From NCBI GenBank assembly GCA_977020255.1, contig CDROCS010004515.1, positions 124,001 through 188,000 of the forward strand: a stretch of 64,000 bases of DNA, read 5' to 3'. The DNA is from Obrimoposthia wandeli. Its lineage: Eukaryota. A program made the translations under genes and the position numbers. Position 1 is the stretch's first letter. Each line of letters opens with the position of its first letter. Positions 1 to 64,000 of this stretch are shown piece after piece. The notes beneath the pieces are model-generated. The model saw only the letters and a list, made by a program, of their open reading frames with translations. It had not been told where the DNA came from and made no database searches.

Positions 1-2
1 TT

Positions 3-520
3 GACAATGACCCAAAATCAAAAGAAATAAGAACACATATAAATAGATGTCGACAAATACCCAAAGAAAATACAAAAATAAAAAGTCACAAATATAACCT
101 GAGATCAACTAACAATAATACTGTCTTACAAATGTTAACAATAAAAAACTCACAGAAACAAAATAAAAATAATGGAAATCATCAGATAAAAAATACAATA
201 AAAATGTCGATAAAAGAAATCACCAAAATAATGATATTACTTATAATATATAATATAACAAATAACAACTTACACAAAGTAAATGCAACAGACATAAATG
301 ATAATCAGTAATAAATAAATTCGACTCAACAACACATATCATAAAAGATTTCAGTTTAATTACAATAATACCTGAAATCACATCATTAAAGTTAAAAATT
401 TCACTTCTTATAAATAAAACAGGAAATGTACAAATCATACAAACATACAGAAAACAAAATATAATTATTTTAGAAATAAAATCACAAAAATATACAATAC
501 CATTTCGAAGAAATCTTTAA
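3..520 (+). pseudogene. Possible 3' remnant of an LTR retroelement (integrase C-terminus followed by env-like segment)
   Basis: Frame 3 is open from 3 to ~309: ...RTHINRCRQ...KYNLRS... resembles Gypsy integrase tails, followed by hydrophobic MILLIIYNIT. Strong A skew. No catalytic motif visible. Confidence 0.25.
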
Positions 521-643
521 TAAAACCTATAAAAAGTAAAATGTTCAAATAAGTAATAGGAAAAAATAAGCATGTGTATATAGATATTAGTAAATGTATA
601 AATAATTTAATTTAGAAAGAATCATCCGGAAAAAAGATTCGAA

Positions 644-645
<2 letters not shown>

Positions 646-677
<32 letters not shown>
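646..677. repeat. (TA)n microsatellite, ~16 units
   Basis: Direct read of the sequence. Confidence 0.9.
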
Positions 678-680
<3 letters not shown>

Positions 681-1236
681 CTACAATTTAGAAATGAATA
701 AAAATCCCAAGCCTGCAGTCAATGCCATAATTTAAAAAGAAAAATCCAAAACATAAAACATCAACATGATGACTATTTTATAAAAACAATTAAACAAAAT
801 GATAAATTGAAAACGAACATTAAAAGATTGGTGAATGAAAATCTCAGCCAAAACATTGAAATAAATGAACTTGAACCATGAAATTAAATCTGATTCATAT
901 AAAATTGATGATCTTAGAATTGATTCTCAACGAAGATTAATTTTGGCTCTACAATCACAAACTCGACATTTGATGAATAGTCGATGAATAATCTGAAATA
1001 GGCTAATACAGCCAATATGATAAACTAGAAATATTGTACAATAAACACGATGAACAAAAAATTGTGATAAGCATGAAATTTTTATAACCTCTTCTTTATT
1101 TATTACATTAAAACCTTTAAATTTCATTTTTGACTATATAATTTTTACATAATATACAGACATCAAACGGTGACAATAAACCGGTGAACCCAGATAATAG
1201 AGTGAACAACCACCCAGAACGAACTGTCATCCTATA

Positions 1237-2146
1237 ATGTCAGGACTCCAAAATAATTTACCAAAAATAGAGATCTGGCAGAGATCTACTTATAAGAAAA
1301 TACGTCAATATAGTACAAAAAAGATGAAAAGTAGGACAGCAACAGAAATATTTGAAAATCAAACGCTTATTCCAAATAAGTTAAAAATATCCGAGGAAAA
1401 AAGGAAAAGCGTGATAACTTTAAAAATGGAAAACACAATAGAGAAAATCAATTTAAAAACAATAATAGATGATGAAGAAGGAGAAAAAGTAGAAATACAC
1501 GTAGCAGTTGCAGTAGCATTTAAAATGTGAAACCGATAAGATCCTAAATTTCTTGTTGATGAAAAATCATTCCTACACTTTAAATAAAAGGCAACAAAGA
1601 AATAATTACGAAATAAAGGTAGGAAAAGAACCATCCCTGCTTCCCATTGAAAGAATTGAAGAAAGTCATCAACAACAACAAATTAACACCATCCAATTTA
1701 AACCTACTCCTAAATTATACTCCATAGATTGTGAAATGGTTCAGTCTGTATATCGCCAACAAACTTTGGGCAGTGTAGCAATAGTAGAAGAGTCCGGAAA
1801 TTTAAAGTTAAGCACCATTTGTAGTCCGAGAAAAAGAATTGGTAAATACGTTGGTTTCGTCTCTGGAATGAGCGAAAAACTGATGGACGGACAAAGAGAT
1901 GCATAAGAAGTGATTTCAGAAGCACAAAATATATTAAGAGGAAATATGCTTGTGGGAGTTGACCTAAGAAATAATTTAAAGGCACTACAGTTAGAAAGAG
2001 AAATGTATTTCAATACGAAAGATTTGGGCGTCTCGGAGAGCATAAGAAATGAATTAGATCACAAATTTGAAATAATAGGATAAAAAAATATGATGAAATT
2101 ATATTTTAATGTTGATATACAAAAAGGTGCACATGATAGTTTAGAG
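1237..2146 (+). pseudogene. Intronless DEDDh 3'-5' exonuclease pseudogene (REXO4/ISG20-like) with unknown N-terminal extension
   Basis: ExoI IDCEMV, SVAIV, VSGM, LRGNMLVGVDLRNNLKAL and ExoIII IQKGAHDSLE motifs in register. In-frame TAA at 1904-1906, frameshift near 1530, truncated by a hAT insertion at 2147. Confidence 0.75.
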
Positions 2147-2558
2147 CAGTGCTTTTCAACCTTTTTGCTGGAGCGGAACCCCATGGAAACATTCCACTGG
2201 CTGGAGGAACTCCTGTGCAATAATTTAATTGTCTTATGCAAAAAACAGCATTTAATTAATAAAATGAAATGAAAGTACTTATGTTCAGAGTATTTATTTA
2301 CAATAAAAACACAAACTGTTAAAAAAATTGTACATGTTTGAATAGATTACATTTATTCTCATCAAAATCTCAATGAGAAACTTGAGCCTGGTGTTTCTTG
2401 CACAACTCTTTAATATTGGGTCTTGTTTTTGACAGACACACACGAAGTTCATCTTCCACAGACAGCAATTGTGCTCGCTTCTTGTGCTTGATGGTTGTCA
2501 GAGCTGAAAATCCAAATTCACACAAGTAGGATGTTGAAAAGAATTCGTTAAAAAGCAA
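2147..2558 (-). mobile_element. Truncated hAT (Buster/Charlie-type) non-autonomous element, inverted copy of the 5692-6350 family
   Basis: TIR CAGTGCTTTTCAACC at 2147-2161. Minus-strand FSTSYLCEFGFS...VEDELRVCLS...QAQVSH is a hAT C-terminal dimerisation region. The second TIR is absent. Confidence 0.85.
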
Positions 2559-3060
2559 CTAAAGAAAAATTCGTTGTGTAGCTGTCATAAGTGTATTACT
2601 AAAAAAATATTTAAAGTGGTACAAATAAATTGTACAGGATAATTTTTGTAAAAATTAACAAATAATTTTTATATAAAAAATATTACTGTTTTCATATATT
2701 AAATTAAGTATTTCGTGCGAAATAAACTTTCAGAACTTTTAAATTAAATTTATCAGTTAGTGTGATGAAATACATTAACATGATATAGAACCAGAACCAA
2801 AATGTTAAATGTCTTATATACAAAACCTTACATATAAATAACTTACATAAAAAATTTAATTATTAAACATTCTAAATATTTAATTTTGAAAATGCAAAGT
2901 AAATGTTAAGTAAAAGGATTTTTGTATTCTAGTCATTCATTTTTATATCGATTATTTAATTTCATTCCAAATTTATTTGTTTCTAATTTTTTAACATTAT
3001 TTAATATACCTCCTAGAATATCTCTTTAAAGTTTCTGTTTTATTAAATGTAAATTGTTAT

Positions 3061-3192
3061 ATTAGAATTGGCTAGTATGAGACGAGTGTCTCTGAGCACT
3101 ATATGTTTTAAATGTGCTTATTTAGTTTTATTAGAATTGGCTAGTATAAGACTAGTGTCTTTGGGCATTAAATGTTTAAATGTGTTTATTTG
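3061..3192. repeat. Imperfect 69-bp tandem duplication
   Basis: ATTAGAATTGGCTAGTAT...GTGTCT...AAATGTG repeated at 3061 and 3130. Confidence 0.65.
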
Positions 3193-5008
3193 TAAAGATA
3201 TTTTAAGATCTATATATTAATTTTGTATTTCTCATGTGATTTCTAATGGGAATTCTAAAGATATAATTGTCAAATTTAAAGCGTGCAATTTAAATGAAAA
3301 ATTTATAGCAAAATGTCAAGAATTCAATTTTGGGATCAACTCCTTAAATTTTGCACCAAAATCGACCATTAAAGCAGAAGTCCTGATTCCATTTTGAATT
3401 TCATCAATATTGAAACAACAGATTATTCTAGTTTCTAGAATATATATAATTTTTCATTAATTGATTGAAAAATATAGGTTCCACAATCCGGATAACCATA
3501 TAATTATTAGGTCACCAGATATCCGGTGTACTTTAAATATGTAACTAAAAACACTATGGCTACACTAAACGGCCACTTACATATACAGTATCAATAAATA
3601 ACCGTTAGAGAACTAGTGAGTAACATTCCCCAAAGAGAGCACACATATTATAAAACATTTAATATTATTGAAAAAATATTCAAAATCTTGTTAAAAAATT
3701 ATTGATAAATCATTGAAAAACTGCTGACTTGAAATATAAGGAATGAGGTTGTACTAATTATGTGTTGGTTTGAAAATCAAAACTTTTCAAGCAAATTGCA
3801 ATTTTTTGAAACAAACCATTGTTAAATTTTTTTTATTAAGATTGATTTAGTGTTATGTTTGTCACAGTGTTTTCTTTTTCGTTCCAGCAAGACTATCATC
3901 CAGACAAAATGGAAGAGTAACTGCGCGTGAAAAAGATCCCGTCTATGTCACTGCTGCACCGAGTGATGGCAGGAGCTGGAGGAAGACGAGAGAAGATACT
4001 GGATATAGTTATTATCGGTGTACTAGCAGCAAAAAGTAGGGAGAAATAATGCTGTCGGATTGTTGGCGTTATTATTCCAACCGTTTTATTTCTCTGACAG
4101 TTATTTCTGGCTTCATAGGAAATGCCACTGAAAAGTCAGAGATAACAAGTGACCTCCGTGATGATGGCCATGCTTCAGGTTCAAGGTGAATCAGTTAATA
4201 AGTTAGATTCAAAATTGTTTGAGGGTCTTCTACTGATCTTACAGTCATAATTATCTCTGCCTTTTTGGATGTTTATCCACTGCGAAGTCATAGATAATTT
4301 CACTGATCGACCGACTGAACAGCCAAGACAAGGAGAAACTATCAAGTATGTTGATCTGTGCAGTCTGACATTTACTGCCTGATTGAAGTAAATTTAAATT
4401 ACCATTTTTCCTAATTCGATTTTAATCAATATTTTTACTAATTAAGAACCTAATTATTATATCCCAAAAATGAAAATGTCCTCTTTGATTAACACAACAC
4501 ACACGTCTGATGAATATACTGAGTCTCCAGGCAAAATTTGAGCTTTAAAGTGCAATGGCACTTACTACTTTGAATTTAACTCATTTTCAAATACAGAGTT
4601 TTTATTAAAGATAGATGATTTTTTAAAGTAATTTTTATTGAAATTGCATATAAATGAAAAATAAAAATGTATTATATAGAATTTAGGAGTTATGGAGAGT
4701 TCACAGTATTAATGATAAGTTGATCTTTTTTCTTATTTATATTTCAATTTTTCAAATAATTTTTAAGTGTCCGAAAATTACAGAGTTGAGCCACGTGTGA
4801 ATTGATTTGTAATTATTTATATTCATATGATAATAAATTGTAATTAAAATTAATTTTATAATTTTTGGTTCTATATATATTTCAAATTACTTTTCGAAAT
4901 CTTTTGTGCATCAAATTGTAAGGTTATGTTTTTTTATTATACATGTACTTTTATTCAGTTACAGTTGAGAAATTGTTAGAAATAATTAATAGTAAAGAAA
5001 TAAATCTC

Positions 5009-5056
5009 ATGTCTGATCGATCCCGAAATGAAAAGTTAGCTTCAGCAAAGAAAAAA
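5009..5056 (+). CDS. GOLGA2: GM130/golgin A2 exon 1
   Basis: MSDRSRNEKLASAKKK matches the GM130 N-terminal p115-binding motif (KLAAAKKKL); followed by a 39-nt GT-AG intron. Confidence 0.85.
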
Positions 5057-5095
5057 GTATTTAAATACTCAAATATGTTTTATAAATATTTATAG

Positions 5096-5176
5096 TTGAA
5101 GAAATTTCAAGAAAATAATGGTAAAGTTAAAATGAATTCTCCAAAAAGTTCAATATTTGAATCTTCTATGGACAAG
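5096..5176 (+). CDS. GOLGA2: GM130 exon 2
   Basis: LKKFQENNGK...SMDK continues the N-terminal motif; AG acceptor, GTAACA donor, phase 0. Confidence 0.8.
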
Positions 5177-5691
5177 GTAACATATTTGATACATTTTGAC
5201 AGCGATTATAGAATTTCATTAGGTTTCAGTATTTATTTAGTTACAAGTATTGTGGATTTGTACCATTAAATGTAATTTATATAATAGAAATGGAAGTTAA
5301 ATTATTTATAAAAGGAAATTAACGACATTTAACCATGCTACTTGATAAACCGTGTAAATTAAAATAAGAAAGTAGGAGAATGCAATTGTAAACAAGCTGC
5401 ATTATATTTTAATTTTCTATTTTTGCGTAATCAAAATATGTTACATATTCAATAAATGCCTGATTTTTAAATTTCAATTAATTAAATGTTCGCTATGTAT
5501 AGGGCTGAATTTACCAAACTCTTAATATAATGCGAAGAACATTTTGCTAGTTTTTAAAATAATAGTGTTTTCTCAAATTCATCGTATTATTTATAATATA
5601 TTCTAATATTATTTCTGCTAGTTCTTAAAATGAAATTATTAAAAAAATATTATTAATAATCCTCATTTTAATTGAAATTATTAGTCTAATG

Positions 5692-6350
5692 CAGTGGTTT
5701 TCAACCAGGGTTCCGCCAGTACAGTCCAGGGGTTCCTAAATTTCTAAATTAGAACAACGAACAAATAAACGACATTTTAATTAAGTGGAATTTGAGCCAT
5801 CTGAAGAACAGTTCACATTAACAGAAGAATTAGAACTTGCCAGTGTTCTAAATAACAGGACATTAAAGTTGAAGCATTCTGAGCTTAACCTGAATGCATT
5901 TTGGTTCCTGGTTGAAAAGGAATATCCTGCAAATGCCCAGAAAGTGCTAACAATTCTTGGGCAGTTTTCAACCTCAACTTGTGTGAATTTTGATTTTCAG
6001 CTCTGACAACCATCAAGCACAAGAAGCGAGCACAATTGCTGTCTGTGGAAGATGAACTTCGTGTGTCTGTCAAAAACACGACCCAATCTTAAAGAGTTAT
6101 GCAAAAAATACCAGGCTCAGGTTTCTCATTGAGTTTTTGATGAGAATAAATGTAATATATTCAAACATGTACAATTTTTTTAACAGTTTGTGTTTTTATT
6201 GTAAATATATACTCTGAACATGAGTACTTTCATTTTATTAATTAAATGCTGTTTTTTGCATGAGACAATTAAATTATTGCACAAGGGTTCCTCCAGCCAG
6301 TGGAATGTTTCCATGGGGTTCCGCTCCAGCAAAAAGGTTGAAAAGCACTG
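5692..6350 (+). mobile_element. Complete 659-bp hAT MITE with transposase C-terminal remnant, in GM130 intron 2
   Basis: 15-bp TIRs CAGTGGTTTTCAACC / GGTTGAAAAGCACTG (1 mismatch); perfect 8-bp TSD GTCTAATG at 5684-5691 and 6351-6358. Confidence 0.95.
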
Positions 6351-9300
6351 GTCTAATGTAACAAACAGACAATATGCTTAATATTATTATGATAAGCAAC
6401 TTCCAGAAAGGGAAATCTTTAATTTTTTTCTCTCAAAACTGTCATAAAATATTAAAATTCTAATGTGACCAGAAATACGTTTATAAAGAAAAATATGAAC
6501 ATATTCAACATAATTACCTCAATTATCGTGGGTTTGTATTCGATTTCATGACGTATGCTTAGACACCAATAGTGGTCTTCTATTAGAATGGTGAGTTTCA
6601 ATTATAATAATTATGATGTGCATCTTTTTGACGAGTTAAAGAGGTATGTAAAGTAAAACGACATTTTATAAGGAATTTGGCACTGAATAAGTTTTCATTT
6701 GCAAACCTTAGGGTTTCTTTATGAATATACATTTGAATGAGAATACCTGCAATTGTCTGGCTTACCTTTGTTGGTCTTACATTACACTAGGTGTAATTTC
6801 AAAATAACGTAACGACAAATTTAACTTCATTTGATTTTTTTAGTATCTTAGGTAATGCCCAAAACTGATTAATGTACATGTTAAAACTGAAATTTTTGAT
6901 CCAAAGTCATCCTGAAAATAATTCTAGTCCCAAGAATTTCTACTTAGTCTGATAGGGTCGAAATCTTATATTTTTAGATGAGAAGTTAAATCTCAATGGG
7001 CTTGCTGTCTTTATTCATTATTGGCTTGAATTAAGAAAATATAATAAAGGTTTGGTGCGGAATTTTTTATTATGGTTGTCTAAATTTAGTTAAAATTATC
7101 ACAAGATTTAAGTGCAGAACCAAATTTTTTGAGGAATACTAGATTTTTCAACAGGATAACCATAATATCCAAACACCAAAAATCGCTCAAATGATTCATC
7201 TTTAATAATAGCAGAATTTTATGTATGTCCAAAATGTTTTATGGATATAAACATGACAAAATTAATATATTAGAAGATAAAATGTTTGTTGAAATGATAA
7301 ATGATGATTATAACTTGAGAATGTCTGGTATGTCAAGAACCTAAAACAGGTATGAGAGATTTAGTTTTTAAACCTTGTCTTTTGCATCCAGTTTCAAATC
7401 CGTATAAGTAACTTTAAAATTCTTATAAATCTAAAAAATGCGTAATTTCTAATAATACATAAAGTGATTATAATGATGATTCTATTAAATTTTAAAAAAT
7501 TAAATATACCTAACAGCAGTCAACATAGATTGGTAAAATTTACTAATATTCCAAAAAGTACATTTCGTTACCAAATGAAGATCCCGTGTAAATTTGAACA
7601 CTATGTTTATTATATTAAAAGTTATAATGGTATCATCGAGTAGATGAAATGGATATAAATAGGAGATTGTATTTAAAAAAGTCAAAATATAGAGTTAATT
7701 CTAGGTGTAGAGAAATCAAAAAACGAAATAATACCAATTATTTAACAAACAATATATTATTTCGAATTAAAATATTTTTTGGATTAGCGAGTGAGTTTGG
7801 AAGACTAAATGAGATACAAGTACTACTCAGAAAGAAACTGAATTGGTGGAGTGCGCCATATTGACATAATTTATTAGACTTGATTCTTCAAAAGATTTAT
7901 GAAACTAACTGATAAATCAATGGGTAAAACATTAGATGGTTAGATTGTGGATACATATCAATCAATGTATAATGATTTGAATTTCAAATTATTATTTAAA
8001 GTAGAAATTGCTTAAACATTGATATATTTTAATTGAGTATTATTTTCAAAAAGTTTATTTGCACGAAAATCATAAAGAATTTGATTACTTAAGTAAATAT
8101 TTCTTGAATAGCGAAGAACTTGTTTGTATTAGAAGAATTATTATTTTGGACAAAGTTTAGTGGTTGTATATAGAAATTATTGCACTTCGTTTATATATTT
8201 CGGTAGGGTTTGAATCATTATCTACAGAAAAACAGCTTATTCTCCAACAATTTTGTTTATTTCAGCAACGTTTTATAATTCACATTGGTAACATTATAAT
8301 AATATGATACAAGTTTTGGAACAAAAGGACGTCATTGAAGATTCTTTGGAAATACTTCAGAATCATATACCATTTGAATAGATTACATTATCAATGAACA
8401 ACTTTAAAAATGTAAATCTCTTTTATTTAAATAGAATGACGAAAATGCTTCATGAATACAGACGTACTTCATATCAAAACGTTCATATTTCAAATTTATA
8501 TTTAAACAAAAACACACAACAGACAGTTTATGTTTCTTCTTTTATTTTTGACCTTCGACTGAGGATATCATGTGATAAATCATTCAATCACTATTGTAAA
8601 CATACTAAAATCATTTAAAAATATTATAATTTAATATAGTATTTAAATATAGTTATATTTTATTTTAACCATCTCATACAAGATATATTCCCGACCGAGA
8701 AAAAGAATGACTCAGAATGAATTAGAAAGTCACGATTAAAACGTACAAAAATTATTATTTGAAAACTTTTTTAATCTTTGAATATACAATGAAACCTGAA
8801 TTTTCTGTGATTTTTAAACGACTCCCGTTATTGCAATTTAAACTTAATTGATTTGAATAGTATATTAATATAAACTAGATGAAATATATAACGCAAGTGC
8901 ACCTTATAAAATTTTAGTTAAAAATAGTTTCACAGCTTATTGTACATAATTATGGATTTCTTTAAGTTTTTTTAAATTTTTCTTTGTCATTATAAGTCAT
9001 TTTGATTAAAAATGTACCAATTTTAATCAATAAATGAATTATATGGTAATATTTTAGGTATGCATATATTTGTATTAGACAAAGTATAAAATTCCAAATC
9101 CAAACTGATTCTATTACATAATTACTTTTTAATTATTTTTAAAGTAGAGTTGTATTATAATAGTTTTTTAATATCAACATTATTAAATGAAATATTTGAT
9201 ATATAAAACGATTTAAAATTAATGGTAATGTTTGAGAAACTACTCTTTTCGTGAACTATATATGTTGGATACGATATCAAATTATATACTTTACCTTGAC

Positions 9301-10627
9301 GAAATAAAGTATCTTCTATTCTTTACATGGATGTTAAATTTAAAGAAGAATTGAATACATTATTTTAAATCTTGAAAGGTTTCTTAAATAAAAACAAATT
9401 TAATAATCCATAACAAATGCATATTTTTGTAAGAATGTCAAAGAATTGAATTCAAAAGATTTAAAATGAAAATTAATCTACTTATGAAATTTCTTTGATG
9501 TTAAGCAAAGTTAAAATAATTTATAAATACTCGAAAAAATAATTATCATGAAATAGTCATTCGGTAAATAATTAATTGATAATTATTAATTTTATTTTTT
9601 TAAATGTGTTCCAACAATTAAAAAACAAAATAATTTAATTTTTAAATAAAATTTAAAATAATGATATTAAAGCAAATTTTTATACATTAATATCATATTA
9701 ATATACACAACTAATTGTTCTAATTACTATTTATTAGATATGAGGCCAAAATTATATTATTGGGAGAACTTATATAGGACACATTGAGAGAAAGGTGTTA
9801 ATCTGGGATAGCAACTCCAGCATGAGTGCCATCAAAGGAGCCACTGTGTATAGAGTATCGTACTACATGACTGGATCTGGCCCAGTCCATCAGTGTTGGA
9901 CACTTATTCATGGCTCGATACAGCGCCTTGACTGGCTCTAATATGAGGTGAAGTTCAGGAGAGAAGTCAAAATCCTGCTCTGCAAGTTTGCTTTTTAGAA
10001 TGGTCAGATAGACTATTGCTATAAAATTTGGCTTGACGTGTATCAATTTTTGTGTCATTCCATTTCCAAAACATTTGTTTAATACTATTCGATACTATTA
10101 ATACAGAAAATTAATGGTATAGTAATGTTTAAACGTATTTAGTATATTTTAATTAAAAAATTATGTCTTTAAATTCATATACAAATTCATATTGTAAATT
10201 GTAATTATTTTAAATAATATTCTTATAGACTGTAAAAATTATTAATAATACATTTCTATATATATATATTGCTAGAGAATTAACTTGAATGATTATCCAA
10301 TTAATCTTTAAAAATTATAAAAACTTCAGGTGTGTCGTTATATATTTGGCTGACGTTTTTACTTTTAAAAATATATAATTGGCCATGTTTAAAACAATTG
10401 TTTTAGTTCTGTCGAATAAGGTTAAGGTATCGAAACATTTTATTGTAAACTAAAGTTAGTTCAAAGCAAGAATTATTTGAAACATCAAATGGCTTTGTTT
10501 TTTAGATTAAAATGTATATGCTAAAAATAAAGAAAATTAACTTATAGATAGTTTAACTTCCGATGTTTTAGTTTTTTGTTTTGTTTTTCCCTATCATTTT
10601 TTTTAATATGAGATTTATATTGTTTAG

Positions 10628-10680
10628 ATAAATCAAGTATCGAATTTCCAAGATATAATTGGTACCAAAACAGATGATAG
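10628..10680 (+). CDS. GOLGA2: GM130 exon 3 (predicted)
   Basis: TTTAG acceptor; INQVSNFQDIIGTKTDD; phase 0 in and phase 2 out; followed by a 37-nt intron. Low-conservation region. Confidence 0.55.
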
Positions 10681-10717
10681 GTATATATATTGGTTTTTGT
10701 TTCTGTATTATTATTAG

Positions 10718-10771
10718 AAAAATCTCTATCGTTGAGAATCATAATACCAAAAGTAACAGTGAAACTGATGA
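10718..10771 (+). CDS. GOLGA2: GM130 exon 4 (predicted)
   Basis: Phase 2 to phase 2, GTAAGA donor; joins exon 5 in frame (GA+A = Glu). Confidence 0.55.
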
Positions 10772-11152
10772 GTAAGAATTTATTTAATTTTCAATTAATA
10801 ATTTATACACATATTTTGTAAATATATTTTGTTAATTTTATTACATGCCGTATTTTAAAAAGAAACGCTCTTGAATAACAGACATCATCGAATAAGTGGA
10901 AAAATATTAGAAAACTAAGAGACGTTCATGAATAGGAGACACGCTTAAAGTAAGGTATTATAAGAGTAAATGCCGGTAAGTACAATAAATATTGAAATTA
11001 TGTTAGTTAATAAATTATATTATGGTATCTATTATGTTTTCTATATAAGTTCACCTCATAATTTAGAAAGGTTTACTAAGAGAATTAATTAAATAAATAC
11101 GTTGATAAATTAAAAAATATTATAAGTATGTGGAAATCTTGGTATATTCCAT

Positions 11153-11184
11153 CTAGTTTTGCCTACCAGGAGGAGGGTAGGCAA
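11153..11184 (-). other. Hairpin adjacent to CTAG; candidate Helitron/Helentron-type 3' terminus on the minus strand
   Basis: CTAG-TT then TTGCCTACC-N8-GGTAGGCAA (9-bp perfect stem; the stem overlaps the T run). Confidence 0.4.
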
Positions 11185-11439
11185 GCTTCTGTCCAATAAA
11201 ACCGTACATGTGTCTGGAATGAAAATTCGTGTGTATGGTCTTAAAATTAATGTTTGTGTTTGTTTATTTGTCTTGATCGTATGTAAATATTTTTGCGTGT
11301 AGTCCTTACAAATATTTTTGAAACTTTTTTTATGACCAATATATATTGAAAAAACACAAGGTAATTATTTCATTATCACTTCAATTTTGTTAAAATATTC
11401 AAAGTTTCTTGTATGAGTAGGTGAAAAAAAAGTGTTTAA

Positions 11440-12130
11440 AGTATAATTAAATACAAGTATGAATGTGATACAGTACAAGTACAGGTATGGTTCAATGCCA
11501 GTACAGTTATGAATGCATACAATTACAAGTATGGTTCAATGCCAGTACAGTTATGAATGCATACAAGAACAAGTGTTAATGAAGTAAAAGATTCAATGAA
11601 TGCTGGTGCAAGTTTGAATAAATGAGTCTGAATACGAATGAATACAAGTGCATGTATGAATGTGAGTGAATGTGAATAAGAGTAAAACTAAGAGGAAGTA
11701 AGCAACAGTAAAATTGATAGTAAGACTAAGGGTAGGTAAGTGTCAGTAAATGAAAACAAAAGGAAGAGTATGAAGGAATACAGGAGCAGTTATGAATGTG
11801 AGTGAATATAAATAAGAGTAAGAATGTCGTTGATTGAGTGCAACAGTACAAGTCGAAATACAAATGAATGATTGCAAGTGTAAATGTGAACTAAACTAAA
11901 TAAGAGCTAGAAAGTATGTATGCAATTGATACTGAATGATAGTAGAACTAAAATTGATTAAGTGACAGTAATGTTTATAGTAAGAGTTTGAGTGTTAATG
12001 AGAGTTAGTAAGTGATGTCTAGATTGATAGTAAGTAAGAATGAAAGTTAGATTAAATATTAATTAGAGTGATAGAGTAAGAGTAAAAAAGATACTGAGTG
12101 ACAGTAAGAGTGGAACTACAGGAATCACTG
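11440..12130. repeat. Degenerate hexamer-periodic low-complexity tract (TACAAG/TGAATG/AGTAAG), C-poor on +
   Basis: Direct read; a partial inverted copy lies at ~12685-12750. Confidence 0.7.
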
Positions 12131-13012
12131 GGGATAATTATAATCATATAACAAATTTTAATTATTTTTTATTGTTGATAATATATGATTTAATATAATT
12201 CGATTTATTTAAGAAAGAAAAATTTCATTTTTTTCAATCACACTATAAACATTCTTTAACCACATTTTTTGTTTTGTTGCCAAAAAAATTTACTTTAAAC
12301 ACTTGAAAGTTTTAAATAATACGGATCTTTCAAGTTTTTAAAAATTTCTTTAAAAATAATGACAAAAATAACATTCAAAAATATAAACTTTTATATTTTG
12401 TATTTATTTATTTTAATATTTATATTTTGAAAATTATTACATAAAGAATAGCTGCTAGTTTACTCATTAGATTAGAAATATATGCTTTAGCTGAAAACAA
12501 TTTGATATTAATTACTAAACTATTTTAGCGTCTTTATTTAATTTTTGTTTCAAAATTTGACGAGTATACTTTATACTTTGTCTAATTTACTAATTTACAT
12601 TTTAAATATAATTTTGTGATACTGAATACTAAATTTGTATTCTCAAGTATATGATGAATGCTTTCTTTTTTCATTGATATTTTTCTGGCATTCACTCACA
12701 TTTGTTCTTGTATGCATTCGTACTTGCATTGTCGATTCATTCGTAATTCATTTTACCAGATTAATATGAGGCACACATTTATAATCTACGTTTCAATTAT
12801 AAATTGTTTGATTAGAAAGTTTACAGTGTAGTGTTTCAAAATAATTATATTAAGTTGAAATATTTGCCTACAATTATATAGAGGATTTTTTGTTGGTACT
12901 TTTAATTATATAGAAATTTGGGCAACCTTTAAGTTCATACTCATTATTCATTTATATACAATTATTAATACCGAATTTTTGGAGTTCTTTAAATATATTT
13001 GGTACAATTTAG

Positions 13013-13139
13013 ACCTAATGCGACATCTGAGAGTTTTAAACAGATTTCCAGGCATCTACATGAAATTATAAGTTGTAGTAATTCCAGTTTGGACAAAGAA
13101 TCACAAATGGAGCTCGCAAATAATATCAAAGAACTCGAG
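13013..13139 (+). CDS. GOLGA2: GM130 exon 5
   Basis: TSESFKQISRHLHEII...NNIKELE resembles the invertebrate GM130 SESLRQLSRQL motif as I recall it; TTTAG acceptor, GT donor at 13140. Confidence 0.7.
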
Positions 13140-13989
13140 GTAGATAATTATTACTATTTAATATTATTTTGTAAATATTATTAGTCCTAACTATATATAT
13201 AGTTTTATTATGAATATTTTTGTACAGCATTTGATTTTATACTTTTTTAATTTCATGACACCTTAGCTTGATAGAATTAAATGTTCTGAACTAAGAATTA
13301 GAAAGTTTCGTTTTAATTGATAAATATAATTTTATTAAGAATAATTTTAAAATACAATAATTTTATAAGAAGCATTATTCATTTTAATAATCACAAATTT
13401 AGTAACGAATGTTATTACAATTACATATAAGTTTAATTTAAGGTCTAATTTCACTAACAATTTTTTTAGTTTGTAGTAGTGGCAGAAATCGAATTTTATT
13501 ACCAAATATAAATTTATTTATCAGAAAGCGTTCAATAAAAAATAACAAAAATAGATTTAAATAAGCTTAAATACAATTAAATCAAATCTATTCATAAATC
13601 AAAAGTTCATAGTCAGAATACAAAGATAATTTTGGTATATTATTACATTATCTCAAATAATTGTCTTAATGATAAAATATTTCAATAATTGATTATAAAA
13701 TGAATTATAATTAGCTATTTCTGATCTATTTTTCTTCTAAATACAGAAAAAGTATCTTAATCAATGTTTATTGTTACTGCAGTACATACATCCAATCGAA
13801 TTGTTTACCTTAGATGTAAAGCTGAATTTCAACGAAGTCATCATTATAATATAAAACATGAAAAAAATAAAATACAATGTGAGTATTTTAAGAGTATTTT
13901 TGTATCAAATTAATACTCAAACACGTCTTTAACTCTTAAAGTTCTTTATAATTAAGTTCAATTGTAATTTGTATAGGGCCTTTTGGTAT

Positions 13990-14448
13990 TTTTTGATTTG
14001 TCTTAGATCCCACTGTTGTGAATATCACTAAAATCTACAACATAAGTTATGCCGCTATGTCATGTGGATCTACATCATTACTGCAGCCTCTTGATATTTC
14101 TATTAATAAACCTTTCAAATCGCTTATCAGAAAACTGGCATTTTCAATGTTATGGATGGCACTGAAGATGATATGTTGTATGAAGACATGATAATAGAAC
14201 TTGAGGAAAGAGATAATTAAGATTATTTTCTAGTACAAGTAATGAGAATGACAATGAGTTTTCATAACTTTACTGAGAAAAATTTGTATATAGTGTATAT
14301 TCTTTCAATTATTTATCGTTTAAAAATTTGTTATATAATTTAGTTAATTGCTTTATTATTTTCTATGGGTTTTATCTATGAGTAAATGGCTATACTTTAT
14401 TTTATCCCATTAATAAGGGATGTGTTCTATAGGCGAGTATATGCGGTA
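13990..14448 (+). mobile_element. pogo/Tigger-family DNA transposon remnant, internally deleted
   Basis: GSTSLLQPLDISINKPFK (DDE_1 third-Asp motif) and DGTEDDMLYE. The right end CTATAGGCGAGTATATGCGG-TA is a pogo-type TIR plus TA target. Confidence 0.75.
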
Positions 14449-15699
14449 AACATAAATTCTAAATTATATGTTGTTGTGGTCACTCTGACAATAACATTAT
14501 ATATTCTATGAATTCTGTCGTTTTTTATATCTATGACAGCTGGCTCCATCTATGGTCATACATATCTGAAAATGTTTTACCTAGTATATTGATTTAACTG
14601 TCAGAATTTAATGTAGTGAAACTTTACTCTGACCATATTTTTATCAACCTTATAGCACCCCATAACTGACTTGTGAAACATTTGTAAATACTGTCTAAAA
14701 TTTTTTTGTTGCAAATATTTAGTGATTTTAAAGCTGTTTTTGTGGGATAATTGTAGATAATAATATCAAGAGTTTGTCTGGTTAGTTTATTAACATGACA
14801 ATCCAATTTTGATAAAATATGAGATCACAGATTTGTAGATAATAATATAAAGAGGTTGCGGACGGTTGTTTTGTAGTTTGAATCGTTGATTTGTTTTCTT
14901 AAAGTTTTTAAAAAAATATCTTTAAATTCTTCGATTATTTTTTCTTAGATTCGCTAATTAGATTAGAAACCATGTAATTGTGGTTTTATATTTCAATGGC
15001 AATCAATAACATTAATAAATAATTAATTACATCATAATTTTTATTATTATTTATTTAATTAATTTTATTTGAAATTAAGTCATGACAGCAATATTTTTTG
15101 CCACTATTGTATAACTTTATATTTTTTTTGCATTTTCTATAGATTTTTTAATTTTTCGTATTACATATATCTTTATTTACATATTTAAAACATTTATAAA
15201 GGTTTTATTTGAGATCTAAGTTGATTATTTTTATTCCTTTTATTTTTAAACTTTAATTTCTTCTTTATAGTTATAATAAAGTACCAAATAAATGATGAAT
15301 TAGGAATTGTACAATCAAATTCAAATCTTTTGCCCGCGCAATATTTAACTTTGGGCTAATATTATATTTCTAAAATGAGGGTTCAATATTTTCAAAACTT
15401 TATGATATATACAACAAAAATATTATTTTAACATTTGCATTTTATTTCATTTATTTTAAACTAAATAATCTGTCCAAATAGAAACATTATTACCATAAAA
15501 ATAAAATACGCTCTTTTATCATGCAGCTGTGTGTCATGAGGCTGAATCAGGGTAAAAGATATAGACATAATTGAAATAGTTTTCTAATGAAACTACTTTT
15601 CTACATATTCCTTGGGATCAATTTTATTTACAGCTTAGAATGACTGGAAAGAAAAACGGTTTCATAAGTCCATGAGCAAAATAGCTTTTACTTCATTAT

Positions 15700-16150
15700 C
15701 TTTTGTTAAATTTTTTCTTTGACGCTGTTCACCCTTAGCAAAGGAATAATACTTTTGTTTCTAATTTCGTTTCTAGACATAAAATATGTATAAAATGGGA
15801 AATTACAACATAGCGTGCCCTGTTGAGCATCAACTTGTAAAGTTTGTGTCATTCTTTTTCTAAGAACACAATGGAAGTTTACACTTCTCAAATATACACA
15901 AGATTCTTTTGGAAAGAATTATTTTTACATATTGAAGGGTCATATCAAATCACACATTGTATTATTTCTTTCATTCATCGTTATCGTTTAACTGTTAGCT
16001 CTTTCAATGGAATTTCTGTTTTTATTGCTATTCAAAATGTCAAATGGATTGCCAATCCATACCAATTTTTATAAAGTGATCATGTACTTGATTCTTCCTG
16101 AACCCTGTATGAGATGATTGAGTTTCAGGTCTCCTGTTCACACAATGATT
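15700..16150 (-). mobile_element. Highly decayed transposase remnant, possibly piggyBac C-terminus
   Basis: Broken minus-strand peptides SYRV...KNWYGLAIHL and EKCKLPLC resemble piggyBac KKW and Cys-rich motifs; many stops. Confidence 0.25.
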
Positions 16151-16661
16151 TCAATTTGATCTATGAAATTGCAATGGTTATTTATTTAATTTTTTTAATT
16201 AAGATTTCTTCGTTTATGATCATTTTGTACGGATTTTTATTTGTTGTTTCTGTATAATTAATTTCAAAATTGTTTTACAATCTGTAACACAATTGAAAGC
16301 GATTTGAAAAGTTTGTTTATATTTAAATCTCTAACGAAATTATTATATATATATATATTTTAAGTTTTATAACTATAAAAACAATTTAGGTCAGATCCCA
16401 AAATTAAACATATTTTTATATTTAGTAGTTACACCATATTTGAATATTATGTTAGGTATTCTACCTGAAATTAATTAATCAATGTTTCATAATATTTGAT
16501 TATTTAATTTCTTAGTATAGGAGTTTTCAAACTCTCCTATCATGATATATATTGCTACCGTAAATCTCTTGTACAATTAAGCACTTATGTATTCTTTACG
16601 ATTGATATCTGGGCTTCTAGACGATTAATCAAAATGTTCGGTCTAATCCACCCCCCTCTCC

Positions 16662-16757
16662 CGGGGTCACTGTCCTTTAAAATCGTACATGTGTGTGGAG
16701 GGAAATTTCGTACATGTGTGTGGAGTGAAATTTCGTGCATGTGTGTGGAGTGAAATT
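16662..16757. repeat. Kolobok-like terminus (GGGGTCACTGTCCT-TTAA) followed by three 25-bp tandem repeats
   Basis: TCGTACATGTGTGTGGAGTGAAATT-like units at 16683, 16708 and 16733. The partner terminus was not found. Confidence 0.45.
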
Positions 16758-17241
16758 TTGAATAAAGTAACGAACGGGAGGGGGTAACTACCGCGACGGT
16801 AACTACCAAAAATCGCACACTCTGGGCGCTACAGTATTTTTTATTAACTTTATCCATCTACACATATCTCCCTCTCATTATTACAATTACACATGAATAT
16901 ATCATGTCATATCACTATAAATTACGAATTCATAAAGTCTATTTTTAACTCATATTTTCAATAAATTAATACCAATTATTTTACTTTGAATTTTACTGCT
17001 AATCTCAAAGGTGATTAGAGAAGACCATGGGAATCCATATCGACACCGGCGGCTTATCGCAGATGAGATTTCAAATAATTTGTTTACGTGAATATATTAC
17101 TACTATTTTAAAAAAAATTAGATTAATAATTTATGAGAGAAAAATAGGTAAGATTTATATAATTTATAGGAGAAAATACGTTTAGGTCAGATTTATAGGA
17201 GAAAAACAAAATACTAGTCAAAATTATTTTCAAAACATTTA

Positions 17242-17659
17242 TTAAATCAAAAATAAAAAAACTATATTGCCTTCACTCAAAGTCCAAAGAGGCTGCTTTT
17301 TCCTGTCATCAGCAAAATATCCATTGAGACGTATTGAAATATTCCATAGTTCTTCATCTAAAATTGGAGCAATCAAATATCCGAGATCATATCTAAAAGC
17401 CAGACTGGGATCAGTTTCAAGCTGGAATCAATTTTCTTCATATACATATTCAGGAATGTAAAATCCCAAAATATTTTTTCAATTGATCAATATCAGAAGT
17501 TGTTAAAATTTCAATGAGATATTTATTCTCCACTTTTGATATTTTCACAGGATTCATAACTCGTATAATTTGATGCCTCTTTAATATATTACATAGTTTT
17601 CCTTTTGAAATTCTTTCTGGGTAATAAAAATTTCCTACACATCTCAGAAGAGGATCCAT
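17242..17659 (-). pseudogene. Decayed intronless ORF B of unknown family, paralog of 17826-18268
   Basis: MDPLLR...VMNPVKISK...(frameshift, one TGA)...LWNISIRLNGYFADDRKKQPLWTLSEGNIVF. Confidence 0.5.
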
Positions 17660-17825
17660 TCTAAAACAAGGAAACTGATTAAAAACAATGTTTATAAAAA
17701 TACATATAAGATACAAATATTATGAAAATAAAACTGATAATTAATTGCCAAATGAAAGAAACATAGTAAAAATGAATATAACCTATTACAATTTATTACA
17801 TGCAAAATGAAAGAAAAATAAATAG

Positions 17826-18268
17826 TTAAAACATAGTGATATAAGCACGTTCAATTTTCCACATAGGTAACTTTGTTCCAATTTAATCTTTCTTGTAACC
17901 ATAAAGTCGAATTGTTACAGTCCATTGCTTCTTTTTCGGAAACGCATCAAAATCTATTTCTCTTCCATAGTCATCTAGAAATGCTGCATTGACTCCTCGG
18001 ATATAAAATTCGTTCTTATTGAAAGTAAAACTTGGAACTTCCTTTTCATCTTTCTGTTTAAGATATTGAAAATCTGTTTTTTGAATGTTTGATAGAACTT
18101 TCTTCTTTCAATTGTCACAGGATTTACTAAAGCCAACAGTTGAGCCTTCTTCAAGAATCTGACTTCGTATTTGAAATATTGTTTCACTTCTTCATACATA
18201 TTCTTTTCCGTTTGTTCAAATATTTCTAAATCTTCATCACCGCTTAATATCCGTTGGCTATTGTCCAT
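17826..18268 (-). pseudogene. Decayed intronless ORF A of unknown family
   Basis: MDNSQR...LVNPVTIER...(frameshift)...QWTVTIRLYGYKKD*IGTKLPMWKIERAYITMF. Confidence 0.5.
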
Positions 18269-21200
18269 AATTGATAATTGTTTTTGATATGAATGTATTT
18301 ATTGTGATTTGTCCTCCAATGCCCCAAAATAAGAACTTTCTAGTTGGAAGTGTAAACTGTAAGTTTACACTTCTGTTGAGAGATTCTCGGTGGGTAAAAA
18401 TAGTTGTCCCCAAAACGTGGTTTTTCGCCTTTTACTTTATGATAACGAGCTCCAAAGACGTCCTCTTTGGAGAGAGATGTATTTTTCAGGTCCCGGGACG
18501 TTTGAAAATGAAGGTCATTTTTTGAAAAATTATGTAGGTCATATACTTGATGACCTTTATTTTGAAAAACGGTTCGCGACCCCATTTTTTATTAAAGTTT
18601 TGGAGGCGCTTTTAAAAAATATTGCCCATATATGTTGTCAGATTTTTCATATACTTGTATATTTGACCTACATTTAGAGATTAGTCCGATTTTCAGTACC
18701 CTCTTTGTTGCTCTTTTCATCGGTTAAAATTATTTAATTTTATCTTAATAAAGATTGACTGTGTAGAAGAAAGAAAGCTTTACAACGTATTAAAATTTCA
18801 TTGCTGATTGTTGCGTATTGGCTGTTAAATCAATGTTCTTGTAATGTTGTTTAAAAAAGGCCTAAAAAGGTAAATTTAGGGCTGTCTGATTTCACTTTGC
18901 TTCATTAATAAGAAATGCTTGATTCACATTTTATTCATTTTCAACATATACATATAAAATTGCTGGGAAAGTAACAATATGCTAAAGTTGATTACTAAAA
19001 ATGCTTTAAGTAGGTCAAAATCCATTATTTGCGTTTTCTGACGTGTGGGATCTGGGAAATATATTTTTAATTTTAAAAATCGTAATAATTATCAATGCAT
19101 TCTTTTATTTAATGCTGCCAAACGGCATGTTCATGACTATTCTGAAAGTTGACTAAATTCATGTTTTAAAGAAAAAAGAATGACCCTTTTTTCAGTATAT
19201 TTTTCACAAAATTGAATTTCTGAAAATGAAACCATTCTAGGGATATTTCAATCTGAATAAAGAGGTAACTTAGAAACTCAACCTCAATGACTGTTCTACA
19301 ATATGACTTTTGCAGAAGTTGCATTTCTACTTTCAAAACGTCACAATTTGAGGTTGAAATTCTTAAAAACACGTTTTTTCGGTGTTTTCACGTTTTTCAT
19401 TCTCACGTCGTATATAAAGAGAAAAAGGTATCATTCTCTGAGAAAGAAAAGTTAAACAAACATAGATACGTATATAAATGAAAATTAAAATTTTAAAACT
19501 TAAGCTGGTCATAAAGTTGTATGCTGTAACTTTTGAATTAAAACAGCTACCCAACTACACATTCCAGCACTAGATGCGCATTAAAAAATGAATAAATATG
19601 TGTAAGCCACATTTTTGTAAGCATATTTCAGTTTCATTATAATTTTTATTTCAGTACCCTCTTTGGAGACATGTACAGACGAAAATAATCAAAAGTATGT
19701 TTCAAATTACCTCCATCTTATAGAGAAAAGAATTCTCTACAACGTGTTAAAATCTCATCATTGATCGATTCGTATATCCTGAGAACTAAGTGCTTTTCTA
19801 AACATGTGAGAAAAACATGAAAATACATTTTATTAATTAATCAATATTTTATTGTATACACTCAATTTTGCTAACTCCTGTAATATCCATCTGTTATAAT
19901 TTAAACTAATATCAAAAATTGCGTCGCATTAAGCTGAGTACGAATATGTATATAACTCAGATTGACTCAAAATATTCGCCGAGTAATTCGAGAAAACGTT
20001 ACAAATAATTAAACTATATCGATTTTCAGTACCCTCTTTGGAGACTTGTACCGACGAAAATAATTAAAAGTATGTTTCAAATTACCTCCATCTGATAGAG
20101 AAAAGAATTCTCTATCATATGTTAGAATATCATATATTGAGGAAGTATATATCCTGAGCTACATGAAGTTGTAAAAAAGGAAAAAAACAACCAGAAAATA
20201 CATAAAATTAATTTAATCAATATTTTATTGTATACATTTTTAATAAAATTCTAATTTGCTAAATATTGCTATTTAGCTCGGATATTATCGAAAATTGCAC
20301 AAAATATTCGTCTTAATTACAGGATAACGAATATATAAGTTACTTTACTAACCTCACAATATCCACAGAGTATAAAAAGGAAATAGATATTACCTTATAC
20401 TATAGAAATAAAACTCAATTTTGCTATTTCCTGTAATATGCCTCTGTTTTCATCCATAAAAGTATCAAAAAATTCGTCTTATCAATGTGAGAATGAATCT
20501 GTAATTTATTTTAATTTTGATAAAGTATTTTCTGTGAAATTTGAGATTTCAGATAAATGTAATATAATTAAATTAAATTTTTGAATTTTCGGATATTTGA
20601 GCATGGAAAATGAAAGTTGAGAAATCTTTAAGGGACCTTTTGCCTGCTAAATTTAGGGGCGATGGAGATAGTGAGCAATACAGCGGTGGGTGCTGATTTT
20701 CATTGTTGGTGGCTAAATGATGGTGGTGGTGTGTAGTGACGTTTTGGGTGTTTTTTCGGCCGGAGAGCGAGACCGAGAGCCGGGCGCCGACAAATCTTCT
20801 GTTGCCGGACACCGGCGGCTTCGAGCTCCTCTCTCGTGCCTCGTGCGGGGCGGATCTCAGATCTGGAGCGCATACACGACACAGCGTTCTGCAGAGCGAT
20901 CGCTGGCGTGTAGGCGAATCCCAAGTGAGATCCGCAAAAGTGGCGGTGGATTTCATGGGAGAGGGGGTATTGAAACAAGGAGAGTGTTTGTGGGTAATGG
21001 ATACTAAAATGAATAGTTGGGTGTGGAAATTCGGGGGCTCGATTACGAGTCTTTTGAGGGTGTTTTGGTGCACATTGGTGCAAGTGGTGCGGAGATATTC
21101 GAGCTTTTGTGTGAATACAATAAAAATGGTGTGAAACTTCAAGTGCCGCTTTCTGTAAGTTTCTGGGGCTGAAAATTACGGCGAGCAAGAATATGTATTT

Positions 21201-23199
21201 GGTTTTGCGATGAAAATTCTGTGTGACGAGATATTAGCGATATAAAGTCGCTTTTTAAAACAAAGACAAAGCATTTAAATAGCCATCTTTTTCCCGAATC
21301 CTCTAATATGCCCCCAAAACTTTTGCAAGTGGCTTCAGAAATTCCGTCTTAATTAGAGGACAACGAATATGTAACTTACTTTGCTCGACTCTCGATATTC
21401 GCGGAGTCATAAAGGAAATGGAAATTGCCTTATATTATAGACACGGTGCTCACTTTAGCTATCTTCTCTAATATGCATCTGTTGTAGTGCGGAAAATTAT
21501 TTAAAATTCCGTCGCATCAAGAGGAGCAAGAATATGTACACGACTTTTGTGGATTCCCAATATTCGCCGAGATATTTGCGAAAAGGTTACATGTCAGTGC
21601 ATGTACCGGGATTTCTAAAAACGTAAATGCTCTTAGAGAAATTCTAAAAGTAGAATACAAAATTACGTTTTGCCGAGAAACTTCTGAATCTGTGTTTACT
21701 TTCTAAATTGGTTTAGTATTTGTCGAGTTATTCGCATTCGAAAATCTCGATTCTAGGAATTAAGATATATGCTTAAAACTGTACTTTGCTCGAATAAAAT
21801 ATCTTTTATATCTTTCTGGTGTTAAAAATTCTGAAAAAAATTATGGTGTGCTTAGTTTTCTTTAATTCGAAATATTGAGAAAGAAATTCGTGAAAGAAAC
21901 ATTGAATGCAATATTATAAAAGTAGAAAACTCAATTTTACAATTTAATTCCATATTGCACCAAAATGATCGGAAGCACCATCAAAAGACGCGTCTCAGTG
22001 AGCTGAGTACGGATATAATTTTAGATTCAAGAATGGTGCTGTCCTCCTCGAGAAATTTGAGGAAAGGTGAATTTTCTCTGAAACTCACCAAAATAGGCAT
22101 CTAACATTTTTTTGCCCCAATTTCAACGACATGGTATGAAAACTTGCGCCTTGCTTAGATGAGAAAGAATATGTGGGTGGTTTTGCTAATGGTAGCATAT
22201 CTCCAGAGAAAAGTGTAAAAAAGCGTGTAATACCTGAAAAATTGATTAAAATAAAATTCACAATTCTTAAAATTATAGCATTTTTCAGATGTAGAATTGT
22301 TCCCTGATTCCGAATATGTAAGTCTAAAAAATCTGCGATGTCTGGGTAGGGAGATATTTGCAAGCAAAGTTCTGGATTTCTAAAAATTCAGAAAAATTGC
22401 TAAAAATATTTTCTGCACCAATTTTAAAATCTTAGCACTTTTCAGACGTAGAATCGTTCACTGATTCCGAATTTGCATGTCTAAATTCGCCAAAGTGTTT
22501 GTGTGGAAAGATAAAAGCAAAGGAAATTTCTAAAAGAGATGCGTTAAAACACAGACAAAGTATTTTAATAAAATTATTTTATTTACAAACTTCTTCGATT
22601 TTGCTCTAAAATTATCGCAAATAGCACCAGAAATTCGGTCTCATCAACACGAGAATGAATATGTATTTTATTGTAATATTAATAAAGTATTTGCTGAGAT
22701 ATAAATTATTTAAGATAAATGCAAAATAAATAATTAAATTCAATTTTGCTAACTTTGTCAATTTGGCTCTAAAAACTTCGAAAGTAGCACCAAAAGAAAC
22801 GTTGCAGAAAGATAGGAAAGAATCTAAGCTTAGATCCTATATTTATGAAGTATTTCCAGAGAAATATGTGAAAACGACATATTCAGATAATACTGCATGT
22901 TAGGATGCCCACTGTACTCACTTTACAACTTTGGTTGGACAAATTTTCAGGTTCCCGTATTCGCTTTGATTCGAATCAAAGCTCATGTTAAAGCTAACAG
23001 TTTACAGATTACGAATCTATGTTTCACAAACCACAAGATGTCTACACCTCACTTCACACATAAAAAGGGGAGATTTGTTTGAAAAACCTGATATACATGC
23101 CTAATAAAATATGAAGATAGTTTTCGTTTCACATTTCTTTATCACCATCATGTAGCCCGTTACAGACATAGTCGTAAACCAAGTTTAACAGAATTTACA

Positions 23200-26100
23200 A
23201 AACTGAAAGTAATGTCTCAAAATCCCTTTGAAAGATAATCTGCACAGGTACCACATACTGTAAATTACACGCCTATATTTTCACAGGGGCACTAAATAAT
23301 ATTTTCTTTCACTGAAATTCTAGAGTAGTACACAACATGACACGGGGAATCCATTTCTGAAAACCGTTTTCATAACACTTATCATCTTCTGGGCTTTTAA
23401 GGGTTAGGTGGTCCCTTTTTGGGACATGTGTGCAGTGTAGGCCAAAGACACCTGAGAACAATTTCAAATTTAGTTGTCGTTTTCATGAGCGTGTAGCTCG
23501 TGTCTGATTTAATTAGGAACTAAGTTTGCCACAATTTACAAATACGAAAAGAATATTTCAAAATCCCTTTGAAAAATAATGTGCACAGGTATCACATACT
23601 GCAAATTACACGCCTATTTTTTCACAGGGGCACTAAATAAAATTTTCTTTTACTGAAATTCTAGAATAGTACACAACTTGTGATGGGGAATCTATTTCTG
23701 AAAACCGTTTTCATAACACTTATCATCTTCTTTGTTTTTTAGGGTTAAGTGGTCTCTTTTTGTGACATGTGTGCAGTGTAGGCCAAAGACACCTGAAAAA
23801 AATTTCAAATTTAGTTGTCGTTTTCATGAGCGTGTAGCCCGTGTCTGATTTAGTTAGGAACTAAGTTTGCCACAATTTACAAATGCGAAAAGAATGTCTC
23901 AAAATTCCTTTGAAAAATAATGTGCACAGGTATCACATACTGCAAATTACACGCCTATTTTTTCACCGGGGCCCTAAATAATATTTTCTTTTACTGAAAT
24001 TCTAGAGTAGTACACAACTTGTGACGGGGAATCCATTTCTGAAAACTGTTTTCAGAACATTTATCATCTTCTGGGTGTTTTAGGGTTAGGTGGTCCCTTT
24101 TTGTGACATGTGTGCAGTGTAGGCCTAAAGACACCTGAAACAGATTTCAAATTTAGATGTCGTTATAACGAGCGTGTAGCCCGTGTCTGAAATAGTATAG
24201 AACTAAGTTTGACACAATTTAAAAATCCGAAAGCAGTGTCTTAAAATCCGTTTGAAAAGAAATGTGCACATGTACCAGTTAGTGCAAATTACACGCCTAT
24301 TTTTTCACCGGGGCACTAAATAATATTTTCTTTTACTGAAATTCTAGAGTAGTACACAACTTGTGACGGGAAATCTATTTCTGAAAACCGTTTTCATAAC
24401 ATTGATCATCTTCTGCGTTTTCTAGAGTTAGGTGGTCCCTTTTTGTGACCTGTGTGCAGTGTAGGCCTAAAGACACCTGAAACAGATTTCAAATTAGATT
24501 TTCGTTACAATGAGCGTGTAGCCCGTGTCTGAAATAGTCTCGAAACAAGTTCTACATATTTTAGAAGTTCGAAAGCAGTGTCTTAGAATCCGTTTGAAAG
24601 ATAATGTGCACCAAGACCACATACTGCAAATTACACGCCTATTTTTTCACCGGGGCACTTATAATTATTTTCTTTAACTGAAACTCTGGATTATAACACA
24701 ACTTGTGACGGGGAATATATTTCTGAAAACCTTTTTCACCACAGTGATCATCTTCTGCGTTTTCTAGGGTTAGGTTGTTTCTTTTTGTGACCTGTGTGCA
24801 GTGTAGGCCTAAAGACACCTGAAACAGATTTCAAATTTAGATGTCGTTATAACGAGCGTGTAGCCCGTGTCTAAAATAGTATAGAACTAAGTTTGACACA
24901 ATTTACAAATCCGAAAGCAGTGTCTTAAAATCCGTTTGAAAGATAATGTGCACAGGTACCAGTTAGTGCAAATTACACGCCTATTTTTTCACCGGGGCAC
25001 TAAATAATATTTTCTTTTACTGAAATTCTAGAGTAGTACACAACTTGTGACGGGAAATCTATTTCTGAAAACCGTTTTCATAACATTGATCATCTTCTGC
25101 GTTTTCTAGAGTTAGGTGGTCCCTTTTTGTGACCTGTGTGCAGTGTAGGCCTAAAGACACCTGAAACAGATTTCAAATTAGATTTTCGTTACAATGAGCG
25201 TGTAGCCCGTGTCTGAAATAGTCTCGAAACAAGTTCTACATATTTTAGAAGTTCGAAAGCAGTGTCTTAGAATCCGTTTGAAAGATAATGTGCACCAAGA
25301 CCACATACTGCAAATTACACGCCTATTTTTTCACCGGGGCACTTATAATTATTTTCTTTAACTGAAACTCTGGATTATAACACAACTTGTGACGGGGAAT
25401 ATATTTCTGAAAACCTTTTTCACCACAGTGATCATCTTCTGCGTTTTCTAGGGTTAGGTTGTTTCTTTTTGTGACCTGTGTGCAGTGTAGGCCTAAAGAC
25501 ACCTGAAACAGATTTCAAATTTAGATGTCGTTATAACGAGCGTGTAGCCCGTGTCTAAAATAGTATAGAACTAAGTTTGACACAATTTACAAATCCGAAA
25601 GCAGTGTCTTAAAATCCGTTTGAAAGATAATGTGCACAGGTACCAGTTAGTGCAAATTACACGCCTATTTTTTCACCGGGGCACTAAATAATATTTTCTT
25701 TTACTGAAATTCTAGAGTAGTACACAACTTGTGACGGGAAATCTATTTCTGAAAACCGTTTTCATAACATTGATCATCTTCTGCGTTTTCTAGAGTTAGG
25801 TGGTCCCTTTTTGTGACATGTGTGCAGTGTAGGCCTAAAGACACCTGAAACAGATTTCAAATTAGATTTTCGTTACAATGAGCGTGTAGCCCGTGTCTGA
25901 AATAGTCTCGAAACAAGTTCTACATATTTTAGAAGTTCGAAAGCAGTGTCTTAGAATCCGTTTGAAAGATAATGTGCACCAAGACCACATACTGCAAATT
26001 ACACGCCTATTTTTTCACCGGGGCACTTATAATTATTTTCTTTAACTGAAACTCTGGATTATAACACAACTTGTGACGGGGAATATATTTCTGAAAACCT

Positions 26101-26520
26101 TTTTCACCACAGTGATCATCTTCTGCGTTTTCTAGGGTTAGGTTGTTTCTTTTTGTGACCTGTGTGCAGTGTAGGCCTAAAGACACCTGAAACAGATTTC
26201 AAATTTAGATGTCGTTATAACGAGCGTGTAGCCCGTGTCTAAAATAGTATAGAACTAAGTTTGACACAATTTACAAATCCGAAAGCAGTGTCTTAAAATC
26301 CGTTTGAAAGATAATGTGCACAGGTACCAGTTAGTGCAAATTACACGCCTATTTTTTCACCGGGGCACTTATAATTATTTTATTTAACTGAAACTCTGGA
26401 TTATAAGACAACATGGCACGGGAAATCCATTTCTGAAAACCGTTTTCACCACACTTATCATCTTCTGGGTGTTTAGGGTTAGGTTGTGCCTTTTTTGACA
26501 TGTGTGTAGTGTGGGCATTC
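23200..26520. repeat. 342-bp tandem satellite, ~10 monomers, with A/B alternation
   Basis: AAATTACACGCCTA anchor at 23262, 23603, 23944, 24286, 24628, 24970, 25312, 25654, 25996 and 26338. Confidence 0.97.
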
Positions 26521-26780
26521 TAATTTCTTTTAAAAGAGAAGTAGGCATCGACAATTTACATGTAAAAGCAAGTGGGCATCGTTATTTTCCTTTAAAGACA
26601 CAGTTGGCATCGTAAATTTTCTTTTAAAATAAAATGAGCATCGTAATTTGCATTTTAAGAGAAATTGGGCATAGAAAATGTTCATTTTAACGGAAAGTAG
26701 ACATCATAAATTAGCTTTCGAAAGAAAGTGGGCAACCTAAATTTAATTTTACAAGAAAGTAAGCATACTAATCTGCATTT
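26510..26780. repeat. Degenerate ~31-bp minisatellite (AAGTGGGCATCGTAAATTTTCTTTTAAA-like)
   Basis: GCAT anchors at 26515, 26545, 26576, 26607 and 26638, continuing to ~26780. Confidence 0.75.
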
Positions 26781-27371
26781 AAACAGAAAAGAAGTTTTGT
26801 AAAAAGGAAAGAATGTATTTAAAATTGAGTTTAAAAAGTGTATGTGGGCTTTAGAAATTTTGGGAAATGTCAAATTTAGGCACTGTAAAAAAATTTTTTT
26901 GGCCCCGTTAAAAATTTTAGCAGGCAAAGGGTACCACGTTGGTAATGCTTGGATGCCCATAAATGATGCGTTTAAACAAGGATATTTTATGAAATAATAG
27001 AATAAATTAAAAAGAAATAGAATAAAATATCCTAATTTCGTAATTAAGAAGAATAAATTGATGTAATAAATTGTTAAAATTATATTTAAATAAAATAAGA
27101 ATAAATATAAAATAAAAATCTAATATTTAAAAGTAATTAAGAAGATAATTAATATATTGTCATATACATCTATAATATGTAATATATGCTATATTAAATC
27201 TTATATAGACACCCAAGTAACTAATAAGTACATAAATATATATAAAAATATAATATTTAAAAGTTAATCAGAAGATAATTAATATACATGTTGAATTTCT
27301 ATCGTAAATTTACTTTATAGTAGATAATTAGAGAAAAACAGGTTTACACTTCCATTTTGCCAAAGGCTCTA

Positions 27372-30300
27372 CTAGTTGGAAGTGTAAACTGTAAGTTTAC
27401 ACTTCTGTCGAGAGATTCTCGGTGGGTAAAAATAGTTGTCCCCAAAACGTGGTTTTTCGCCTTTTACAGTGTGATAAAGAGCTCCAAAGACGTCCTCTTT
27501 GGAGAGAGATGTATTTTTCAGGTCCCGGGACGTTTTAAAATGAAGGTCATTTTTTGAAAAATTATGTAGGTCATATACTCGATGACCTTTATTTTGAAAA
27601 ACGGTTAGCGACCCCATTTTTTTATTAAAGTTTTGGAGGCGCTTTTAAAAAATATTGCCCATATATGTTGTCAGATTTTTCATATACTTATATATTTGAC
27701 CAACATTTAGAGATTAGTCCGATTTTCAGTACCCTCTTTGTTGCGCTTTTCATCAATTAAAATTATTTAATTTTTTCTTAATAAAGTTTGACTGTGTAGA
27801 AGAAAGAAAGCTTTACAACGTATCAAAATTTCATTACTGATTGTTGCGTATTGGCTGATAAATCAATGTTTTCGAAATAATCTTTAAAAAATTCTTAAAT
27901 GGGAAATTAAGGGCCATCTGATTTCACTTTGCTTCATTAGTAAGAAATGCTTGATTCACTTTTTTTTCATTTTCAACATATACATATAAAATTGCTGGGA
28001 AAGAAAGAATATGTTAAAGTTAATTACCAAAAATGCTTTTAAGTAGGTCAAAATCAATTATTGGCGTTTTGTAATGTGTGGTATCTGGGAAATATTTTTT
28101 TTAATTTTAAAAATCGTAATAATTATCAATGCATTCTTTTATTTTATGCTGCAAAACGGCATGTTCACTACTATTCTGAAAGTTGACTAAATACATATTT
28201 TAAACAAACAAAAATGACCGTTTTTTCAGTCTATTTTTCACAAAATTGAATTTCTGAAAATGAAACCATTCTAGGGATATTTCAATCTGAATAAAGATGT
28301 AACTGAGAAACTCAACCTCAATGACTGTTCTACAATATGACTTTTGCAGAAGTTGCATTTCGAATTTCAAAACGTCACCATTTGAGGTTGAAATCCTTAA
28401 AAACGCGTTTTTTTCGGTGTTTTCACGTTTTTTCATTCTCACGTCGTATATAAAGAGAAAAAGGTATCATTCTCTGAGAAAGAAAAGTTAAACAAACATA
28501 GAGACATATAAATGTAAATTAAAAATTTAAAACTTAAGCTGGTCATATATTTGTATGCTCTAACTTTTGATTTAAAACAGCTACCCAACTACACATTACA
28601 GCACTAGATGCGCATTAAAAAAATAATAAATATGTGTAAGCCACATTTTTGTAAACATATTTCAGTTTCATTATAAATTTTTTTTCAGTTTGGAGACTTG
28701 TATAGACGAAAATAATCAAAAGTATGTTTCAAATTACCTCCATCTTATAGAGAAAAGAATTCTTTACAACGTGTTAAAATCTCATCATTGGCCGATTCGT
28801 ATATCCTGAGAACTAAGTGCATTTCTAAAATAGTGAAAAAAACATGAAAATCCATTTTATTAATTAATCAATATTTTATTGTATACATTCAATTTTGCTA
28901 GATATTGCAATATAGCTTGAATATTATCGATAATAGCACCAAAATATTCGTCTTAATTACAGGATAAAGATTATATAAGTTGCTTTACTTAACTCGCAAT
29001 ATTCACATAGTAATAAAAGGAAATATAAATTACCTTATACTATAGAAATAAAACTTAATTTTGCTAACTCCTGTAATATCCATCTGTTATAATTTAAACT
29101 AATATCAGAAATTTTGTCTCATCAAGACAAAAATGAATATGTATATAACTTATGTGGGTTCACAATATTCGCCGAGTTATTCAAGAAAACGTTACCAATA
29201 ATTAAACTATATCGAATTTCAGTACCCTCTTTGGAGCCTTGTATAAAAGAGAATAATCAAAGGTATGTTTCAAATTACCTCCATCTGATTGAGAAAAGAA
29301 TTCTCTATCCTATGTTACAAAATCATATATTGAGGAAGTATATATCCTGAGCTACATGAAGTTGTAAAAAACAACAAGAAAATACATAAAATTAATTTAT
29401 TCAATATTTTATTATATACATTTTTAATAAAATTCTAATTTGCTAAATATTGCTATTTAGCTCGGATATTATCTTAAATAGCACAAAATATTCATATCAA
29501 TTAGAGGAAAATGAATATGTAAATTAAATTTATAAACTCACAATATTCACAGAGTAATAAAAGGAAAATATATATTACCTTATACTATAGAAATAAAACT
29601 CAATTTTGCTATTTCCTGTAATATGCATCTGTTGTGATCTTAAAAAGTATAAAAAATTGCGTCTCAGCAATGCGAGAATGAATCTGTAATTTATTTTAAT
29701 TTTTATAAAGTATTTTTAGAGAAATTTGAGATTTCAGATAAATGTAATATAATTAAATTAAATTTTTGATTTTTCGGATATTTAAGCATGGAAAATGAAA
29801 GTTGAGAAATCTTTAGGGGACCTTTTGCCTGCTAAATTTAGGGGCGATGGAGATAGTGAGCAATACAGCGGTGGGTGCTGATTTTCGTTGTTGGTGGCTA
29901 AATGATGGTGGTGGTGTGTAGTCGGTTTTTTCGGCCGGAGAGCGAGACCGAGAGCCGGGCGCCGACAAATCTTATGTTGCCGGACACCGGCGGCTTCGGG
30001 CTCCTCTCTCGCGCCTCGGGCGGGGCGGATCTCAGATCTGGAGCGCATACACGACACAGCGTTCTGCAGTGCGATCGCTGGCGTGTAGGCGAATCCCAAG
30101 TGAGATCCGCAAAAGTGGCCATCGATTTCATGGGAGAGTGGGTATTGAAACAAAGAGTGTGTTTGTGGGGAGTGCATTCTATGTTATATTGTGAGTTGTG
30201 AAAATTCGTGGGCTCGATTACGAGTGTTTTGAGGGTGTTTTGGTGCACCGGGTGCGGAGATATTCGAGGTTTTCCGTGAATACAATAAAAATGGTGTGAA

Positions 30301-33300
30301 ACTTCAAGTGACGGTTTCTGTATGTTTCGTGGGTAGAAAATTAGGGTGAGCAAGAATATGTATTTGTTTTTGCGATGAATATTCTGTGTGACGAGTTATT
30401 AGCGATATAAAGTCGTTTTTTAAAACAAAGACAAAGCATTTAAATAGCCATATTTTTCTGAATCCTCTAATATGCCCCCAATACTTTCGCAAGTAGCGTC
30501 AGAAATACCGTATCAATTAGAGGACAACGAATATGTAAGTTACTTTGCTCAACTCTCGATATTCGCGGAGTCATAAAGGAAATGGATATTGCCTTATATT
30601 ATAGAAACGGTGCTCAATTTAGCTATCTTTTCTAATATGCATCTGTTGTAATGCAGAAAATTATCCAAAATTCCATCACATCAAGACAAGCAAGAATATG
30701 TACACGACTTTTGTGGATTCCCAATATTCGCCGAGATATTTGCGAAAGGGTTACATGTCAGTGCATGTACCCGGATTTCTAAAAACGTAAATGCTCTTAG
30801 AGAAATTCTGAAAATAGAATACAAAATTAAGTTTCGCCGAGAAACTTCTGAATCTGTGTTTACTTTCTAAATTGGTTTAGTATTTGTCGAGTTATTCGCA
30901 ATCGAAAATCTCGATTCTAGGAATTAAGATATATGCTTAAAACTGTACTTTGCTCAAATAAAATATATTTTATATCTTTCTGGGGTTAAAAATTCAGAAA
31001 AAAATTATGGTGTGCTTAGATTTCTTTAATTCGCAATATTGAGAAAGAAATTCGTGAAAGAAACATTAAATGCAATATTATTAAAGTAGAAAATTCAATT
31101 TTACAATATAATTCCATATTGCACCAAAATGATCGGAAGCACCATCAAAAGACGCGTTTCAGTGAGCTGAGTACGGATATAATTTTAGATTCAAGAATGG
31201 TGCTGTTCTCCTTGAGAAATTTGAGTAAAAGTGAATTTTCTCTGAAACTCACCAAAATAGGGATCTAACATTTTTTTGCCCCAATTTCAACGACAGGGTA
31301 TGAAAACTTCCGTCTTGCTTAGAGGAGAAAGAATATGTGTGTGGTTTTGCTAATGGTAGCATATCTCCAGAGAAAGGTGTAAAAGCGTAAAATACCTGAA
31401 AAATTTATTAAAATAAAATTCACAATTCTTAAAATCTTAGCATTTTTCAGATGTAGAATTGTTCCCTGATTCCGAATATGTATGTCTAAAAATTCTACAA
31501 TGTCTGTGTGGGGAGATATTTGCAAACAAAATTCTGGATTTTTAAAAATTCAGAAAAATTGCTAAAAATATATTTTGCACCAATTTTAAAATCTTAGCAT
31601 GTTACAGACGTAGAATCGTTCACTGATTCCGAATATGTATGTCTAAATTCGCCAAAGTGTTTGTGTGGAAAGATAAAAGCGAAAGAATGTTCTAAAAGAT
31701 ATGAGTTAAAACACAGACAAAGTATTTTAATAAAATTATTTTATTTACAAACTTCTTCAATTCGGCTCTACATTTATCGCAAATAGCACCAGAAATTCGG
31801 TCTCATCAACACGAGAATGAATATGTATTCTATTGAAATATTAATAAAGTATTTGCTGAGATATAAATTATTTAAGATAAATGCAAAATTAATAATTCAA
31901 TTCAATTTTGCTAACTTTGTCAATTTGGCTCTAAAAACTTCGAAAGTAGCACCAAAAGAAACGTTGCAGAAAGATAGGAAAGAATCTATGCTTAGATTCT
32001 ATAGTTATTAAGTATTTCCAGAGAAATATGTGAAAACGACATATTCAGATAATACTGCATGTTAGGATGCCCACTGTACTCACTTTACAACTTTGGTTAG
32101 ACAAATTTTCAAGTTCCCGTATTCGCTTTGATGCGAAGTTAAGCTCATGTTAAAGCTAACAGTTTACAGATTACGAATCTATGTTTTACAAACCACAAAA
32201 TGTCTACACCTCACTTCACACATAAAAAGGGGAAAATTTGTTAGAAAAACCTGATATACATGCCTAATAAAATATGAAGATAGTTTTCGTTTCACATTTC
32301 TTTATCACCATCATGTAGCCAGTTACAGACATAGTCGTAAACCAAGTTTAACAGAATTTACAAAACTGAAAGTAATGTCTCAAAATCCCTTTGAAAGATA
32401 ATCTGCACAGGTACCACATACTGTAAATTACACGCCTATTTTTTCACAGGGGCACTAAATAATATTTTCTTTCACTGAAACTCTAGGTTTATATACAACA
32501 TAGCATGGGGAATCCATTTCTGAAAAGTATCTTTACCACACTGATCATCTTCTTTGATTTTTAGGGTTAGGTTGTGCCTTTTTGTGTCATGTGTGCAGTG
32601 TAGGCCAAAAACACCTGAAAAATATATCAAATTTTGTTGTCGTTATAACGAGCTTGTAGCCCGTGTCTGAAATAGTCTAGAACTAAGTTTGCTACAATTT
32701 ACAAATTTGAAAGCAATGTCTCAAAATCCCTTTGAAAGATAATCTGCACAGGTATCACATACTGTAAATTACACGCCTATTTTTTCACAGGGGCACTAAA
32801 TAAAATTTTCTTTCACTGAATTTCTAGAGTAGTACACAACTTGTGACGGGGAATCCATTTCTGAAAACCGTTTTTATAACACTTATCATCTTCTGTGTTT
32901 TTTAGGATTAGGTGGTCTCTGTTTGTGACGTGTGCAGTGTAGGCCCAAAAACACCTGAAAAATATACCAAACTTTGTTTTTGGTACAATGAGCGTGTAGC
33001 CCGTGACTGATATAGTCTAGAACTAAGTACGACAAAATTTAGAAATCCGAAAGCAATGTCTCAAAATCCTATTAAAAATATATGTGCACATGTACCAGTT
33101 AGTGCAATTTACACGCCTATATTTTCACCGGGGCACTAAATAATATTTTCTTTTACTGAAATTCTAGAGTAGTACACAACTTGTGACGGGGAATCTATTT
33201 CTGAAAACCATTTTTACCACACTTATCATCTTCTGGGTTTTTTAGGGTTAGGTGGTCCCTTTTTGTGACATGTGTGCAGTGTAGGCCTAAAGACACCTGA

Positions 33301-33650
33301 AACAGATTTCAAATTAGGTTTTCGTTATGATGAGCGTGTAGCCCGTGTCTGAAATAGTCTCGAAACAAGTTCTACACATTTTAGAAGTTCGAAAGCAGTG
33401 TCTTAGAATCCGTTTGAAAGATAATGTGCACCAGGACCACATACTGCAAATTACACGCCTATTTTTTCACCGGGGCACTTATAATTATTTTCTTTAACTG
33501 AAACTCTGGATTATAACACAACTTGTGACGGGGAATATATTTCTGAAAACCGTTTTCACCGCAGTGATCATCTTCTTTGTTTTCTAGGGTTAGGTTGTTT
33601 CTTTTTGTGACCTGTGTGCAGTGTAGGCCTAAAGACACTTGAAACAGTTT
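27372..33650. repeat. Composite repeat unit 2, truncated within its satellite
   Basis: Direct copy of unit 1 (about 90% identical by eye, with indels); abuts the Polinton capsid module. Confidence 0.9.
32365..33650. repeat. 342-bp satellite, ~4 monomers
   Basis: Anchors at 32425, 32766, 33106 and 33448. Confidence 0.95.
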
Positions 33651-33739
33651 TTTTGACGTTGCTAATTTAATTAAAAAGGGTAAATCAAGTAAAAGCCAAG
33701 AAGGTATTGGATTTAAGCGTAAAAAGAAGCAAAAAACGA

Positions 33740-34141
33740 GTTTCATTTGATGATAAACTCGCTAAAAACCTTGGTTTAAACAGAAATACCTTTGAAACCC
33801 ATACAATAAAAACCATAAAAGCTAAAAATAAGGCAAAACTTTTAAATGCTGTTAATCATTTATATATTTATACTAATTTAATAGAACCAACGCTTGTAGG
33901 AGGACAGCGAGTTCCACTTTTGAGAACAATATGGATATCTAAAAATGAAACTAGAGATGGGGACACTGTCGGTATGTGTATAGATCAACCAATGTATCTT
34001 CCAGTTTCTCTCTTTTCTATAAACAATATTGAAGTAAATATTAGAGATGATTCCGGACAACTAATAGATTTCACGTACGGGGCCAAGACAAGTTTAACAA
34101 TACATTTAAGAAAACAAAATGGCGAATCCAGCAATAATTGA
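33740..34141 (+). pseudogene. Polinton/adintovirus minor capsid protein (penton), C-terminal half
   Basis: LAKNLG...LYIYTNLIEPTLVGGQRVPLLRTI...PMYLPV...IEVNIRDDSGQLIDF...LTIHLRK is the typical penton C-terminal pattern. Confidence 0.8.
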
Positions 34142-34496
34142 AGCTTATAGTCAAAGCCAACAAGGTGGAGAATTACCATATTTTGTTGGTAAACAATACG
34201 GATCTGGCTGGCTTAGAACATTAGGTAGATTTGCCTTTCCTCTTTTAAAGAGACTCGGGCGATTTATATCAAAATTAGGAAAGGATTACCTTTCATCAAA
34301 GGACAACAAACTAATATTAACTTTTAAGAAGCATGCGCTTGATGAACTTGATAATGTTTTACCTGAAATTGCTAATTTGATTAGAAAACGTAAATCAAAT
34401 AAAAGCCTAGGAGGTAGCGGATTTAAAAGTAAAAAGAAGCTAAAAATTAATATAAACAAACGTAAGAATGTTGAAGGAACAATATTTGCAAAATGA
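34119..34496 (+). CDS. Polinton/adintovirus small basic virion core-like protein
   Basis: YSQSQQGGELPYFVGKQYGSGWLRTLGRFAFPLL motif, Gly-Gly and GxG sites, basic tail; lies between penton and MCP. Confidence 0.7.
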   Translation: MANPAIIEAYSQSQQGGELPYFVGKQYGSGWLRTLGRFAFPLLKRLGRFISKLGKDYLSSKDNKLILTFKKHALDELDNVLPEIANLIRKRKSNKSLGGSGFKSKKKLKININKRKNVEGTIFAK

Positions 34497-34580
34497 GTTG
34501 CGCCAAAACTGAATTGTGTATTTTTGATAAACCTCTACCGCATGTAGTTGTAGATAATGCTTTCTTTGAATTTCATATTT
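34493..34580 (+). pseudogene. 5' end of Polinton major capsid protein, truncated
   Basis: ATGA overlap with the upstream ORF; MSCAKTELCIFDKPLPHVVVDNAFFE resembles the KSELDLF..PPTQ N-terminus. Confidence 0.6.
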
Positions 34581-35597
34581 CTAGTTAACTCAGTATGATT
34601 CCATTTTTTCAACCTGAAGATTACATTATCAATACTCATATTTCGAATTTACCAGAAGAATATTTTTTATATACTTTTCATTAATTCCATTTCATCTGAA
34701 TTAATTTTATAAAATAATACCCTTTATGGTGTGGCAAGTCACCCTTAAACATTTTGTGCGCACACATGGAGGTCAAGTGATCTAGACTCCATTCTTCTAC
34801 CTACTATTTAATATACATGTCAAAGAAAATGTAATTTAAAAATGTGGCCTTAATTCTCTATATTACAATATATTACAATAATTTATAAAATTAATTTAGA
34901 TGAAATGAAATTAATGAAAAGTATATAAAAAATATTATTAAAAAAATATAATTCAACTTTAAAAATAATCAAATAATTTAAACAACTCAGTATAAAATTT
35001 ATTTATAAAATTCTGTTACAGACTATAAATATAACATTTACAATTTGCATTATTTAATTTTATTGTATTTTGGAAAAACAATAAACTGCATTATTTTATT
35101 TATTCTTTAATATATAATATTTTTTTACTAATTTGTTTAAAAAAATACTTAGATTAAATTAAAAATACTTCAAAGTATATAAGAATTTTTATTAAAATTA
35201 TTTATAAATATTAATTAAGAATAATTAGATAATTAAAATTGATATATTTAATTTTCGTGTTTGTAAAAAAATAGATTTCTTTTGAACTCGTATTGGAAGC
35301 CTTGTGATATTTATGTGTATTCTGGTGTATGAAAAATGCATTTAATTCAGAACTTTGAAGCTACATATTGATGAACTAGATTTGACAATTATAAAAAATG
35401 TAACTTTTAGAAAAACTTTTTTAAAAATATTTTTATTAAGTTAAGATTTTGATTAAAAAACTGTTTGGAAAACGTTTTTATTTTAATCGATCAAACTATT
35501 AAATGGTTTTAAAATGACTTCGAGCGAATTTTTTACACTTACTATATTTCTATTCTAAAATCCCATTATAATTTTATTTGAAATATATCTTATGCAG

Positions 35598-35876
35598 ATT
35601 CGAAATGTTCAGCTCGCTACATTTAACTCCAAGAAGTTAGAGCAGATAGAGAATCTTAACTCTAAACTAACAAATCTCATTGACAAACATCAGAAACTGG
35701 AATATTCCAGCGAACAAGAGAAACAAAAATTAGAAAAATCTTTCAAAATCCAAGTTGAAACATTAAAAGATCAGTTACAAACACAAGTACATACAATCAG
35801 CTTACTAGTTTCAGATAAATCTGAATTACAAAGTCAAATAATACATATCCAAAAATCATTGGCACAAAGATCACAG
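35598..35876 (+). CDS. GOLGA2: GM130 exon 6
   Basis: LKDQLQTQVHTISLLVSDKSELQ corresponds to GM130 [23 protein letters not shown]; CAG acceptor; followed by a 37-nt intron. Confidence 0.92.
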
Positions 35877-35913
35877 GTTCAATGTTTTTTATTCAAGCTA
35901 TTTAATCATGTAG

Positions 35914-36204
35914 GATTGTGATGATTTAAAAACTAAATCAAAAGAATATCGTCAGAAAATATGTGAAATAGAACAAACTGTTTATGGCTTAAATATTAAT
36001 GATGAAAAAATAAAGGATATTAATAAAGATTTAACAAAAGAATTAGCACAATGTCAAAGCTTAATTAAACAGCTTCAAAATGACAGAATTGAACTTCAAA
36101 TGCAATCTGATCAATACAAATCCAAGTTATCTTTGAAAACAGAAGAAACCAGTAGTCTTGAGATGACTATTGATGATTTAAAATCCCAATTGGAATTATC
36201 ACAG
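35914..36204 (+). CDS. GOLGA2: GM130 exon 7
   Basis: DCDDLKTK...NKDLTKE...DDLKSQLELSQ coiled coil matching GM130 EDLASRL...NKELTKE; GTAGGG donor. Confidence 0.88.
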
Positions 36205-36479
36205 GTAGGGATCTAAATATATTTTAAATTAATTTTTCAAACAATTAAAATATAATTTTATCCTATAAATTTACAACAGTTTCATTATCTAATAAATTTT
36301 TGACTTATATACTTTTGTTTATTTTAAACTTAGAAAACTAAAAGAAATGAATTTTAATGTTTTTTAAATGGTATGAAATTACTCTAAAAATCCTCAAAAT
36401 ACTAATTTCTCAGATAAGTCTCAATTTTCCTATTTTCTCAAATTATAATCACTTATTTTTTCCTGGAGATTGAAAATAT

Positions 36480-37215
36480 ATTGTTTGGGACCTATTAGAA
36501 AAGATTGAGAAAGGGCCAAAAGTTTGTAAGGGATAATGGAAAGATACATAAGAAATTTAAAACGTTGCCGGTTCAAGAAGTTACCGGAAACTTACAAGTA
36601 ATCGATTGGGAAAAAGAAAGTCGAGGATGCATTTATTTGAATATGAATCTCAAAGTTAAAATTTTGAAAGCAAGTTGATTTTTAATTGGTACATTTAATA
36701 CATAAAGCTGTAGAATTCTATCACTGAAATTTCCAGTGACACATAAGAGCTGAAAGAGATTGATACCACTTGTTTGGATGTGTGATGTATGTAAATGGTA
36801 ACGAAGCTTGCTGTATAAGGAAAAATATTCACTAGGGCATTTTACAGAGAAAGATCAGTAAGATGATCAATTGAAAAATTTTGAAGAACAAAGGCACTAT
36901 TTTCTCCTTTGGAGCAGCAGTCACTCGCAGACAAGAAAATGATGAGGGTAAATTACGGAAGATCTATCGTCAAGCTTTTGTGGAAAGACAATAAAGCTTC
37001 CAAGGAACAACGAAATGGCTTTACAACACCTAAAAAGAATACAGTGTAGACAAAATAGAGTCTAGCAACTTTAAGTGGAATATGAATTGATAATAAAGAT
37101 CACACCACAAAAAGGTTAAGTGAAACAAGTAAGAGTAACAGAAGCATTAGATACACGCTAGCTCATTCCGCATTTTCCCCCTGCGAGAAGTGACGATACA
37201 ACCAAAATTTTGTTC
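36480..37215 (+). mobile_element. Bel/Pao pol remnant in GM130 intron 7
   Basis: Broken peptides PRNNEMALQHL...EYELIIKDH...LAHSAF...DDTTKI match the Bel RT N-terminal region. Confidence 0.6.
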
Positions 37216-37398
37216 CATTTTATAGGTTTTATTTTTTAGTAATATGTCAGAAAAAAAGCTTAAGTAGGTGAGAATTAGAATTATTCTTAATGTTCTTAAT
37301 ATAAATATAATTTTAGCTTAATTTGACTGATTTGATCTCTGGGACATTCATTTCAATATCGAAAATATATTTAGTATATTTGTTATTTTAACTTTTAG

Positions 37399-37584
37399 GT
37401 TCAAATCCAACAGTTAACGAATAGTCAAGAGTGTAATTTTGATGATGTTTATTGTAAACTAAATTTGTCTGAAATGAGATGCAATGAGCTTTTAAATGAT
37501 TTACAAAAGGAAAAAGGTTCTCTACAAGAAACAGAAATGACAAATTCACGGTTAAAAAATCAATATAAAATATATTTTGAACAG
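37399..37584 (+). CDS. GOLGA2: GM130 exon 8
   Basis: Open phase-0 coiled-coil exon; followed by a 36-nt intron. Confidence 0.8.
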
Positions 37585-37620
37585 GTTTTATTTAAATTTT
37601 TAATATATAAAACATTTTAG

Positions 37621-37747
37621 ATGGAAGAAAAGCTTTGTATTTTGCAAAAAGATTTATCTTTTGTCAGAAATGAAAGAGACATGTATTTAAAAGAATTATC
37701 CAAAAATAAAATAGACGAGGAACAGCTAAACTTAAAAGAAGAAGAAA
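37621..37747 (+). CDS. GOLGA2: GM130 exon 9
   Basis: MEEKLCILQKDL...RNERDMYL; followed by a 34-nt phase-1 intron. Confidence 0.8.
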
Positions 37748-37781
37748 GTACTTTAATATAAACATTAAATAATTTTTGTAG

Positions 37782-38116
37782 TTATTGAAAAAAAGAAACT
37801 GTTAAATGATTCAGATGCATATAAAAATGATCTTATTTCTAAAATTAAAGAATTGACATTTTCACTGGAATCTAAAATTGAAAACATACAGAGTCTTACT
37901 TTGGATAATGATCAATTATCACAGATCAATAGAACTTTAGAAGAAAAAAACATAAATATGCTGAAGACTATTGAACATTTAGAAAAAAAGAAAGTATATC
38001 AAAGTGAAATATTAAATCAATTCCAATCTGATAAAACAGCACTGAGTCGTGCTCTTAGTCAAAACAAACTTCTAAAAAGCCAGCTTGTTGAATTACAAGA
38101 GGCTTTTATAAAGATA
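37782..38116 (+). CDS. GOLGA2: GM130 exon 10
   Basis: DKTALSRALSQNKLLKSQLVELQEAFIK is the conserved golgin A2 SRALSQN motif; followed by a 46-nt intron. Confidence 0.92.
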
Positions 38117-38162
38117 GTTATATTTTAATTGATAATTTTATTATTTCGTAATATTATTTTAG

Positions 38163-38237
38163 AGTTCAGATAATATGGAGCTTGTCACTCAAATAGAAGT
38201 TAAACCGACCTATCAAAAAGAAAATGAAACAGAAATG
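38163..38237 (+). CDS. GOLGA2: GM130 exon 11
   Basis: SSDNMELVTQI corresponds to GM130 TNENMEITSAL. Confidence 0.8.
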
Positions 38238-38983
38238 GTACTGCTTTTACACTGTTTTATTACCTATAGAAATTATTCGATTATTTTTAAAATAATTTAT
38301 TTGATCGTTTGTTTAGTTCTCAAATCACTGACAGTTTGAATTGGATATGTGGCTAAATCAGAGATTAAAAATTAGACTCCGATTTTTTCATTAGCTCTTA
38401 TTTTAACAATCAATGGAATTAAATTTTGGTATAATCAAAGGGTTTTATTTAACTAAAAGTACTATATATATTTACTGTTTAATCTAAGATTTTGAAGAAA
38501 AAATAATCAATCAAAGTATTTAAAATAGTTACGAATTTATAATTAGCGTTTAAAGACATCAAGATCTAATCGCATTTCAAATTATCTCCTAGTTATTATT
38601 ATTTTAACAAATTATTGTTTTCAATTCATGGCTTTGGAATCTTTGCCTCTCAATTCTTCGGGGCTTTATGGTATCAGTGAATTTCAATTTCCATTGATGA
38701 GGAGAATTATTTCGTATAGTCCTTCATAGTGGAATTTACTCTTCCTTCGGTTATTTGTTCTATTTTCCATATCCGTTTCCAATTAATCGACTGCTTTTCT
38801 TTAACATTTCCTGAATTATAAGCGAGTTTGGAAACACTTATTCTTTCATCCTCAGGCGGAGCCAAACTATGGGCGTATTCTTGGCGGAACAATGAAAGTA
38901 TTTGCTGAGGTAGAAAATGATGTCTGAAGCCTGTCACAATTTTGACTTATAGAGGAAAATCATTGACGAGTTAAAAATTCAAA

Positions 38984-39175
38984 ATGTTAGTGAAAATCTT
39001 GAAAAAAATAATAATATATACAAATGATGATCAGTCAAATGGATTGGTAGAAAGAGTAACTAGAAGAATGATAGACGTAAATGTGACAACTCTAGAAGCA
39101 AATTTAATATACTATGCAACCGGTTGTTTATTATTTGAAGTACTTTACGGACTGAAGATAAACTTGCATCGTTAA
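38984..39175 (+). mobile_element. Gypsy-type integrase remnant between ~135-bp inverted repeats
   Basis: QSNGLVERV and TG..LFEVLYG motifs; 38745-38880 is the reverse complement of ~39180-39305. Confidence 0.65.
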
Positions 39176-40658
39176 TAATTAACATTTGTTAAAGAAAAAC
39201 AGTCGATAAATTGGAAACGGATATGGAAAAAAGAACAAATAAAATATACGCCCATAGTTTGGCTCTGTCTGAGGATGAAGGAGTAAGTGTTTGCAAACTC
39301 ACTAACCGAAATCCATATTTTAACTAGCACTTTATGATGAGCATTTTCTCATGTTGCTCGCAGGATTGTCGAACCCAAGAAGACGAATGGTGTTGAGCAT
39401 CAGAATATATTTTTCATAGTCTGGTTCCGTACGTGTTTCGTTGCTATTCATTTGGAAATGAACGTGACGGTGAAGATTCTTCCGGTAGTGTAGTTTAACA
39501 TTCTGTATGAAACTGACTTCGCACAACTGCAGTTTTAGTTTTGCGTTGGGACCCAACATCTCGAATTTGGCATTGAAAACTGTAGCCAACGAACGATTGC
39601 CAATGAATACAAGAATCTTCCTATATTAATTGTGTTATTAAAATTATTTGTTCACTCAAGGAAAGTTAGAGAAGTCATAAAATATTTCCAATTGAATAAA
39701 AAGATGAAAACTGCATGGAAGCATATCAACTTTGACTATGGTTGAATTATTGTTGTCATCTTCTTTTTCTGGATTTCCTTGCGCTGCTCAATTAGCCTTT
39801 CGGGTTCATGGACAAAACTTACTTTTGCAGTGCCACTATTGCAAGAAAACATAGTTACTGTGTTAAAGTGTTTTTTCTTCTAATATTTAATGACATAATT
39901 TTTTTCTTATTAATCACATCTTCAAAATGACTAATCACTGCTCTTTTGTTCTCTTGTCTTTTGAGTATCATTTTACTTTTCATTAGTCTTAGGATGAACT
40001 GACAGACAATATTTGAACTGTGTATACTTGGTTTATCCATTCTAGTTAAAATAGTTATTTTGATGGCACTTCGTTAAATAACTGTTTTGAATAGGATTAT
40101 AAAAAAGAATAAAATAATGGTCTATAAATATTAAAATTTTAAATAAAAATTAATTTGAAAATATTTATCAACATATTTTTATAACTTTTAAATATTTAGT
40201 TCATTTTTTGTAATTTCCCCTTATTTTAAAGACCATTTTAATTTTCACTGACATTTTTCTGATCCTTTCTGACCACTTTCTATTTGCCTGACTGCTAGGA
40301 ACCATGACAGCTATTGTAAAATATGTAAATTGTGATTTTTGACAATGAACAATTGATTAATGATAGGATTTTTTATACAAATAGTAGGAATCATAAAGCT
40401 CCAAAACAACTTCTAGCTATTGCTGTGCTAAGATACTAAAATTAAAATCTGGAATTCTATTTCAAAATAATTTCTTTATAAAAATAAAGTATTTAAAAAT
40501 CAGTTGGCCAGGCTGCTATACTGGACAAGATTGACACATTTTAAAAATTATTGCCTTAGTTTAATGAGATAAATATTTTTGAAAAAAAATTTTTCGAAAC
40601 GAAATTAAGCAATTAATTTAAACTAATTAATATCACTTTATTAAAATATATTTTCTAG

Positions 40659-40920
40659 AATTCAGAAAATTTTCGAAAACAATTCGAAGAAGTTGAAATA
40701 AAATATTCTTGTTTAATCAATTATAATAAAAAGTTAGAACATATTGTAGCTCAATTAGAAGGTGAAAATGACACAATTGGTGAATATATATCATTATATC
40801 AAAGCCAAAGAGCCATACTTAAACAAAGAAATATGATAAAAGATGAAATTATATCCAAAGTAGATCATAGAAAAAAAATGATACAAAAAAAACTAGAAAA
40901 AATGAAAGAACTAATAAATG
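40659..40920 (+). CDS. GOLGA2: GM130 exon 12
   Basis: [26 protein letters not shown] is the hallmark golgin A2 motif (ETDTIGEYIALYQSQR). Confidence 0.95.
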
Positions 40921-40956
40921 GTAATTAACGTTTAATTGATTATATTAATGTTTTAG

Positions 40957-41198
40957 AATATAAAATGTTTAACAATACAATAACAAATGATGAAATGGCC
41001 GGAAATCTCCAAAATATTTTCGATCAAATGCTGATATATTTACGAGATGTGAAAAATCTCAATGATTTCGATAACGATGAAGTTAATGCATCGTGCAATT
41101 ATGAAATGCACAAGCAAAGTTTTAATCAATCCGTTGATTTGATAAATTACAAGATTATACATTGTAAGTGCTGTACTGGAAATATTATTGACTTATAG
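40957..41198 (+). CDS. GOLGA2: GM130 terminal exon 13
   Basis: Follows a 36-nt phase-1 intron; ends HCKCCTGNIIDL-TAG, like invertebrate GM130 C-termini. Confidence 0.85.
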
Positions 41199-43019
41199 GT
41201 TGACATTGTCTTATTTATTCCAGCTATGTTTTTGTGCGTCTTATCTTTCTAATTTCTATTGGGTTTCTTTCTAATTTTCTTTGTAATTAATATATAAATG
41301 TACGTGTTTCTTTAAATGTATTACAAAAATTTATTAAATAATGCATTAAAATAATGAAAATTTGATAAAAATATTTTGCTATTTATACGCAACATGAAAA
41401 ATACTTTTGTATAATGAACAAATTAGTTAAATTTTTACAATGTAAAAGCACATTTTCAAAAAATATACATTGACATATTTTTATCAGTTTTGATTACATA
41501 AACTCCCATAACCTCATGGGCACTGATAAATGTACACTGTTCCTTCTACCAATCACCTGATCACACATCATATTATATTGATTTTAACAATTTGATCATC
41601 ACCACTTATAAGATATCACATCGGGAGATACATATATTTATAAACTTTATCTTTCACAAGAACTTTAAAATTTTAAACTAACAATTTCAAAAGTAATTAT
41701 ATTTTTAAATAAATATACAGAATACAAAAAATCGTTTTCGGAATTCCAGATAAAGATAGTGTACGTATTATTAAATTTTAGCAAAATACAATTTTTCATG
41801 TGAAAATGCCGCTTGTACTCAGGACTTACAGGAAATTTTGAGGTGGCTGTTGGTTCTGTAAAGTGCTATCAATATGTTCTCTTGCATTTGCAAGCATAAG
41901 AAAATAGTGTTGTGAATATGTCAACATCTTCATATGATGCTTGAAGTCCCGGAACTTTTCATAACATTATTCTGCAAGCCTTTTCGCAAAGCTAATAACT
42001 TATTGTTCATTGTTATTTTCAGCTCTTCAATGAACTAAATTTTCATTTTAAATTTCTATAAATGGATTTTGAATCATTTGATATCATATAATTAAGTTAT
42101 TATTTTGTTTCTGTCCCGTAATTTCAATTACACATATGATGTGTACGTTGTGCAGTTACATTCATGGCAAAAACCTATTCATAAATCTAATTTTAGTTTC
42201 TCTGTTTTATGTAAAATTGTGAAATCTTTTCAACACTTTGTGGCATGCTAACCAATGTACTTCAGTGTCAAAGGTAACGCAATAAAATTTTCTATCCACA
42301 TCTAACAAATTATTATATCGGCGACAGTTCTGTGACCTTGTATACATTTAGTTTACAGTTTTACTGACAAGGTTGAGGACAAGAAAAGTTGATAAACGAT
42401 ACTGTGAAAATATTGAATATATTTTTTATACTTAATTAATCAAGTTCGCTTCAATATTGTGTTTACTTATCATTCTTGCGCATCATCACTAAATTAAAAA
42501 ATAAGTTTATTCAGTTTGAGATATTATAATTTCAGCACTTGTGTTGGGGTTTCTATACGAAACTTGGTACAGATCCTCTTAATGCGGAGGGCCCCAACGT
42601 GAGTTCGATTAGAAGCAGGTCTTAAAGTTGGTCGTGGCCTACTTAGTGTTATGGTTGCCTAATCTCTTGTACTATCTGAAGGTATTTGATCTGATGTCTC
42701 TTATTCTGAAGGGTGTAAAAACAACTTGTTCTAATGTAGGAAATTGTTTATTTGTAATTCACGTAACTAACACAACAATACGTTTATGTACGTATTTCTA
42801 AAAAGTATGATAAAATTCCTAGGACTTCTGTAAGTCTCTACAAGAAGTGGGGATGAACCACGTATCGATTTTACGTTCAGGTGATTAAGCTTTTAGGTTT
42901 ATTCTTCTTACTTAGGTTGGTTAATCTATAACGCAACTCTCGTAAATTTCTTCGCTCCTACTTCTTATCTCTAGATAAAGTTTCTTGATTCCTTAACTCT
43001 ATCTGTTGTGTGTTTGACC

Positions 43020-43420
43020 CCGAATTGTCCACTGTGAACAATGGGTCTCCTAAAAACCTAATTGTCAAAGATGACAATGAAAACTTACTCCTAATTGTCA
43101 ACTACGGACAATGAACGAACCGAATTGTCAGCTAGGGACAATGAGTCTTACCGAATTGTCAACTAGGGACAATGAGTATTTGTCCGAATTGTCAACTAGG
43201 GACAATGAATGAACCGAATTGTCTGGTAGAATTCCTAATTGTCGCTGGGGACAATGAATAAGATAGATGATCTTAATTGCCAACTAGGGACAATGATTGA
43301 GTTAAAGAGTCAGCTATCCTAATTGCCAGCTAGGGACAATGAATTTGTTTACTAGGTCAAAATTTAGAATTACCAACAAGGGGTAATGAAGGTATCCTAA
43401 TTGCCAACTAGGGGCAATGA
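43020..43420. repeat. Array of 12 palindromic repeats (CC[G/T]AATTGTC-N6/7-GACAATGA) with variable 5-21 nt linkers
   Basis: Units at about 43020, 43057, 43090, 43120, 43151, 43184, 43214 (truncated), 43234, 43272, 43318, 43364 and 43396. Confidence 0.9.
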
Positions 43421-43551
43421 ATGCTCTAGTCGGTTGGCTTACCAATTACTGCGACTAGTGTGCTGTCCGATGTAGGTGGTTTTGACGAACTTGTGGGATC
43501 GTCTTCTTTCCAGAAATAAATTGTAAGTTCTTTTCAAATCGTCTTAAATTG

Positions 43552-44075
43552 ATATTCTTTTCAAATCGGATATTCTTTTCAAATCGGATACTCTTTTCAA
43601 ATCGGCTATTCTTTTCAAATCGGATACTCTTTTCAAATCGGATACTCTTTTCAAATCGGATACTCTTTTCAAATCGGATACTCTTTTCAAATCGGATACT
43701 CTTTTCAAATCGGCTATTCTTTTCAAATCGGATACTTTTTCAAATCGGATACTCTTTTCAAATCGGATACTCTTTTCAAATCGGATACTCTTTTCAAATC
43801 GGATACTTTTTCAAATCGGATACTCTTTTCAAATCGGATACTCTTTTCAAATCGGATACTTTTTCAAATCGGATACTCTTTTCAAATCGGATACTCTTTT
43901 CAAATCGGATACTCTTTTCAAATCGGATACTCTTTTCAAATCGGATACTCTTTTCAAATCGGATACTTTTTCAAATCGGATACTATACTCTTTTCAAATC
44001 GGATACTCTTTTCAAATCGGATACTCTTTTCAATCGGATACTCTTTTCAAATCGGATACTCTTTTCAATCGGATA
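43552..44075. repeat. 18-bp tandem array TTTTCAAATCGGATACTC, ~29 copies
   Basis: Direct read; occasional 1-2 nt deletions and a GGCTATTC variant. Confidence 0.97.
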
Positions 44076-44203
44076 TTCAGAAATCAATTGTTCTAAATAA
44101 TTTTAACTCTATTAATTCTTGAACACTACTTACCGATTTGTGGTCCAGTCGACTCTGGAGTTGATTCCGTATTTGTGATTTCTCGCAATGGGGATCTGCC
44201 TTA

Positions 44204-44291
44204 TATAGAGGCAAAGGAGAGCAACTCTGTCAATCACGACAGCTGATATATGAGGCAAAGGAGAGCAACTCTGTCAATCACGACAGCTGAT
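44204..44291. repeat. 44-bp tandem duplication, enhancer-like
   Basis: GAGGCAAAGGAGAGCAACTCTGTCAATCACGACAGCTGAT at 44208 and 44252. Confidence 0.9.
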
Positions 44292-45065
44292 TTATAATGT
44301 TGGGAATTTCTTCTGCTAAGTCTGTCAATCAATTGGCAGCTGAAAAGCAGTTAAGTCTACTCGTTATATAAAAGACTTACTTTGACTTGTCAATCAACTT
44401 CTCTGAATTTAGGGTTTGATCGACTTTCTTAATTAGTCGTTTTTCTTCTTTTTTCTTTTAATTAACTTTAAATCTTGTCCTTTTTGGGTTAATTAATTTA
44501 ACTTTTATACATTTCACATTATACACGACCTTCGTGGTCCTCCTAATTTTTACCCTAAATTCCACTAATTTCACTTCTAAAACTAAAATTAATATTTAAT
44601 TTAATTTTCAACCTTGCTTTCAAGGATTTTTATTTTAGTATTTAATCGACTAAAATATTTAAATTTCTTAATTCTCAAACCTAACACTTGCATTACCTTA
44701 AACTTATCTTGACTCTGTTATATCATGCAAGTTCAAGTAACTTCATAAATTCAAAAACTTACATTGCAAGCTCTGATAAACATATCAAGTTAAATTATAC
44801 CTCTGACGCTTACCAGACGGAAGAGATTTAAGCTGCCATAACAATCATTATAGCTGTACGACATTGAAATCAACTTCAATTTGGACAGAAAATCAAACGT
44901 AATTTTGTCATTTATAATATTTTTCTCTTACCTGCTATTTATTCTTTGTATGTTTTTTTTAACCTATTATATATTGAAACCTGTGATCATAGTGCACCTA
45001 TATGCCTATGCATATAGAGTAACAGTTTTAGAAAATATGTATTGTACTTAAATCTAACAGTAATT

Positions 45066-48000
45066 TGATCCAAATGCAGCGGACATCAAATAAAAATTCA
45101 TAAACTCCAATTTTATTGATTTCTTTATTTTTAATTCAAAACTTTAAATCACTTCATCAATAACCTCATTTCTACAGCAGCCAATAAAAACAATCCCTCA
45201 ACAACAACATTATTCTTAATCTCACTTTCACACATCACCGCAATCCACACAACTCCAAAATTTATTAATACAATTGTTACAATCGACATATGCTAACCGG
45301 GCCACTTGACGTCATCGCTTATGACGTCACAACATTCCCTCCCCTTGACCAAACCCGATCCCTAGGTTTGTCAACACCTCTGTTCACTCGCTTCCACCTC
45401 CAACGGACACATCTTTACTACCGGTCTCACACACTCTTTCACTCCTACATTTACTACACAGCTACTGACTTCTGCTTCCTTATTCGCTCTTAATTCCTTT
45501 ATTCTCCCGACAGGCCATACTCCCTGCTCATTCTTCTGGTTTAGTACCCACACAAAATGTCCCTTCCTCAACGGTATTTCTTTTCGTTTCCATTTACTTC
45601 TCCTAATCCAGGTGGGTATCATCTCACTCATCCATCTTTTCCACACATGACTAACGATCTCTTGTATTCTAAACCACCGATGCCTGATCTTCCGTCCCCG
45701 TTAATGCTGTTTCATTCCCCAAACTTTCTTCTTTCCACTCACCATGAAATCTTTTGGTCTTAATGGTAATTCTTCCTTGCTATCTGCTGACTGAAAAGTG
45801 ATTGGTCGAGAGTTCAACAGTTCCTCAACTTCAACGAATACCGCCATCAGCTCTTCATCACTTAGATCAGCATTTATTAACACCATCACAATCGCTTTCT
45901 TAGCACTCTTGATCAAACTTTCAAAAACTTCCCCAAAGTGTGGCGCGGCTGGTGGGTCAAATATCCAACGAATCTCTTCTTGTTCCTACTGCTTTCTTAT
46001 CCTGTATTCGTCAATTACAATTTCACTTGTTACGTTAACTGTCCCTTGAAAGTCTGTGCCGTTATCGGAAATAATCAATTGCGGTCTGCCTCGTCTTCCC
46101 ATAAATCTCTTTAACGCCCTTATAAATACGTCCGACTCTAAATTCCAAGCCACCTCTAGATGCATCGCCCGTGTTTGTTAGCATGTAAACAAACATAAAT
46201 ATCGTTTATTTCGAACACGTTCTCTCTCCTGTTTTGTAAAATAAGGTCCTGCAAAATCCACGCCCACTTTATCAAATGCTCGAAGTGGCGGTAAAAATCT
46301 AAATCTAGGCAATGGTGCCATCTTTACTATCGTCCTTTGCGCACTCCGTCGTTTACATTCCAAACATTTCATCTGATAATCTCGTATTACCACTCTAGCC
46401 TTTTCAATCCACGTCTCCCGATTTATTTCACTCAGTATATGGCTTACTTCGGCTGCATGTTTCTTGGACTGATGTATCTTTCTGATAATCAACCACGTCA
46501 CCCAACTGTCTCTTGCTAAAATTATCTGATACCGTGTCTGTTCCGGAAGTATTTCTGTGTGAATTATACGGTTATTACTTCTCATTAACCCATCCTAATC
46601 TAATATCGGATTTAACCCTTCTATTCTACTTCCTTGACGTATTTGCTTTCCTTTAGTTAAGGCTTTAATTTCATCGGAATAATATTGCTGCTGATCTCGC
46701 TTTATTAACGCTAATCGTGCATCTTCTAACTCATCTACAGATAATATATCTTTCTCACGTTGGTCTATTCTGAATTTACAATTATCTACGAAACGCTGTA
46801 CTCATGCTCGTACTCAAACTAAACGTTTCCAATCTGAGAAGGTCTCTATTTGAAATACATCCGTATGTCCAACATAAGTTTTAGTTGTTGATACTTGACC
46901 AAAAAAACTGGCTGTACGTTTTATCTTCCTAATTGAATGTTTTATTTTTATTCCTTCATTTGGCCACCCCTCTTTGTCTCTCTTCAAAAATTCAGGTCCC
47001 TCCCACCAATACTTTGATTCAATCAGGCCTTTTATATCCATTCCTCTCGATAACAAATCAGCGGGATTCTGTTTGGTAGGCACGTAATGCCATTGACTAG
47101 ATCTTGTACTTCGTTGAATATTAGCTACTCTATTTGCTACAAATGTTTTAAATACAAATTTATCTCACTTATCTCGATATCTAGGACCTTGGACATCTTC
47201 TTTCTCAAATCCAAACCGACACATGCTGCCATCAACTCTAATCTAGGTAAACAAACTGTAGATATTGGAACCACTCTTGCTTTTGCCATTACAAGTGTGC
47301 TACGTACCTTCCCTTCTCCTCGTTCACACGCATACATCACCGCTGCATAGGCCTTCATTGGAGCATCCACAAAAACATGATAATCCATCACAGTCGTTTC
47401 TTTGTCTTTTAAGCATCGCACCATTCGAACTTTATCCAATAAATGACACTCATTACTCCAACTGGTAATTGATGCTATCAACTTATCTTCTAATTCTTCA
47501 TCCCTGCCCACTGCATTCAACCATATATCTAGCATGATCATTTCCCCTCGAATTGTGAATGCACTGATCATCCATAACGGATCATAAATTCTTGCTATCA
47601 GGCTAAGAAAGTTTTTTTGTTGTAACTCGATCCAACTTTATTTCTTTAACATCAAATTTAAAAACATCCTCCTGTGCATCCCATTTTACTCCTAAGGTTT
47701 TTGTTTCCACCTTTTTAGTTTTTTCTATCTTAGATTCAGTCGCCCTTTCATCACTTGGTACTGTTTCCATAAAATCTTGACTATTACTCAGCCATTTTCT
47801 AGCTCTCATTTCATCTGCTGCCTATAATTTTTGTAGTTCCCACCTTAGTTTTATCTCCTGATAAACTGTAGTTACATAATCAATGCTATCATCCGTATAT
47901 GTTGAACATAGAATAGTTTCCGCGGCTTTCGGATACTTCTCTTGATGTTTTCTTGAGTAATTAATTGTATGGCGATGCATTTAATCCAAACACCAGTATA

Positions 48001-50449
48001 TTAAACTCAAATTCACGTAACTCACCGTCTTTCCACCACAAAAACCGCAGATCTCTTTTATCCTTCTCGTATACTTTTATTTGGAAATACATTTTTTTCA
48101 AAATCGTGTCAAGATAGTCACTAGATCTCCCTGTAGCTTTGGTCCTCCTTCAATCGCATCATTCAGACTCAATTCTCGCACTTTGGAAGCGGCATCAAAA
48201 ACAATTCGGACCTTTGTTGTGGTCTTATCACGACGTATAACTGGAAAATGTGGCAATAACCACTTAGTCTCATTTTCCTTTGATTTCGAAATCATCATCA
48301 CATATCTCTTGTCTATATGATCATCTATAACTCGGCTATATTCCATCTTTAATTGAGAGTCACGTGCAAATTTCCGATTCAAACTCTCCAATGACATTTT
48401 ACCATTTCTTTACTTTTGCATAACTCTTCTTTCAGCAGTTTCCACGGTATCCATACCTGATACTTGTCACCGTCATACGCAATCGTGTGTTTCGTTTTTT
48501 GGGTCATTCTTTCATCTTCGATTGACATTATCGTTTCATTCATACATTCCTCAATAACCCAAAATCTTTGCAGCGTCTTGTTTAATTGTTCGTCTAATGC
48601 CAGATACGTTCTTGCGAAATTCGTTGTATTTCCTCCACTACCATACACGTCCAACCCAAGCGGTGTCAACCGAACCACTGGATCTCCATCTCTTCCAGTA
48701 ACTTCTCTAATCACTCAATGCGCTCTCATGCAATCTGCACCTATCAATAAATCAACTTTTCGCCATCTCCGCCCTCTTTGCGGGAATTGTATATTCCGGA
48801 GAAGCAGCAATCTTCCTGCGACTTTATCGTATACTATCAAATCACCAGTTACGTTATTTACGGTTAGAGCATCTAATATTAAACTTACTTTATTGTCCAC
48901 ACTTTTAACCTTTACTTTGATTGATGTAGCTCTTATCTCTTGCACCTTCCCTTCAACAACTCCCACTGGAACCATATATTCTGGTCACTCTAGTCTCAAT
49001 GCCTTCGCTATCAAGTTGTTGACATAACTCGTCGTGCTGGCATCATCTAATAGTGCGTTTACCGACACTGTCTTTCCTCGATTTTCCAGAATGACAAACA
49101 CTGTTCGCAATGTTATCATTTGATCTGGCTTCTTTCTAATCTTACGCGTTACATATGTCTCCTGCATCTTTGCATTATCTTTCGAATCTCTGTGGACTAA
49201 ATAATGGTGTTTTGTTCTGCAAACCGTTACATTGCAAAGCTTCTTCATCTTACATTCGTTTGTGCGATGTCCTCCGTTTAGACAATTGAAAAATAATAAA
49301 TGTTGAAATAAATATATATGTTGAATAAAATAATAACTGACACCTCTCATTCAACGCTAAGCTCATACATTTCTCACATTGACTTAGATAATGTTTCATC
49401 CCACACTGAAGACAATTAATTCTTCGCGCTTGGGTTCCTCGCTATTTGTTAGTAAGATACGTAACTCTTCCTCTTTCTACTCCAGTCCTTCCGACTCCTC
49501 GTGATACAACAGCTGCCTTCTGCAAATAACCGGTCTCCTATCGAACCCATTTTGCTAACGTTTCCATATCTTCTTCCTCCTTACACGTATGAATGTGCCT
49601 TCCCCAACTGATTATAGATACCTCCGGCATTAATTTCATCACTTTATGGAAAAACATTCCATTTTTTATTTCTCCTTCCTTCTTCATCTCTTTCAATTTG
49701 ACTATTGTCGTTTCCACCAACTCTGAATATTTTTCCCAATCTCGCACTTCACCATGCCGTACTAATCTAATTTTTTCAATTTCTTCTAACATTATATTAT
49801 ATTTCTTGTCTTCTGCCCCGAATCACCGTTCCAATTTCAGAAATGCGCTTTCATAAGCTTCTCCGGAGAACCCCAAATTCTCAATAATTTTAAAAGCTTC
49901 ACCTCTTAAACTATCTCGGATATGTAGTAGTTTCTCTTCTTTTTCTCTCCTAGCATTTCCAATATATACGTCAAATACTGCTCTCCATTGTTCGTATTCT
50001 CGTACGTTCTGACTAAATGTAGGTACGGCCAATTTCTTCAACCTCTTTAGACATCTGGTATCGTCTGTCCTTTTTCCTTCTTCTTCACTATCAAATTCTC
50101 TTTCGGAACTTGTTATTGATGGTACCTTTAACAACAGGATACTCATATCTTAGTATTTCCTTTCTATATCCACAAAATCTCTTTTCAATTCCGCCACCTT
50201 TTCTCCTTTTTTGTTCTCCACACACCAATCAACCATTTTCGAAATTTCTTCTATAACCTCCATATACGCGTCTTCATATCGTTCTCTTCTTTCTTTTACC
50301 TCTGTGGCATCTAGGTCTTTCAACACTTTGTTTCTTGATTTAGTCAACTGACCCTTGATTATTCGCTTTCTTGTCATCTTCTCCCTTAACTCCTCACCAT
50401 CTAACCCTCCCCGCATTCGTAACTGGATATGGATCACAGTTCCTTGCAT
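45066..50449 (-). mobile_element. Decayed Bel/Pao LTR retrotransposon (gag-PR-RT-RH-IN), 3' LTR only
   Basis: DUF1759-like gag, CCHC knuckles, LLDDAS protease, LPHFPV..DKTTTKVRIVFDAA, TYTDD RT motif, VFVDA..AYAAV RNase H, GVDFAGP integrase, WPVGRI tail; PPT GGGGAGGGAA followed by TGTTG at 45334. Many stops and frameshifts; the left LTR boundary is tentative. Confidence 0.95.
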
Positions 50450-51899
50450 AATTCTGTTTATTTTACATAATTCCTTCGAGCTTCTAACCTTTACCTCCTT
50501 TACTTTACTTAGCCACTCTATTGACCTGTAGCCAGAACTGATCTTTCTTGATCCTCCATTTCTCTCTTATGTGATTTACCAGTTCGTCATATGTGACGTC
50601 TTCATTTATCTCCAAATTGCTATCCTTTTCTCCCCAACCTAAGACTCTCACATTTATATTTTTATATTTATCCCCGTCTACAGACCTTATTAATAATGGT
50701 TTTTTTACGTGGTTTACCCTTTCCCTGTTTTCCTATAGTGCCTAGATTATCGTTAAAAATGTTTGAATCAATGTTGCATCTACCAATATCAATGCTACGT
50801 TTCTATAACTTCTTTCTGTTGTGACCAAAACTGATTAATCTTTATCTATAATAACTTAGCTGTGATGATTTTTAGGTCTAATTTTGTCATACTAAATCGT
50901 ATTTTATCTTATACTCCTTATTTTTTCAGTCTTTCACTGTAATTAATATACCTAACCTTAATGGTTTATAGTAGTTTATAGTGTCGGTACTAAACCAAAG
51001 AAACCTAAACCCCCCGGGGGGCTAGATTCCTTTGATTTAGTCCCAACATTGTAGTGCCTAGATTGTCGTTAAAAATGTCTGTATATAGTCATTTTCAGAC
51101 AGAATGTCGTTAAAATGTCTAAAAATTGTTTAAATTGGCTTAAAATGACTCAAAATGACTCAAGTTTTTTTCTACAACTCCATGTCAGGTCTGGTGTTGT
51201 ATGTAGGATTTTGAGACTTGACAAATCACACATACTACGCCAACGTTAATAGCCCCTCGCCGGGGGGTACCTTATACTGCAAAACCATTTTTGGCGTTGT
51301 ATGCGTGATTTCAAGACCATTTTCAAATATGGCGCTAAATATCTTGCCGTTTAAAACAAAAGTAGATTAAGTAGATTTTAAGTAGCCAAAGTCTCCCTTG
51401 CGGAGCCCCCTTAAGAGGAGAGCCCTGCAAAACCGGGCAGCACCTTTGGCAAAGATTATATTTTATATTACTTTTGTTTATAATAAACCTTTAAAGAATA
51501 ATAAAATCAATTAATTATTTATTCATATGATAAATAACATTAAAATAAAATAAATAAATTATTTATTCATGTGATACTTTGATGTTAATGATATCGAAAA
51601 TTTTCTTCTTTAAGGTTGGTGCGAAGAGCACATAACATATCCAAAGTACCTAGAGTCATAATGATGAAATGATTTTAAAACTAAAGTGTTTCGATTATAT
51701 AAAAACCTAACTTCAATATAATTGGTCGACTAATCAAAATAATCCTATATAATAAATAAATTGATTAAACACAAAAGTTGTATTAATATATACTAGTGAA
51801 TGAGTGTTTGTACAAATGATGACATTAAATAATAATAACAACAACAATAACAAAACTATATATCTTATTTAAAAATTATTAAGTTAAATTAAAATAAGC

Positions 51900-53610
51900 A
51901 AGGCTTTTATTCTTAATAACCCATCTTCTTTTATGGTCAAAACATTTTAAAGCAACTTTAGAGGTAAATGTTGTATGAAGCTGATGGTTAACCGATGCTA
52001 TACGTGACTAGTTAACACTTATAATTTCTTAATTTTCATAACAATTGAGGTAGTCTTGGTGTCTTAAGTTAGTTTGTTTTAAAGAAATACCCTTAGCCTT
52101 TAATTTATTTTGAAGTGATTAACATTTTGATTTTAAGAAAACCCATTCATTATAATCAGTACCCTCACTTTTATCTTTAAATTTTCTATTTACAGCTTTA
52201 AAGTTTTCCCAATACAAGGGATGTGTTTTAAGATAATTACTCGTATCTAAATACCCATCCTTAATCATTTCTTTGAGTAATTAATCCTTATTAATATTCA
52301 CACATTCAAGGAAAAAAGAATCTGTGTCCATATCTACAATTCTAATACTACAATTAAAAGTTTGTCTATACCGTTCAAACTCAACATATTATAATTGATA
52401 CATTCGTAATTTAGATAGATCAAGTACAGCTTGACCGATATATGAAGGCCGATCTAAATATATTTCCTTTTTCTGCTTAAAAACTAAATTTAAATCATCA
52501 TTTATTTGAGTATGACGTTTAAACCCAGGACTCTAAACTAATATTTCAAACCGTTTATCATTATTACATAATTTTATTTTAAGATTCTCAACCGTTTTAC
52601 CGTAAACGGAATTATTTTTTAATTTGTAAAACTCATATTCAAACTTATTAACACTAGTTGATCGCTTTTTTGAATTAAATTCTATATATTGTTTTAAAAC
52701 AGATTTTTGTCTAAACTGAATAGCCCTATGAATTTTTAAGATTTCAGCACCAAGAAAAACATAGAATTGTAGTAAACGGAAATGTATTACATAATGTTCT
52801 TTATCATTATGTGTTAAAATTAATTTAGGAGTTTTTGAGTTTGGTGGACACATCTTATGTGGTCCAATAGGTAAGTCATCAACATTTTCTCATGTATACG
52901 ATCCGGAATATGTAAATCTACTTCAACAAGAAAACCCCATACGGTTTTACTTAAATCCTTTTTACTTCCAACTAAATTCAAAATATAATCAAAATTATCA
53001 TGCACCAATTTAAATTCCATATGTGGTAAAGGTTGACTTAAAGCCCTTCTGTATACGTTATTCACACCTATATAGAGAAGTGATGTATTATCATTGGACT
53101 TACAATAATGTTTATTAACAAAATTCATACCTCCTCTAATACCTGCTTCAAATAGATTAAACATTTCTGGATCATGTAGCAATTCTACTTTATGTTTTAA
53201 TGATTTTACTGCCCTACACCAGCTAAGACTGGGAATACTAAAGAAATATGGAGCCTCAAGATTATCATCAGATCTAACTTTCAGTCTTAAAGCCTCAAAT
53301 ACATCATAAAGTAAGACGCATATATTCCATCATATAGTCTTTAATATTAGTGAAAGCTAGTTTTGTCAACATTGTATGAGCTAAATTATATTTATCATCT
53401 GTAACACTATCAGGAAATTCACATTTTGGAAGTATGTATATGTTTAACAGTCACATCAGGTTCTAAAATACTTTCAAAATCAGCGTAAACTACAAAAGGA
53501 CGTTGAACTAACTTTGACCAATCTGTGAATTCACAATATTTATTATCCGACATAGTGAATAAGATTGTAGTATCAGTATTAAAAATTCTAAAAATCTGTA
53601 TGATCATACT
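51900..53610 (-). pseudogene. Polinton/adintovirus protein-primed DNA polymerase B, decayed
   Basis: PFVVYADFES, GIRGG, SQPLP, EVDL, KIHRAIQF, YKLKNNSVYGKTVEN and DTDS motifs in order, with stops and frameshifts. Confidence 0.9.
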
Positions 53611-54542
53611 AAATTACATAAAACAAACAACTAAAAATAAATTTAAAAAAATATTATTTACATTTTTTAGAATCTAAAATATATATAGATTTAAATTATG
53701 TAAAGAGTTTTATTTAAAAATCAATATTTAAAATGAAATTAAAGATTTAAAAAAATAATTTTACAAACCTAAAATAAAAAATTTGAAAAAAGAATTGTTT
53801 AAAATATACTACGTTGTAGGAGTTTATTACCGAAATTTTATTTTTTAGTAAGTTGTTTCATTGAAATATCACGTTGCAGTATTTTGATCTTGTATATAAA
53901 CAAGATATTATCATTAATGGCCGCCCTGTCAATTGATTTTTATGTCAGGAATTTTTTTTTATTATTATTTAATTTATTTTAGATTCGTTTTATAGAAATT
54001 GTAAATTTAGTTTGATTAGAAGTTGATCGAGAAGTTGAATTTAATTGAATTGAATTGCGAATTGATTATAAGTTGAAGTTGAGAAGTTTATTGAAAAGTT
54101 GAGAAGAAGAAGAGGAAGTTGACTATCTTGACTATTTTGACTCTCTTGTGTTATTATCTTTTGTGTCTTTCTCTATTATATTTTATAATGACAAACTTTA
54201 AAATTTTTAACAATGATAACATTGCTGCCCTGTCTTCGGACGAAGAGTTCCCCGCTTTAGGCGGATCTGTAATGGAGGTGTTATCATCCACTTTAAAAAA
54301 AATAACAACAACAGCAATAACAATAAATATTTTTCGTTCAATACACTGCATTCAGTTTCACTGTTACAATGTTTGGTGTTAATTGTAGTTTTAATGGTCG
54401 TTTTATGAATTTCAATACAAAAGAAGCCCAAACACATCTCCTTTTAAGGATACAAGCCATTTTTAGTAGATAATAGCGATAATAAAACCCCATATAAAAT
54501 TATCATCGTAATATTAGTGCTGAATCAATAACCAAAGTTAAA

Positions 54543-55073
54543 GTGCTAGGTAAACGGGGTAAGCGCCTTAAGGATAAGCTTAAACGACGCTTTAAAAAGA
54601 AGGAAACTAAAAGGGAGCTACAACAGTTGACAATGCATGCTGATTTATTGCATGCCGTTAAACAAATAAAAATTGAACCTGATAAACTAATTAGGGACCT
54701 GGCTGAAAAAATCTATACTGCGTTTGGTTCACGCAAATTAAATTTTAAACAAAATTGCAAGTCTTTTAATTTTTGTAACAAGGTTAGCGATGTCTTGTAT
54801 GACGGAGCACTTGTCACCGTTTTTCCTAAAATGTTTGGTGTTAATTGTAGTTTTAATGGGCATTTTATGAATATCAATACAAATTTACTTAATTGTTTTA
54901 AAGTTATTAAACTTTCTCAAGATGCTGTAATAAAAGACTTAGCTGAGAAAATTTATTCAATATATGGAACCCGAAAATTATATTTTAATCGTTTAGGTAC
55001 ATCATTTAACCTTGATGATAGGTTACGTGATGTACTGTTTGATGGCGTCTTAATTAGTGTTTTTCTAAAGTAA
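54543..55073 (+). pseudogene. Unknown intronless ORF with 80-aa internal tandem duplication, probably virus/Polinton accessory
   Basis: DLAEKIY...RKL.F...SFN...DVL.DG.L..VF repeated with a 240-nt period; no ATG start; adjacent to pPolB. Confidence 0.5.
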
Positions 55074-55185
55074 TTGGTGGTTCCACACCATGTAAACTTT
55101 ATAACTATTGTACTTATAATTGTCATGATGTATGAAAATATAATATAAGTTTAAAAACGGGTACATATGTCCCTCATGTGATATA

Positions 55186-55728
55186 TTGTTCAAAAACATA
55201 ACATATTTAGATTTTTATTCAATTCATAAAAATCATTTAACTTACTTTAATACCAAGAAATCAAATTATAAACGTAAATCATCATCATCACTTTCAAGAA
55301 GTAATAAAGTTATAAAACTAGAAACAATTAATAATATAATATCAGTTGATAATCTGGATAATAGTTTTGATTTCAAAGTTGTTGATAGTTGGTCACGTCC
55401 TAATAGTCCAACATTTCCTTTTAATTTTGATTTCACTACATTTTTAAATAATGATGATGAATTAGATAAGTATTTAAATGAAACTCTAGATTTTAATGAT
55501 TTACTTTATACACATGAAAATCCATTTGTTGATGAATTATATAATGATTCTGTCGCAACTGTAGACCTTGAAGCAATAACAAGTACTCAAATAGGTGTAG
55601 TACTTCAAGATAATCTTATTTTGGATACAACATCTAACCAGAATATGCTAAAACTGGTTATTAACGAGAAAGGCCTGTCCGATCTCAGGTCACCTGTGCA
55701 GAGAGAGAGTAACATCGATAATTGTTGA
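55186..55728 (+). CDS. Unknown intronless ORF (180 aa; basic/Ser N-terminus, acidic remainder)
   Basis: Long open frame in very AT-rich DNA; no recognised motif. Confidence 0.35.
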   Translation: MFKNITYLDFYSIHKNHLTYFNTKKSNYKRKSSSSLSRSNKVIKLETINNIISVDNLDNSFDFKVVDSWSRPNSPTFPFNFDFTTFLNNDDELDKYLNETLDFNDLLYTHENPFVDELYNDSVATVDLEAITSTQIGVVLQDNLILDTTSNQNMLKLVINEKGLSDLRSPVQRESNIDNC

Positions 55729-56799
55729 TTAGTTGCAGGCCGTACTTTAGTCATGTTGCTTCTACTTTTGATGCAACAGTTTGGGCTGCATTTGAATTAG
55801 AGGTGAGGTCCGCAGGATAGAGGGAGAAGATGAACAACTGGTACATCTGCAATGTCCACCGATCAATGGACCATCGCTAATTTCTGTTGATAATGAAATG
55901 CCTGGCCCATTGTCTGATGGACATCTTGATGAAGAGAGAGACAGATGCTGCCGTACTTTCTTGGAGCTAAATGAAAAAGCAGCGGTAGTAATAGGGATGA
56001 TACTGACCGTAGGTTGACGCAGTTGCCGAGATAGAATTGGCTGGAATTGTGAGAGGGTGAAAATTGACATAGAGAGTCAGGGAAATTGAGCAGGGAAATT
56101 GTCTTGTGGTGAACTGTCAGCCAACGCACCAATAAAGGAGAGGAAAGAGAGGAGACACGGGAGAATCTGGCCATGGAGACTGTTGCTGTGGCCGGTTGAA
56201 GAGGGAGAAAGATGGATGTAGATGGAAACAGCTAACACCGCGAGGGAAAGAAGTAATCGTGTTTAAATATTTTTGGAATAATTTTAAAAACATATAACAG
56301 GAATTAGAATTGTGTGCAGACATATATAATCATTGTTTAGAAAGTTAATAGACTTTATTTTACATTTTACCAGTTTTCTGCCTTTTAATCACATTTGATT
56401 TTTAATTCTGCTTAAGACTACTATCATTTTATTTTTGATTTTAACTTTGAATTTGATAATTTGTATTGATTTCACATTATTTGATAAACTGATATTGTAC
56501 CGTAGGATTGTGTCATTGATCGTTTCAGAACCATTAAAAAGCTTCTAATTAATTGTCAAACATCAAAATATTTTATTACATTTCATATTTCAACTTTACC
56601 TTTGAATTGTGCTAGTAAATAAACCTATTTTGCTGCATATTTATATATTGATTTTCTTTGATTTTTCTCTTTATTAATAAAAGGTATCAACAGTTTTTAA
56701 TTTGTCATTTGTAATCAAAACATTTATAATATTTTACTGATTGATAAATCTTCATACACAATAAAAATATGCAATAAAATTCATTTAATCAATAGCAAC

Positions 56800-57220
56800 C
56801 AGGCCCGGTTCTAGGCGTAGGCGACGTCGGCGATAGCCGACGGCGGCACTTTTCCGAAATTTTTTAGGGCGGCATTTTCTTAATTTTATTTTTGATACTT
56901 TTTCAAAACAAAACGAAATAAATTTCAAAATCCATGTAAATCCATGGAAGAATTAGTCAAAGATTTTGCAGAATTAAAAGCAAGGAAAATTCACTTTTAA
57001 TTATGATTTGTTTGCGTTATGTTTTATTTTGGTATAAATTGAATTTATTTATGTTTATTTTTGTTTTTATATAATGTTTCTAATTAAATAAATATATATA
57101 CATAATTAAGTTTAGGTTATATTGTTTTTCTATTTTTCTTCAATTTTAAAATAATTGAATTTTTTTGGGCGGCAAATATACATCTCGCCTACACACATAA
57201 AAGTTCTAGAACCGGGCCTG
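56800..57220. mobile_element. Complete 421-bp hAT MITE (second family)
   Basis: Perfect 15-bp TIRs CAGGCCCGGTTCTAG / CTAGAACCGGGCCTG; 8-bp TSD ATAGCAAC. Confidence 0.95.
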
Positions 57221-57751
57221 ATAGCAACTATATTTAATTTTCTCTTCTAAAAATTAAGAATACAGTTATTAACCAAGGATAATGACAGAGTTTAGATAGT
57301 GACTTTTTTCCGTTTGCAAAACAAGGATAGCCGATATCTAATTATTTAACAATTTGGAGAAGCCTAGTGCAGACTATCTGCTTAAATCAAACATAAAATT
57401 AATTATTATTTATAAAAACCTTTTGAATCCAAATTGTGGATCAAATTATTATTTTACTTGGAATAATAAAATTTACGACATAATTCGTAAAACACAAAAC
57501 AAAATAGTGGTAAATAACATTAAATCAGAAAAAAGTAAAATTCATAAATCCAAACGTAGCGCTAGTCTTCACTGTAAACGTATTCAAACAAGATTAGTTA
57601 GGACAGACTCCAGTGAGAAACCGATTGAGAGACCTAAATCATAAATCAGTTTTACAACAAAAAGCAGTTTTACCTAAACCTAACATTACCGTCTAATACA
57701 GAAAGTTTACTCACACCACAAACATTTGACTCAGACAACTCGTCAGAAACA

Positions 57752-58340
57752 ATGGCAGTACCAGAACCACTTAATATACAAATGAATAACGAACAAATAA
57801 ACGAAGAACCTCAGATGGCAGGTTATAGATTAAACATACCATTAGACACTTTTAATGGCGATAAATCCTCGTTACCAGAATTCTTGAATATATACGATTC
57901 ATTCGCTAAGGCATTTGAATGGATAAACCCAGAGAAACTTAGAGTTTTTTCTGCATACCTAAAGGATACTGCTCTAACTATGTATAAAGGATTAACAGAT
58001 CTGCAAAAAGACACATCGGAACATTTAGTACAACACTTCCAAAATATGGTCTTAGAAACGCAGTCAAACCAGAATTGCATAAATAAATTTAAAATACGAG
58101 AACAACATGTAGGAGAACCCAAAAACATATTCGCAGTTGAATTACGACGACTAGCACTAAAATCTTTCCCCGAAAAAGAAGAATCCCAAAGCGGACGATT
58201 ACTTCTAGATCAGTTCTTACATGGATTGAATAAAAAATCGGAGATCACCCAGCACTACTGGAGGCAGAGAACTTTCAACAAGCTATAGATAAATATCAAC
58301 TAGTAAAAGCAAGACTAAATATGTTGCAGCAAACTGAGGT
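57752..58340 (+). mobile_element. Ty3/Gypsy gag (capsid) remnant
   Basis: DTFNGD...PEFL..Y...W...KL...YLKDTAL and ELRRLA..FP...LLDQFLHGL retrotransposon gag pattern; frameshifted and no pol follows. Confidence 0.8.
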
Positions 58341-58722
58341 TTCAGCACTATCTTTTGAAAAAATACAGCGACCACAAACACCACCAAACTACAACCAAAC
58401 TCAAAGTTTTAACCCATACATACAATATGATCTTCAAGATCGCCAACAATTCAGACCACCGACAAATAATTTTTACAGAGACTAGACAAATAGAAATTAT
58501 ACAAACTCAGAATATACACAAAGATCTTTTCAGAAATGCACAAATTGAGGACTTTCAAATCACACAACAGAAAACTGTCAAAGAATAAGTAACAGTAAAT
58601 TTAGCAAAAAAGACAATCACACCATCGAAACGTGTCGAAAACCGTTTTGTTGAAACGTGATTATAGTCATGATAGAATCAAATCCGTTTTAGTTAAAAGG
58701 TTAGTTAAAAAACCTTTGATAA

Positions 58723-58992
58723 AAATATGATTCTATATATGAGTTTCTAACGGATTTAAGTTCTTTGCAAATAAAACCTGAACCAAGTCATGTTATTATT
58801 TATCTTGAATACATTTTACCAAATCCCGAATGTATTGTTTGCTTGTCGGATATGATTTCCGTAGCATTTTTACCATGTGGACACTTAAATACATGCATTA
58901 AATGTTCAGATCACTTTATTACATGTCCATATTGCAAGACAATTATCATTAGAGGAGTAAGAAATATCAAATTTAATGGGATAAGCAATTGA
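58723..58992 (+). pseudogene. IAP-type C3HC4 RING finger, no start codon
   Basis: CIVC...VAFLPCGHLNTCIKC...CPYCK..I.GVR; upstream in-frame TAA at 58720. Confidence 0.75.
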
Positions 58993-59976
58993 CCAAAGAC
59001 ATCGTATGCAATGGTAATAAAAATAGATTTTCAAATAGTATATAAGAATCAGTTTATAATAAACCGAAGTGTTACTTCACAATATCAAATTTGTGAATAT
59101 TAATTATAGGGGAATGGTTGTAAGCGACATCCAACACTTACCATTTCGGACTTCGAAGCCGCACCAGTATCGACTCAAGTGTGTAGATTATTCTATTATA
59201 ATTTTCAAAACTGGTAACTTATTTTACATTTAAATTTTAATATAAATTAGGAACATGCTGAATAATAGGCTGTAAAGCAGTGTTAGATGAAAGCACTATT
59301 CCTTTCGATATTAAAATCGAAAGAATCCAATCAATCAGCGTCAATACTAATCTAGAAAAACCGAGATGAGTAAAAGCTGAGCAAGAGTATGGGATTGGAT
59401 GCAGTTTACGAACTAGAAAATTTCCCGAGACTTTGATATGCCAAATACAATCCACTATAAGTGAACATTTTCACAAGCGGGAAGGTGGTGATACTTGTTA
59501 AGTCACTATGTTATGAATATCTTATTGAATGTATTTTGTTTAATATACATCTTCACGCTTGTGTTATTTCTTCCCTGAACAAAGACATGAAATTCAAAAA
59601 GTTGCAAAAGGTCACAACATCATGTCTGCGTATTATTGGACAAGGTATAATAGGCAGGTATACTGTGTGGGTGTGTCCTGTAGGACAACGGAGGAGAAGG
59701 AGTATACAGTATCCTCTGTGGATTATCAGGCTCATATCGCCAGCCTCATGGTAAATAATAATAAGAAGGTCATCATTCGTTTGGTGGCAATTCTTAAAGT
59801 GGTTCAGCCCCAGCTCCATCACATGCAACCAATATCCATTCAATAACTGACCTTGGCCCATAAATTGTGCCAACTGACCCCTCTACAGTTTTCGAGCCTG
59901 TTGTTGAGTCATCCTCTCAACATACAAATAATGCATGGATGGATGACATCAGCCATGATGGCCGGAAAGAAAGGAC

Positions 59977-62751
59977 GTGAACGCAATAGAAAAGGCTGTG
60001 ACCACAGCCTGCTTACTGAGGAAACTGGATTGTGATCAAGCCCCTTGTTTCAAGCCAAGGAACCACGGCAAGAACAAGGAGAATATCGTAATTAACAAGC
60101 TATACGCCTTCTCAAAAAAAACAGCATTTGACCAAATCACGGAGATCCCTATCGACGAGACAACAGCATGCCCAAACGAGGACAACATACGGGGTTTCTT
60201 CACAAGCAAGAGCGCTGAACCAACCCCAATTGACTGGGATGCAGTTCCCGATAACCTTTTCCGAAAAGCACCAGAGACCTTTGAGATCAGCCACATCACT
60301 CCAAAGGAGGTAACTCGAGCGCTGAGAGCAGCACCTAGTAGTGCCCCAGGACCGGACCAAGTAACATATAGGGACATGTTACACAGCTTCGATAATGGTA
60401 ACAAACTGGCAAGCCTATACAATGCATGCATTGACGAACAACGGACTCCCGACTCTTGGCGAACCTTCAAGACCAAGTTCATCCCAAAACCTAGGAAACA
60501 GCGCTACGATGACATCACAGCTTGGCGACCTATCGCAGTCATGTCATGCGTTTACAAGATATTTGCGTCAATCATCACAAGACGGATGAGTGATTGGGCC
60601 TTGAAGAATAAAATACTGGATCCACGACAAAAATACCTTGGTGCTTACGAGGGGTGCTATGAGCACAACACGGTGATTAGCCTGATCACCTCGGAAGTAT
60701 TGCGAAAGAGGAACCAAGGCTGCGCCTACATCGCCTTCCTAGATCTGGCCGATGCCTTTGGGTCGGTACCAGTCTCTTTCATTTGGGGGATGCTGGAAAA
60801 AATTAACGTGGCCCCAGCCGCTATCAGACTGCTTGAAGATGTATATAAGCAGAATATGACCAACATTGTCTGAGGTGACAGGAAAATCAACCGGATCCCA
60901 ATAAAACGAGGAGTGCGACAAGGGTGTCCACTATCGATGCTCTTATTTAATATGAGCATCAATCCAGTAATAGAGGCCACAAACCAAAGCCATGGCTCAG
61001 GATACAGATTTGAAACAGGTGAAGAAATCCGGACCCTGACATACGCCGATGACCTTGCACTCATATCTAGCTCCAAAGAAGGACTCCAGGCCCTGATCAA
61101 TACCGCTGACAAGACTGCGAGTACACTACAGCTGACATTCCGGCCCAGCAAGTGTGGTGTCCTACGAATACTTTACAGGAAAGACAAACTAGCTGACAAT
61201 CTCATGTTGAGAGGAGAAAAAATACCAGAGGTAACTGCGGACACGCCATACCGATACCTTGGCAGCGACAGGACTGCAAACGCCAAGCAACATTGCGAGG
61301 AGCTGTTGGCTGAAGTGCTTCGACTGACCACGACAGTGGCAAAAAGCGAACTAAGACCGTATCAAAAGACTGACGCATACAATACCTTCATTCACTCAAA
61401 GCTGATATTTGTATTCAGACAGGGAAACCTGGTACACTCCCGCTTATCCTGCAACCGAACAGACGAAAGGGGCTTCGAAGGACTCCTAAGGAAAGTCATA
61501 AAACCAATCGCGGGACTAGACTTAGCCAACAGCCCTATCGTAGTTCTCTATGGGCACAAGGACCGTGGAGGTCTTGGGCTGACAAGGATTGAGGACGAAT
61601 ATAACATCCAGTCCATCATCCAGACGATAAAGATGGCAAATGCACGCGACAGGGACCTGAAGAACCTATTCAGGCGTGAGCTCACCGAACAATTGAAGTT
61701 TCCTAATCCACCAATGACCTTCTCCGAAGCAGTTCAGGGGTTTAATGAAGGGACCCTAGCCACTAACATGAAAGATACGGGACTTTGGACGCGGCTGTTC
61801 CACGCGGCCAAGAAATTCCAGAATGAGCTAAATATCAAACTAGAACTGATTGAGAAAGACCAAGCACTCAATCTTTTCATAACCAGCGACCATGGAGGCA
61901 GTTTTCTCATGCAGTTCAAGACCTACAAGGCCACAAGTAAGGCGATGCATAACATTGTGCAACTCAGCCAGAGTCACAAGGTTCTCGAAGACAAGCTAGC
62001 GAGTCCAATATATAAGAACGCCACATCCGACACAGACATTAACCGGGCCATCATGAAGGGCCGTCTGACGTACCGAGGGTGGTTCTTCATCCACCGCGCA
62101 AGGTGCGGGCGCATGAAGGTACGAGGCCCCAGGACTGATATGATCGCCCCATGCAGGAAGGGATGCCAGGAGCGAGAGTCGATGAGCCATGCAATCGTTG
62201 GTTGTAAGCTCATAGCAAAACTACGAATTCAAAGACACGACATGATCTGCCGGGAAACTGCAAGGGTCATGGAACTAAAATATCCAGAACAGGTAACTCA
62301 AGAGCTGACCCACTTATGTGTAGACGATAACGGAAACAGCTGCAGACCACGACCAGACATAACGATCGAGACTGACTATAAGGTGATGCTGATAGAGATC
62401 AAGATCCCGTTTGACTCTGACATGTCATTTGATCTGAGGCTCACCGAAACTATGTCCAAATACGCGGAGCTCGTTGAAATGCTAAAGACCCGCCACCCAG
62501 AAAAACTCGTGCAACTCTACGCGCTAAGGATCGGGACCCTCGGCTTCTGGCCTGAAATCAAAAACCGGATCTTTGCAAATGCTGGTTTTAAAGCATAGGA
62601 GATCAAGGATATCAAGATCCGACTAACCCTGAAAACCATCGAACATACAGCGGCCTCGTGGGCTAAATTCTCGAGTCATACAACTGGGATCCTGGATAAG
62701 TTGTCAGCCGAGGAGCTGGAGAAGATTGAGACCTGGACCTACGTAAAATAA
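59977..62751 (+). mobile_element. RT-RLE non-LTR retrotransposon (NeSL/R2/R4-like group), 5'-truncated, two in-frame stops
   Basis: SAPGPD, WRPIAV, GCYEH, FLDLADAFGSVP, GVRQGCPLS, YADD, YRYLG, CRKGC-x7-H-x4-C knuckle, RPDI..IEIKIPFD endonuclease. One frame throughout with TGA at 60871 and TAG at 62596; true stop TAA at 62749-62751. Confidence 0.95.
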
Positions 62752-62950
62752 AAAAAAAATTAAAAAAAAATCTTTAAAAAACAAAAACAAAAAAAAACAA
62801 AAAACAAAACAACAACAAGCAAACAACAACAACAACCAACAACCAACAACAACAACAACAACAACAACAACCAACAACCAACAAACAACAGCAGATTCGT
62901 GTGCCGAAAATGAGCCTTTTGATCCAACAAACAAAAACAAATAAAAAAAA
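62748..62950. repeat. Poly(A) grading into a degenerate (CAA)n tract
   Basis: Direct read. Confidence 0.85.
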
Positions 62951-62999
62951 TTTGTTTATTAATATCTGAATAAAAATAATAAGATCTGAAAACTTCGAC

Positions 63000-63530
63000 A
63001 TGGTCAGGAAGAGAAATAATGAAGCGCAGGTAAACAACGGGAGTAATTATAACCTCCTGCAGGGGGCCCAAGACGATATTTTTGGGTTACTGCGAAACTA
63101 TAATGTCAACGAGGAGTGCGCAAAGATACTGTCTGGTATTATCGACAAATTTGTAATGGCAAAGAACAACATTAGTCTAGAGGAAGCAGCAGACTCGTAT
63201 GCCAAAAAGAGACCTTTTATCAACAATAGAAAGGATTTGTTGGGAGATTTGAAAAGTGGTGGTCAGAGTTCGAAACTTCGACATGGACAGGAGGAGAAAT
63301 CGTACCCGAAAACCGACCTACGGTCGGTTACGGGTAATGGCCGAAAAGGTGGCCCCGCTACAATCGAGACTGCCGAGGGGCCCAAAACTGTACCCGGCGA
63401 TGACGTAAGAGTACTGAAAAAGTACGCGGACCTACTCAAAGTTCCAATGACGAAACCGAGACCCCAAGCAGTTACTGTTACTGCTACCGAGGACCAGCAG
63501 CATATTGAGACATGGACCTACGTAAAGTAG
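63000..63530 (+). CDS. Unknown intact 176-aa ORF sharing its C-terminus with the RT-RLE protein
   Basis: ATG to TAG, GC content similar to the retroelement, ends EDQQHIETWTYVK; followed by a short UTR and (TAAA)5 at 63589-63608. Confidence 0.6.
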   Translation: MVRKRNNEAQVNNGSNYNLLQGAQDDIFGLLRNYNVNEECAKILSGIIDKFVMAKNNISLEEAADSYAKKRPFINNRKDLLGDLKSGGQSSKLRHGQEEKSYPKTDLRSVTGNGRKGGPATIETAEGPKTVPGDDVRVLKKYADLLKVPMTKPRPQAVTVTATEDQQHIETWTYVK

Positions 63531-63619
63531 AAGAGGCCCCTATTTGGCCTTTGAGAAATTGATTGCGTTCACATTAATAAATGTTTGATAAATAAATAAA
63601 TAAATAAATCTAATATAAT

Positions 63620-64000
63620 ACTGATATCCCAGTTAATGTAACAGATGAAGAAATATTTAAAAATCCTTTTGTAGATGTAATTTATAGGAGCAAAAATGAG
63701 GGGACTCAGGTCAACTTAATTTTGCTTGAACAGAATAATAAATTCCATTATGCTGCAATTCCCAGTTTAGATCGTCTTCTAAATTTAGATAATGGAGCCT
63801 TACCGGTTAGGATAAGGTGTAAGTGGTGTCATAGATGTTTGAATGGATTCCGATCCGAGCTCTCTTACAGCAAACATCTGACATTATGTTCACTGAATCC
63901 TGATGACAATACGCTATATAGCATGCCTAAGGATAAGGATTTAAAATTCAGGGATTGGGCAAAATGCATACCCGTGGAATTCAGGGTGTATGCAGATTTT
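63620..64000 (+). pseudogene. Second Polinton pPolB, N-terminal region, runs off the window
   Basis: VNLILL...HY..IPSLDRLL...CHRCLNGF...H...C...MPKDKDLKFRDWAK...FRVYADF; one frameshift near 63700. Confidence 0.85.

What the first reader, a model, noticed from the sequence alone, without database searches (positions are those of the whole stretch)
43020..43420. CRISPR-like palindromic repeat array with compensatory stem substitutions
Seen: 12 repeats with stem ATTGTC/GACAAT, a 6-7 nt loop usually containing CTAG, and non-repeating 5-21 nt linkers. Two distal units change both arms together (ATTACC/GGTAAT near 43364; ATTGCC/GGCAAT at 43396), while two others change one arm only. Ordinary minisatellite slippage would not be expected to give variable linkers with covarying arms. 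Inference: selected dyad sites, such as inverted ACAAT (HMG/Sox-like) sites, integrase or recombinase sites, or an RNA multi-hairpin used for packaging or processing.
Basis: partly seen in the sequence, partly recalled or inferred. Interest (0 to 1): 0.75.

Follow-up and report, generated by a model that had tools for sequence, protein, structure and literature searches.

The report
Hairpin array in giant retroelement LTR
The "CRISPR-like" repeats are eleven small stem-loops inside the terminal repeat of a giant virus-like retrotransposon present in thousands of copies, and the way their arms changed shows they are kept as RNA hairpins, probably docking sites for a protein.

Summary
Window 43020-43420 has 11 complete units (ATTGTC-type arm, 6-7 nt loop, complementary arm) plus one pseudo-unit.

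It is not CRISPR. The array lies in a 2,145-bp solo LTR (42542-44686, minus strand, TGTT...AACA ends, 4-bp target duplication CTTG). The LTR belongs to a ~24-kb Ty3/gypsy-type element in a 1.35-Gb eukaryotic genome. Its build matches the published "Burro" giant elements of planarians: Gag, an in-frame viral fusion glycoprotein, protease, BIR/RING, RT, RNase H and integrase, plus accessory ORFs.

The unit motif occurs 34,379 times genome-wide; the reversed control occurs 0 times. In 51 aligned arrays, 99.2% of stem cells pair. Linkers carry shared substitutions in 45% of columns, arms in about 10%.

All seven shared non-Watson-Crick states are G.U on the element's coding strand; none is A x C. 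Genome-wide, wobble forms number 6,369, often in pairs ~21 kb apart, as the two LTRs of one element would lie. Mismatch forms number 68, all scattered single hits. One unit shows the full series UA, UG, CG and GC, GU, AU in place.

This strand asymmetry points to selected sense-strand RNA hairpins, not double-stranded DNA sites. The function is inferred: a multivalent protein-binding signal. No RNA data were available.

The scan already noted the same kind of array on another copy (s1-314211).

The parts
42542..44686 (-). Solo LTR (2,145 bp) of a giant Ty3/gypsy-type (Burro-like) LTR retroelement. In the element's sense it runs from 44686 down to 42542 and ends TGTTAGG...CCCCAACA.
   Evidence: Boundaries come from blastn against 20 genomic copies. 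The depth of the public DNA contigs rises sharply at about 42540. Orientation comes from the PBS and the coding strand of full copies.
42538..42541 (.). Target-site duplication CTTG (left copy).
   Evidence: CTTG flanks both LTR ends. Four other solo LTRs also have 4-bp duplications: ATAG, CCAT, TTAT, ATTT.
44687..44690 (.). Target-site duplication CTTG (right copy).
43020..43420 (-). Array of 11 stem-loop units plus one pseudo-unit. In the element's sense each unit reads UC-[AUUGYC]-C.N.U.A.G.Y.U-[GRCAAU]-U.M.G.G.
43400..43418 (-). Unit 1 (sense order): arms AUUGCC/GGCAAU, loop CCUAGUU, all Watson-Crick.
   Evidence: same arms in 50 of 51 arrays; dG -5.7 kcal/mol
43369..43387 (-). Unit 2: arms AUUACC/GGUAAU, loop CCUUGUU, all Watson-Crick; two pairs changed on both sides relative to the common unit.
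   Evidence: (invariant in 51 arrays)
43322..43340 (-). Unit 3: arms AUUGUC/GGCAAU (U.G wobble on the sense strand), loop CCUAGCU. In other copies the same unit is GUC/GAC, GCC/GGC, GCC/GGU or ACC/GGU.
   Evidence: pair 96-108: GC 44, GU 5, AU 2; pair 97-107: CG 39, UG 10, UA 2
43276..43294 (-). Unit 4: arms AUUGUC/GGCAAU (U.G wobble), loop CCUAGUU. Other copies have GUC/GAC, GCC/GGC or GCC/GGU.
43238..43255 (-). Unit 5: AUUGUC/GACAAU with the 6-nt loop CCCAGC.
43217..43233 (-). It is not a hairpin.
   Evidence: the other copies have an ordinary linker here
43188..43206 (-). Unit 6: AUUGUC/GACAAU, loop CCUAGUU.
43155..43173 (-). Unit 7: AUUGUC/GACAAU, loop CCUAGUU. In other subfamilies this unit is GCC/GGC or GCC/GGU.
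   Evidence: pair 275-285: UA 43, CG 8; pair 274-286: GC 47, GU 4
43124..43142 (-). Unit 8: AUUGUC/GACAAU, loop CCUAGCU.
43094..43112 (-). Unit 9: AUUGUC/GACAAU, loop CGUAGUU.
43061..43078 (-). Unit 10: AUUGUC/GACAAU with the 6-nt loop AUCUUU; predicted to fold as a 7-bp stem with a 4-nt loop.
   Evidence: dG -6.5 kcal/mol
43024..43042 (-). Unit 11 (last): AUUGUU/GACAAU (U.G wobble at the loop-closing pair), loop CACAGUG; an atypical unit with an alternative fold.
   Evidence: (UG 42, CG 9)
43551..44075 (-). 18-bp tandem array (about 29 copies) in the same LTR, upstream of the hairpins in the element's sense. Its length and unit sequence differ between copies and subfamilies.
44200..44207 (-). 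TATATAAG motif, a candidate core promoter (inferred only). It lies in a 44-bp duplicated module.
   Evidence: present at LTR position 374-480 in 20 of 26 LTRs
44128..44134 (-). GGTAAGT, a splice-donor-like motif 73 nt after the TATA motif (inferred only).
   Evidence: an exact match follows the TATA motif by 72-101 nt in 10 of 26 LTRs
42747..42752 (-). AATAAA about 210 nt before the LTR's 3' end, found in all 26 LTRs examined; a candidate polyadenylation signal downstream of the array.

Best explanation
The array is a tandem set of 11 short RNA stem-loops (9-15 in other copies). Each has a 6-bp stem and a 6-7-nt loop with the pattern C-N-U-A-G-Y-U, plus conserved single-stranded flanks. It lies in the LTR of a Burro-like giant Ty3/gypsy retroelement. 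Shown here: the window copy is a solo LTR on the minus strand. The units are far better conserved than the linkers across subfamilies of the element. Base pairing is maintained specifically on the element's coding (sense) strand, through G.U intermediates followed by compensating changes. Inferred: the array sits upstream of the only AATAAA that is conserved near the LTR's 3' end, so it should be carried in the 3' part of every element transcript. If the upstream TATATAAG is the promoter, it would also be in the 5' leader. I propose that it works as a multivalent docking platform. Many copies of one small hairpin, with a sequence-specific loop and flanks, would bind many copies of one RNA-binding protein. 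The most likely partner is the element's own Gag, whose nucleocapsid part has a CCHC knuckle and repeated Arg-rich modules, to mark and pack the ~24-kb genomic RNA. Next most likely is an export or stability factor, as with retroviral CTE, RRE or RexRE elements. My odds: selected sense-strand RNA hairpins about 0.75; packaging about 0.3 and export or stability about 0.25 of the total. The confidence of 0.65 is for the statement as a whole: a selected sense-strand RNA hairpin array that acts as a cis-acting protein-binding signal.
For: Context: the unit 42542-44686 recurs at 90-96% identity (3,085 first-look candidates). It has TG..CA-type ends and 4-bp target duplications.

Orientation: 7 of 20 copies are followed in the element's sense by TATTAAAG and then TGGTGCCCCGAGTGAGG, a tRNA-type primer-binding site. 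The internal region encodes, on that same strand, Gag with a CCHC knuckle, a Monjiviricetes-type fusion glycoprotein, protease, BIR, RING, RT, RNase H and integrase. This matches the Burro description in PMC6431247.

Reality of the motif: 34,379 genomic matches against 0 for the reversed control.

Selection on the units: in 51 arrays, shared substitutions occur in 45% of linker columns, 9-11% of arm columns and 13% of loop columns.

Pairing: 99.2% of 3,413 stem cells form standard pairs. Four pairs changed on both sides. Sliding the partner by 1-3 columns gives 12-67% pairing and 0-1 such pairs.

Strand asymmetry: shared non-Watson-Crick states are 7 G.U and 0 A x C on the sense strand, while singletons are 4 and 3. 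Genome-wide, pair 5 is U.G in 1,891 units and C x A in 32; pair 4 is G.U in 4,478 units and A x C in 36. The mismatch forms are single scattered hits. Many wobble hits lie in same-strand pairs about 21 kb apart, the spacing of the two LTRs of one element.

Change in place: unit 3 keeps its own loop and linkers and shows all five states GUC/GAC, GUC/GGC, GCC/GGC, GCC/GGU and ACC/GGU. A double-stranded dyad site is symmetric, so both orders of change should occur. Only the order that passes through a sense-strand wobble is seen.

Folding and motif: single units fold as predicted, dG -3 to -6.5 kcal/mol. The loop and flank positions -1 C, L1 C, L5 G and +1 U are (near-)invariant in 467 units, as expected for a protein site.
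Against: There is no RNA evidence. The only public runs holding the sequence are DNA-like contigs from one sample. Transcription, the transcription start and the poly(A) site are therefore all inferred from motifs.

The independent evolutionary events are few: about 7 wobble states and 4-6 completed double changes. The large genome-wide counts come from amplification of lineages, not from independent events.

When the whole array is folded, the minimum-energy structure prefers pairing between different units over the local hairpins. The antisense strand also folds better than shuffles (z -2.8 against -4.2 for sense).

The stems are short and weak.

Because the array is in the LTR, spliced RNAs would carry it at their 3' ends too. 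That is awkward for a packaging signal meant to pick out unspliced RNA.

The position, upstream of a possible promoter near the LTR's 3' end, is also the classic place for enhancer repeats.
Confidence: 0.65

Rival explanations
1. The units are double-stranded DNA sites: an array of dyad-symmetric binding sites for a dimeric transcription factor or architectural protein. The array would then act as an LTR enhancer or insulator, like the 12 Su(Hw) sites of Drosophila gypsy or the U3 enhancer repeats of retroviruses.
For: The array has about a dozen sites in about 400 bp inside an LTR. It lies upstream of the LTR's 3' part, where a TATA-less promoter could sit. The half-sites are conserved in sequence as well as in pairing, between subfamilies and in the sister family on contig C1. 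The gypsy element offers a precedent with 12 sites (PMC2374998).
Against: A symmetric dyad predicts that ATTGCC/GACAAT and ATTGTC/GGCAAT are equivalent. Yet they occur 32 against 1,891 times, and the analogous forms of the next pair 36 against 4,478 times. All 7 shared one-sided states are wobbles on the coding strand. Changing both half-sites in the same way has no obvious benefit for a DNA-binding dimer. The 7-nt spacer is as conserved as the arms.
Confidence: 0.15
2. The array is a neutral palindromic minisatellite. The arms stay complementary because imperfect palindromes are 'corrected' by intrastrand template switching during replication or reverse transcription, and the units stay alike through concerted evolution. 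No function is involved.
For: The array clearly arose by tandem duplication: a 30-31-bp period in part of the window copy and a regular 34-bp period in the C1 subfamily. Unit number varies between copies, from 9 to 15.
Against: Units keep individual identities across subfamilies (their own loops CCTAGCT, CCCAGC, CGTAGTT and their own linkers). Homogenisation is therefore weak. Template-switch correction has no reason to leave only sense-strand G.U intermediates. Wobble-bearing units persisted and amplified to thousands of copies without being corrected. Loops and single-stranded flanks are conserved too.
Confidence: 0.05
3. The hairpins act during reverse transcription rather than as a protein platform. 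For example, they could be structured repeats in a long R region that help the first strand transfer, or loop-loop (CUAG is self-complementary) contacts that link two genomic RNAs.
For: If TATATAAG at 44200-44207 is the promoter, the array lies in a ~1.4-kb R region. CUAG is in most loops. The copy-number changes in both repeat blocks of the LTR are what misaligned strand transfer would produce.
Against: The sister subfamily has mostly CCUCGUU loops, which are not self-complementary. The extent of R is unknown. Nothing here distinguishes this role from protein binding.
Confidence: 0.1

Closest known systems
Burro / GYPSM1 giant Ty3/gypsy-like LTR retroelements of dugesiid planarians (Grohme et al. 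2018, as reviewed in PMC6431247)
   Same: The element is present in thousands of copies and is longer than 20 kb. It has one huge polyprotein with Gag and CCHC, a mononegavirus-type fusion glycoprotein in frame between gag and pol, BIR and RING motifs, the order PR-RT-RH-IN, accessory ORFs, and tandem repeats drawn in the LTR region.
   Different: The accessory ORF with two dual-specificity phosphatase domains is not in the review's list of motifs. The papers I could search mark tandem repeats but do not describe a hairpin array.
Retroviral cis-acting RNA elements that bind several protein copies (HIV-1 RRE, HTLV RexRE in U3/R, MPMV CTE, Psi packaging stem-loops); from established knowledge, not tested here
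   Same: These are structured RNA in the untranslated or LTR-derived part of the genomic RNA. They are maintained by compensatory change and are used to export, stabilise or package a long unspliced RNA.
   Different: Those elements are single complex folds or two to four different stem-loops. Here one 6-bp hairpin is repeated 9-15 times in tandem with unstructured linkers. No binding protein is known for it.
Repeat-A of Xist and engineered MS2/PP7 hairpin arrays (from established knowledge)
   Same: They share the architecture: about 8-24 copies of a short conserved hairpin-forming core, separated by variable linkers, giving high-avidity recruitment of one protein. As in Xist repeat-A, pairing between units competes with the local hairpins in energy models.
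   Different: The sequence is unrelated and the carrier is different (a retroelement LTR rather than a host lncRNA or a reporter).
Gypsy insulator: 12 Su(Hw) sites in the 5' UTR of Drosophila gypsy (PMC2374998)
   Same: It is also a Ty3/gypsy-type element with about a dozen short repeated sites in about 350-400 bp of non-coding sequence, separated by variable linkers.
   Different: The Su(Hw) sites are asymmetric double-stranded DNA sites, not palindromes, and they lie outside the LTR. The strand-specific wobble pattern found here is not expected for them.
CRISPR arrays
   Same: The resemblance is only visual: short partly palindromic repeats separated by non-repeating stretches.
   Different: The genome is eukaryotic and has no cas context. 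The repeats are 19-27 nt with 11-31-nt linkers. The whole block, linkers included, is copied thousands of times.

Membership tests
CRISPR array | Lies in a prokaryotic genome or mobile element, normally with cas genes and a leader. | tested here: not met
   The genome has 1.35 Gb in 6,912 contigs. The surroundings are retrotransposon remnants. There are no long ORFs near the array.
CRISPR array | Spacers are unique acquired sequences that differ between arrays. | tested here: not met
   The same linkers, with few substitutions, occur in all 51 aligned copies.
LTR of a Ty3/gypsy-type (Metaviridae) retroelement | Terminal TG...CA with short inverted ends, and a 4-6-bp target-site duplication. 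| tested here: met
   The ends are TGTTAGG...CCCCAACA. Five solo copies have the 4-bp duplications CTTG, ATAG, CCAT, TTAT and ATTT.
LTR of a Ty3/gypsy-type (Metaviridae) retroelement | A primer-binding site complementary to a tRNA 3' end lies just inside the 5' LTR. | tested here: inconclusive
   TGGTGCCCCGAGTGAGG lies 8 nt after the LTR in 7 of 20 copies and in L059. It has the ...CACCA-complement form. The matching tRNA gene was not found; there is none in the window.
LTR of a Ty3/gypsy-type (Metaviridae) retroelement | A polypurine tract lies just before the 3' LTR. | tested here: inconclusive
   The conserved junction ...TTTTTGGAACCCCCGAGGTA|TGTTAGG is not purine-rich.
LTR of a Ty3/gypsy-type (Metaviridae) retroelement | The internal region has the order gag, protease, RT, RNase H, integrase, between two direct LTRs. 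| tested here: met
   Pfam finds zf-CCHC, aspartyl protease, RVT_1, RT_RNaseH, Integrase_H2C2 and rve in that order on the sense strand. Array pairs lie about 21-22 kb apart on one strand, and the LTR ends were located in the full copy.
Burro-like giant retroelement | Internal region near or above 20 kb, with one giant polyprotein that carries env in frame between gag and pol, plus BIR. | tested here: met
   The internal region is 19.5 kb. An open frame of 3,809 codons runs Gag, Monjiviricetes_fusion, PR, BIR, RING, PR, RT, RH, IN. This was compared with the description in PMC6431247.
Burro-like giant retroelement | Sequence homology to published Burro/GYPSM1 elements, and a planarian host. 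| not testable with these tools
   No Repbase or planarian reference is on hand, and the organism is coded.
Selected cis-acting RNA stem-loop | Base pairs are kept across relatives, with compensatory and wobble changes exceeding controls. | tested here: met
   99.2% of cells are paired, 4 pairs changed on both sides, and the slid controls give 12-67% pairing. Only one shared stem change breaks a pair (the outermost pair of the last unit; that subfamily's loop can add inner pairs), while 45% of linker columns vary.
Selected cis-acting RNA stem-loop | The constraint is strand-specific: G.U is tolerated on the transcribed strand only. | tested here: met
   Shared states are 7 G.U against 0 A x C. 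Genome-wide the counts are 6,369 against 68.
Selected cis-acting RNA stem-loop | The element is present in a transcript and folded in the cell. | not testable with these tools
   No RNA run holds the sequence.
Transcription-factor dyad-site array (enhancer or insulator) | Recognition is of double-stranded DNA, so the two arms of a dyad are equivalent and one-sided variants should occur in both arms. | tested here: not met
   Among lineage-shared states, only the variants that are wobbles on the sense strand occur.
Any curated Rfam family | A match at the family's gathering score. | tested here: not met
   There are 0 matches in the whole window.

The most novel reading that the evidence does not exclude
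A giant retrovirus-like element has evolved a natural 'MS2-array-like' device. About a dozen copies of one mini-hairpin in its LTR are each read by a module of its own Gag (or of an accessory protein). This would give the avidity needed to select, condense or export a ~24-kb genomic RNA. That would be a packaging or export strategy not described for retroviruses or LTR retrotransposons, and a possible part of the explanation for how these elements passed the usual size limit.
Probability: 0.3. Interest if true: 0.7.

Novelty: new variant of a known kind. Interest (0 to 1): 0.5.

Why it matters
Burro-type elements are among the largest LTR retroelements known and make up a large share of the genomes that carry them. 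How such a long RNA is transcribed, exported and packaged is an open question (PMC6431247 lists these as the expected size limits). A conserved tandem hairpin array in the LTR, with a clear record of pair-preserving evolution across thousands of copies, gives a concrete cis-acting candidate to test. The record itself is useful too. Private mutations in dead copies serve as a neutral baseline. Lineage-shared changes serve as the selected set. Together they show that the constraint acts on one strand without any RNA data, and the approach could be reused for other high-copy elements.

Tried and rejected
CRISPR: rejected (eukaryotic genome, linkers identical between copies).

Rfam scan of the whole window: no family matched.

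Second LTR: I looked for one in the window to make the neighbouring BEL/Pao genes (45371-50449) the owner of this LTR. None was found, and there is no similarity between that region and a 20-kb stretch (LTR plus internal region) of a copy of the giant element. The target duplication shows an independent solo-LTR insertion.

Orientation: my first guess (element on the + strand) was wrong. It was corrected by the PBS and the coding strand.

Expression: the look-up of sequencing runs found no RNA run.

Whole-array folding: it does not return the local hairpins but inter-unit helices. The thermodynamic prediction alone is therefore not evidence for the array structure.

Loop partners: a search for sequences complementary to the loops elsewhere in the element found none. 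Loop-loop kissing through CUAG is not conserved in the sister subfamily.

Small-RNA precursor: rejected, because 6-bp stems are too short for Dicer- or Drosha-type processing (established knowledge).

ADAR- or APOBEC-type mutation bias as the cause of the asymmetry: considered and set aside. All four transition types occur on the sense strand. Only their order differs: the wobble-making change comes first and the partner change second.

Literature: paper searches found no description of this array.

tRNA: no tRNA gene is in the window to confirm the PBS.

Full report
**1. What is at the coordinates**

Window 43020-43420 holds 11 complete units. Each has a 6-nt arm, a 6-7-nt loop and a complementary 6-nt arm. 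Nine units have 7-nt loops (10 window matches to ATTRYY-N7-RRYAAT against 1.46 expected; 9 fall in the array). Two units have 6-nt loops.

**2. Context**

The genome is a 1.35-Gb eukaryote. The stretch recurs at 90-96% identity, with 3,085 first-look candidates.

Blast against 20 copies puts the repeat's edges at 42542 and 44686. The ends read TGTTGGGG...CCTAACA on the + strand, and both are flanked by CTTG. Four other copies also have 4-bp duplications. The window copy is therefore a solo LTR.

Recurrent flanks fix the orientation:
- Seven of 20 copies carry, next to the 42542-type end, the reverse complement of TATTAAAG-TGGTGCCCCGAGTGAGG, a tRNA-type primer-binding site.
- Five of 20 copies carry a constant internal sequence next to the 44686-type end.
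- The long ORFs of full copies lie on the same strand.

The element's sense strand is therefore the window's minus strand.

A contiguous full copy (L059-L061) has:
- a 19.5-kb internal region;
- an open frame of 3,809 codons encoding Gag (capsid-like part, Arg-rich repeats, one CCHC knuckle), a Monjiviricetes-type fusion glycoprotein, protease, BIR, RING, a second protease, RT, RNase H and integrase;
- an ORF with two dual-specificity phosphatase domains, and three smaller ORFs.

This is the architecture that PMC6431247 describes for the Burro giant gypsy-like elements of planarians, including env in frame between gag and pol. The host's name is withheld, so 'planarian' is an inference.

The BEL/Pao genes next door (45371-50449, minus strand) are a different, decayed element.

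**3. Layout of the LTR in the element's sense (26 LTRs)**

In order, the LTR contains:
- a conserved first ~240 nt;
- a variable part, usually with a TATATAAG motif, and in about 40% of LTRs an exact GGTAAGT 72-101 nt after it;
- a tandem array of 18-20-bp units whose sequence and number differ between subfamilies;
- the hairpin array;
- a conserved last ~480 nt, with an AATAAA about 210 nt from the end in every LTR.

The array is always upstream of that AATAAA. If this is the poly(A) signal, every transcript that ends in the 3' LTR carries the array. Whether the 5' leader carries it too depends on the transcription start, which I could not determine.

**4. Is the hairpin selected, and on which molecule?**

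(a) Frequency. The 21-nt unit motif, read on the sense strand, occurs 34,379 times in the genome. The reversed control occurs 0 times.

(b) Units against linkers. In 51 distinct arrays, shared substitutions (two or more copies) occur in 45% of linker columns. They occur in only 9-11% of arm columns and 13% of loop columns. The units keep their own loops and linkers across subfamilies, so homogenisation between units does not explain this.

(c) Pairing. For the structure of 12 local helices:
- 99.2% of 3,413 cells form standard pairs;
- four pairs changed on both sides;
- sliding the 3' partner by 1-3 columns gives 12-67% pairing and 0-1 such pairs.

(d) Strand asymmetry. Among non-Watson-Crick states shared by two or more copies, seven are G.U on the sense strand and none is A x C. 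Singletons are 4 and 3, as neutral decay would give.

The remaining shared 'other' states have two sources. One is a 1-nt alignment shift in unit 10. The other is the loss of the outermost pair of the last unit in one subfamily, whose loop can form two extra inner pairs.

(e) Genome-wide counts:

| Stem pair | Wobble on sense strand | Mismatch on sense strand |
|---|---|---|
| Pair 5 | U.G in 1,891 units | C x A in 32 units |
| Pair 4 | G.U in 4,478 units | A x C in 36 units |

The mismatch hits are single hits on 32 and 36 different contigs. Many wobble hits come in same-strand pairs about 21 kb apart, the spacing of the two LTRs of one element. The mismatch frequency (about 0.1%) equals the private per-site divergence seen in the alignment. 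I therefore read the mismatches as post-insertion decay and the wobbles as inherited through retrotransposition.

(f) Change in place. Unit 3 keeps its loop CCUAGCU and its linkers, and it shows all five states GUC/GAC, GUC/GGC, GCC/GGC, GCC/GGU and ACC/GGU in different subfamilies. Unit 4 shows four of these states, and unit 7 shows three. All four transition types occur on the sense strand, so a strand-biased mutation process is not the cause. What is constant is the order: the change that gives a sense-strand wobble comes first, and its partner follows. In unit 11, and in one private variant of unit 1, the changed base is in the 5' arm and again gives U.G. The rule is therefore 'wobble on the sense strand', not '3' arm first'.

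A dyad site on double-stranded DNA is symmetric, so both orders would be equivalent there.

I conclude that pairing is selected on a single-stranded sense molecule, most simply the element's RNA.

The caveat is that the independent events are few. Seven of seven gives p of about 0.008 under a symmetric null. Short conversion tracts between units cannot be fully excluded.

**5. Folding**

Single units fold as the expected hairpin, with dG from -3 to -6.5 kcal/mol at 37 C. Folding the whole array gives z = -4.2 for the sense strand and -2.8 for the antisense strand. However, the minimum-energy structure uses helices between units. Energy models alone do not establish the local hairpins. The comparative evidence does.

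**6. What it probably does**

In 467 units, the positions -1 C, loop C1, loop G5 and +1 U are (near-)invariant, and +3/+4 GG is strongly preferred. The conserved object is therefore a ~27-nt hairpin with specific single-stranded features, repeated 9-15 times. This is what a multivalent binding platform for one RNA-binding protein looks like.

The element's own Gag has a CCHC knuckle preceded by repeated Arg-rich modules, which makes it my first candidate partner (packaging). An export or stability factor is the second candidate. These assignments are inference only. Presence of the array at the 3' end of all transcripts argues somewhat against a role in telling genomic RNA from spliced RNA.

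**7. Rivals**

- Enhancer or insulator-type DNA site array (0.15). The position and the gypsy Su(Hw) precedent favour it. The strand asymmetry and the conserved spacer argue against it.
- Neutral palindromic minisatellite with hairpin-templated correction (0.05).
- A role in strand transfer or RNA dimerisation (0.1).

**8. Novelty**

The carrier element is of a known kind (Burro-like). Structured cis-acting RNAs in retroelement ends are also known. A tandem array of one mini-hairpin in an LTR, with this evolutionary record, is not described in the papers I could search.

The scan had already noted the same kind of array on another copy in this genome (s1-314211). That follow-up rested on one locus. 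The present work adds the multi-copy and genome-wide tests and the strand argument.

**9. Limits and rules**

- Because this is a provirus-like element of an animal, I only observed copies. The DNA alignment printed a majority line for the 500-column non-coding array alignment, which I did not use or reproduce.
- A mutational test on a working copy of the element is referred.

Noticed in passing
window 43551-44075: An 18-bp tandem array (about 29 copies; unit GATACTCTTTTCAAATCG on the + strand) lies in the same LTR. Its length varies strongly between copies. Other subfamilies have a different 19-20-bp unit at the same place, so this block turns over while the hairpin array next to it is conserved.
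   Followed up: partly
window 44128-44296: A 44-bp module is duplicated in the LTR. One copy carries TATATAAG and is followed 73 nt later by GGTAAGT. This looks like a promoter plus an early splice donor, as in retroviruses whose major donor lies in R. The motif pair recurs in many but not all LTR subfamilies.
   Followed up: partly
L060:5258-8107 (C11 copy); also L021:4216-9894 and L025:92-2084: The giant element carries an accessory ORF with two dual-specificity phosphatase (DSPc) domains downstream of integrase. In one copy it is part of an 1,892-aa open frame. DSPc is not among the Burro motifs listed in PMC6431247.
   Followed up: partly
L059:3519-5400: The Gag of the element has three or more near-identical Arg/Asn/Asp-rich repeats (SWNRNRDDSRGRNN-like) just before a single CCHC zinc knuckle. 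This is a repeated basic module that could match the repeated hairpins.
   Followed up: no
L059 versus L061 (C11:142000-167000): The 5' and 3' LTR arrays of this one full-length copy belong to different array subtypes, with several unit states and loops differing. That suggests recombination between elements rather than simple decay after insertion.
   Followed up: no
window 45371-50449 (minus strand): This stretch is a decayed BEL/Pao retrotransposon (Peptidase_A17, DUF5641, integrase zinc domain; many frame breaks). It is unrelated to the giant element, whose solo LTR lies about 685 bp downstream of its pol end.
   Followed up: partly
window 52533-53182 (minus strand): Two adjacent ORF fragments lie here; one has weak similarity to protein-primed family-B DNA polymerase (DNA_pol_B_2, E 2e-4, below the Pfam cut-off). 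This may be a Maverick/Polinton-type remnant.
   Followed up: no
L047, L048 (C1:10000-12600 and 32400-35000): A sister subfamily has 15 hairpin units at a regular 34-bp period. All have the arms AUUGUC/GACAAU, but their loops are mostly CCUCGUU or CCUUGUU. Loop positions 3-4 are therefore free, while C1, G5 and U7 are kept.
   Followed up: partly

What the first reader, a model, noticed from the sequence alone, without database searches (positions are those of the whole stretch)
62700..63610. RT-RLE protein and an unrelated downstream ORF end in the same peptide (IETWTYVK): possible retrotransposon-companion pair
Seen: the RT-RLE frame ends AEELEKIETWTYVK* and the 63000-63530 ORF ends TEDQQHIETWTYVK*. 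DNA at 62725-62747 and 63504-63526 is 22/23 identical, with codon-level similarity extending a few residues upstream. Only the second ORF is followed by a UTR and a (TAAA)5 tail. Known: non-autonomous retroelements often share 3' ends with their LINE. Inference: this is a protein-coding non-autonomous companion, a two-gene element with a shared C-terminal interaction motif, or a deletion derivative joining a 5' region to the 3' end. I do not recognise this arrangement.
Basis: partly seen in the sequence, partly recalled or inferred. Interest (0 to 1): 0.8.

Follow-up and report, generated by a model that had tools for sequence, protein, structure and literature searches.

The report
LINE carrying a copy of its own head
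The "unrelated" 176-aa ORF is a second copy of this retrotransposon's own first 523 bases, re-joined to the last nine codons and 3' UTR of its reverse-transcriptase gene. The shared peptide is therefore duplicated DNA, not a companion gene or an interaction motif.

Summary
In detail: both ORFs end in IETWTYVK, the DNA core is 22/23 identical, and 38/46 bases match over the wider stretch.

The interpretation mostly fails.
- A full-length copy elsewhere in the genome (L053) shows that window 62980-63502 repeats the element's first 523 nt: 5' leader plus ORF1 codons 1-167.
- That repeat is fused to the last 9 codons and the 3' UTR of the RT-RLE ORF.
- This "head copy" (R') is part of one retrotransposing unit. 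It occurs at over 2,000 places, always downstream of the RT ORF. 5'-truncated copies keep it.
- About 750 copies keep an older joint with a TAA stop and the RT tail out of frame. About 1,430, including the window copy, have a 10-nt deletion that brings the tail into frame. The shared peptide is therefore a secondary accident.
- Substitutions in the ORF look neutral.
- In the 28 distinct copies examined I found no stand-alone copy.

What is there is an R2-like (RLE) LINE that has fixed an internally deleted copy of itself at its 3' end.

Side finding: the (ATAA)n tail always abuts one site inside a Polinton-type DNA polymerase B gene. Three insertions carry 545-705-bp target duplications.

Moderate interest; a new variant of a known kind.

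The parts
59960..62748 (+). 5'-truncated ORF2 (RT + CCHC knuckle + restriction-like endonuclease) of the LINE. This copy is broken by stops at 60871-60873 and 62596-62598.
   Evidence: Pfam RVT_1. Two stretches match solved R2 proteins: RT E 9e-15 and CCHC-RLE E 7.5e-10. Homology to other copies starts at 59960, while they continue about 1.7 kb further 5'.
62708..62753 (+). End of ORF2 (..LEKIETWTYVK*): first copy of the shared 46-nt segment.
62749..62890 (+). A-rich remnant of a first, internal 3' UTR (hairpin lost) followed by a length-variable (CAA)n microsatellite.
   Evidence: Copies read A-rich + 'gaagcctttaaaaa' here. 376 other copies keep an intact 3' UTR at this position. TRF.
62891..62979 (+). 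89-nt spacer upstream of R'. It is an A/T-decayed relative of R positions about 199-286 and carries TATA-like runs just before the R start.
   Evidence: Alignment A1: about two thirds of aligned columns are identical, in blocks. Spacer plus R start occurs at 1150 places.
62980..63502 (+). R': a copy of the element's first 523 nt (5' leader + ORF1 codons 1-167).
   Evidence: L053:2337-2859 equals L053:7057-7579 at 99.6%. Window 62980-63502 equals L053:2337-2859 at 96.8%.
63000..63530 (+). 176-aa ORF: ORF1 residues 1-167 plus HIETWTYVK.
   Evidence: Intact in 19/28 copies, against 15/24 for an equally long piece of ORF2.
63487..63532 (+). Recombination joint and second copy of the ORF2 end. The ORF1-derived sequence ends at 63502 and ORF2 tail codons start at 63503. 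63487-63502 is a stretch of partial similarity between the two parents.
   Evidence: The derived joint occurs at 1427 places and the ancestral joint (10 nt longer, TAA stop) at 747 places.
63531..63587 (+). True 3' UTR with a 9-bp hairpin (63534-63550). In this copy the hairpin is damaged by two changes at 63544-63545.
   Evidence: Fold of the L053 equivalent: -22 kcal/mol, z -2.2. The majority of contigs read G at 63544/63545.
63588..63609 (+). (ATAA)n tail: the real 3' end of the element.
   Evidence: TRF. Repeat number varies 2-7 between copies. L010 ends here in a non-pPolB flank.
63610..64000 (+). Target DNA: a Polinton-type DNA polymerase B gene in sense orientation (about residues 202-326). 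It continues to 64170 beyond the window, where a palindromic insertion interrupts it.
   Evidence: tblastn and BLASTP to the intact 1090-aa paralogue, whose C-terminal 640 residues (L031:3081-5000) hit PF03175 at E 3e-34. Flanks of other copies are collinear with pPolB.

Best explanation
The window holds a 5'-truncated copy of a young, high-copy non-LTR retrotransposon of the R2-like (restriction-like endonuclease, RLE) type.

A full-length unit (5.35 kb in L053) reads, in order:
- R, the first 523 nt, followed by the rest of ORF1
- ORF2 (RT-CCHC-RLE)
- a remnant or an intact copy of a first 3' UTR
- (CAA)n and an 89-nt spacer
- R', a second copy of the first 523 nt
- the last 9 codons of ORF2
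- the 3' UTR hairpin and an (ATAA)n tail

The 176-aa ORF is simply R' read from the ORF1 start codon into the duplicated ORF2 tail.

Shown: target-primed reverse transcription starts at the single terminal 3' UTR, so every copy, however 5'-truncated, carries R'.

Inferred: the arrangement began as a head-to-tail joint between a full-length element and an internally deleted copy of it. That deleted copy resembles an R2 'SIDE' (5' end plus 3' end). The joint could have formed by an RT template jump. It could also have formed by a second insertion at the same target site followed by read-through transcription, or by DNA recombination. The composite then became the master copy.

Shown: a later 10-nt deletion at the ORF1/ORF2-tail joint removed a TAA stop and put the tail in frame. 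This created the shared peptide in about two thirds of copies.

Inferred: the small ORF has no demonstrated function.
For: - Identity of R' with the element's own head.
- One unit: in the 29 related loci, the RT end, spacer, R' and tail are contiguous in all but a few copies with deeper 5' truncations. 5' truncation points vary (62097-62428 and others). Contig word depth rises from 5' to 3' along the element.
- Family-wide: spacer + R start at 1150 places; the two joints at 1427 + 747 places.
- Dimer origin: 376 copies keep an intact first 3' UTR directly after the ORF2 stop. In at least 23 of them an R start follows 180-320 nt later, and the ancestral joint then lies about 513 nt beyond that.
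- Ancestral joint: the old copy in L025 retains 7 more ORF1 bases and 4 more ORF2-tail bases, with a TAA stop. Loose ends in the sample's contigs show the same joint.
- Neutral evolution: shared variants 7/22 synonymous and private 24/87, against about 0.23 expected. R' carries 22 shared variants, against 6 in an equal length of ORF2. ORF intactness is 19/28 versus 15/24 for the control.
- RLE LINE.
- Precedent for SIDEs and for template jumps by R2 RT: PMC3414825, PMC11371274.
Against: - No RNA data could be laid: the only runs holding the sequence are contigs of the source sample. Transcription or translation of the small ORF is untested.
- The neutral pattern among dead copies cannot exclude selection acting only on master copies.
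- R and R' within one element are more alike (99.6% in L053) than R' copies of different loci (about 97%). That hints at homogenisation or an ongoing role for the repeat.
- Tandem arrays with a period of about 570 bp that contain the R start could be independently propagating short units. I could not read them.
- The route by which the dimer formed is not resolved.
Confidence: 0.88

Rival explanations
1. Functional piggy-back module. The spacer acts as a promoter with its start site at 62980. Every copy, even a dead 5'-truncated one, would then make a roughly 630-nt RNA (R' + 3' UTR). That RNA would be mobilised in trans and would encode a truncated ORF1 N-terminal protein. The R/R' repeat might also work like the terminal redundancy of LTR elements, rebuilding promoter-bearing masters by homologous template jumps.
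For: - Independent full-length insertions begin within 3 nt of the same base (L053, L052, C5762, five 'T|AGATCTG' sites). This fits a fixed RNA 5' end at 62980.
- The spacer upstream of R' is LINE-derived and has TATA-like runs 10-25 nt before that base.
- R and R' stay near-identical within an element while lineages diverge.
- By coordinates, C6609 holds R copies 4229 and 4723 bp apart, the last two in spacer context.
- About 570-bp tandem arrays contain the R start.
Against: - No solo unit and no 'spacer-R-ORF1' arrangement appeared among the roughly 30 R copies I could read.
- There is no transcript evidence.
- Substitutions in the ORF look neutral.
- The ancestral form has a shorter ORF without the shared tail.
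Confidence: 0.1
2. A true retrotransposon-companion pair: an independent non-autonomous coding element that landed next to its LINE. Alternatively, a two-gene element whose proteins share a C-terminal interaction peptide.
For: Only the shared peptide itself and the intact 176-aa frame in 19/28 copies.
Against: - The ORF is the element's own ORF1 N-terminus.
- The arrangement is identical in all 28 distinct copies read, and its diagnostic junctions recur at more than 2,000 places genome-wide. No target DNA lies between the two parts.
- About 750 copies stop before the peptide.
- Intactness equals that of a control segment.
Confidence: 0.02

Closest known systems
R2 SIDEs (short internally deleted elements; Eickbush & Eickbush 2012, PMC3414825)
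   Same: A unit made of the parent LINE's 5' end joined to its 3' end, depending on the parent's RT, which recognises the 3' UTR. The parent is an RLE-type, site-specific LINE.
   Different: Here the deleted unit is not a separate insertion. It is fused downstream of the full-length element, has become part of the master copy, and is copied in every retrotransposition. It keeps 167 ORF1 codons rather than a ribozyme; no Rfam ribozyme was found.
R2-group (RLE) site-specific non-LTR retrotransposons: R2, R4, NeSL/Utopia, HERO, CRE (PMC4640811)
   Same: RT followed by a CCHC knuckle and a PD-(D/E)XK endonuclease. The 3' junction is fixed and the 5' junctions and truncations vary. The target is a multicopy sequence.
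   Different: The nearest protein in 5.8 billion is only 29% identical, and the clade is not assigned. There is a separate 560-aa ORF1 with no detectable homologue. The target is a Polinton pPolB gene, not an RNA gene or microsatellite. Target duplications reach 705 bp.
Penelope-like pLTRs, LTR terminal redundancy and mouse L1 5' monomers
   Same: A direct repeat of the element's head lies near its tail. The 5' region is built of repeated units (spacer+R start resembles R 199-324).
   Different: The resemblance is one of layout only. The RT is R2-like with an RLE, not GIY-YIG. R' is subterminal, with 107 nt of tail following it. No evidence shows that the repeat is used in replication.
R9 of bdelloid rotifers (Gladyshev & Arkhipova 2009, cited in PMC5035012)
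   Same: An RLE LINE that makes an unusually long target-site duplication.
   Different: Here it is 545-705 bp in three loci.

Membership tests
RLE-type (R2-group) non-LTR retrotransposon | Reverse transcriptase domain of the LINE type | tested here: met
   PF00078 E 3.5e-15. Matches R2 protein 9nl2_A residues 532-811, E 9e-15.
RLE-type (R2-group) non-LTR retrotransposon | C-terminal CCHC knuckle plus PD-(D/E)XK restriction-like endonuclease | tested here: met
   Residues 448-617 align to R2 residues 934-1099 (E 7.5e-10), including C..C..H..C and the PD...E.K motif.
RLE-type (R2-group) non-LTR retrotransposon | TPRT signature: constant 3' end, variable 5' truncation | tested here: met
   depth gradient.
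RLE-type (R2-group) non-LTR retrotransposon | Insertion at one specific target sequence | tested here: met
   The tail abuts C|AAATATAATACTG of pPolB in all but one copy read. An empty site sits in L053:1585-1680. One non-pPolB insertion (L010) lies at a look-alike core.
SIDE-like non-autonomous derivative | Consists of the parent's 5' end joined to the parent's 3' end | tested here: met
SIDE-like non-autonomous derivative | Propagates as separate insertions with its own 5' junctions | tested here: inconclusive
   None among the roughly 30 R copies read.
LINE plus companion (SINE-like partner sharing only the 3' end) | Body unrelated to the LINE; independent insertions with their own target duplications | tested here: not met
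   The body is the LINE's own first 523 nt. It always lies inside the LINE unit.
Two-gene element with a shared C-terminal interaction motif | Motif conserved across subfamilies and under purifying selection | tested here: not met
   747 copies carry a stop before the motif. Substitutions look neutral.

The most novel reading that the evidence does not exclude
The head repeat and its spacer are a working device, not debris. The device would be a promoter-bearing mini-element parked at the one position that TPRT always copies. Every insertion, even a truncated one, would then seed a mobilisable short RNA and an ORF1 N-terminal fragment. Homologous R/R' template jumps would regenerate promoter-bearing masters. 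The result would be an LTR-like solution to promoter carriage, evolved within a non-LTR, R2-like element. That element also specialises on Polinton polymerase genes and makes roughly 700-bp target duplications.
Probability: 0.12. Interest if true: 0.75.

Novelty: new variant of a known kind. Interest (0 to 1): 0.4.

Why it matters
For the finding as posed, the answer is deflationary. The shared peptide is duplicated DNA brought into frame by a 10-nt deletion, so there is no new protein-protein pairing to chase.

The element behind it still has value for transposon biology.
- It shows an internally deleted derivative captured at the 3' end of its parent and fixed in a family of over 2,000 copies.
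- It adds a Polinton/Maverick polymerase gene to the list of targets of site-specific RLE LINEs.
- Its 545-705-bp target duplications, if made at insertion, imply two nicks very far apart. That bears on the poorly understood second half of LINE integration.

Tried and rejected
- The 176-aa ORF and ORF1 gave no family or homologue: Pfam, 5.8-billion-protein search with ORF1, ESM Atlas features.
- AlphaFold2 on ORF1 residues 1-345 as a single sequence gave pLDDT 33, which is unusable. No fold search was run.
- Rfam at E<=1 on the head and tail regions found nothing, so no known 5' ribozyme.
- Sequencing runs: only four runs of one sample hold the sequence, all as contigs. They give no strand, start or expression data.
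- From then on, no more genome letters could be fetched. Type-A copies, the C6609 array and the 570-bp arrays were judged from coordinates only.
- A recurrent loose end upstream of 62982 in the contigs proved to be a single genomic locus, C5762.
- '3' transduction of pPolB carried with the LINE' was rejected. The two flanking pPolB copies within a locus are 98.2-99.7% identical, against 91.8% between loci.
- 'One insertion amplified with its host element' was rejected. At least 10 different 5' junctions exist, including target duplications that deletions cannot produce. LINE bodies are also younger (95.4%) than their pPolB flanks (91.5%).

Full report
**Observation.** The two ORFs do end in the same eight residues.
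- ORF2, the RT-RLE frame, ends AEELEKIETWTYVK* at 62748.
- The 63000-63530 ORF ends TEDQQHIETWTYVK*.
- The DNA is 22/23 identical at 62725-62747 versus 63504-63526, and 38/46 over 62708-62753 versus 63487-63532. Twenty shuffles gave no comparable pair.
- Only the second ORF is followed by a structured UTR and an (ATAA)5.5 tail at 63588-63609.

**The element is a high-copy repeat and one unit.**
- The genome is a 1.35-Gb eukaryote assembly. The stretch 62890-63620 has thousands of candidates there, and the 40 scored were 95-98% identical.
- In the 29 related loci fetched, homology runs unbroken from the RT ORF through the microsatellite, the small ORF and the tail. 5' truncation points vary: 62097, 62127, 62152, 62190, 62217, 62425, 62428 and others.
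- Contig word depth rises from about 9k at 59900 to about 90k at 62400.
- This is the signature of target-primed reverse transcription from a single 3' end.
- The window copy is itself truncated at 59960, and other copies continue about 1.7 kb further 5'. It has stops at 60871 and 62596.

**What the small ORF is.**
- A full-length copy (L053, 5347 bp at L053:2337-7683) has a 560-aa ORF1 whose first residues are those of the 176-aa ORF.
- Self-comparison shows L053:2337-2859 equals L053:7057-7579 at 99.6% over 523 nt. Window 62980-63502 matches the L053 head at 96.8%. The protein comparison gives 159/174 identical, E 3e-116.
- So 62980-63502, called R' here, is a second copy of the element's first 523 nt: leader plus ORF1 codons 1-167.
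- At 63502/63503 it joins the last nine codons of ORF2, the 3' UTR and the tail. The 16 nt before the joint are a patch of partial similarity between the two parents.
- ORF1 has no Pfam family, no homologue and no usable model.
- ORF2 matches solved R2 proteins in both the RT and the CCHC-RLE region. Its nearest database relative is 29% identical.

**How widespread it is, and how the shared peptide arose.**
- Spacer plus R start occurs at 1150 places.
- An older copy in L025 (about 89% identical) keeps a joint 10 nt longer. It retains seven more ORF1 bases and four more ORF2-tail bases. It reads ...QQQLY followed by TAA, with the ORF2 tail out of frame. The sample's contigs show the same variant.
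- Genome-wide, the long joint occurs 747 times and the short, in-frame joint 1427 times.
- The shared peptide is therefore a derived feature of one subfamily, made by a 10-nt deletion.

**Origin as a head-to-tail dimer.**
- In 376 copies the ORF2 stop is followed directly by an intact 3' UTR.
- By coordinates, in at least 23 of them an R start follows 180-320 nt later, and the long joint lies about 513 nt after that. Examples are C30, C75, C322, C333 and C435.
- In the window's subfamily that first UTR has decayed to an A-rich stretch retaining 'gaagcctttaaaaa'. Its 9-bp hairpin is lost.
- The simplest history is a full element followed by an internally deleted copy, the composite then becoming the master.
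- Internally deleted R2 derivatives (SIDEs) and template jumps by R2 RT are documented (PMC3414825, PMC11371274). I cannot tell whether a template jump, a second insertion at the same site with read-through, or DNA recombination made the joint.
- The 89-nt spacer before R' is itself an A/T-decayed relative of R positions 199-286. The 5' region is therefore built of repeated units.

**No sign of selection on the small ORF.**
- It is intact in 19/28 copies, against 15/24 for an equal length of ORF2.
- Shared variants are 7/22 synonymous and private variants 24/87, near the roughly 0.23 expected.
- R' carries 22 shared variants, against 6 in an equal length of ORF2.
- No stand-alone R'+3'UTR unit appeared among the roughly 30 R copies I could read.

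**Target and long duplications (beyond the original finding).**
- Past the tail, homology among copies continues into a DNA polymerase B gene in sense orientation, at about residue 205.
- An intact 1090-aa paralogue lies just past the window end, with an A32-type ATPase and an rve+chromo integrase beside it. Its C-terminal 640 residues (L031:3081-5000) hit PF03175 at E 3e-34. This is a Polinton/Maverick.
- The 3' junction is always (ATAA)2-7 followed by C|AAATATAATACTG. An empty site is present in L053:1585-1680. The one non-pPolB insertion (L010) sits at a look-alike core.
- 5' junctions differ. The pPolB endpoint ranges from -467 to about +1300 relative to the tail site.
- In L053, L052 and L003 the LINE is flanked by direct pPolB repeats of 705, 705 and 545 bp. 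These repeats are 99.7, 98.2 and 99.5% identical within a locus. Downstream pPolB flanks of different loci average 91.8%.
- That pattern fits duplications made at independent insertions. It does not fit 3' transduction or one amplified event.
- The pPolB flank is 4-7 times deeper than the LINE tail in the sample's contigs, so most target copies are unoccupied.

**Limits.**
Subfamily structure, arrays and possible solos rest on coordinates and pattern counts.
- The only runs holding the sequence are contigs of the source sample, so nothing is known about transcripts.
- Earlier notes of this scan on this window concern other places and did not bear on this finding.

**Verdict.** The ORF is the element's own ORF1 head, duplicated and fused to its ORF2 tail. 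The element itself is an unusual RLE LINE: it has fixed a SIDE-like unit, it targets a Polinton polymerase gene, and it makes very long target duplications. That justifies moderate interest.

Noticed in passing
window 63610-64000 and L031:1610-2170; L052, L053, L054 flanks: The LINE is site-specific for one position (about residue 205) of a multicopy Polinton-type DNA polymerase B gene, in sense orientation. The target is 4-7 times more abundant than the LINE tail in the sample's contigs.
   Followed up: partly
L053:1632-2336 = 7684-8388; L052 (reverse strand) 811-1515 = 7071-7775; L003:90-634 = 2228-2772: Direct repeats of target pPolB (705, 705 and 545 bp) flank the LINE. They are 98.2-99.7% identical within a locus, against 91.8% between loci. 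These look like exceptionally long target-site duplications made at insertion.
   Followed up: partly
G000:C1316:937553-943214 and C1549:359937-369346 (coordinates only): Tandem arrays with a period of about 570 bp. Each unit contains the R start 'GAGATCTGAAAACTTCGACATGG'. They could be a satellite derived from the LINE head or tandem short units. The sequence could not be fetched.
   Followed up: no
G000:C6609:37151-46565 (coordinates only): pPolB is followed by three R copies spaced 4229 and 4723 bp apart, the last two in spacer context. This may be an R-body-R-body-R tandem of full-length units.
   Followed up: no
L053:2793-3295 = 3294-3796; L052 (reverse strand) 1968-2469 = 2468-2969: ORF1 contains a 501-nt (167-aa) tandem duplication. 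Its two units are 98.6-99.8% identical within an element but 95.6% identical between elements. R and R' behave likewise, which hints at concerted evolution of repeats within master copies.
   Followed up: partly
L031:2171-2700 (just past the window end, window-equivalent 64171-64700): A palindromic MITE-like insertion interrupts the pPolB target at 64170. It is followed by roughly 60-bp tandem repeats.
   Followed up: no
L031:3078-9700 (window-equivalent 65078-71700): A Polinton/Maverick segment: an intact 1090-aa pPolB with an endonuclease VII-like insert (minus strand), a TBP-like ORF, an A32-type ATPase and an rve+chromo integrase.
   Followed up: partly
window 51894-53583 (-), 57752-58288 (+), 58765-58992 (+), 59461-59754 (+): Other mobile-element debris lies upstream of the LINE: a pPolB fragment on the minus strand, a gag-like ORF, a RING-finger (IAP-like) ORF and a TBP-like fragment. 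The window copy's 5' flank is not pPolB.
   Followed up: no
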